Assembly: GCA_024692805.1 (NCBI GenBank) | Contig: JAILMD010000063.1 | Coordinates: 1-39,035 of the forward strand | Origin: a bacterium | GTDB lineage: Bacteria; Bacillota; Clostridia; Christensenellales; UBA1242 | DNA length: 39,035 nt | Direction of reading: 5' to 3' | In this document: piece by piece, positions 1 through 39,035 of the stretch | Layout: each line of letters begins with the position of its first letter | Numbering within the stretch: the first letter of the stretch is position 1 | The notes under the pieces: generated by a model | What the model was told of the DNA's origin: nothing | Databases searched by the model: none | Seen by the model: only the letters and a program-made list of their open reading frames with translations | Translations under genes and position numbers: made by a program

Positions 1-123
1 ATGAAAAAGTCGTAATATTATTCTACATTTTAAAACCACCATAATAGAATTAGACATTTGCAAATGTCCTATAAAAAATTTACTCTCGCCCAGAGAGAAT
101 TTGCTTAAATTGCTTAATATTTA

Positions 124-152
124 TTGCTCTTTTATTGGGAATTTGATATAAT
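124..152 (+). promoter_or_regulatory. sigma-A promoter of XRE gene (probably leaderless transcript)
   Basis: TTGCTC (124-129), 17 bp, TATAAT (147-152) with extended TGn; ATG 6 nt downstream, no SD. Confidence 0.65.
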
Positions 153-158
153 AGAAGT

Positions 159-752
159 ATGGAAAATTTAAATATTATTATAGGAAACAATATTAAAACT
201 TTAAGAAAGGCAAATAAACTAACTCAATTTGAGTTAAGTGAAAAACTAAATTATTCTAATAAGGCTATTTCAAGATGGGAGTCAGGCGAGGTTATACCTG
301 ACGTTGAAACGCTTAATAAAATCTGCGATATTTTCAATATTCCCCTAACTCAAATTTTTGATGAGAATTTAACTTCAACTAAGGCAACAAAAAGATATAG
401 GGCGCAACTTGGAAATAAGTTAGCAATAACCCTTCTTTCAATGCTATTAGTTTGGTTTATTGCAACAATATCATTTGTTTATATTGGTTTAATAACAACT
501 AATTATTATTGGCAATTTTTTGTTGCCGCTGTCCCTGTTACCTGCATTGTTGGAATTGTCTTTAATAGTATTTGGGGAAAGCGAATGTTTAACATTGTTT
601 TTATAACAGTTTTCATTTGGTCAATGCTCGCATTTTTATATATTCTTTTCTTACAATATAACATTTGGCCAATATTCTTTATAGGAATTCCTCTTCAAAT
701 TGGTGTCATTTTAAGCGCCAACATTAGAAAAGTTCCTAAAAATGAAGATTAA
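159..752 (+). CDS. XRE-family helix-turn-helix regulator with C-terminal transmembrane helices
   Basis: N-terminal LRKANKLTQFELSEKLNYSNKAISRWESG HTH_3 pattern, then about 4 hydrophobic segments. Confidence 0.85.
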   Translation: MENLNIIIGNNIKTLRKANKLTQFELSEKLNYSNKAISRWESGEVIPDVETLNKICDIFNIPLTQIFDENLTSTKATKRYRAQLGNKLAITLLSMLLVWFIATISFVYIGLITTNYYWQFFVAAVPVTCIVGIVFNSIWGKRMFNIVFITVFIWSMLAFLYILFLQYNIWPIFFIGIPLQIGVILSANIRKVPKNED

Positions 753-763
753 AAGGAGTTTTT

Positions 764-1474
764 ATGTTTAAGTTAAAAAAATTAGTTTTAGCAAGTGAAT
801 GTGACTCACAAACTAACTTATCATATATTGGCACACTTCAAATAATTGAAGATTCTTTAACTTCTTTTATGGGAAGTATGAAGTTAGACGGAATAACTTT
901 AAGCAAAACCTATGGCGCAACTTGGGTTTTTACTAAAAACAAAATTGATTTTAGAAAACCTGTTAAATGGGGAGATAAAATAACAGTAAAATGTTTCTTC
1001 TCCCTTATTTCACTTGCAACAGTTAACGTTACAACAGTTATCTTTAACAATAAAAAAGAAATTGTTTGTGTGTCAACAGTTCAAATGTGCGCATTAAATT
1101 TAAAAGAGAATAAAGTTTTTAAATTATCTCAAATTAAAAACTTAACAAATAAAAAGGTTGTTCCGGGTTATGAACTAACGCTAGATAAATTTGATAACGC
1201 AAGTTATAAGCAAATTGACAACATAATTGTTAAATTTTCTAGCATTGATAACTTATATCACACTAACAACATTGAATATGTTAGATTTATTTTAAACACT
1301 TATTCAGTTAAAGAATTAAGCACTAAACCAATTAAAACGCTTCAAATTGATTACATAAATCAAACTTATGAAGGCAACAAACTTGATATTTTAAAGGCAA
1401 AAAATAAAGATTTTGACCAGTTTGAGATTAAAAATGACAACCAAACTGCAGTTTTATGTAAAATTACATACTAA
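764..1474 (+). CDS. acyl-ACP thioesterase family protein (double hot-dog fold)
   Basis: SSIDNLYHTNNIEY matches the D-x-x-x-H-x-NN-x-x-Y motif; typical size; AAGGAG RBS. Confidence 0.8.
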   Translation: MFKLKKLVLASECDSQTNLSYIGTLQIIEDSLTSFMGSMKLDGITLSKTYGATWVFTKNKIDFRKPVKWGDKITVKCFFSLISLATVNVTTVIFNNKKEIVCVSTVQMCALNLKENKVFKLSQIKNLTNKKVVPGYELTLDKFDNASYKQIDNIIVKFSSIDNLYHTNNIEYVRFILNTYSVKELSTKPIKTLQIDYINQTYEGNKLDILKAKNKDFDQFEIKNDNQTAVLCKITY

Positions 1475-1528
1475 ATATTAGTTACAACAATCAAAAAATG
1501 CAAAAATGTTAATAATAAAGGAATTATC

Positions 1529-4132
1529 ATGTTAAAACTTGAAAAAATTAGTAAAATTTATCAACTTGGCGACCTAACAACCAATGCTTTAAACGAAGTT
1601 AGCATTGAGTTTAGAAAAAATGAATTTGTTTCAGTTTTAGGGCCAAGCGGTTGTGGTAAAACAACTCTTTTAAACATTATTGGTGGGCTTGATAAATACA
1701 CTTCAGGCAATCTTATTATTGATGGCAAACCAACCAAAGAGTTTAAAGATAAAGATTGGGACGCTTATAGAAACCATAGAATTGGTTTTGTTTTTCAAAG
1801 TTATAACCTTATTCCTCACCAAACCGTTTTAGCAAACGTTGAATTAGCCTTAACTCTTTCTGGTGTTTCTAGAAAAGAAAGAAAACAAAGAGCTATTGAA
1901 GCTTTAAAGCGTGTTGGCCTTGAAGATAAAATAAAAAACAAGCCAAACCAACTTTCAGGCGGTCAGATGCAAAGAGTTGCAATAGCAAGGGCGCTAATAA
2001 ATAACCCTGAAATAATCTTAGCAGACGAGCCAACCGGTGCGCTTGACAGCGAATCAAGCCTTCAAGTTATGCAAATTTTAAAGGAAATTGCTAAAGATAA
2101 ACTTATTGTTATGGTAACCCATAACCCAGAACTAGCAGAAACCTATTCAACGAGAATTGTTAAACTTTTTGATGGTAAATTAATTTCAGACTCTAACCCA
2201 TTTACCGAAACAGACGAACGAAAAGAGCAAAAAGAAAAGGAAAACATTTTTCAAAAAACTGAAAAAGAAAGGAAAAAAGAAGAAAAAAAGAAGCGAATGA
2301 GCTTCTTTACCGCCCTAGCTTTAAGTTTTAAAAACCTTTTAACCAAAAAAACGCGAACAATTTTAACGGCTTTTGCAGGCTCAATAGGTATTATTGGAAT
2401 TGCCTTAATCTTAGCAATTTCTAATGGTTTTAACGCTTATGTTACAAAAATTCAAAAAGACACCCTTTCTTCTTACCCTGTAACCGTTAACAACAGTAGT
2501 TATGAAATTATCAGCTTAATGCAAATTTTTATGAATGATGATAAAAATAAGAAAAACAACGAGCTTGATAAGGTTTATACTAACAGCGAATTAACTGATA
2601 TGTTAAGCAAATTTAACGTTTCTTCTTCAAAAAATGACACCGCTTCATTTAAAACATATATTGAAGGCGATGGCAAAGATGAAATTGAATCATTAACGAG
2701 TGCAATTCAATATTCTTATTCAAATGCTAAAATTAATGGTTACTTTAACAGCATTTTAAATGGTGGCGTTATTCAAGCAAACCCAACATCTGTTTTTGCC
2801 GACGTTATTGCAGCATATCCTCTAAGCCACCCTCTTGACCCACATTCAGATCAAGCATTACGCTATACCTTGCTTTCTTATATGTTTGGAAGCGAAAGCA
2901 GTTATTATTCAAACGACCTTTGGAGTGAAATTTTAGATAACCAAGCCTTAATTGAATCACAATATGAACTTATTGGCGAAAACAGCAAGTGGGCAACTGA
3001 ATATAACGAACTTATGATTATTGTTGACCAAAACAATGAAATAAGCGATTATACGCTTTTTGGCTTAGGGCTTCTTAACCAAGACGAACTTGAAGTTTTG
3101 CTTAATAAATATATTAACGGTCAAGACTATTCTTCTCACACTGAAACCTTCAATTATGATCAACTTATTGGCTTAACTTATAAACTTATTTTAGAAAGTG
3201 ATTATTACGAACTTCAAAGTGATGACACTTACCTTGATATAAGAACGCTAAGAACAACTGATCCTGACCTTTATAAAACAAAAATAACTAATCTTTATAA
3301 CAGCGATAAAGCAATAACGGTAACAATTAGCGGAATAATGCGAGAAAAACCAACAAGCCGTGTTCATATGGCTAAATCAACAGTTTGCTATAACAAAAAA
3401 CTAACTGACTATGTTATAACTCAAAACAACGCTAGCCCGATTATTGCTAGCCAATTAGCGTCAACAACTATTGATGTTTTAACCAACCAGACACTTGCTA
3501 GCGAAGGAAAAACGCAAAACGATATTTTAACTGCGCTAGGTTATGTTGACAAATCAGTTCCAACTTCAATTTCACTTTACCCAACCAACTTCGAAGCAAA
3601 AGCAAAAATTGAAGATTTTATTGAAACTTATAATAAACAATGTGTCGCTGATGGCGAGGAAAGCAAAATTATTACCTATTCTGACACCGTTGGAACGCTT
3701 ATGAGTTCAGTAACAACAATTATTTCAGCAATAACCTATGTTTTAATTGCCTTTGTTAGCGTTTCACTTATTGTTAGTTCAATAATGATAGGAATAATAA
3801 CTTATATTTCAGTTATTGAAAGAACGCGTGAGATTGGCGTTTTGAGAAGTATTGGTGCTTCAAAACGTGACGTTAAACGCGTGTTTACCGCTGAAACATT
3901 TATTGTTGGTTTAACTAGCGGACTTATGGGAATTGCCATAACAATACTTTTAATTATTCCTATCAATATAATCTTAACAAGCGTAACCGGAATAAGCGGA
4001 ATTGCTAACTTGCCTGTTTTTGGTGCTTTAATTCTAATTGCAATAAGCGTTGTTTTAACCTTGATTGCCGGTTTAATTCCTGCTAATATTGCAGCAAAAA
4101 AGGATCCTGTTTTAGCTCTTAGAAGCGAATAA
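1529..4132 (+). CDS. MacB-like fused ABC ATPase/FtsX permease
   Basis: Walker A GPSGCGKT, LSGGQ signature, ILADEPTGALD, one TM, large extracellular domain, C-terminal FtsX motif ERTREIGVLRSIGA. Confidence 0.92.
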   Translation: MLKLEKISKIYQLGDLTTNALNEVSIEFRKNEFVSVLGPSGCGKTTLLNIIGGLDKYTSGNLIIDGKPTKEFKDKDWDAYRNHRIGFVFQSYNLIPHQTVLANVELALTLSGVSRKERKQRAIEALKRVGLEDKIKNKPNQLSGGQMQRVAIARALINNPEIILADEPTGALDSESSLQVMQILKEIAKDKLIVMVTHNPELAETYSTRIVKLFDGKLISDSNPFTETDERKEQKEKENIFQKTEKERKKEEKKKRMSFFTALALSFKNLLTKKTRTILTAFAGSIGIIGIALILAISNGFNAYVTKIQKDTLSSYPVTVNNSSYEIISLMQIFMNDDKNKKNNELDKVYTNSELTDMLSKFNVSSSKNDTASFKTYIEGDGKDEIESLTSAIQYSYSNAKINGYFNSILNGGVIQANPTSVFADVIAAYPLSHPLDPHSDQALRYTLLSYMFGSESSYYSNDLWSEILDNQALIESQYELIGENSKWATEYNELMIIVDQNNEISDYTLFGLGLLNQDELEVLLNKYINGQDYSSHTETFNYDQLIGLTYKLILESDYYELQSDDTYLDIRTLRTTDPDLYKTKITNLYNSDKAITVTISGIMREKPTSRVHMAKSTVCYNKKLTDYVITQNNASPIIASQLASTTIDVLTNQTLASEGKTQNDILTALGYVDKSVPTSISLYPTNFEAKAKIEDFIETYNKQCVADGEESKIITYSDTVGTLMSSVTTIISAITYVLIAFVSVSLIVSSIMIGIITYISVIERTREIGVLRSIGASKRDVKRVFTAETFIVGLTSGLMGIAITILLIIPINIILTSVTGISGIANLPVFGALILIAISVVLTLIAGLIPANIAAKKDPVLALRSE

Positions 4133-4158
4133 TTAACAAAAACAACCATAAAATCTAT

Positions 4159-4200
4159 AAAAATTGATAAACTTAGTTTAAAATTGTTTATCAATTTTTT
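4159..4200 (+). terminator. intrinsic terminator after ABC transporter
   Basis: AAAATTGATAAAC...GTTTATCAATTTT inverted repeat with T tract. Confidence 0.65.
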
Positions 4201-4229
4201 ATTTTATGTTAATATAATTAAGTAATATT

Positions 4230-4976
4230 ATGAATAATGAAGATGATTTAAAGGATTTAACAACTAAAAATAATAGGCAAAATAAAGTTTATATTCCAAG
4301 AGATAATCCCCTTGTTACAATATTAGCCATTTTTGCTTTTTGTTTTATTTGTTTTACTTTAACCTTTCAAATCATTTTAAAACCAATCGCTGTTAACGGA
4401 TATAGTATGCTCCCTTCAATTAACGCGAGCGCTATTGGGGCTTACGGAACGGAACAAACTGATATTGTTTATTACCGCCAACCAAACAAAGATAATATTA
4501 CGTTTGGATCAGTTGTTATAATAAACTCTAATTACACAACAACTGACCATAAAATCATAAAAAGAGTTATTGGCCAACCTGGTGACACCCTTACTTTTAA
4601 AATTGAAAATCTTTTGCCTCACTATAAAGATGGCCACACCGCTTATTATTATGAGGTTTATCTTAACGGAATAAAACTAAACGAACTAAGCGGAGAATTG
4701 CCTTACGTTATTTATGAAAAAATGGAATATGCCTTTGAATCAACTGACGTTGAAGTTTATGAATATTTCAACAATTTTTCAACAAATATGGCAATAAATC
4801 ACGAGTTTAGCGTAACGCTAGAAGAAAACCAATATTTCGTTATGGGAGATAACAGGAATAACTCAACAGATAGCAGATTCTTTGGACCGGTTAATTTTAA
4901 AGACATCATCGGCGAAGCTGTTATATTTGTTCCCTATGGGGAAACACTTGCAAGCGTTTTAATCTCTAAGATATAA
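4230..4976 (+). CDS. lepB: signal peptidase I, Ser/Lys (LepB/S26A) type
   Basis: TM then GYSMLP, IIKRVIG, MGDNRNNSTDSR boxes. Confidence 0.9.
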   Translation: MNNEDDLKDLTTKNNRQNKVYIPRDNPLVTILAIFAFCFICFTLTFQIILKPIAVNGYSMLPSINASAIGAYGTEQTDIVYYRQPNKDNITFGSVVIINSNYTTTDHKIIKRVIGQPGDTLTFKIENLLPHYKDGHTAYYYEVYLNGIKLNELSGELPYVIYEKMEYAFESTDVEVYEYFNNFSTNMAINHEFSVTLEENQYFVMGDNRNNSTDSRFFGPVNFKDIIGEAVIFVPYGETLASVLISKI

Positions 4977-4991
4977 TCAAAGGAGAAAATT

Positions 4992-5870
4992 ATGAAGAAA
5001 GTTTTAGTAACAACAGATAGTTCTTGCGATTTAGGCAAAGAAATTTTAACTAAAAGAGGAATTAAACAAATTTGTCTTAATATCGTTTTAGGCAATGATG
5101 AATATGTTGACGGCGTAACGGTTACCGCCCCTGATATTTTTGAATATGTTAAAATCAATAAAAAGTTACCTAAAACCGCAGCATTAACTGAAGATCAGTT
5201 TACAAGATTTTTTAAAGATTGCCTAAAAGTTGCCGATGAAATTGTTCATATTGGGCTTTCAAGCGGGTTGTCTGTTCAATTTAACCAAAGCGTTCAAGCG
5301 GCATTAGCTTTTGAAGGAAAAGTTCACGTTATTGACGGAAAAAGCCTTTCTAGCGGAACAGGCCTACTTGTTTTAGCCGCCCAAGATTTAGTTGACGAAG
5401 GAAAAACCGCTGACCAAGTTGTTGAAGAAATTTCAAAACGTGTTCCTAATGTTCAAACAAGTTTTATCATTCAAGACACTGAATATTTATATCGCGGTGG
5501 GCGCTGTTCAGGAATTGCAATGATTGGCGCAAATTTATTTAAAATTAAGCCTCACATTTTAGTTATTGATGGCGTTATGAAGCCTCACGGAATGCCAAGG
5601 GGCAAAATGAATAAGGTTTTACTTGGTTACGTTGACGACACGCTTAGTGAGTTTAACCACCCTGACAAAAAGCGCGCCTTTTTAGTTCACTCTTTCTTAG
5701 AGCCTGAAATTGTTAATGAAGTTTATGAATATGTTAAATCAAAAAATATTTTTGATGAATTAACCGTTTCAACAACCGGCTCAACAATAGCAAGCCATTG
5801 CGGAAAAGGAACGCTTGGATTTATGTATATTAATGATGGAAACGAGGTTTATGATCCAAAAAATGCATAA
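4992..5870 (+). CDS. DegV/FakB fatty-acid-binding protein
   Basis: TDSSCDL, PKTAA, LSSGLS, LYRGGR, TIASHCG motifs. Confidence 0.92.
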   Translation: MKKVLVTTDSSCDLGKEILTKRGIKQICLNIVLGNDEYVDGVTVTAPDIFEYVKINKKLPKTAALTEDQFTRFFKDCLKVADEIVHIGLSSGLSVQFNQSVQAALAFEGKVHVIDGKSLSSGTGLLVLAAQDLVDEGKTADQVVEEISKRVPNVQTSFIIQDTEYLYRGGRCSGIAMIGANLFKIKPHILVIDGVMKPHGMPRGKMNKVLLGYVDDTLSEFNHPDKKRAFLVHSFLEPEIVNEVYEYVKSKNIFDELTVSTTGSTIASHCGKGTLGFMYINDGNEVYDPKNA

Positions 5871-6432
5871 TAATAAGTTTAAAAGCCTGATTTGTTTATT
5901 ATTACTAGTTTTTTGCAGTTTCTTAAGCGTTGGTTGCTGGGAACAAAACAGCGATCTTGATATGAATTATTACACTCTAACTAGTTCAACCTATACCCTA
6001 TTTAATAGTTATGATGAGGTTAGAACGTCATCTTCTGACTTTATTGGGGCAACGCCAATTTCTAGGCAATATGACAAAATTGATATTAACCTTTCAAGCG
6101 AATGGCTTTATAACTTTGAAATTAACACGCTATCTTTTGACGTTTTAACAAATGAAACTGCAGAACTTCAATTTTCAATATGCGTTACAAACCTAAAGGA
6201 CGGCTCGATTGTTGGCGCAAAACAAGTTAAACAAAAAACTTACACAATTTATACAACCTATCAAGCCAACCAAACTAAATCTGAAGAAATTTTAATTAAG
6301 GATATATTTGAGCTTTCAACGGCTGAAACGATTATTTCAATAGAGTTAGTTAATACTGAGGTTTATGCCAGCTCAACCCTTAATTTCGCCATTTTTAACG
6401 TTAAATTAAACGGAAAATTAAGTTATAATTAA
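5851..6432 (+). CDS. putative lipoprotein
   Basis: Signal peptide ending in lipobox LSVGC; start uncertain (5851 or 5863); overlaps degV end. Confidence 0.65.
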   Translation: MIQKMHNNKFKSLICLLLLVFCSFLSVGCWEQNSDLDMNYYTLTSSTYTLFNSYDEVRTSSSDFIGATPISRQYDKIDINLSSEWLYNFEINTLSFDVLTNETAELQFSICVTNLKDGSIVGAKQVKQKTYTIYTTYQANQTKSEEILIKDIFELSTAETIISIELVNTEVYASSTLNFAIFNVKLNGKLSYN

Positions 6433-6445
6433 GAATAAATAAATT

Positions 6446-6477
6446 AACCCTTGCATAACCTTTTGCAAGGGTTTTTT
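6446..6477 (+). terminator. intrinsic terminator overlapping RBS of HD gene
   Basis: AACCCTTGCA...TGCAAGGGTT followed by T run, directly before ATG 6478. Confidence 0.65.
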
Positions 6478-7110
6478 ATGTTTACTTATAAAGATGTTTT
6501 TAACGATAAAACAATTAAAGAAATTTTATCAAAAATAGATTATAATGACCGCCAAAGGATTTGCTCTCACGGCACGCGCCACGCATATTCTTGCATTAGA
6601 ATTGCGAAAACACTTTTTGATGAATTTAAAATAAATCCAATTTATTTGCAGGAAACACTTATTGCCTGCTCTCTTCACGATATTGGCAACCTTGGTGGTA
6701 AACATAACCACGCAAAAAGAAGTTTTAAATTTGCAAGAATTTTTCTAAAAGACAAATTATTAAAAGCGCCCAAGAAAAGAATTTTAACCGCGATTAAAAA
6801 TCATTCTAAAACACGCAAAAACGCTAGCATTATTGAAAAGGTTTTAGTTTGCTCTGATAAACTAGATATGTCAAAAACAAGACTAATGCCTAATGGTAAT
6901 AGTTTTAACGGAATGCGTCAATCAGCCTTTATTGAAGAAATTAAACCAATTAGAAAACTAGATTATTTTATTGTTGAAATTATTGTTACTAATCAGTTTA
7001 ATATTAATGAATGGAATAGTTATTATTTTACTAAGAAAATAGTTAAAGCTGTTAATAATTTAGCAAAAACTTTGGGATTAAAACCGAAAATAGAATATAA
7101 AAAAGCATGA
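6478..7110 (+). CDS. HD-domain phosphohydrolase
   Basis: SHGTRHA, LHDIG, HNHA, NHS, SDKLD pattern; ATG 6478 preferred to the upstream TTG. Confidence 0.85.
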   Translation: MFTYKDVFNDKTIKEILSKIDYNDRQRICSHGTRHAYSCIRIAKTLFDEFKINPIYLQETLIACSLHDIGNLGGKHNHAKRSFKFARIFLKDKLLKAPKKRILTAIKNHSKTRKNASIIEKVLVCSDKLDMSKTRLMPNGNSFNGMRQSAFIEEIKPIRKLDYFIVEIIVTNQFNINEWNSYYFTKKIVKAVNNLAKTLGLKPKIEYKKA

Positions 7111-7126
7111 TTTCTCATGCTTTTTT
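7099..7126. terminator. bidirectional terminator between HD gene and gyrA
   Basis: AAAAAAGCATGA-TTTC-TCATGCTTTTTT between convergent genes. Confidence 0.8.
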
Positions 7127-7215
7127 GTTTGTTTTTTACTAATTTTGCGATTTTTATTCACTTTTTTGTTATAAAAACCACTTTTTTATTTATTTTCTGC
7201 AAAATACGCTAAATT

Positions 7216-9756
7216 TTAAACATTTTCCTCATCATTTGGCGCATTAACGTCGACATTGTCACCAATAACAAGTGTTTCGCCACCATCTTCGGTTAAGTCT
7301 TCGGCAACTTTATCAGCAATAGCAACGCTAACAACTTTGGCTTCATCTTTAAGTTTCATAATTCTAACACCTTGAGTGTTTCTGCTTACTCTTGAAATTG
7401 AATTAGCAGGAACTCTTATGATAACGCCGTTATCGGCAATAATCATAACGTCATCATCTTCGCCAACAAGCTTAATATTAACTACGTTTCCTGTTTTTTC
7501 ATTTAACATTCCGGCTTTAACACCTTTTCCGTTTCTGCCTTGAAGACGATATTCTTCTTGGCTACAACGTTTACCAAATGCGTTTTCAGTTATTGTTAAA
7601 ACGTCTTTTCCTTCGCTTAAAACCAAAACATCAACTAAATAGTCACCTGGTTCCATGCTCATTGATTTAACGCCCATAGTGTCTCTTGAAGTTGCCCTAA
7701 TTGACTTCTCGCTAACCCTTATGGTTTTGCCGTAATGAGAAGCGACCATAATTTCTTGATTACCATTAGTAACTTTTGCGCCAACAAGCGTGTCGCCATC
7801 CATTAGGCTAATAGCAATTTTACCGCTCTTTCTTATGTTAGCATATTCGCTTAAAGCAGTTTTCTTAATTAAGCCTTTCTTTGTTGCAATAACTAAGAAT
7901 CCTTCGGTTCTTTCATTTAATGGAATAATTGTTTCAACGCTTTCGCCTTCACTAAGTTCAAGAAGGTTAACAATTGCCCTTCCCCTTGCGTTCTTTTGCG
8001 CTTCAGGAATTTCATAAGCCTTTGTGCAATAAACCTTACCAGTGTTAGTAAAGTAAAGAATATCGTCGTGAGTGTTAGAAATAAACATGCTCTCAACAAA
8101 GTCTTCTTCCTTTGGCTTATGACCGGTAACACCCATTCCACCCCTATGTTGCGTTTTATATTCGCTAACAGGAATACGTTTGATATAACCAAAGTGAGTT
8201 AAACTAATAACAACGTCTTCTTTCTCAATAAGGTCAGCAATATCAATATCACCAACGTCAACGCTAACTTCACTCTTTCTTTCATCACCGAATTTTTCTT
8301 TAATTTCAAGCAAGTCGTTTGAAATAATTTCAAGAATTTTTGCTTCGCTCGCAATAATTCCTTTATATTCAGCAATTAAGTCAATAAGACCTTTAAGTTC
8401 TTCGTTAAGTTTTTCAACTTCAAGGCTAGTTAATCTTTGAAGTTTCATATCAAGAATTGCGTTTGCTTGAAGCTCATCAAGAAGGTAAGCTTCCATGAGT
8501 TTCTTCATAGCATCTTGCCTGTCAGCGCTGGCCTTGATTGTTGCAATAACGTCATCAATATTAGCAAGAGCAACAACTAGCCCCTCTAAGATATGCGCTC
8601 TTTCTTCAGCACGCGCAAGGTCATATTTAGTTTTTCTTAAAACAACTTCTTTTTGATGGTCAATATAAACTGCTAAAAGTTGTTTAAGGTTAAGTGTTTT
8701 TGGTTGCCCGTCAACAAGCGCAAGGAAGTTAATTCCAAAGCCTGTTTGCAAAGCAGTGTGCTTATAAAGATAATTCAAAACAACTTGAGGTTGAGCGTCA
8801 TGTTTAATATCAATAACAATTCTCATACCCTTTCTGTCTGACTCATCTTTAATATCGCTAATTCCTTCAATTCTCTTGTTTTTAACAAGGTCAGCAATGC
8901 TCATAATAAGTTCGCTCTTGTTAACTTGGTAAGGAATTTCATGAATTAAAATTCTTGAGTGTTTGTCAGTTTCTTCAATTTCAGTTCTTGCCCTAACAAC
9001 AACGCCACCACGCCCAGTAAGATAAGCGTTTTTAAGAGCAGCCTTGCCCATAATAACGCCACCTGTTGGGTAATCAGGCGCAGGAATAATCTCCATAAGT
9101 TCGTCAATTGTTATATCAGGGTTTTTAATTTGAGCAACAATGGCATCAACAACTTCATTTAGGTTGTGAGGTGGAATATTTGTTGCCATACCAACGGCAA
9201 TACCATCACTTCCGTTAACTAAAAGGTTAGGAAATCTTGATGGTAAAACAACTGGTTGTTTTCTCGTTTCATCAAAGTTAGGAATAAAGTCAACAGTATC
9301 TTTATCAATATCCCTAAGCATTTCATCAGCAAGCTTACTAAGCCTTGCCTCAGTATAACGATAAGCAGCAGGAGGATCTCCATCAACTGACCCAAAGTTA
9401 CCGTGGCCATCAACAAGCGTATATCTTATTGAAAAGTCTTGAGCAAGCCTAACTAACGCCCCATAAACCGAGCTATCACCATGAGGGTGATACCTACCTA
9501 AAACGTCACCAACCGTTGTAGCACATTTTTTATATGGTTTGTCATGAGTATACCCACTTTCGTTCATTGCATAAAGAATTCTTCTTTGAACAGGCTTAAG
9601 GCCATCACGCGCATCAGGAATTGCCCTGCTTACGTTAACAGCCATAGCATAAGCGATAAACGACTTTTTCATTTCCATTTCAAGATCAGTTGGAATTATT
9701 TTAGTGTTATCAACTATTTGTTCATATTCAGCACTATAATCTCTCTTTTTAGCCAT
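7216..9756 (-). CDS. gyrA: DNA gyrase subunit A
   Basis: [25 protein letters not shown] active site, GyrA box QHRGGMG, beta-pinwheel repeats. Confidence 0.97.
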
Positions 9757-9764
9757 AGTTCCTC

Positions 9765-11696
<1,932 letters not shown>

Positions 11697-11714
11697 TTAG
11701 ATTAGACTATAAAA

Positions 11715-11744
11715 ATTATATCACACAAACCCGTTTTTACGCAA
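11715..11744 (-). promoter_or_regulatory. putative gyrB promoter
   Basis: Minus strand TTGCGT, 18 bp, TATAAT with extended TGn. Confidence 0.6.
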
Positions 11745-11803
11745 CTAAAATATAAATATATTTATATAATAATTATATTTTATCAACAAAAAAACACCAT
11801 ATT

Positions 11804-12910
11804 TTAGGTGTTTTTAACTTTTTTCTCTTTAACAGTTCCCAAAACTATCTTAAACTGGCAAAAATCAGTTGTTGGTTTAAACTTAAAAGTTGTTCCAGTA
11901 AAGATAGATTGAACGCCTTTAACACAGTCATAAAGCTTCTTTTGACGCTTTGTGTCAAGTTCGCTAAACACGTCATCAAAAACCATAATAGGCGGCTCGC
12001 CTAGTTCTTCGGTTATTATTTTCATTTCGGCTAATTTTAAGGCTAGGGTTATGCTTCTCGCCTGCCCCTGACTTGCAAAAGCGCGCGCATCAGTTTTGTT
12101 TAACTCAAATTTAATATCATCTCTGTGAGGGCCAATCGAAGTGTAGCCTAGTTCCATATCTCTTTCAAGGTTTTCTTCAAGTGCTTTTATGATTTGATTA
12201 TAAATCTCGTCAGTTTCCTCCCCTGACTGACCAATATAGGTTATGTTTAAATCTTCTTTGTTTTCGCTAAGTTCTTTTAAATAAACCTGAGCAAAAGGCA
12301 ACAATTTTTTAATAAATGATTTTCTAATTTTAATTATTCTTGAAGCCGTTTTTGCTAATTCAATATCCCAAACGCCAATTGTATCAATAATTTTAGCAAC
12401 ATCTTTTTCAAATTTTAAAAGTTTATTCCTTTGAAATAAAACCTTTTCATATCTATTTAAAAGATTAACATAAGCCCCACTTATCATTGAAATATCATTA
12501 TCAATAAAATCACGCCTTTCTTGAGGCCCGCCGGTTACAATTTTTAATTCTTGAGGTGAAAAATAAATGGTTGCAAGGTTTCCGGCTAATTCGCTCATCT
12601 TCGTTATTTTGTTTCCATTAACAAAATATTCATTTTCACTATCTTTATTAATGTTAAAATTAAAGTTAACTATTCCCTCTTTTTTTGCTAGGCTTGCTTT
12701 AATATTGGCCGACTTCTCGCCCGCTAAAATTAAATCACTCGTTTGGTGAGTTCTTGGGCTAAACGCCTTGCTCAAAAAAACGATAGCCTCACAAAGGTTT
12801 GTTTTGCCTTGACCATTAAGCCCGCAAACCAAGTTAATTCCTGGGTTTAACTCAACTTCAGTTTGAGCGTGGTTTCTAAAATTATTAAGTTTTAAGCTAA
12901 CTAATTCCAT
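11804..12910 (-). CDS. recF: DNA replication/repair protein RecF
   Basis: NFRN, GLNGQGKTN, GPHRDD, ASQGQ, DDVFSELD. Confidence 0.96.
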   Translation of the reverse strand: MELVSLKLNNFRNHAQTEVELNPGINLVCGLNGQGKTNLCEAIVFLSKAFSPRTHQTSDLILAGEKSANIKASLAKKEGIVNFNFNINKDSENEYFVNGNKITKMSELAGNLATIYFSPQELKIVTGGPQERRDFIDNDISMISGAYVNLLNRYEKVLFQRNKLLKFEKDVAKIIDTIGVWDIELAKTASRIIKIRKSFIKKLLPFAQVYLKELSENKEDLNITYIGQSGEETDEIYNQIIKALEENLERDMELGYTSIGPHRDDIKFELNKTDARAFASQGQARSITLALKLAEMKIITEELGEPPIMVFDDVFSELDTKRQKKLYDCVKGVQSIFTGTTFKFKPTTDFCQFKIVLGTVKEKKVKNT

Positions 12911-13026
12911 CGCTTTTTTTATTTTACCAAAAAAATATCAAAGTGTAAAACTTATTTATGTTGAAAACTTGTTTTTTTTATTTGTTTAGTTTATAATCTT
13001 ATTAACAATAAACTAGAGGAGGGATT

Positions 13027-14448
13027 ATGGAAAAACAAGACGATTTAATAATTAGTCAAGCACCTGCTCCAGATGTTAATGCAATTTGGGATGAGGCAAA
13101 ACTCTCTATTAGCAAGGATATAACTGCTGTTTCTTTTGACGTTTGGATTGATAGCTTAATTCCCGTTAGTATTGTTGATGACTCTTTTGTTTTATGCGCT
13201 AACTCAATCTCTGGTAAAAACATTATTTTAAAAAATGAGAAATATTATAATTCAATTTTAAATTCAATTAAAGAAATATATCCTCAAATTAATAAAATTG
13301 AAGTTGTTGTTAGGGCTGAAACCGCTAGGCAAGAAGAAAACAGCATTGTTGACAGAGTTGCCGCTCCACAACCCCAAGTTGTTATAAAACCTGAGCCAGC
13401 AAAACCTGCTCAATCAAGTTTTGTTTTCAACCCTAAATATACTTTTGATAACTATGTTATTGGCGGAAATAACCAATTCGTTGCGGCAGCCGCAAAGGCC
13501 GTTGCTGAAAACCCAGGAATTAGTTACAACCCCCTATTTATCTATGGTGGCGTTGGTCTTGGTAAAACTCACCTTCTTCACGCTATTGGAAATTACATAA
13601 CTCAAAATCACCCAGAATTAAACGTTGTTTATGTAACCATTGAAAAGTTTACTAATGACTTGATTGCTTCTATTCAAAACGGAACAAGCCTTGCTAAAAG
13701 TGAGTTTAGAACAAAATATAGGTCTGCTGACGTTTTAATTGTTGATGATATTCAATTTATTATTAACAGAAACAGCGTTCAAGAAGAATTTTTCAACACT
13801 TTTAACGAACTTAACCAAAACGGAAAACAAATCGTCATTTCAAGTGATAAACCTCCAAAAGAGATTAACCCTCTTGAAGAAAGGTTAAGAAGTAGGTTTG
13901 AATGGGGCTTGCTTGCTGATATTGGTGTTCCTGATATTGAAACAAGAATTGCAATTTTAAACAAAAAGGCAAATCTTGAAAGATATAATGTTGATAGTGA
14001 CGTTATTAGTTATATCGCCGAAGCCGTTAAAACTAACATAAGAGAAATGGAAGGCCTTTTAAACAGAGCAGTTTTCTATGCTGGGCTTTTAGGAAAAACT
14101 CAAGTAACAATGGAAATTGCAAGAGAAGCGCTTAAAAACTATTTAACTGAAACTCAAGAATCAGTTAATGCTGACAGCATTGTTGAAATTGTTAGCAAAT
14201 ATTATAACATTAAAAAAGACGAGCTCATTGCTCGAAAGCGAACAAAAGAAATTGCGGAAGCAAGGCAAATTGCAATGTTTTTAATTAGTGAGTTTATTAA
14301 CATTCCCCTCGCCTCAATTGGTGCAATTTTCGGAAAAGATCACGCAACAGTAATTTATGCTAAAAACAAGGTTGCGGAAGATATGAAAACAAATCAAAAA
14401 CTTGCCGTTCAAATTAACGACATGAAACAAATGATAAAAAATAAATAA
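13027..14448 (+). CDS. dnaA: chromosomal replication initiator DnaA
   Basis: YTFDNYVIG, NPLFIYGGVGLGKTHL, DDIQF, RLRSRF, domain IV DHATV; GAGGAGG RBS. Confidence 0.98.
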   Translation: MEKQDDLIISQAPAPDVNAIWDEAKLSISKDITAVSFDVWIDSLIPVSIVDDSFVLCANSISGKNIILKNEKYYNSILNSIKEIYPQINKIEVVVRAETARQEENSIVDRVAAPQPQVVIKPEPAKPAQSSFVFNPKYTFDNYVIGGNNQFVAAAAKAVAENPGISYNPLFIYGGVGLGKTHLLHAIGNYITQNHPELNVVYVTIEKFTNDLIASIQNGTSLAKSEFRTKYRSADVLIVDDIQFIINRNSVQEEFFNTFNELNQNGKQIVISSDKPPKEINPLEERLRSRFEWGLLADIGVPDIETRIAILNKKANLERYNVDSDVISYIAEAVKTNIREMEGLLNRAVFYAGLLGKTQVTMEIAREALKNYLTETQESVNADSIVEIVSKYYNIKKDELIARKRTKEIAEARQIAMFLISEFINIPLASIGAIFGKDHATVIYAKNKVAEDMKTNQKLAVQINDMKQMIKNK

Positions 14449-14458
14449 GGAGAAAATT

Positions 14459-15562
14459 ATGAAATTAGTTTGTGAAGGTCTTGACTTAAGCGAAGCTGTT
14501 TTAAAAGTTATCAAAGCTTCAGCAATTAGAACAACCAACCCCGTTTTAGAGGGAATTAAGTTAAAAGCATCATTTGATAGCTTAACGTTAACCGCAACCG
14601 ATAATGAGTTAACAATTGAAAAAACAATTCCTGCTGACGTTAAAATTGAAGGAGAAGTTATTGTTCCTGGAAAATTCTTTGCAGAATTTGTTAAAAAACT
14701 TTCTAATGAACAAATTGAATTAACGCTAACTGATAATAACATTTTAAAAATCAAATATACTGACAGCGTTGGTCAACTTCAATGCCTTAACGTTGATGAA
14801 TTCCCTACTATCAAACAACTCGATAACCCTGAAAAAATCGTTATCAACCAAAAAGATTTTAGAGATTTAATAAACAAAACAATCTTCAGCGTTGCTATTG
14901 ATGACGCCCGCCCAATTTTAAAAGGTTGCCTCTTTGAAATTGCTAACGGAAGCGTAACTTGCGTTGCTCTTGATGGTTTTAGGCTTGCTTTAGCCCAAAA
15001 ACAACTTAAATCAACAACTGCTGACTTTAATTTTATCGTTCCTGCTAGATGCCTTGCTGAAATCAGCAAACTTCTTGATGAAAACGATAACGATATAACG
15101 CTTTTAGTTCAAAAGAATTACTTAATGGTTGACCTTAACTCAACAAAAATTGTAACAAGGCTTCTTGATGGTGACTTTATTAACTATCGCCAAGTTATTC
15201 CTAATAACAAAACAACAATTGTAACAATTAATAAAAATCAACTTGAAAATGGTCTTGAAAGAGCAAGCCTTCTTGCAAGAATGGATAAAAATAATTTGGT
15301 TAAATTTGAAGTTCATGATAAACTTTTAACATTAGCCAGCCAATCAGATATCGGTAATGTTACTGAAAACATAACAATTGGCCTTGAAGGAAAAGATATT
15401 TCAATCGCCTTCAATGCAAGATATATCAGCGAATGCTTAAGAAACATTGAAGATGAATTTATCTGCTTAAACTTCACAACTCCAATCGCTCCTTGCACGG
15501 TTACCGGAACTCAAAACGCTGAATATTTATATTTAATTTTACCAGTAAGAATTGTTTCATAG
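14459..15562 (+). CDS. dnaN: DNA polymerase III beta clamp
   Basis: ATDNEL, ALDGFRLA, IAFNARY, LILPVR; 10 bp after dnaA. Confidence 0.97.
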   Translation: MKLVCEGLDLSEAVLKVIKASAIRTTNPVLEGIKLKASFDSLTLTATDNELTIEKTIPADVKIEGEVIVPGKFFAEFVKKLSNEQIELTLTDNNILKIKYTDSVGQLQCLNVDEFPTIKQLDNPEKIVINQKDFRDLINKTIFSVAIDDARPILKGCLFEIANGSVTCVALDGFRLALAQKQLKSTTADFNFIVPARCLAEISKLLDENDNDITLLVQKNYLMVDLNSTKIVTRLLDGDFINYRQVIPNNKTTIVTINKNQLENGLERASLLARMDKNNLVKFEVHDKLLTLASQSDIGNVTENITIGLEGKDISIAFNARYISECLRNIEDEFICLNFTTPIAPCTVTGTQNAEYLYLILPVRIVS

Positions 15563-15571
15563 GGGGAAAAT

Positions 15572-16219
15572 ATGAAAGTTAAAAATGGTTTTTTAATTGG
15601 TGCATTAGTTTTATCTGTTGCCCACTTCGTTATCTTAATGTTATCTTTGTTTAACGTTATTGACACTTCAAGCGTTTTGCCAGCAAACTTCAATTATTTT
15701 GTTGCTTTTGCTTTAATTGCCGTTTGCCTTGCGCTATTTACAATCGCTTTATTTGTTGAAAGCAAAAAACAATTAACTGTTCCAACCTGGCTTGCCGTTA
15801 GCTTTTATTGCTGTTTCTTTATCTTTACTAACGTTTATTACTTCTTTGGGCTTTATAACATTTTCTTAACTAACCTATTATTCTATGTTGCCCTTTCTGT
15901 TTTAGTTAGCATTTTAAGCCTTTCAATTTATTACAACGAATTAAAAGCATTTGACGGAACTCTTGAAAATAAAAACAGATATCTTGGTTATGTTTTATTT
16001 AGCGTTAGCATTTCAATCTCTTTGATCTTTGAACTTGTTGTTATGCTAATAAAATATATCTCAAACCCTAATATTAATTTAACCGTTCACGCTCTTGCAT
16101 CTTTTGGAATTTTAATTCTTGGCGCTTTGATCTTTGCTGTTTTATTTACCGAATCAATTAAGAAAACAAAACGCTTTGCAAATGCTTGTTTGATAAAAAT
16201 AAACACAAAACAACAATAA
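15572..16219 (+). CDS. hypothetical multi-pass membrane protein
   Basis: About 6 hydrophobic helices; GGGGG RBS; 9 bp after dnaN. Confidence 0.7.
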   Translation: MKVKNGFLIGALVLSVAHFVILMLSLFNVIDTSSVLPANFNYFVAFALIAVCLALFTIALFVESKKQLTVPTWLAVSFYCCFFIFTNVYYFFGLYNIFLTNLLFYVALSVLVSILSLSIYYNELKAFDGTLENKNRYLGYVLFSVSISISLIFELVVMLIKYISNPNINLTVHALASFGILILGALIFAVLFTESIKKTKRFANACLIKINTKQQ

Positions 16220-16233
16220 AAAATAAAATTCAT

Positions 16234-16257
16234 AAATCGCCTGACGGCGATTTTTTT
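16234..16257 (+). terminator. terminator of dnaA-dnaN-membrane gene unit
   Basis: AAATCGCC-TGAC-GGCGATTT plus T run. Confidence 0.85.
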
Positions 16258-16278
16258 ATTAATATAAATAGTTATTTA

Positions 16279-16307
16279 TTGACAAATGAGCTTTTTTTTA
16301 ATATAAT
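16279..16307 (+). promoter_or_regulatory. consensus sigma-A promoter of rpmH operon
   Basis: TTGACA, 17 bp, TATAAT. Confidence 0.85.
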
Positions 16308-16350
16308 AAACTCACTCATAAAGAGAATAAATCTAATCTAGGAGAATGTC

Positions 16351-16485
16351 ATGAAAAGAACTTACCAACCTAAAAAAGCTAACAGAACTAAAGTTCACGG
16401 ATTCCGTGCTAGAATGAAAACTAAAGGCGGTAAAAAAGTTCTTGCCCGCAGAAGAAACAAGGGCAGAGCTAAAATTTGCGCATAA
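16351..16485 (+). CDS. rpmH: 50S ribosomal protein L34 (absent from ORF track)
   Basis: Translated by hand: [44 protein letters not shown]; AGGAG RBS. Confidence 0.97.
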
Positions 16486-16832
16486 TGATTAAAAAAGAGT
16501 TTAGGCTTAAAAAGAAATACCAGTTTAATTACACTTATCACGCTGGTGAAACAGTTGGCGAACGCCACCTTTTAATTTGTTTCGCTAAAAGCAAAAATAA
16601 AGTAATTAAAATTGGCCTTTCTGTTACTAAAAAAGTGGGCAATGCTGTAACAAGGAATCGCGTTAAGCGTTTGCTTAGAGCAAGCATTAGCCCAGTTTTA
16701 AGTAAGCTTAAAAAAGATTATAACCTAATTATAATCGCCCGCCCTAGCATTACTAGCATTGGCTTAAACGAGATAAACGAAGAACTAATGGTTTGTTTGA
16801 AAAAAGCAGGATTATTTAATGAAAATATTTAA
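16485..16832 (+). CDS. rnpA: ribonuclease P protein component
   Basis: GLSVTKKVGNAVTRNRVKR; TAATG overlap with rpmH. Confidence 0.95.
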   Translation: MIKKEFRLKKKYQFNYTYHAGETVGERHLLICFAKSKNKVIKIGLSVTKKVGNAVTRNRVKRLLRASISPVLSKLKKDYNLIIIARPSITSIGLNEINEELMVCLKKAGLFNENI

Positions 16833-17091
16833 ATTTATAGTAAGAATCCCAATGTTTATAGCCTTGGGCTTTGTTTATTTCTATAAATTTGCTATTTCCC
16901 CTATCTTGCCAAAAACTTGCCACTTCACTCCGTCTTGTTCAACCTATGCGGTTACTGCGTTTAAAAGGTTCGGCTTGTTTCGTGGCGGTTGGCTTGCTGC
17001 TAAAAGAATAGCAAGATGCAACCCAAAAACAAGTTTTAAAAAAGACCCCGTTCCTTATAATCTTAAAGGAGATTTTAAATGGCTGATTTAA
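16819..17091 (+). CDS. yidD: membrane protein insertion efficiency factor
   Basis: CHFTPSCSTYA and RIARCNP; position between rnpA and yidC. Confidence 0.93.
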   Translation: MKIFKFIVRIPMFIALGFVYFYKFAISPILPKTCHFTPSCSTYAVTAFKRFGLFRGGWLAAKRIARCNPKTSFKKDPVPYNLKGDFKWLI

Positions 17092-18245
17092 TTTTAAACA
17101 TTTCTGCCCCAGGCGGATTATGGATGATAATAATTAACTGGATTAATTCAGGTGTTTTCAACTTTGCGTGGACAATTATTCTTTTCACGCTTCTAATTAA
17201 AGTTGTTTTATCTCCTTTTGATTTTTTAATTAAATATTCAACAAAGAAAACAACCTTAATTCAACAAAAATGTGCACCACAAATTGCAAAACTTCAAAAG
17301 AAATATGCAAATAACCAACAACAGTTTTCAGTTTTGCAACAAAACATTTATAAAAAAGAAGGTTTAAATATGATGAGCAGTTGCCTCATTATGTTAGTTA
17401 ACCTTATTGTTACAATTCTTATCTTCTTCTCTATTTACACAACGCTAAGAGAAGCAAGTGCTTACTATGCAATTAAACAATATCAAGAATTAAACACTGC
17501 TTACACTAACGCTTATGAAAAAGTTTTAGAAGATAGAAACATTGGTTATAATAGCAGCGCTGATTATTCAGAAAATGAAGCAATGAAAGCAGAAATTGCA
17601 ACGGCTAAGCAAGACGAATCAGTTAAAACTGCCGTTATGGAAAAATGGAACGAAGTTAAAGATAGTTGGCTCTGGATCAAAAACATTTGGGTTTTAGATG
17701 GGCACACTGATCCCCTTCCAACATATAGTGACTTAACAAAACTTGCCAACAACGCTGGCGGTTTATTTAACAGCGGAGTTAAAGATTCTTACGTTGAATA
17801 TGTTAAAGGAATAAAAGAAAGCGATTATAACGAAGTTAGATCAACAATTTCTTCAAGCCTTAATGGCTGGAATGGCTATTATATCTTAGTTGTTTTAGCT
17901 GGAGGAGTTACCTTCCTTTCATCTTGGGTTAACGAAAGATCAAACAGCTTAAAACGCAAAAAAGAGCCTAAACAAAGAACTAATCAATTTATTAAGTCTA
18001 GCGCTCCTGCGCAAAATAATAACCAAACTGCTCAAACATCAACCGCTATGAAAGTTATGAAATTTGCTTTACCAGCAGTTATGATTATATTTGTTTTAAC
18101 AAGCTCATCAGCATTCGGAATTTATATCGTTGCTCAAAGCTTGATTGGTATTGGAATGAGTTATCTAATTAATTTAATAGTTGATAAATTAACGCATAAA
18201 AAACAGTTGGAAGTTATTGAATATTTAGATAAAATAGAAAGATAA
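17079..18245 (+). CDS. yidC: YidC/Oxa1 membrane insertase
   Basis: WTIILFTLLIK, PQIAKLQKKY, SWLWIKNIW; synteny. Confidence 0.9.
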   Translation: MADLILNISAPGGLWMIIINWINSGVFNFAWTIILFTLLIKVVLSPFDFLIKYSTKKTTLIQQKCAPQIAKLQKKYANNQQQFSVLQQNIYKKEGLNMMSSCLIMLVNLIVTILIFFSIYTTLREASAYYAIKQYQELNTAYTNAYEKVLEDRNIGYNSSADYSENEAMKAEIATAKQDESVKTAVMEKWNEVKDSWLWIKNIWVLDGHTDPLPTYSDLTKLANNAGGLFNSGVKDSYVEYVKGIKESDYNEVRSTISSSLNGWNGYYILVVLAGGVTFLSSWVNERSNSLKRKKEPKQRTNQFIKSSAPAQNNNQTAQTSTAMKVMKFALPAVMIIFVLTSSSAFGIYIVAQSLIGIGMSYLINLIVDKLTHKKQLEVIEYLDKIER

Positions 18246-18256
18246 GAGGTAAACAT

Positions 18257-18976
18257 ATGAAATCAATTGAAACAGAAGGAAAAACCATTGATCAAGCCAT
18301 TGAGCTTGGGCTTTATAAATTAAGCGATGGAAATGAAAACAGGCTAACAAGAGATCAAGTTAAAATTAGAATTCTTGAAGAAGCAGGGCTTTTTAATAAA
18401 GCAAAAGTTAGATTAACTTTAAATCAAACAAGTGAAGTTGAAGAACAAGTTTCAGCGCTTGCTAACCAACTTGTTGAAAAAATGGGGCTTAAACTTAACG
18501 TTTATGCTGAAGAAACTGAAAACGGAATTTTAATTGATTTAACCGGCCCTGATGCAGCAATTGCTATTGGAAAACATGGCGACTGCCTTGAGGCAATTTC
18601 AACCGTTTTAAATAACATTTATAACAAAGGCAAGGCTCATGACGAATTAACAAGAATTATTGTTGACAGCAACAATTATAAATCTCGCCGTGAAGCAACA
18701 TTAGTTAGCCTTGCTAAAAAGATGGCTTCAAGAGCAATAAGAGAAGGTAAAAACGTTAAACTTGAGCCAATGACAAGTTATGAAAGAAGAATTATTCATA
18801 ACGCTTTAACAAATGAAACACGCGTTACTAGCGAAAGCGAAGGAAGCGAACCAAACAGATATGTTGTTATAAAACTAGTTAACCCTTCTAACAAATTTAA
18901 AGAAAAGAGTGAAGCAAGAAAAGAAACTAACCCGCTTCAAGAAGAAGTTTTAGAAGAAAGAGCTGATAACGATTAA
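18257..18976 (+). CDS. jag: Jag/EloR/KhpB RNA-binding protein
   Basis: Jag N-domain GKTIDQAI, KH GxxG (IGKHG), R3H ERRIIH. Confidence 0.93.
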   Translation: MKSIETEGKTIDQAIELGLYKLSDGNENRLTRDQVKIRILEEAGLFNKAKVRLTLNQTSEVEEQVSALANQLVEKMGLKLNVYAEETENGILIDLTGPDAAIAIGKHGDCLEAISTVLNNIYNKGKAHDELTRIIVDSNNYKSRREATLVSLAKKMASRAIREGKNVKLEPMTSYERRIIHNALTNETRVTSESEGSEPNRYVVIKLVNPSNKFKEKSEARKETNPLQEEVLEERADND

Positions 18977-19014
18977 TAAAAAAACCTATAGCGAATTGCT
19001 ATAGGTTTTTTATT
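18975..19014. terminator. bidirectional terminator
   Basis: AAAAAACCTATAGC-GAATT-GCTATAGGTTTTTT. Confidence 0.85.
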
Positions 19015-19027
19015 GTTAATTTAAATT

Positions 19028-19348
19028 TTATTCAGTTATGATTCCGATAACCTTTTCCCAGGTTTCAGGGAAAAACATAGAAACAACAACAATTGCTCCA
19101 ATAAGAACAAATAAAATCTTAAATAAAACAGATTTCCCACTGCAGAATTCAAGCGCAGTTATTGCAACAACTGTTAGTGGCGCCCAAGTTTTAACAACAA
19201 CTAAAACGTTGTAAATAACTCCATCTCCTAAGAAATCCCAATGAGCGTTAATTGCAAGTAGTGCAAAAACAACAAGTGTTAAAAATGCAGCAATTCCGCC
19301 AAGCCAATCTAAAACTGAACCCCAAGCACCCTCTTTATGCTCTGCCAT
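19028..19348 (-). CDS. small hypothetical membrane protein
   Basis: Three hydrophobic helices; AGGAGG RBS. Confidence 0.7.
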   Translation of the reverse strand: MAEHKEGAWGSVLDWLGGIAAFLTLVVFALLAINAHWDFLGDGVIYNVLVVVKTWAPLTVVAITALEFCSGKSVLFKILFVLIGAIVVVSMFFPETWEKVIGIITE

Positions 19349-19469
19349 AAAACAATCCTCCTTTTTTCTTTATTATAAGAATTCTGTAAAATTTTGTCAA
19401 TATTTCAAGGCAAGTTATAAAAATTTTAAAACCCTTGCAATTTACTTTTTTTATAGTATAATAATTATT

Positions 19470-20822
19470 ATGAAAAATTTAAAGGGCGAAAACCAAACAA
19501 TTGTTGCTTTGTCTTCCCCACTAGGCGTTGGCGCGATCGGCGTTGTTAGGCTTAGCGGACCAAGCGCAATTAAGATTGCCGATAAACTTTTTACAAGTTT
19601 TAAAGGCAAAAAACCAAGTTCTTTCGAACCAAGAAAAATGGAACTTGGAACTTTTTGTGCCAAAAATTTTAACGAGCAAATATTATGTGTTGTTTTTGTT
19701 GCGCCTTTTAGTTTCACCGGCGAAAATCTTGTTGAATTCCAATGTCACGGCGGAATTAAGATTGCCGAAGGAATTGTTGATGCCTGCATTAACGCTGGCG
19801 CCGTTTTAGCGCAAAATGGCGAGTTTTCAAAAAGAGCCTTTATTAACGGAAAACTTAATCTAGAAAAAGCCGAAGGAATGATGAATATGATTGAGGCTGA
19901 AAGTGAAGCCGAAATAAGGGCTGGTTATTCCCTACTTTCTGGCGCACTTGGAAAACTAGCGATTTCTTGTCAAAAAGAATTAACTGATCTTTTAAGCGAT
20001 ATTGAAGTTAGTTTTGATTATCCTGAAGAAGATATTGAATATATAACTCGCAATAAAACAAAACAAAAAATTGTTGAAATTGAACAAAAAATCAACGAGC
20101 TTATTAAAACAAGTTCAACCGGAAGAAAAATAAAAGAAGGCGTTAACCTTTTAATTTTGGGTGAGCCAAATGTTGGTAAAAGCAGTCTTCTTAACGCCCT
20201 AAGCGCAAGCGATAAAGCAATTGTTACTAATATTGCCGGAACAACCCGTGACACAATCGAAGAAACAATTTTAATTAACGGCGTTAAGTTTAATATTATT
20301 GACACTGCCGGAATTAGAAAAACAACTGACATTATTGAAAAAATTGGAATTGATAAGGCAAAAGATAAGATTAAATCAGCAGATTTAGTTATAGTTTTGG
20401 TTGACGCAAGCAAAAAGCAATCAAAAGAAGACGAGGAGATTTTAAAACTTACTGACAAAACTAACCGAATTGTTGTTGGAAACAAAACAGATTTAATAAA
20501 ATCCCCTGTTCAAAAAGCAGATTTATATATTTCAACAAAAGATGAAAAAAGTGTTAACAACTTAAAACAAAAAATTTATGAATTAACGCTTAAAGAAAAC
20601 ATAACAAATGCCTTGATTATAACAAATTTAAGGCATCTTGACGCATTAACCCGTGCTCAAAAAGCACTTAAAAAGGCAATAAAAAACATTGATGAAGATA
20701 GCCTTGACCTTATTTCAATTGACCTTAAAACCGCTTATTCTTGCCTTGGTGAAATAACAGGAAACACAACAAGCGAAGATATTATTGATGCTATTTTTGC
20801 TAAATTCTGTTTAGGAAAATAA
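19470..20822 (+). CDS. mnmE: tRNA modification GTPase MnmE/TrmE
   Basis: [25 protein letters not shown]-terminal FCLGK. Confidence 0.96.
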
Positions 20823-22669
20823 TGATGGATTACGATTCAATAGTTATTGGTGGTGGGCACGCTGGCGTTGAAGCCAGTCTTGCTCTAGCTCGAACGGGCA
20901 ACAAAACCCTTCTTATAACTCTAACTAAAGAGAGTCTTTCTTTTATGCCTTGTAATCCTAGCATTGGCGGAACCGCTAAAGGTCATCTTGTTTGTGAAAT
21001 TGATGCGCTTGGCGGCCAAATGGGAATAAGCGCAGACGCTAACTGCTTGCAAATTAGAATGCTTAATTTAAGCAAGGGCCCTGCCGTTTATAGCCTTAGG
21101 GCGCAAATAGATAAAAACGCGTATCACAGAAATATGCTTAAGGTTTGTGAAAACCAAGATAATTTAACAATTATTGAAGATGAAGCAAGCGAAATTTTAA
21201 CTGAAGATAAAAAAGTTGTTGGTGTTAAAACAAAATCTGGCTTAACTTTTAGTTGTAAAAGCGTTGTTGTTTGTGTTGGTGTTTATCTTAACGCAAGAAC
21301 AATAACAGGAACAGTTATAAAAGAAAAAGGCCCTGCAACTTTTGATAGAGCAACTCTTTTAACTAAAAACCTCGCTGACCTTGGTTTTGAAATAAGAAGG
21401 TTTAAAACGGGAACTCCCCCACGCCTTGATGGTTTAACTATTGACTATTCAAAATTTGTTGAGCAAAAGGGCGACTCAAATATTCAATCTTTCAGCTTTT
21501 TAACTAAGAAAACCCCTAAAAATATCTGCGTTTGTCACCTTGGTTACACAACACTTAAAACCAAGCAAATAATACTTGATAACCTTGATAAAGCGCCAAT
21601 GTATAATGGTGAAATTAACGGAATTGGCCCAAGATATTGCCCTTCAATCGAAACAAAAATTGTACGTTTTGCTGATCACGACCGCCACCAACTATTCTTA
21701 GAGCCTGAAACGCTTGAAACCAATGAAATTTACCTTCAAGGAATGAGCACAAGCATGCCAAGCGATATTCAAAAGCAAATGGTTGAAAGCGTGCCGGGGC
21801 TTGAACAAACAAAAATAACAAAATGGGGCTATGCTATTGAATATGACTGCATTAACCCTCTTAACCTTTACCCAACCCTTGAGTCAAAACCTGTTTCTGG
21901 CCTCTATTGCGCCGGCCAAATAAATGGAACAAGCGGTTATGAAGAAGCGGGCGCCCAAGGCTTATTAGCGGGAATTAACGCCAACCTTTATAACAAAAAT
22001 AAAGAGCAATTGATTTTAAGGCGTGATAATTCATATATTGGCGTTTTAGTTGACGATTTAACAACAAAAGGAACTAACGAGCCTTACAGAATGATGACAA
22101 GCCGCGCTGAATTTAGGCTTCTTTTAAGGCAAGATAACGCTGATATAAGACTAACCGAAATAGGAAGAAACGTTGGCCTTGTTGATGACGTTAGATATAA
22201 CGCTTTCAAACGAAAAATGAAGTCAATAAATAAACTTAAAGAAGAAATTAAGCAGTCAATTAAGCCTTCAAAAACGCTTGACGAATTCCTTGCTCGCCAT
22301 AATGAAAGCCCTGCTCCAAAAGGAATAACAATCGTTAATTTAATTAAAAGAAGTAACATTTCAATCTTTGATATCAAAAAAGAACTCGGGCTTTTAAAAG
22401 GCTATTCAAGAGAGGTTTTAAACCAAGTTAGCATAAGCGTTAAATATGCTGGCTATCTAACTCGTGAAGAACAATTAATTGAGAGAAACGCAAAACTTGA
22501 ATCAAGGCTAATTCCTGATGATATTGACTATTTAAAACTTAAAGGAATAAGAATGGAAGCGCGAATGAAACTCGCTGAAATCAAGCCAAAAACAATCGGC
22601 CAAGCGTCAAGAATTTCTGGCGTTAACCCAGCCGACATTAACGTTTTAATCTTGCAATTAAAAAATTAA
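20822..22669 (+). CDS. mnmG: tRNA modification enzyme MnmG/GidA
   Basis: [42 protein letters not shown]. Confidence 0.97.
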
Positions 22670-22692
22670 AGAAGCATTTTTGCTTCTTTTTT
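22668..22692. terminator. bidirectional terminator
   Basis: AAAGAAGCA-TTTT-TGCTTCTTT between convergent genes. Confidence 0.7.
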
Positions 22693-23311
22693 ATTCCCAA
22701 TAAATTTTGGGATTGCAATCTTTTGAAACTGCCCGCGCTTGCCCAATAACAAAGGCGCCTTTGCTAACGTCTTCGGTTACAGTTGTTCCAGCACAAATGT
22801 AAGCGTTATCACAAATATTAAGAGGCGCAACAAGATTAACGTTTGCCCCAACAAAAACGTGGTTGCCAATATGTGTTTTTTGCTTAATCTTGCCGTTAAA
22901 ATTAGCAAAAACAACCCCACTCCCTATGTTACACCTCTCCCCAACAACCGCGTCGCCAACATAGCATAAATGACTGATTTTTGAAAGCCGACCAACACAG
23001 GCATTTTTTGTTTCGCAAAATGCGCCAACTTTAACCTTATCGCTTATAATCGAGCCCGGCCTAAGATTTGAAAACGGCCCAATCTCGCAATTTTCGCCAA
23101 CCTCGCTCTTTTCAATATATGAGTTTTTAACGATTGTGTTTTTGCCAATCTTTGAATCAACAATAACGCACCCCGGCATAATAACCGCTCCCGCATCAAT
23201 AATTGTTGTTCCGCTTATTAAAACCCCGGGGTAAATTATTGCAGTTTTATCAATTTTAACGCTCTTTTCAATAAGGGATTTATCTAATAAAGAGTTGAAT
23301 TTTGGCTGCAT
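22691..23311 (-). CDS. stand-alone GlmU C-terminal (glucosamine-1-P acetyltransferase-like) hexapeptide-repeat protein
   Basis: IGPFSNLRP, GAFCETK, SHLCYVGDA, ANFNG, FVGANVNLVAP; no uridyltransferase domain. Confidence 0.85.
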   Translation of the reverse strand: MQPKFNSLLDKSLIEKSVKIDKTAIIYPGVLISGTTIIDAGAVIMPGCVIVDSKIGKNTIVKNSYIEKSEVGENCEIGPFSNLRPGSIISDKVKVGAFCETKNACVGRLSKISHLCYVGDAVVGERCNIGSGVVFANFNGKIKQKTHIGNHVFVGANVNLVAPLNICDNAYICAGTTVTEDVSKGAFVIGQARAVSKDCNPKIYWE

Positions 23312-23332
23312 AGAAAATCTCTCCTTTTAAGC

Positions 23333-23370
23333 CATTTTATGCTCAAAGGCCAAATTTTGATATAAAAAAG
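23333..23370 (-). promoter_or_regulatory. putative alternative-sigma (sigmaE-like) promoter
   Basis: Minus strand TCAAAA-N13-CATAAAATG, same layout as 38613-38650. Confidence 0.45.
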
Positions 23371-23432
23371 GCCCCTTTAGCCCAAAAAATCTAATAAAAA
23401 TTGATTTTTTTATCAAAAACACGTAAATCTAT

Positions 23433-23461
23433 TTGCTAAAAACCAATAATTTTGTTAAAAT
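23433..23461 (+). promoter_or_regulatory. sigma-A promoter of HU gene
   Basis: TTGCTA, 17 bp, TAAAAT with extended TGn. Confidence 0.65.
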
Positions 23462-23509
23462 TAAGGTAATAAACAAGATAATATCTTGTTAAATTTAAGG
23501 AGGACGTTT

Positions 23510-23782
23510 ATGAACAAAGGCGAATTTCTAAGAGCAGTTGCTAACGAAGCTGGAACAACTATTAAAGAAGCAACAGCAGTTTATGATGCTTATACTAAAG
23601 TTGTTTACGAAACTCTTGCTAAAGATCAAAAGATCGCATTAGTTGGCTTCGGAACTTATGAAGCTAAAAAGAAACCAGCTAGAACTTGCACTAACCCAAT
23701 GACTGGTGCTAAAGTTAAAGTTGCTGCTTGCAAAGCTCCAACATTCAAGTTTGGTAAAGCTTTCAAAGATTCTTTAAACTAA
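23510..23782 (+). CDS. hup: HU family DNA-binding protein
   Basis: MNKGEF, LVGFGTY, NPMTG, PTFKFGKAFK; AGGAGG RBS before ATG 23510. Confidence 0.93.
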   Translation: MNKGEFLRAVANEAGTTIKEATAVYDAYTKVVYETLAKDQKIALVGFGTYEAKKKPARTCTNPMTGAKVKVAACKAPTFKFGKAFKDSLN

Positions 23783-23791
23783 TCTTAAAAG

Positions 23792-23823
23792 AAAAAAGCC
23801 TTAACATCAGTTAAGGTTTTTTT
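23792..23823. terminator. bidirectional terminator
   Basis: AAAAAAGCCTTAAC-ATCA-GTTAAGGTTTTTT. Confidence 0.8.
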
Positions 23824-23832
23824 ATGTCTTTT

Positions 23833-25149
23833 TTATTTTTTGCTTGCCTTTTTGCTTTCTTTTAAAACTTTTTTAACGCTATAAAGGCGCTCATTTTTTT
23901 TCATAAGCATTTCATATCTTGCTTTGGCCTTTTCAATAACCTGCTCCCAGGTTATATAAAGATCGCGATGCGCCTGCTCTCCTATCCTTTCAATAAGCCC
24001 TTCTTCTTTAACAATATCATAAACCTTGTCAACAAATCCTTCAAGGCTGTTTTCAGCAACAAACCCATTAACGTTATCAGTAACCGTGCAACTCGTAACG
24101 CTTCCCTTTAAGAAAACTGCCGGAGTTTTAAAGCACGCCGCCTCAATTTGAACAATGCTTGAAACATCATAAAGGCTTGGGAATAAGAATAAATCAGCCA
24201 TCTGGTAAAACGAATAAAGCCTGTTGCGGTCAGTAACGCTTCCAACAAGCGTAACTTCATTAGTTAGCCCAAGTTCGCTAATTTTTTCGCTAAGTTCTTT
24301 TTTATCTGGCCCCGAGCCAACAAAAAACATTCTAAACTTAACGCCCCTATCTTTAAGCGCTTTAAGCGCCTCAACTAAAAAGATAATGTTTTTAGTTTTA
24401 ACAAGCCTTCCAACAAAAAGAAAAACCTTTTCATCGTTGCTAACGTTAAACTCTTTTCTAATTTTCTTTTCAAGTTCGTTAATGTTATCTGGCCTAACAA
24501 AATCTGTTGCATTTTCAATTAAATAATGATTGCCCTTAAACCCATAACTTATAAGCGTTTCAAGGCTGGCTTGGTGCATCGTCCAAACCTCTGTTGCCTT
24601 GTTAAAAACCTTCATAATATTGCTTAAAAGCATACTCGTTAATAATTCGCTCTTTGTTGCTTGGTAAAAATCTTTCTTATATTGACTATGAAAGGTTGCA
24701 ACAACAGGAATTTTTCTCTTTTTTGCTAGTTGAATTGCAAAAGAGCCAAGGCTAAATGGGCTGTGAACGTGAATAATATCAATTTTCAACTTTCTTATTA
24801 AATCATTAAAATCGCCGTCAAGCGTTGGAAACGCAAGGTCATAGTTAACGGCCTTAAAATATAAACTTCCCGCCCCTAAAACAAGATATTTTTGCTTTGA
24901 AACGTGCCCCTTATGAAGCGGAGCGCAAACAACAACGTTATAATCTTTCGTTAGCCTTTTAGCGTAATTATCTAAAACTCTAACAACACCATCAACAATA
25001 GGATAATAAGCGTCAGTAAAAATGGCAATTGTTTTCTTGCCGTTAGCGTTAAAGTCTTTAATTTTCGCTAAACACTCTTTCTTATATTCTCTGTTTTTCT
25101 TAATATAACTATCTTCATCAAAGATTTGCGCAACAATTTTTTTAGCCAT
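23833..25149 (-). CDS. GT4 glycosyltransferase, similar to diacylglycerol alpha-glucosyltransferases
   Basis: FTDAYYPIVDGV, HVHSPF, FVGRL..TKN, ADLFLFPS..D..IVQIEA; GAGGTG RBS before ATG 25149. Confidence 0.85.
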   Translation of the reverse strand: MAKKIVAQIFDEDSYIKKNREYKKECLAKIKDFNANGKKTIAIFTDAYYPIVDGVVRVLDNYAKRLTKDYNVVVCAPLHKGHVSKQKYLVLGAGSLYFKAVNYDLAFPTLDGDFNDLIRKLKIDIIHVHSPFSLGSFAIQLAKKRKIPVVATFHSQYKKDFYQATKSELLTSMLLSNIMKVFNKATEVWTMHQASLETLISYGFKGNHYLIENATDFVRPDNINELEKKIRKEFNVSNDEKVFLFVGRLVKTKNIIFLVEALKALKDRGVKFRMFFVGSGPDKKELSEKISELGLTNEVTLVGSVTDRNRLYSFYQMADLFLFPSLYDVSSIVQIEAACFKTPAVFLKGSVTSCTVTDNVNGFVAENSLEGFVDKVYDIVKEEGLIERIGEQAHRDLYITWEQVIEKAKARYEMLMKKNERLYSVKKVLKESKKASKK

Positions 25150-25297
25150 CTTCACCTCGTTATTTTAGTTTAAGTTTTTTTAACTTTTTAGTCAACGTTT
25201 TTACTAGATTTTTACTAATAAAGCCTTCTTTTTCGCCCAATTTTATAAGAATTTAAGAAAAAAACGAGTTTTAACAGATATTTTTTAAAAAACAGTA

Positions 25298-25326
25298 TTG
25301 ACAAACCGCAAAACCCGTGTTAAAAT
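25298..25326 (+). promoter_or_regulatory. near-consensus sigma-A promoter with no downstream ORF
   Basis: TTGACA (25298-25303), 17 bp, TAAAAT (25321-25326) with extended TGn. Confidence 0.8.
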
Positions 25327-25332
25327 AAGCAC

Positions 25333-25478
25333 GTAATTAAGTTTGAGTTACTTATTACTGAAAAAAGGAAATAATTCCTAAAAAAGCTATTAAGAACATT
25401 TCCCACTCTTAATATGCTAAAAACTCATTTTGTTTTATCCAGCAAAAGACCTTGGTTTATCCAAGGTCTTTTGCTTTA
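25333..25478 (+). ncRNA. putative small regulatory RNA (about 145 nt)
   Basis: Lies between an orphan promoter and a strong terminator; internal stems TGAGTT/AACTCA, AGGAA/TTCCT, TATTAAGA/TCTTAATA; no ORF with RBS. Confidence 0.6.
25441..25475. terminator. bidirectional terminator shared by putative sRNA and SipW operon
   Basis: Perfect 15-bp inverted repeat AGCAAAAGACCTTGG / CCAAGGTCTTTTGCT. Confidence 0.88.
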
Positions 25479-26060
25479 TGTTAAATCTTGCTGAACAACA
25501 ACATTTGCGTTGAAAACATAATCGTTTCCAGCATATTGGTTTTCACTCATATATGATGCTATTGGCCAAATCCAAGTAAACGTTATGGTAACAACTTGGC
25601 TAGCCGTGTTATTTGGCGTATATGCTATGTCTCCGCTAAAGTTAGCGCTTGAAAAGTCAACAGGTTCGTCTTGTCCGCTAAAATTAGTTTTAAACTGAAT
25701 TGGCGGATAGTCAACTAATGGCGTTTGCTTGCTAAAAGTAACGCTCCAATTAGCATTAGTTTCACAATAACGGCAGTCAATCGTTAGGTCAAAAGTTCCC
25801 ATAGAACCTGGACAAACTTTCGTTTCATCGCAAAGGTCATAAACAGTAACAGTTTCCGCAAGCGATAAGTTAAATGTGTCAGTTGTTGAGAAGTCTTCAT
25901 CATTAACAACAACCCACCACCCTGCTGCCCTATGGGTTGAATCAAAACTGAGCAAACTAGAAAAACGAGCAGCCGAGGTTGCAATCGCGCAACCAACAAC
26001 TGCCACAAACATGGCAATAATAACCAAAATTCTAACTGTTGACCCTTTAATTTTCTTCAC
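25476..26060 (-). CDS. SipW-cognate secreted protein, TasA/CalY-like (putative minor subunit)
   Basis: Signal peptide ending TSA-ARFSS; VCPGSMGTFDLTID and TFTWIWP motifs; GTG start with AGGA RBS. Confidence 0.65.
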   Translation of the reverse strand: MKKIKGSTVRILVIIAMFVAVVGCAIATSAARFSSLLSFDSTHRAAGWWVVVNDEDFSTTDTFNLSLAETVTVYDLCDETKVCPGSMGTFDLTIDCRYCETNANWSVTFSKQTPLVDYPPIQFKTNFSGQDEPVDFSSANFSGDIAYTPNNTASQVVTITFTWIWPIASYMSENQYAGNDYVFNANVVVQQDLT

Positions 26061-26070
26061 TGTTTTATCC

Positions 26071-26928
26071 TTACTTGCTAGCCTTTGTTTGTTTTGTTTT
26101 CTTCCCCTTGCTTTGTTTTTTAGGCTCTTTAACCTGTTTTTCTTGTTTAGGCTTAACCTCTTTTTTAGGCTCTTTAACCTCTATATCTTTTTCAGGTATT
26201 TCAACCTTTTCTTTATTTTCTTCAAGCGCCTTAATTTGCGCCTTTAATCTTTCTTTTTTGATTTTAATAATTATAAATTTAATAATTGATGGAAGATAAA
26301 GAATAAATATTCCAAGCCCTAAGAAAACGAACATTCCAACCGGTGACTTGAAGAATTCAATAATGTTTCCTCCGTTCCTAGCCATAAAGACAACTCGCCC
26401 ATAAATTTCATCATCTTTAATCCAGTTGTCATAGTCTGTTCCTGCTTGGTCAGGAGAGTTTCCAACATAATCTCCCTTCGTTCTATAACATCTTTCTCTT
26501 ATAAGCGATTTCTCATAAACTTCAATAATTCTGTGAGTAACCGTTTTTCCATCTTTAGTTTCAAAAGTTATAACGTCGCCTTTACTATATTCCCCCTGCG
26601 CGTGAATAACTATTAAGTCACCAGCATTAATTGTTGGGCTCATACTTCCCGTTTCAATCTTAAGATTAGCATATCCTAAAAACGTAGGAACTTTATCACC
26701 ACGGCTTTGTTTAATTAAAAAAACAATATCCGCAATAATACAGAATATTAAGATTGCGCTAAAAATCCCAAGCAAAACTTTAGCAACAATATTTAAAACT
26801 AATTTTGCTATTTCTTTCTTGGTTTTTTTAGGCTTAACTTCGCTAACCTCCTCCTCTTTTTTAGGTTCTTCTGGTTGAGGGTTTTTAGCCTTTTCTAGCT
26901 CTAATTTTTTGCGCTGTGACTTGCTCAT
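26071..26928 (-). CDS. sipW: SipW-type (Ser/His, S26B) signal peptidase, copy 2
   Basis: TGSMSP, GDLIV, GDVITF, VTHRI, TKGD; AAGGAG RBS before ATG 26928. Confidence 0.85.
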   Translation of the reverse strand: MSKSQRKKLELEKAKNPQPEEPKKEEEVSEVKPKKTKKEIAKLVLNIVAKVLLGIFSAILIFCIIADIVFLIKQSRGDKVPTFLGYANLKIETGSMSPTINAGDLIVIHAQGEYSKGDVITFETKDGKTVTHRIIEVYEKSLIRERCYRTKGDYVGNSPDQAGTDYDNWIKDDEIYGRVVFMARNGGNIIEFFKSPVGMFVFLGLGIFILYLPSIIKFIIIKIKKERLKAQIKALEENKEKVEIPEKDIEVKEPKKEVKPKQEKQVKEPKKQSKGKKTKQTKASK

Positions 26929-26935
26929 AATCTCC

Positions 26936-27805
26936 TTAAACAAATGATGCGTTAACTGAAATGTTTATTTTATATTCTGATTGATATTGCCCATTAAGCG
27001 TATCAAGTTCATCATCAACATTAGGGTCCCAAAACCAAAACAGCCTATAAACTTGCGATTGCCCTGCTTCAAGGCGCTTGGTTGGAATAGTTATTGTTCC
27101 AATATCTTTATAACCTTCCCCACCAATAACATAAGTTTCACCCATCAACCTATATCTTAGTGAAAACTCATTTTCGTTATGTTCAGTTAAAGTTATTGAA
27201 TATTCAATTGGGTGCGCATTAGCGTTGTTAATAACAAACCTATATTCTCCGCTGTCCCCCGGCGCTATGTAAGCGTCTGTGTTATATTGGTTGCTATAAA
27301 AGATTTTAAGGTTTCCGTTTTGCGTCCACTCTTGCTGGTTGCTTTGGTTAGCAACTTTTAAAACAGGAGCAGTGTTAAGATAATCATCATCAGGTTTAAT
27401 TATTCCCGCAACAATTGTTCCGGTAACAGCAGTTGCTGAAATTAATGCAATTAATAAAGGAAACAAAACTGAAACAATCTTGTTAGCCTTAACTCGCCCA
27501 ATATAAACGCTTGGCAAAACGTCAAATGACGTAGCACTTCGCCTTTTCGCATAAATGTTTTTGCTTTCATCAATCGTTCCGATAACGTCGCCTCGGCTTA
27601 TGATATCGTTTTTGTTATAACCCGAAGCAGTGTCTTTAGTAACAACCGTTCCCCAAAGTCTGCCGTTTAAGTCAAAGATTTTGTTTCCCGAAGTTGTTCC
27701 AACAATCTGATTTTGCGAATCATAAATTCGCTTGCGTAATCCAAGCTTAGGTTTGCCAACAATTGGCATGTTCGTTAAACTGTTTTTAAATCTTGATTCG
27801 TCCAT
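26936..27805 (-). CDS. membrane-anchored protein with C-terminal TasA/CalY-like domain
   Basis: N-terminal repeat domain, central TM, then IAPGDSGEYRFVINN and LEAGQSQVYRLFWFW. Confidence 0.65.
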   Translation of the reverse strand: MDESRFKNSLTNMPIVGKPKLGLRKRIYDSQNQIVGTTSGNKIFDLNGRLWGTVVTKDTASGYNKNDIISRGDVIGTIDESKNIYAKRRSATSFDVLPSVYIGRVKANKIVSVLFPLLIALISATAVTGTIVAGIIKPDDDYLNTAPVLKVANQSNQQEWTQNGNLKIFYSNQYNTDAYIAPGDSGEYRFVINNANAHPIEYSITLTEHNENEFSLRYRLMGETYVIGGEGYKDIGTITIPTKRLEAGQSQVYRLFWFWDPNVDDELDTLNGQYQSEYKINISVNASFV

Positions 27806-27842
27806 TTCCCTTTGTTTAATCCCGATTTTTCTTATGAAATTA

Positions 27843-27958
27843 TGTTAAGTTTAAAGAACTTTTTAAACCTAGCAAAATTTAATAAGAAGTTTTTTGGCGG
27901 TCTTTTTATCCAAGATCAAAGACCAACCAAAAACCACTTAATTTAGGCTGATGCCTAA
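27843..27958 (-). promoter_or_regulatory. three tandem stem-loops 3' of putative major subunit
   Basis: Inverted repeats at 27843-27874, 27891-27933, 27943-27958. Confidence 0.55.
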
Positions 27959-27982
27959 TAATTCTAAAACTTAATTTTCCAA

Positions 27983-28705
27983 TTAAGAAGCAATATATTG
28001 TTCTGCAACTAATGGAATGCTTACAGTAATTTCACTAACTGCAGCGTTTTGGTCAGCAGTTGCTAACTCAGCAATTTTGTTACCAAGGAAGGTGTCAAAT
28101 AAATTGCCTTTGCTAGTCCAAGTTACAGTAACTGGAACAGTAACTTCAAGTGTAGTTTCAGCGTCAGCTGGCATTGCTGAAATTGTTGTGTGGCCACCTG
28201 AAGTAGAAGTTGTTAATGTCATTCCTTCAGTGCTGGCAGCAGTAACTACTGCAGCTGCAAAATCTTCAGCAACGGTGTTGCTACCAAGTGTAACAGTAAA
28301 GATATCAGCTAATGTTGTTGAAGTCGTAATATTAGTATCATCTTTACCAATTCCATTTGTTGAATCTTTATATTCAGCAAGTAATGCAGTCCATGCGGCA
28401 GAAGCAAACACACCAGTACCAGTAACTGTTGCACCTGCTTGTGCAACACTAATCTCAGTTACAACTTGTGAGAAGTATTCAATTGTTGCATCTTTGTGTT
28501 GAGAAACACCAGGAGCAACAAGACCAACACTAGCGCCAACGCTAGCAGTTCCACCTGTAACTAAGAAACCGGCAGCTTGAACTTTAGCGCCGCCTTCAAC
28601 GTTGCTAGTGAACTTAGCGTAAGTTGAACCAATAACGCAAGTTGAAATGATAGTTAATGACAAAACTGCAAAAGCAATTGTCAATAACCAATTTTTCTTT
28701 TTCAT
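27983..28705 (-). CDS. SipW-cognate secreted protein, TasA/CalY-like (putative major fibre subunit)
   Basis: MKKKNW-hydrophobic-GSTYA/KFTS SipW-class signal; LVAPG motif; Ala/Thr/Val-rich; AAGGAG RBS before ATG 28705. Confidence 0.75.
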   Translation of the reverse strand: MKKKNWLLTIAFAVLSLTIISTCVIGSTYAKFTSNVEGGAKVQAAGFLVTGGTASVGASVGLVAPGVSQHKDATIEYFSQVVTEISVAQAGATVTGTGVFASAAWTALLAEYKDSTNGIGKDDTNITTSTTLADIFTVTLGSNTVAEDFAAAVVTAASTEGMTLTTSTSGGHTTISAMPADAETTLEVTVPVTVTWTSKGNLFDTFLGNKIAELATADQNAAVSEITVSIPLVAEQYIAS

Positions 28706-28740
28706 TTTGTTTTTCTCCTTTAAAAATTTTTCTTTTTGAA

Positions 28741-28880
28741 GATTTATACAGGTAGCTACTTTACCGTTCTGCATAAATCATCAAATTCGGCGGATATATG
28801 GTTTTGTAGCAATCCGCCAAATTGTTTTTGAGCACCAATAATTTGATTGCTCTTTATCTTAACAGTTTCTTGGCAAACTG
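28741..28880 (-). promoter_or_regulatory. four tandem stem-loops 5' of putative major subunit
   Basis: Inverted repeats at 28741-28779, 28784-28823, 28830-28852, 28863-28880. Confidence 0.55.
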
Positions 28881-28892
28881 ATAAAACCGAAG

Positions 28893-29822
28893 TTATTTGT
28901 TTTCTTTGTTTTCCTCCATCTCTTTGAGTTTTTTACGTAATTCCTCAAGCTCTTCATTAGCGCTTGCGCTAGTTTGCTTTTCAGCCTTGAGCTCGGCATT
29001 TCGTTTAACTAATTCATAAATGATTAAGGCAAGAGCAGGAAGACCAATGCAAACGATTAATCCCCAAACGCTTTGCATCCAATAAATAATTCCACCAAAT
29101 CCAGCAAGCCTTAAAACAAACTTACCAACAACTTGGTCGCCCGTTATTGGCTCGTCAGGATAAGTTACGTTTTCGCCTTGAACATTTTGTTTAGGCGTTC
29201 CGTCGCTGTTTCTAACAATATTGTTAATTCCGGTTGTTGTTATGTGAACAACGCCTTCCTCGTCAATAGTAACCTTAGCAACCTTATGGGTTATAACGGC
29301 GCCAAGCGTTCCATCAGCGTTTTTCTCACGATATGAAATAACGTCGCCAACAACAATAGTTTTAACGTCAACCTCTTTTGAAATAACAAGGTCGTTAGTT
29401 TTAATTTGAGGATACATTGAGTCACTGAGAACAATTAGTGGTTTAAAACCAAAAAAACTTGGGACATCATTAGGATGAGCGATTGCCCCAATAATCAAAA
29501 TAACGTTAATTAACAAAACAGGAACCATTAAAACCAACAAAACGATTGAAACAGTTAAAGAGGCAATTTCGCCCCCCGTTTTCTTTCTTTTAGTTTTAAC
29601 TTGAGGCTCGCGAACCTTTGCTTCACTTACTTCAGGCTTAACTTCAGCCTTTTCTTTGGTTTTTTCTTCAGCCTTAACTTCAGCCTCTTTCTTTTCAACC
29701 TTTTCGGCTTTTTTAGTTCTTTGTTTTTTTACTTCAGCTTTTTCTTCAGCTTTAACTTCTGCTTTTTCTTCAGCCCTTTCTTCGGCTTCAAACATAGCAA
29801 CTGAATCGTTAGATACGTCCAT
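28893..29822 (-). CDS. sipW: SipW-type (Ser/His, S26B) signal peptidase, copy 1
   Basis: VLSDSMYP, NDLVI, GDVISY, ITHKV; AGGAGG RBS before ATG 29822; long E/K-rich N-terminus. Confidence 0.85.
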   Translation of the reverse strand: MDVSNDSVAMFEAEERAEEKAEVKAEEKAEVKKQRTKKAEKVEKKEAEVKAEEKTKEKAEVKPEVSEAKVREPQVKTKRKKTGGEIASLTVSIVLLVLMVPVLLINVILIIGAIAHPNDVPSFFGFKPLIVLSDSMYPQIKTNDLVISKEVDVKTIVVGDVISYREKNADGTLGAVITHKVAKVTIDEEGVVHITTTGINNIVRNSDGTPKQNVQGENVTYPDEPITGDQVVGKFVLRLAGFGGIIYWMQSVWGLIVCIGLPALALIIYELVKRNAELKAEKQTSASANEELEELRKKLKEMEENKENK

Positions 29823-29897
29823 AAAAGACCTCCTGAGGTTAGTTTTGGAATCTTGCCAACTTTTATTCATTTGGCACCACTCCACCATAACAAATTT

Positions 29898-29925
29898 AAT
29901 ATAACATATTAAAAAGTTTTTTCAA
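29898..29925 (-). promoter_or_regulatory. putative promoter of SipW operon
   Basis: Minus strand TTGAAA, 16 bp, TATATT with extended TGn. Confidence 0.45.
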
Positions 29926-30007
29926 AATAAAATTCGCCATTTTTCTTAAACAAATCTTAATATCTTTAAACGTAGTTTAAAAGTTATTGTTATGTTTTTT
30001 CATAGGC

Positions 30008-30037
30008 GTTAAAGAAACTTGTTAACATTTCTTTAAC
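30008..30037. repeat. near-perfect palindrome, possible operator
   Basis: GTTAAAGAAA-CT-TGTTAACA-TTTCTTTAAC. Confidence 0.55.
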
Positions 30038-30317
30038 TTTTTGTTAAAAAATCGCAAAAAATTATACCTAAAAACACCAAATTTTGCCATTTTTGACACT
30101 TTATAAATAACATTTTGCAGTTTTTAAGCAATCAGCAATCAATTTCTTAACTAAAACAAACTAATTTCTGCAAAACAATAAAAATTAGAATTAAATATCA
30201 CCTTTTTATTAAAAATTTAACAAATTTTAATCATTACTTATTAATTAAATAACAATAGTTAAGCAATAAAGATTTTGTTAACTTTTAACATAATTTTTAT
30301 TGGTTTTATTAAAACTC

Positions 30318-30346
30318 TTGCAAAACACGTTAAAACCTTGTATAAT
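30318..30346 (+). promoter_or_regulatory. sigma-A promoter of tRNA
   Basis: TTGCAA, 17 bp, TATAAT. Confidence 0.8.
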
Positions 30347-30361
30347 AAAATCACCTTGTGT

Positions 30362-30436
30362 GCTACTGTGGCTCAGTGGTAGAGCACCGCATTGGTAATG
30401 CGGCGGTCGCGAGTCCGATTCTCGCCAGTAGCTCCA
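30362..30436 (+). tRNA. tRNA-Thr(GGT)
   Basis: Acceptor GCTACTG/CAGTAGC, D arm GCTC/GAGC, anticodon arm CCGCA-TTGGTAA-TGCGG, T arm GCGAG/CTCGC, encoded CCA. Confidence 0.96.
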
Positions 30437-30438
30437 AT

Positions 30439-30472
30439 AAAAAAACCGGCTTAATGCCGGCTTTTATTTTTT
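30439..30472. terminator. bidirectional terminator (tRNA / degV)
   Basis: CCGGC-TTAAT-GCCGG flanked by A and T runs. Confidence 0.75.
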
Positions 30473-30474
30473 CT

Positions 30475-31368
30475 TTATTCATAAGGGCGATCTTCATTGC
30501 TTATAAACGCATAAGCAACGGCGCCAGGCCCAACATGAGCGCCAATAATTGGCCCCATAATATAAACCTCGGCTTCAACGCCATATTTCTCCTTTAACAT
30601 ATCTCTTAACTTTAAGGCAAGAGGCTCGTTATCAGTATGAACAATTCCGATATATGGGAAATCTTTATTTAAAGTAAAGTTCCCAAAATCATTAACGATT
30701 GATTTAAGCGCTTTATTTAAGCCAATCTCCTTCCTGCAAACTTTAAGTTTTCCGTCACGGCCAAACTCAATAATTGGTTTAACTTGCAATAATGAGCCAA
30801 TATTAGCGGCAGCTTTACTAATTCTTCCGCCACGCGCTAAAAACTTAAGGTCGTTAGCCAAAATGAAGTGTTGAATATGATGTTTAATATTGTTTAAAAC
30901 CTCAACTGCTTCTTCTTTTGTTTTTCCTTCGTCACGCATTTTTATTGCTGCTTTAACAACAAAACCTTCACCACGCGTTGTTGTGTCACTTTCAATAGCA
31001 ACATAATCAATATCAGGAAATTCTTTTTTAACAATTTCTATTGCGGCATTGGCGTTGTCAACAGTTGGGCTTAAGCCATAACCTTGAGAAATGTGAAGAA
31101 GTTGTTTAACGCCGGCTTTAGCAAGTTTTGTAAACATATCAACGTGCGCCTGAACGTTTAATATTGAGGTTTTAGCAATTGAACCATTTCTTAACCTATT
31201 ATAGAAATCAACACATTGCTCATATCTTGTATAGTTGTCATATTCGATTTCTAATTTGTCGCCCGTTGTTATGTTATATTCAAGTGGCGCAAAAGAAACG
31301 TCATATTTAACGTATTCATCGGCATAAAAATCGCAGGTGCTGTCTGTTGAAATTTCAAATTTTCTCAT
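30475..31368 (-). CDS. DegV/FakB fatty-acid-binding protein
   Basis: TDSTCDF, AKTS, LARGGRI, VKPII, IIGAHVGPG. Confidence 0.92.
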   Translation of the reverse strand: MRKFEISTDSTCDFYADEYVKYDVSFAPLEYNITTGDKLEIEYDNYTRYEQCVDFYNRLRNGSIAKTSILNVQAHVDMFTKLAKAGVKQLLHISQGYGLSPTVDNANAAIEIVKKEFPDIDYVAIESDTTTRGEGFVVKAAIKMRDEGKTKEEAVEVLNNIKHHIQHFILANDLKFLARGGRISKAAANIGSLLQVKPIIEFGRDGKLKVCRKEIGLNKALKSIVNDFGNFTLNKDFPYIGIVHTDNEPLALKLRDMLKEKYGVEAEVYIMGPIIGAHVGPGAVAYAFISNEDRPYE

Positions 31369-31378
31369 AAGTTTCTCC

Positions 31379-31981
31379 TTATTCAGCCTTATTTTCCTCG
31401 GCGGCTAACCTTTCTTCATTTCTTAATAATCTTTTATAGCCCGCAACAAGTTTAGGGCGAGTATATCTTTGAACGATTATTGGCATAATTTGTAAAAAAA
31501 TGTTAACAATCATAACAGGAAGCGAAATATAAAGCAAATATCTTAGTGGCATTATAACCAAAATTAGTGGCGCAACAAAAATTGTTATTAAATGCATAAG
31601 TTCGGCAAGCGCAGTTTCGTGAATAAAAGTTAACATATATTCACTGTTAGGGTTTTCAGGAACTTTTGTTTTATCAAAGAATTTAAGCGTTTTGCCAAGT
31701 TCTGGGATCTTATCTTTAAACTTTCTAACGCCGATCTTTTCGTAAAAAGTTCGCTCGCCTTTTCTTTCGTTAAAAAACTTTGAAAAAGGATTAACTTTTT
31801 TGCTAATTAGCCTTATAAACAATGCGCAAAAAGCATCTAAAACCATTGAAACGGCAATTCCAAGAACGGCCAGCCCGATAACGCCCCAAACCGTTGTTCC
31901 CATTGCTTGCAAGAAGAAAAGACTATCAACCAAGGTTACAATAATAACTGCTATTAAAATTATTAAACCATATAAAAGCAT
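31379..31981 (-). CDS. CrtO-like membrane acyltransferase family protein
   Basis: FYEKIGVRKFKDKIP, ET..AE..H and IIVQRYTRPKL resemble CrtO family motifs. Confidence 0.65.
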   Translation of the reverse strand: MLLYGLIILIAVIIVTLVDSLFFLQAMGTTVWGVIGLAVLGIAVSMVLDAFCALFIRLISKKVNPFSKFFNERKGERTFYEKIGVRKFKDKIPELGKTLKFFDKTKVPENPNSEYMLTFIHETALAELMHLITIFVAPLILVIMPLRYLLYISLPVMIVNIFLQIMPIIVQRYTRPKLVAGYKRLLRNEERLAAEENKAE

Positions 31982-32078
31982 AAGTGCTCCCTTTTTCTAA
32001 TGTTTAATTTAAAGCACTGTTATTTTATCATAATTTAGTTTTTTGGGCAAACAAAATTGTCTTTTTATGGTTATTCGT

Positions 32079-32107
32079 TTGCTAAAAAATTTTAAGAGGT
32101 TTATAAT
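32079..32107 (+). promoter_or_regulatory. sigma-A promoter of third degV
   Basis: TTGCTA, 17 bp, TATAAT. Confidence 0.7.
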
Positions 32108-32197
32108 AATAGTGGTTTAGTTAATTGTTGCTCTCTAGCGAGGGCAGTGTTTTTTGGACTTCTTTAACTAAATTTATTATCATCTTGGAGGAAAATT

Positions 32198-33034
32198 ATG
32201 AAAATTGCAGTTTCAGCTGAAAGCACGGTTGACCTAACAAAGGAACTAGCAGAAAAATTTGATATTAGTATTATCCCTTACCCTGTTATTATGGGTGACA
32301 AGGAATATCTTGACGGCGAAATAACCAGCAAAGACATTTTTGACTTTGTTGCTAAAACAAATATTTTGCCAAAAACCAGCGCTATTAACGAAGAAACTTA
32401 TGAAGACTATTTTAAAGGTCTTTTGAAAAACTATGACGCCGTTATTCACGTTTGTCTTTCAAGTAAAATTAGTTCATCAATTAAAAACGCAACTAATGCG
32501 GCTAAAAAATTAAAAAATGTTTATATCGTTGACTCTGAGTCACTTTCAACAGGTATTGCCCTTCTCTGCATCAAAGCAAGAGAAATGGCAGAAAAAAATA
32601 TTGAGCCTCAAATTATTGCAACAACACTTAGCGAACTTAGCAATAAAGTTCAAGCAAGTTTTGTTTTAGAGAAATTAAAATATCTCGCTAAGGGCGGAAG
32701 GTGCAGTTCAATCTTAGCCTTTGGCGCTAATCTTCTTTCAATAAGACCTCAAATTGTTTTAAATGATGGCAAGATGGGCGTTGGCAAAAAATATCTTGGC
32801 AAATTTGATAAATGCGTTTGCAAATATATTGATGACACGCTCGCTCAAAACACAAACCCTGACCTTGATCACGCTTTTATTACTTACACAACTTCAAACG
32901 ATATTCAAGTTAATTACGCAAAAGAAGCGCTTAAAAAAGCCGGTTTTGTTAATATTTATGAAACAGAAGCTCACGCAACAATAACAAGCCATTGCGGGCC
33001 AAATACCATAGGAATTTTATTTATAAACAAATAA
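32198..33034 (+). CDS. DegV/FakB fatty-acid-binding protein
   Basis: ESTVDL, PKTSA, LSSKISS, LAKGGR, ITSHCGP; GGAGG RBS. Confidence 0.92.
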   Translation: MKIAVSAESTVDLTKELAEKFDISIIPYPVIMGDKEYLDGEITSKDIFDFVAKTNILPKTSAINEETYEDYFKGLLKNYDAVIHVCLSSKISSSIKNATNAAKKLKNVYIVDSESLSTGIALLCIKAREMAEKNIEPQIIATTLSELSNKVQASFVLEKLKYLAKGGRCSSILAFGANLLSIRPQIVLNDGKMGVGKKYLGKFDKCVCKYIDDTLAQNTNPDLDHAFITYTTSNDIQVNYAKEALKKAGFVNIYETEAHATITSHCGPNTIGILFINK

Positions 33035-33081
33035 AAATGCGCTTTTTGATTTAAAATCAATATTAAATTAAAACTAAAAAT

Positions 33082-33114
33082 AAAAAAACTTGCAAATTTG
33101 CAAGTTTTTCTTTT
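33082..33114. terminator. bidirectional terminator
   Basis: AAAAACTTGCAA/TTGCAAGTTTTT. Confidence 0.75.
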
Positions 33115-33116
33115 AT

Positions 33117-33899
33117 TTATAATGCTTTTTCTTCATCTTGGTAACTTTGAAGAACGAAGTTTTCGTTATTGTTATATTTTAATTCGCCACCAAGTCTATT
33201 CTTATCTGGGGTTTTGCCATAGTTGTCATATTTAGAGAAGTCATAATTAGAACAAAACTCAACAAAATAATTTTTATCAGGCCCACTTAAAATTGCCTCA
33301 ACAAGAAAACCTCTTAAATCAGTTAACTCATTTTCATCATAAACGTTCTTCTCATTATATTTATAACGATAATGTTTAACTTTGCTATCGTAATCTGCTG
33401 AGCGCATTAAAGTTATCTTAATTTTATCATAAACCTCTTTAGGATAATAGAAAGTTGTTTTATATTTACCATCTAAAGAATAAACAACGCTATAATAATC
33501 GGCTCCATCTTTAGTTGTTGTGTAATCTTTAAAATCCCAAGTTCCTCTGTTTAAATCGCCATTATTTGTAACGAAAATTCCAGCATCTGGGTTTGAATCA
33601 CTTAACTTTTGGCAGATAAATAATTGTAAGTCATTTAACAACTTTTTATCTAACTCAGCATATTCTGGGCTAAAATAAAGAACATATGGCTTGCCATATT
33701 CAACTTCTTGGGGTATTTCTGGTTCGGTTGTGCTAGTTGTTTCGGTTGTTTTACCATTATTTGTTGAAGTTGTTTCATTAGTTATTCCAGGTTGACAGGC
33801 AGTTAGCGCAGTTGCTATAACAACAGTTGTTAAACCTAAAGCGATTGCATTTCTAATGTTTTCTAAAGTATTTTTATTTGTTCTTTTATATCTTTTCAT
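33117..33899 (-). CDS. hypothetical lipoprotein with Thr-rich linker
   Basis: Lipobox LTAC, then TTSTNN/TTETTSTT linker; GAGG RBS before ATG 33899. Confidence 0.7.
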   Translation of the reverse strand: MKRYKRTNKNTLENIRNAIALGLTTVVIATALTACQPGITNETTSTNNGKTTETTSTTEPEIPQEVEYGKPYVLYFSPEYAELDKKLLNDLQLFICQKLSDSNPDAGIFVTNNGDLNRGTWDFKDYTTTKDGADYYSVVYSLDGKYKTTFYYPKEVYDKIKITLMRSADYDSKVKHYRYKYNEKNVYDENELTDLRGFLVEAILSGPDKNYFVEFCSNYDFSKYDNYGKTPDKNRLGGELKYNNNENFVLQSYQDEEKAL

Positions 33900-33907
33900 A
33901 TAAAAAA

Positions 33908-33947
33908 CCTCTAATGAAATTATATCATTAGAGGCCCAATTTGTCAA
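33908..33947 (-). promoter_or_regulatory. consensus promoter with overlapping inverted-repeat operator
   Basis: Minus strand TTGACA-17-TATAAT; CCTCTAATGA/TCATTAGAGG repeat straddles the -10. Confidence 0.7.
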
Positions 33948-33965
33948 TAGTCACTTGTTTTAATC

Positions 33966-34496
33966 TTATAAATTAACAATTAAACTATATAAATCGTTCA
34001 TTTGGTTAGAAATATTATCATCATCTCTCAACACATTAAAACTAATCTTCTCTTGTGAGTTTTCATTTTCAACAATTTCAGCAATAGTGTTAGTTAATGA
34101 ATCGGCTAAGATTTTAACATTATTAAACCCATTGCTTTCATCAGGAATTAAACCTGCTTTAAACTTACCATTATTAACAAAAGACGTAAAGCACTCATAA
34201 CTATCAAAATTCCCAAGAACTTCAATAAAATTATCTAAACTTAAAATTAACAAATCTCTTTCGCTTAAAACTTGCTGATTATTAGAACTATTTTCTTCCG
34301 ATATGTTATTTTGCTCAACAGCGTTGTTCTCATCAGGCTCGTTTTGAATATTTTGCTCAACACTTTCTGTTTGAATATTATTCTCTAAAATATTAGCACT
34401 AGTTTTATTAACAGGGCTGTTAAAAATTGCTGGCGTAAACATTTGGCCAACAACTAAAGCAACAAATAATGTAAAACATAATGCTATTTTCTTCAC
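33966..34496 (-). CDS. hypothetical secreted protein, N/E/Q-rich
   Basis: N-terminal signal/anchor helix; GTG start 6 nt after TTGCAA-17-TATAAT. Confidence 0.6.
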   Translation of the reverse strand: MKKIALCFTLFVALVVGQMFTPAIFNSPVNKTSANILENNIQTESVEQNIQNEPDENNAVEQNNISEENSSNNQQVLSERDLLILSLDNFIEVLGNFDSYECFTSFVNNGKFKAGLIPDESNGFNNVKILADSLTNTIAEIVENENSQEKISFNVLRDDDNISNQMNDLYSLIVNL

Positions 34497-34555
34497 AAAA
34501 TTATTATATCGAAAGTTGTCGAAATTTGCAATGTTTTTAATAAATAATCGCCAAT

Positions 34556-34584
34556 AAAAAAGATAGCTCTCGCTATCTTTTATT
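34556..34584 (-). terminator. terminator after aspS
   Basis: AAAAGATAGC-TCTC-GCTATCTTTT. Confidence 0.75.
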
Positions 34585-34585
34585 A

Positions 34586-35884
34586 TTAAGGAGTTAACCT
34601 ATCTGGCCCTCTGAACAAGAATTGAGCTTCTTTAATTGGAATATTTAAAAGAATCATTGTTAACCTATCAACACCGATTGCAAATCCGCCGTGAGCAGGC
34701 ATTCCATATTTAAAGAATTCAAGATAAAATTCAACATCTTTAGTTAAGCCTTTCTCTTTTGCATTTTTTGCTAGTTCATTAAGCCTATGCTCTCTTTGCG
34801 CTCCGCTTGTTATTTCAATTCCTTTCCAAATAAGGTCATAGCCTTGAAGGTGTCCGTTTTGCCTCATATGATAGAAGGCTCGTTTATCTGCTGGGAAGTC
34901 TGTAACAAAAAGGAATTCGTGATTAAACTTATCTTTAGCAAGCCTTTCGCAAAGCCTTTCAGCCTCAGTTGTTAAATCTGTTTTTTCACTATCTTCAACT
35001 TTAAACCCATATCTCTTTTCTAATTCGTCATAAATATCAGCAAGTCTCATCATTGGGAATGGTAATGTTGGAACATTTAATGTTATTCCATAAAGATCTT
35101 CAAGTTTTTGGCCATATTTTTCTTTCGTTTTCTTCAAAGCATAAGTAAGCATTTCTGCTTCAAGATTCATAACGTCTTCATAAGAATCAATAAAACTTAT
35201 TTCAACATCAAAACTAGTAAACTCTGTTGCGTGTTTTCTAGTCCTGCTCTTTTCTGCTCTAAAGCAAGGCGCAACTTCAAAATATTTTTCAAAACCCGCA
35301 GCCATTGCCATTTGTTTATAAAATTGTGGGCTTTGAGCAAGATAAGCCTTACCATCAAAATATTTAACTTCAAAAACTTCACTTCCACTTTCACTAGCTG
35401 TTGCTATAAACTTAGGAGTGTGGATTTCAACAAAGTCATTATCTAACAAATAACTTCTCATTGCATTAACAAAATAACTTTGAACTTTAAAAATAAGTTG
35501 GTTTTTCTCGCTTCTAAGGTCAACCCATCTATAATTAAGCCTTGAATCAATATTAGCCTCATTATCAATTGGCATTGGGTTAGCAATAGTTACAATTTCA
35601 ATCTTAGATGGAATAAACTCTTTACCACCATTTTTAACATTTGGGTTAACTTTCATAACCCCTTCAAACGAAACAACACTTCCTTGGGTTAGTTTTAAAG
35701 CATCTTCAATTAGGTTAGCATTTAACTCTTTATCTAAAGAAACTTGAATGAAAGCGCTAGTGTCTCTAAGCATAACAAAAACCATATACCTAGTGTCTCT
35801 AACCTTATCAACAAACCCAGAAATTTTTGAAACTTTATTCTCTTTCAAACTATCAATTAAACTTCTTTTCATTGTTTTCTCCAT
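34586..35884 (-). CDS. aspS: aspartyl-tRNA synthetase, short archaeal/eukaryote type
   Basis: OB fold, YLAQSPQFYKQ, FRAE, EITSGAQR, HGGFAIGVDR; 432 aa, no GAD insertion. Confidence 0.9.
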   Translation of the reverse strand: MEKTMKRSLIDSLKENKVSKISGFVDKVRDTRYMVFVMLRDTSAFIQVSLDKELNANLIEDALKLTQGSVVSFEGVMKVNPNVKNGGKEFIPSKIEIVTIANPMPIDNEANIDSRLNYRWVDLRSEKNQLIFKVQSYFVNAMRSYLLDNDFVEIHTPKFIATASESGSEVFEVKYFDGKAYLAQSPQFYKQMAMAAGFEKYFEVAPCFRAEKSRTRKHATEFTSFDVEISFIDSYEDVMNLEAEMLTYALKKTKEKYGQKLEDLYGITLNVPTLPFPMMRLADIYDELEKRYGFKVEDSEKTDLTTEAERLCERLAKDKFNHEFLFVTDFPADKRAFYHMRQNGHLQGYDLIWKGIEITSGAQREHRLNELAKNAKEKGLTKDVEFYLEFFKYGMPAHGGFAIGVDRLTMILLNIPIKEAQFLFRGPDRLTP

Positions 35885-35919
35885 AAATTATATTTTAAAC
35901 AAAATTAACTTTGAGTCAA

Positions 35920-36483
35920 TTAAATATTAGGTTCGTCTAACCCTTCTGCTATAATTGCGTCAGCAACTTTCATCTTTAAAGTGTCAAACATTACCCAAAC
36001 AGCCTTCTTTGCCCTGCGCTTATAATCGCTGTTTCTTCTATCACAATCGCAGTCTTCAATTTTATAGAAAGTGTTTTTTAACATAATTCTAGTTTCATCG
36101 CTCTCAACCCTGTTAATTTTAAAACTAAGGTTGCCATTATCTAATTTTGTTACCTTTAAAGTGTTTTTGCTATCATCACCCATAATAACTGGGTTTGTAA
36201 CAGGAATTCTTTTGTTTTTATAAATTATATCTTCATAAGCAAGGCTAACCAATGAATCATAAACAGCACAATCTTGATCAATAATCATTTCATCGCCTAA
36301 AGCATCAACGGCTATATTTAAATCATCTAAAAGCGTAAAAGAAAGACTCTTTTCTGTTTGTTTATCAGTTATCAAAATGTGAATCAAATCGTTACCAATT
36401 CTGCCACTATTTTTACTTATTTGCCTTGTTCCAAAATCATATTCATATTTATCATCAGAAAAGAAAGCATTTGCGTTTAACAT
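35920..36483 (-). CDS. hypothetical protein
   Basis: 187-aa ORF with AAGGAG RBS; no recognised motif. Confidence 0.65.
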   Translation of the reverse strand: MLNANAFFSDDKYEYDFGTRQISKNSGRIGNDLIHILITDKQTEKSLSFTLLDDLNIAVDALGDEMIIDQDCAVYDSLVSLAYEDIIYKNKRIPVTNPVIMGDDSKNTLKVTKLDNGNLSFKINRVESDETRIMLKNTFYKIEDCDCDRRNSDYKRRAKKAVWVMFDTLKMKVADAIIAEGLDEPNI

Positions 36484-36552
36484 AAAAATTTTCTCCTTAA
36501 ATATATTTTACTTATTTTAAAGATAATTTCAATATTTAAGATAATATAAAAT

Positions 36553-36578
36553 AAAAAAGATGACTAAATAGTCATCTT
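36553..36578 (-). terminator. terminator after alcohol dehydrogenase
   Basis: AAGATGACTA/TAGTCATCTT with T run on minus strand. Confidence 0.7.
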
Positions 36579-37746
36579 AAAAAATTTCTTTTAAAATCTC
36601 CATAACGTCTTCACGGGTCAAGATCTTGTTATTTGTTACGCTTGCCCCATCATTCATCGCCTTTTCACAAATTAAATCAAGTTCTTTTTCAGTTGCGCCA
36701 TAGTCAGTTAATTTTAATTCTATTCCGGTTTTTTCTTGAACTTTTGTTATTAATTCTTCAAGTTTATCAATAAACGTTGTTGCCCTCTCATTTGGCTTTG
36801 TGTAAGCAAAAGTGTCCTCATTTGTTAAATATAATAAAAGATTAGAATATTCAACGTGGTTAACGTCTTTATTAAACCTAAGGCAAGGAACAATTAGCAT
36901 CATCATTGCAACGCCGTGAGGAACGTTTAAAACTGCCCCAAGCGCGTGGCCAATGGCGTGAACAATTCCAACCATTGAATTAGAAAAAGCAAGCCCCGCC
37001 ATATTGCTGGCTAAAAGCAAATTAGATTTTGCAACATTATCGCCATCGAGCGCATCTAGTAAGTTCCCTGCAATTAATTTTACTGCCCCAAGCGCATAAA
37101 CATCACTAATTGGATTTTTTTGAAGGCTTGAATAGGCTTCAACTGAATGAGTTAAAGCATCAATAGCAGTTGAAACTAAAAGTTTAGCAGGTAAATTTTG
37201 TGTCATCTTTAAATCTAAGAAGCAGCAATCAGGCAATAACTCACTTGAAATAAATTCAAGTTTTGTTTTTGTTTTAACGTCTTTAATAACAGCAACCGCA
37301 GTAACCTCGCTACCCGTTCCGCAAGTTGTTGGAACAACAATAAAGGCAACATTATTACCCTTCTTAACAATTTCGTTGCCAGAAAGCGTTATAATGTCTT
37401 CGCAGTTTTGAGATAAAACTAACTTAACTCCCTTAGCAGTGTCAATAACTGATCCCCCACCAACAGCAACAATACCATCACACTTATTGTTTCTATAAAG
37501 CCTTGCAATTTGATTAATAGTTAATGTTGAACTATCCGCTGGAATTTTAGTAAATTCTGTTTTAAACTTAACCGGTTTTACCGCTTTTTTAAAAACATCT
37601 AGCGTTCCGCAGGCAACTAAGCCTTCATCACTTAAAAGAAGTGGGTTCTTACAATTTAAAAAATCTAATTCATAAGCAAGGTTAGCAAGTGCGTTTTCCC
37701 CACAACAAACTTTAACCTGACCATTAAATTCAAAATAATTACTCAT
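36577..37746 (-). CDS. iron-containing alcohol dehydrogenase
   Basis: GGGSVIDTAK, PTTCGTGSE, DALTHSVE, HAIGH, PHG. Confidence 0.93.
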   Translation of the reverse strand: MSNYFEFNGQVKVCCGENALANLAYELDFLNCKNPLLLSDEGLVACGTLDVFKKAVKPVKFKTEFTKIPADSSTLTINQIARLYRNNKCDGIVAVGGGSVIDTAKGVKLVLSQNCEDIITLSGNEIVKKGNNVAFIVVPTTCGTGSEVTAVAVIKDVKTKTKLEFISSELLPDCCFLDLKMTQNLPAKLLVSTAIDALTHSVEAYSSLQKNPISDVYALGAVKLIAGNLLDALDGDNVAKSNLLLASNMAGLAFSNSMVGIVHAIGHALGAVLNVPHGVAMMMLIVPCLRFNKDVNHVEYSNLLLYLTNEDTFAYTKPNERATTFIDKLEELITKVQEKTGIELKLTDYGATEKELDLICEKAMNDGASVTNNKILTREDVMEILKEIF

Positions 37747-38417
37747 AAAACCTCCTCATTTTGTGATTTTTCTTCAATTTCTGTAACATTTTCAGCATTT
37801 TCTGCGTCAATTATTTCAATTTCTGCAGTTTTTTCTTTATTTTTATTAATTTCTTCTTTTGTTTCTTTCTTTTTCTGCAATTTTGTCTTTTTAACTTCTA
37901 TTTTATTGTTATTTTTATTATTTTCTTTGCTTTGAAGTTTATTAGCAGAACCAAAAAGAACAAACCAATAAAGTTTTATTGAAGCAAACTCTTTTGGCGT
38001 TTTAGGAAGAAACTTTTTAGTTATAACCCTAGGAAGAAGATACTTTTGCGCAATCTCAATTAGCCTAACAAGAATAATAGCAGTGTTAATATTTCCGCTT
38101 AATAAAATATCATGCCTGCAAAAACTTTCCCTAACACCAAACTTACCTAAAAGGCAGGCGCTAGCAGATTTTTTGTTTTTAAAAATGATTTTTATTTCTT
38201 CATTAAACTCCTCTTTATTTTTATTAGAAAAAGTTAGTCTGTTTTCTTTTTTATAAATTTCAAGCAACGTTTTACCACCAAAAATTTGCATGCTAACTTT
38301 TAAGTTAGTTGGCAATGAATAAAATTCTTTTTTTGCTAAACTTTCTTTTTCTTTTAAATAAACTAATGCTTTACCAAGCAATTTGCTTATTGTTTTTAAA
38401 ACAAAAAAACTTGCCAT
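37743..38417 (-). CDS. hypothetical protein, possibly SCP2-like lipid-binding fold, with charged tail
   Basis: Overlaps ADH start by 4 bp; GAGGAG RBS; fold guess from the IIFKN...LLG...LSGN pattern. Confidence 0.55.
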   Translation of the reverse strand: MASFFVLKTISKLLGKALVYLKEKESLAKKEFYSLPTNLKVSMQIFGGKTLLEIYKKENRLTFSNKNKEEFNEEIKIIFKNKKSASACLLGKFGVRESFCRHDILLSGNINTAIILVRLIEIAQKYLLPRVITKKFLPKTPKEFASIKLYWFVLFGSANKLQSKENNKNNNKIEVKKTKLQKKKETKEEINKNKEKTAEIEIIDAENAENVTEIEEKSQNEEVL

Positions 38418-38485
38418 TTTCTCTCCTCGTTTTATTATAACATAGCAACAATAAAACGCAAAAGAAATAGCAAGTTATTCGAAAA

Positions 38486-38587
38486 TTAATTAGATCCTAA
38501 TACATTCCCAACCTTATATGCAACGCTTGAAGAAAGAGTGTCGTTAACCTTTCCCCTTAATCCGTCAGTTCCAAAAAATAAACCCAT
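38486..38587 (-). pseudogene. glmM: 5' remnant of phosphoglucosamine mutase (33 codons)
   Basis: Translated by hand: MGLFFGTDGLRGKVNDTLSSSVAYKVGNVLGSN-stop; FGTDGxRG is the GlmM-family N-terminal motif; AAGGAG RBS. Confidence 0.75.
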
Positions 38588-38643
38588 AAAAACTCCTTAA
38601 ATTTTCTTAATTCATTTTATGAATAGCATTTTATTTTTGAAAT

Positions 38644-38674
38644 AAAAAAGTGTAGCCTTTGCTACACTTTTTTT
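38644..38674 (-). terminator. intrinsic terminator
   Basis: AAAAAAGTGTAGC-CTTT-GCTACACTTTTTT. Confidence 0.8.
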
Positions 38675-38690
38675 ATCATAGTTAAATATT

Positions 38691-39035
38691 TTAAAGTTCT
38701 TTTTCTTGTTCATTAAATGGCCATGACTCAACTATTGAATCAATTAGATCATTTCTGTTAAATGTAATTTGATCTCTATTTAAAACTTTTAATGGTTTAT
38801 GTAATGCATACGCAACACCCAAATCAAAAACGCTTCCCGTACTTGATTGATCATAATAAATATTTACTTCTTGTGATGATGCTACTGCCTCAGCATTTTG
38901 CCTGCAAATAGAATAGCCACCAAACAAATCAGTTTGCCTTGTGTGAAGATGTGGCGCATGAATTTGATAACCATTATTGTATTTTTCTTTAACAAAGTTT
39001 TCTATCCAGGTTTTTTGCTCTTGAGTTGCATTTCT
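38691..39035 (-). CDS. nucleoside 2-deoxyribosyltransferase-like protein (5' end outside window)
   Basis: Frame open to window edge (RNATQEQKTW...); STGSVFDLGVAYALHKP resembles the NDT S-x-G-x-x-x-E-x-G-x-A motif. Confidence 0.55.
   Translation of the reverse strand, partial: RNATQEQKTWIENFVKEKYNNGYQIHAPHLHTRQTDLFGGYSICRQNAEAVASSQEVNIYYDQSSTGSVFDLGVAYALHKPLKVLNRDQITFNRNDLIDSIVESWPFNEQEKEL

Follow-up and report, generated by a model that had tools for sequence, protein, structure and literature searches.

Does the small RNA encoded beside a SipW-type fibre operon act on that operon, and if so, at which gene starts? We analysed contig JAILMD010000063.1 of GCA_024692805.1 (UBA1242, Christensenellales; genome label G000), positions 1-39,035 on the forward strand, hereafter the window. 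To our knowledge, hardly any regulatory RNAs have been described from uncultured gut and rumen Clostridia with reduced genomes, and in the full-text literature no paper joined the family name with 'small RNA'. An earlier note on this DNA had proposed a multi-seed RNA antisense to the starts of the adjacent operon. We found that the predicted small RNA is a previously undescribed gene that a single genus of uncultured gut and rumen Clostridia has conserved, and that it probably blocks translation of the major fibre subunit via one short pairing stretch, not four. The features are summarized in Table 1.

Table 1. Coordinates, in the window, of the predicted small RNA, the fibre operon and the matches between them
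Feature	Position	Strand	Basis or remark
Promoter TTGACA, 17-nt spacer, TG-extended TAAAAT	25298..25326	+	11/12 positions match, plus TG
Predicted small RNA, ~148 nt	25333..25480	+	ends placed from promoter and terminator
5' hairpin (helix 1)	25333..25358	+	RNAalifold consensus; 9 pairs, 92.6% of cells paired, 0 compensatory changes
Small hairpin 2 (AGGA/UCCU)	25366..25379	+	4 invariant pairs; loop with 1-2 nt indels
Hairpin 3	25385..25418	+	11 pairs, all cells paired; C-rich loop ACAUUUCCCAC at 25396-25406
Invariant linker with seed	25418..25446	+	29 columns, longest invariant run in the alignment (six aligned genomes)
Seed, predicted pairing stretch CUCAUUUUGUUUUAUCCA	25424-25441	+	unpaired probability high over most of 25426-25441
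Intrinsic terminator	25441..25475	+	15-pair stem, then T-rich tail; 3 pairs with compensatory changes
Minor subunit gene, 194 aa, GTG start	25476..26060	-	ORF and start call
Predicted pairing site, minor-subunit mRNA	26057..26070	-	Shine-Dalgarno-like GGAU, spacer, GUG
sipW2, second SipW-type signal peptidase I	26071..26928	-	TIGR02228 65.1 bits, cut-off 51.85
'Anchor' gene, 289 aa	26936..27805	-	weak imperfect seed site at 27806-27823
Major fibre subunit gene, 240 aa	27983..28705	-	ORF and start call; N-terminal signal peptide
Predicted pairing site, major-subunit mRNA	28702..28718	-	-14..+4: Shine-Dalgarno sequence, spacer, AUG
sipW1, archaeal/SipW-type signal peptidase I	28893..29822	-	TIGR02228 61.0 bits, cut-off 51.85
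TCATTTTGTTTT	25425-25436 = 28702-28713		plus-strand identity, major-subunit start region
TGTTTTATCC	25431-25440 = 26061-26070		plus-strand identity, minor-subunit start region
CATTTCCC	25397-25404 = 27803-27810		plus-strand identity, 'anchor' gene start region
AAAAGACCT	25444-25452 = 29823-29831		plus-strand identity, sipW1 start region

The plus-strand RNA gene that had been claimed looks real and under selection, on the evidence of its promoter, conservation, compensatory changes and terminator. The promoter is the best promoter-like site within 24800-30400. TATTGACA and TGnTAnAAT are kept in all seven genus sequences, and the spacer and upstream DNA have diverged. Conservation among relatives sets in at ~25333, the predicted +1, and ends after the terminator. 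The gene is present in a single copy in the genome. No conserved ORF was found in it; the ATG at 25414 is missing in three of the seven sequences, and the hairpin-2 loop carries the indels listed in Table 1.

Over the 43 predicted pairs, 98.4% of cells were paired, compared with 35.6-54.2% when the partners were slid. Compensatory changes were detected at four pairs in total, spread over two helices; the single one in hairpin 3 replaces A-U with G-C in two of six sequences. At position 25398, in the loop of this hairpin, G000 and G002 have A where the other five have T. Outside the invariant 29-column run, 36 of 120 columns are variable, and the linker is identical in two extra metagenome loci (L081 and L085). 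The seed is the same in every sequence found: the six aligned ones, L081, L085 and G007, whose contig covers the first 12 seed nucleotides.

We searched Rfam (release 15) for a known family. A tRNA at 30362-30433 was the sole hit above the gathering threshold in the window, and no family reached threshold on 25250-25520, where the best was rli61 (RF01485; 26.5 bits against a gathering score of 50). The Listeria rli61 RNA likewise combines a hairpin with a U-rich linker and a terminator of similar size. Membership was rejected, as the score was under the gathering threshold and the alignment fell mainly on the terminator.

The same conservation could in principle reflect a DNA-level regulatory block, consisting of operators or the promoter of a divergent gene together with the operon terminator, with no RNA gene at all. 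The intergenic region must also hold the promoter of a minus-strand glycosyltransferase gene in G000, as such a block would predict. However, the block stays constant while the gene upstream of it changes from genome to genome (a glycosyltransferase gene in G000 and G002; DegV-like in G004, G005, G007 and G001:C10). Moreover, two helices carry compensatory changes, a sign of selection on RNA structure, and the combination of conserved promoter boxes, an unconstrained spacer and a body conserved from +1 onwards is the pattern of a transcribed gene. We consider the DNA-level explanation very improbable.

The linkage of the small RNA to the fibre operon holds in every relative whose assembly permits a look. 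The RNA gene is convergent with the operon and directly follows the minor-subunit gene in G000, G001, G002, G004 and G005. It lies 0.4-3.3 kb from the operon in G006, L081 and L085, with other genes between in G006; G007 and G003 are consistent with linkage but are cut by contig ends. The covariance model R1 scored 167-177 bits, and did so exclusively within the genus. In a set of 151 family genomes, neither strong RNA hits nor the major-subunit family were detected outside the genus (G000 and three sampled members). This co-distribution concerns a single clade and therefore carries the weight of a single evolutionary event.

The stop codon of the minor-subunit gene abuts the terminator at 25476, and T-runs on both strands suggest that the putative terminator is common to the small RNA and the convergent operon. 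The element might act mainly in cis, with a strong convergent promoter and, where the operon ends, a bidirectional terminator that would insulate the operon from its neighbours or limit read-through. In a variant, the terminator hairpin of the RNA, fully complementary to the operon 3' hairpin, would affect the stability of the 3' end of the operon mRNA. The symmetric stem with its T-runs and the convergent arrangement abutting the minor-gene stop codon in five genomes are in line with a cis role. We nevertheless regard it as quite unlikely: in the three loci where the RNA is 0.4-3.3 kb off the operon it is equally conserved, and insulation leaves the 29-nt invariant single-stranded stretch and the covarying hairpin 3 unexplained.

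We examined the proteins of the operon. Both peptidases pass TIGR02228, and both are under the cut-off of the Bacillus-specific SipW equivalog NF046067 (76.4 and 48.8 bits against 190). The three structural proteins matched no Pfam family (E <=0.01) and no relevant NCBIfam family (E <=0.1), and a precomputed Pfam domain was present in none of 65 homologues of the major subunit. The AF2 model of the major subunit is beta-rich, with a mean pLDDT of 79.9. Foldseek with this model returned nothing at E <=0.001; TasA (5of2) appeared at E 0.37 with a TM of 0.25-0.30. In VIA-align wide, the best Z was 4.6, with chaperone-usher pilins and adhesins among the top rows (Z 3.3-4.6). With no Pfam or NCBIfam family and no clear match to a solved fold for the structural proteins, the label 'TasA-like' given to the operon is unconfirmed.

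The operon thus resembles known SipW fibre operons in its SipW-type peptidase genes and differs from them in that its structural proteins match neither the TasA/camelysin family, which we take to be Pfam Peptidase_M73, nor any other. In tapA-sipW-tasA of Bacillus subtilis and sipW-bsaA of Clostridium perfringens, as described in the cited papers, sipW lies beside genes for secreted polymer-forming proteins, and regulation runs via proteins or RNase Y (PMC7395162; PMC11522486). The Bacillus sRNA PhoS raises tapA-sipW-tasA expression, and its authors state that these genes are not direct targets (PMC11522486). SipW fibre systems are thus described, in these papers, as under proteins, or under sRNAs only indirectly.

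All four plus-strand identities are exact and lie where the note had placed them, and their contact with gene starts agrees with independent gene calls (major, 28705; minor, 26060, GTG; 'anchor', 27805; sipW1, 29822). As a background, the whole RNA was compared with 764 start regions (-30..+15): exact matches of at least 8 nt occurred in 196, at least 9 nt in 84, at least 10 nt in 31 and 12 nt in 4. The 8-mer at the anchor and the 9-mer at sipW1 are ordinary because matches of such length are common among start regions. The 10-mer at the minor subunit and the 12-mer at the major subunit are both unusual and beat chance. Across the genome, the target-sense words are distributed as follows: AAAACAAAATGA, 4 copies, of which one falls in a called start region; GGATAAAACA, 5 copies, of which two do; GGGAAATG, 20 copies, of which one does; and AGGTCTTTT, 16 copies, of which one does. 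The two good matches overlap within one 16-nt stretch inside seed 25424-25441 and therefore represent one seed, so that the description 'multi-seed' does not apply.

We ranked 746 start regions with a home-made accessibility-corrected approximation in place of IntaRNA/CopraRNA; the background starts came from a simple home-made gene caller, with 296 of 771 genes having no Shine-Dalgarno call. The major subunit ranked 2 and the minor subunit 7, both via the seed, and the anchor 51 via the loop. The predicted duplex with the major-subunit mRNA comprises 12 continuous bp plus UCC:GGA (hybrid energy -16.3 kcal/mol) and is A-U rich, with two G-C pairs in the 12-bp core. That with the minor-subunit mRNA comprises a 10-bp core plus UCAU:GUGA with one G-U (-15.1 to -15.2 kcal/mol). 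With the seed alone, the anchor ranked 135 (19-95 in relatives). No favourable accessible interaction with the small RNA was found for sipW1, whose match lies inside the terminator stem and is therefore unavailable, or for sipW2. The seed ranks of sipW1 were 641, 674 and 289. sipW2, for which no match was claimed or found, served as an internal negative control and ranked 180-580 of 746 in six genomes. The peptidase genes thus behaved like background (seed ranks 180-674).

In 150 controls with shuffled seeds, the rank product of 16 seen for the real seed was never attained, and a single control attained 100. By our own arithmetic, two of five neighbour genes fall in the top 7 of 746 with a chance of about 1 in 1000. 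By exact-match length, the fibre operon was second of 530 five-gene windows, and its score was reached by 23 of 20000 random five-gene sets. This approximation of the ranking against genome starts with shuffled controls that had been suggested as a check placed the major and minor subunits above chance and left the anchor weak and sipW1 without support.

These rankings also bear on whether the RNA, though real, has its true partner elsewhere (another mRNA, a protein or another role). The fibre matches would then be a coincidence between a U-rich seed containing CAU and the A-rich canonical starts of highly expressed secreted proteins. As counted above, start regions often carry exact matches of 8-9 nt, and other starts score equally well or better: SSB ranked 1, and HtrA, an ABC transporter, glycerol kinase, S17 and IF-1 were also in the top 8, which has no common theme. 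U-rich oligos such as the shuffled seeds tend to stick somewhat better to the fibre starts than to an average start region (decoy median ranks 204.5 and 179 of 746). Plain whole-RNA duplex energies over 764 starts did not single out the operon, which was 95th of 530 windows and unimpressive without accessibility terms (major 340, minor 127, anchor 88, sipW1 88, sipW2 649). On the other side, the placement of two of the five neighbour genes in the top 7 was matched by none of the 150 decoys, and the RNA remains syntenic and co-distributed with the operon. A search of the genome for CsrA was negative, and a role as a CsrA sponge therefore has no partner.

The comparison of relatives gave the remaining evidence on this point. 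The major-subunit 12-mer is kept in all six in-operon orthologues (G000, G001, G002, G003, G006 and G007), and the equivalent ranks across those genomes were 1-5 of 746. The equivalent ranks of the minor subunit in relatives were 19, 255 (G001), 86 (G004), 7 and 9, so that it is in the top 20 in four of six genomes. SSB orthologues drop to ranks 89-277, and those of HtrA to 141-321, except for rank 5 in the near-identical G002. Among the candidates whose orthologues were checked (the major subunit, SSB and HtrA), only the major subunit keeps its complementarity genus-wide, which argues against a partner elsewhere. In favour of one, the nucleotide conservation of the major gene extends from about -20 to +60; the whole 5' block is conserved, and the pairing site is therefore not singled out. 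This block may be conserved owing to translation or signal-peptide needs instead. Taken with the evidence on both sides, a partner elsewhere is a plausible alternative, though we lean against it.

The two weaker matches were not retained. The loop match to the anchor reads CTTTTCCC in five of seven genomes, with the anti-AUG lost and no compensation in the anchor starts. The terminator-stem match to sipW1 is down to 7 nt in the 95%-identical G002. Neither is conserved and the sipW1 match is inaccessible; both were treated as chance. Of the proposal that the RNA is antisense to all three fibre starts, the major-subunit part stands genus-wide and the minor-subunit part in the four genomes where it ranks high, while the anchor part is weak.

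We therefore favour, with a probability of roughly 45%, a SipW-fibre-linked small RNA whose invariant seed pairs with the major and minor start regions and lowers translation independently of Hfq. Computation supports the gene with its structure and conservation, as well as the rank of its complementarity; we infer its transcription, its pairing in the cell and the direction of its effect from sequence. An independently transcribed non-coding RNA of ~148 nt (25333-25480, plus strand), specific to a genus of reduced-genome uncultured Clostridia, would be co-inherited with a SipW-dependent secreted-fibre operon. Its mostly single-stranded seed would pair with the Shine-Dalgarno-to-start-codon region of the major-subunit mRNA and, less strongly, with the same region of the minor-subunit mRNA. 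Pairing would occlude the 30S binding site and lower the translation, and probably the mRNA stability, of the structural subunits, leaving the two signal-peptidase genes untouched. The RNA would act without Hfq, which was not found in this genome. An extension in which the RNA is a stoichiometry controller, one seed pairing in graded fashion with three structural starts (major > minor > anchor), appears doubtful. If true, the fibre locus would carry a self-contained, Hfq-independent subunit-ratio controller that spares the peptidase genes.

The small RNA has unusually clean comparative support, and its concrete predicted target lies next door, in the adjacent operon. Confirmation would make it an RNA that regulates a SipW-dependent fibre system directly, and a surface-structure locus would then carry its own post-transcriptional brake. 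Occlusion of the ribosome-binding site is a textbook mechanism; the novelty therefore lies in the family and the setting, not in the principle.

FasX of Streptococcus pyogenes acts without Hfq. Like the RNA described here, whose pairing is predicted, it is a Gram-positive small RNA at the ribosome-binding sites of pilus or fibre genes. The gene for FasX lies with the fasBCA two-component genes and outside the pilus locus, and its targets are sortase-assembled pilins; the RNA described here has no sequence relationship to it (no Rfam family at threshold) and is linked to its presumed target operon. FasX pairs with pilus-gene ribosome-binding sites and lowers mRNA stability and translation (PMC7900414). 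Given this pairing, the statement in the earlier note that no equivalent had been described was too strong. Another RNA, srn135 of Streptococcus pneumoniae, is encoded inside pilus islet 1 and modulates that locus. It arises by processing of the rrgA 5' UTR, RrgA synthesis depends on it, and it stabilises rlrA mRNA; srn135 is thus an activator (PMC8465756). In contrast, the small RNA described here would block start sites; its gene has a separate promoter and sits beyond the last gene of the operon, on the strand opposite to it.

The predicted transcript that converges on the fibre operon lies on contig C39 of an assembly of 787,320 bases (33.6% G+C, 63 contigs), and one copy of it was found in this genome. 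We aligned the region among members of the genus. The promoter elements TATTGACA and TGnTAnAAT were conserved in all seven aligned sequences, and the 17-nt spacer between them and all of the DNA upstream were scrambled among the relatives. Conservation restarted at approximately 25333 and stopped past the terminator. The consensus structure calculated by RNAalifold contained five helices with 43 pairs. Among the six full-length sequences, 98.4% of the cells in these helices were paired, compared with 35.6-54.2% when the partners were slid by 1-3 columns, and two-sided changes were observed in four pairs, one in hairpin 3 and three in the terminator. No Rfam family matched at threshold, the top match being rli61 (26.5 bits vs 50). 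Three overlapping open reading frames of 26-28 aa were considered as a small protein gene and rejected, as their starts or frames are lost in relatives. From its signals and helices, the predicted transcript looks like a real RNA gene. We rate the existence of such a gene much higher than the targeting explanation described below, and it is very unlikely that the region contains no RNA gene.

Positions of the features in the window and of related sites in other genomes.
Feature	Position	Strand	Remark
Small RNA promoter	25298-25326	+	TTGACA, 17 nt, TG-TAAAAT; top promoter-like site within 24800-30400
Invariant run	25418-25446		longest in the alignment
Terminator	25441-25475		15-pair stem
Minor subunit start	26060	-	GTG
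sipW2 start	26928	-	ATG
Anchor start	27805	-	ATG
Major subunit start	28705	-	ATG
sipW1 start	29822	-	ATG
Conserved block of major subunit gene	28646-28725		~-20 to +60; loci L019, L020, L048-L050
Repeats in sipW genes	29627-29801; 26090-26244		12-nt period
Hairpin 3' of major subunit stop codon	27890-27935	-	between major and anchor genes
sipW1-major intergenic region	28706-28892		short conserved blocks
tRNA gene	30362-30433	+	69.9 bits
Partial second small RNA copy	G001:C10:2527-2587		first 61 nt, at contig end
Assembly break	G007:C69:1-101		within or at small RNA
Major-subunit-like domain	G005:C1:154868-155464		L055, frame of 940 aa
Major-subunit-like domain	G006:C20:7116-7712		L053, frame of 914 aa
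YtfJ-type gene	G000:C15:2073-2462		sporulation protein

In a DNA-level search against 41 related genomes, the small RNA block was detected at 82-95% identity in six of the seven other species of the genus, with no convincing match beyond it. Among 151 genomes of the family, the covariance model of the small RNA gave strong matches (167-177 bits) only in the source genome and three sampled genus members; the remaining four matches (26-34 bits) were bare terminators, with neither the seed nor nearby fibre genes. The major-subunit profile matched the same four positive genomes and none else. Protein-anchored scans yielded six loci from genome contigs and six from metagenome contigs, and the only new RNA copies, in the metagenome loci L081 and L085, carried an identical seed. 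The distribution of the RNA and the fibre module is common to both; as this is a single clade, it counts as one event.

The RNA was convergent with the operon and immediately next to the 3' end of the minor-subunit gene in the source genome (G000), its closest relative G002, and three other genus members (G001, G004, and G005). It was located downstream of the operon by 3.3 kb in G006, 0.4 kb in L085, and 1.5 kb in L081, and was convergent in all three. In G007, one contig ended within the minor gene and another started within the RNA, and in G003 a contig ended approximately 1 kb past the minor gene; both layouts are consistent with the order in the other genomes. The gene upstream of the RNA differed among genomes. 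A mainly cis-acting role, exerted by the convergent promoter and terminator, would also fit this arrangement and is considered unlikely; the longest invariant run comprised 29 columns of the alignment and holds the predicted seed, and 36 of the 120 remaining columns varied. A partial second copy of the small RNA was found in G001, and the assembly breaks at the RNA in G007 as it does in G001, which may reflect strain variation or a local repeat.

The earlier note had described a SipW/TasA-like fibre operon. Its SipW part holds, as both peptidases passed TIGR02228 (archaeal/SipW-type signal peptidase I), and its TasA-like part is left with neither a family nor a clear fold match. The three structural proteins matched no Pfam or NCBIfam family. 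The 65 database relatives of the major subunit were all named "hypothetical protein" where named, and no precomputed Pfam domain was present on any of them. An AlphaFold model of the major subunit (51 sequences, mean pLDDT 79.9) showed an N-terminal helix followed by a beta-rich domain. Foldseek returned nothing at E ≤0.001 for this model, with TasA (5of2) at E 0.37. In VIA-align against 48,161 representative chains, Z did not exceed 4.6; donor-strand pilins and adhesins were represented by several matches (Z 3.3-4.6), which are within the noise of this method, and TasA was missing from the list. Judging from the gene context, a secreted fibre that depends on SipW can reasonably be inferred. 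Both sipW genes contain Lys/Glu/Ala-rich low-complexity tandem repeats outside the catalytic core, which are unusual for signal peptidases. Major-subunit-like domains also occurred off-operon within longer open frames in G005 and G006, which may be fused adhesin forms of the fibre subunit.

We then compared the RNA with the gene starts. Four plus-strand identities reported previously were exact and fell at gene starts called independently in this analysis; since the operon is on the minus strand, plus-strand identity means complementarity to its mRNA. The fifth gene, sipW2, had no match. As the background, start regions (-30 to +15) of 771 genes from a simple caller were used. Exact matches to the RNA of at least 8 nt were present in 196 of 764 start regions, at least 9 nt in 84, at least 10 nt in 31, and 12 nt in four. 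Thus, the 8-mer at the anchor gene and the 9-mer at sipW1 are ordinary. By plain duplex energy, the ranks among 764 were 340 (major), 127 (minor), 88 (anchor), 88 (sipW1), and 649 (sipW2), and the operon was not favoured (95th of 530 five-gene windows). By exact-match length it was second of the 530 windows, a score reached by 23 of 20,000 random five-gene sets.

Accessibility was included using our own IntaRNA-like score, which combines ViennaRNA suboptimal duplexes with the opening energies of both partners, for 746 start regions. When the 31-nt linker was taken as a free oligo, the major and minor subunits ranked 2 and 8. No shuffled linker out of 150 (75 mononucleotide and 75 dinucleotide) attained the observed rank product of 16; a product of 100 was attained by one of them and a product of 1000 by seven. 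The median decoy ranks for the major and minor start regions were 204.5 and 179, indicating that the fibre starts pair somewhat readily with shuffled oligos too.

Ranks of start regions for pairing with the small RNA (genus orthologues were scored against the G000 background; equivalent ranks out of 746).
Gene	Accessibility-corrected rank	RNA stretch	Equivalent ranks in the genus
Major subunit, in-operon	2/746	25424-25441	G000 2, G002 1, G001 1, G006 5, G003 5, G007 1; 12-mer kept 6/6
Minor subunit	7/746	25424-25441	G000 8, G002 19, G001 255, G004 86, G005 7, G006 9
Anchor	51/746	hairpin-3 loop	G000 135, G002 27, G001 19, G004 68, G005 68, G006 95
sipW1	no favourable interaction		641, 674, 289 (three genomes)
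sipW2	no favourable interaction		180-580 (six genomes)
SSB orthologues			89-277 (four relatives)
HtrA orthologues			five relatives: 5 in G002 (near-identical), 141-321 in the other four
Major-like paralogues outside operon			63-99 (G004, G005, G007)

By their orthologue ranks, the structural genes differ both from the chance matches and from the peptidase genes encoded alongside them, and the major subunit differs most. The predicted duplex with the major subunit mRNA has a 12-bp core, UCAUUUUGUUUU:AAAACAAAAUGA, extended by UCC:GGA, and spans the Shine-Dalgarno sequence to +4; that with the minor subunit has a 10-bp core, UGUUUUAUCC:GGAUAAAACA, extended by UCAU:GUGA. We tentatively propose, as the best-supported reading and with a probability of roughly 45%, that the small RNA pairs through one seed with the start region of the major subunit mRNA and, less strongly, with that of the minor subunit. 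It would be an Hfq-independent antisense RNA, and its single conserved seed would mask the start codon of the major subunit transcript together with the site where ribosomes bind. Hfq and CsrA were not found in the source genome (96.5% complete, and absence from an incomplete assembly is no proof); a CsrA sponge and an Hfq-dependent RNA were set aside on this basis. The other top-ranked starts belonged to SSB, an HtrA-like protease, an ABC transporter, glycerol kinase, S17, IF-1, L13, YtfJ, and oligopeptidase F, with no common theme among them. That the RNA is real and acts on another partner is quite possible.

Two features of the conservation limit what it says about pairing with the fibre mRNAs. 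Covariation of seed and target carries no information, as the seed never varies. The major gene was nearly invariant at the nucleotide level from around -20 to +60, so that the pairing site is not singled out; the proteins overall were just 39-59% identical between species. The pattern is pilin-like: the ribosome-binding site and signal peptide form a constant 5' block, and the body of the gene is variable.

A multi-seed RNA that represses or balances translation of the fibre operon had been suggested. The 12-mer and 10-mer overlap within one stretch and the other two matches fail, leaving one seed and the two subunits. The loop matching the anchor gene is CATTTCCC in G000 and G002 only and CTTTTCCC in the other five, and the anchor starts there do not follow. 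The sipW1 match lies within the terminator stem and is inaccessible; 7 nt of it are left in G002, and the stem is changed in the other genomes. Both matches are treated as chance, and the earlier observation is partly confirmed and its interpretation partly supported. That the seed arose by duplication of a fibre-gene 5' end, of which it would be a relic, found no support, as no repeat family of at least 14 nt joins the invariant run to fibre start regions. The only repeat families touching the RNA were 71-87% matches of the A-rich stretch 25361-25394 or a hairpin-3 arm to coding or low-complexity DNA.

In group A Streptococcus, FasX is reported to pair with the ribosome-binding sites of genes for pilus subunits, reducing the stability and translation of their mRNAs (PMC7900414). 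The kind of mechanism is common to FasX and the proposal made here, but there is no sequence relation, and the FasX gene is located elsewhere in its genome. In S. pneumoniae, srn135 is encoded within a pilus islet, but is described as processed from a 5' UTR with a positive effect (PMC8465756). PhoS of Bacillus is reported to raise tapA-sipW-tasA expression, and its authors state that it does not act on these genes directly (PMC11522486). Among the papers listed by a literature search on small RNAs, tasA and sipW, no title or abstract opening describes an sRNA in direct pairing with the start region of a tasA-type gene, and a full-text search found no paper coupling the family name with a small RNA. 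As occlusion of a ribosome-binding site by antisense RNA is standard, the novelty lies in the small-RNA family; the mechanism, if any, is already known.

Other elements were observed around the operon. The stable hairpin after the major-subunit stop codon has the 10-mer TTTATCCAAG (27905) in common with the loop and 3' arm of the operon/small-RNA terminator (25456), and could be an internal attenuator or a processing site yielding excess major-subunit mRNA. In the sipW1-major intergenic region, the short blocks GGTTTnATCA and TTTGnTGnTTTATGnA...GCTAC were kept in six genomes with diverged surroundings; an internal promoter of the major-subunit gene, or an element of its leader, may be located here. 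The tRNA gene lies between the operon and a DegV gene and precedes the sipW1 start by approximately 0.5 kb. The YtfJ-type sporulation protein gene is encoded in a genome of 0.79 Mb.
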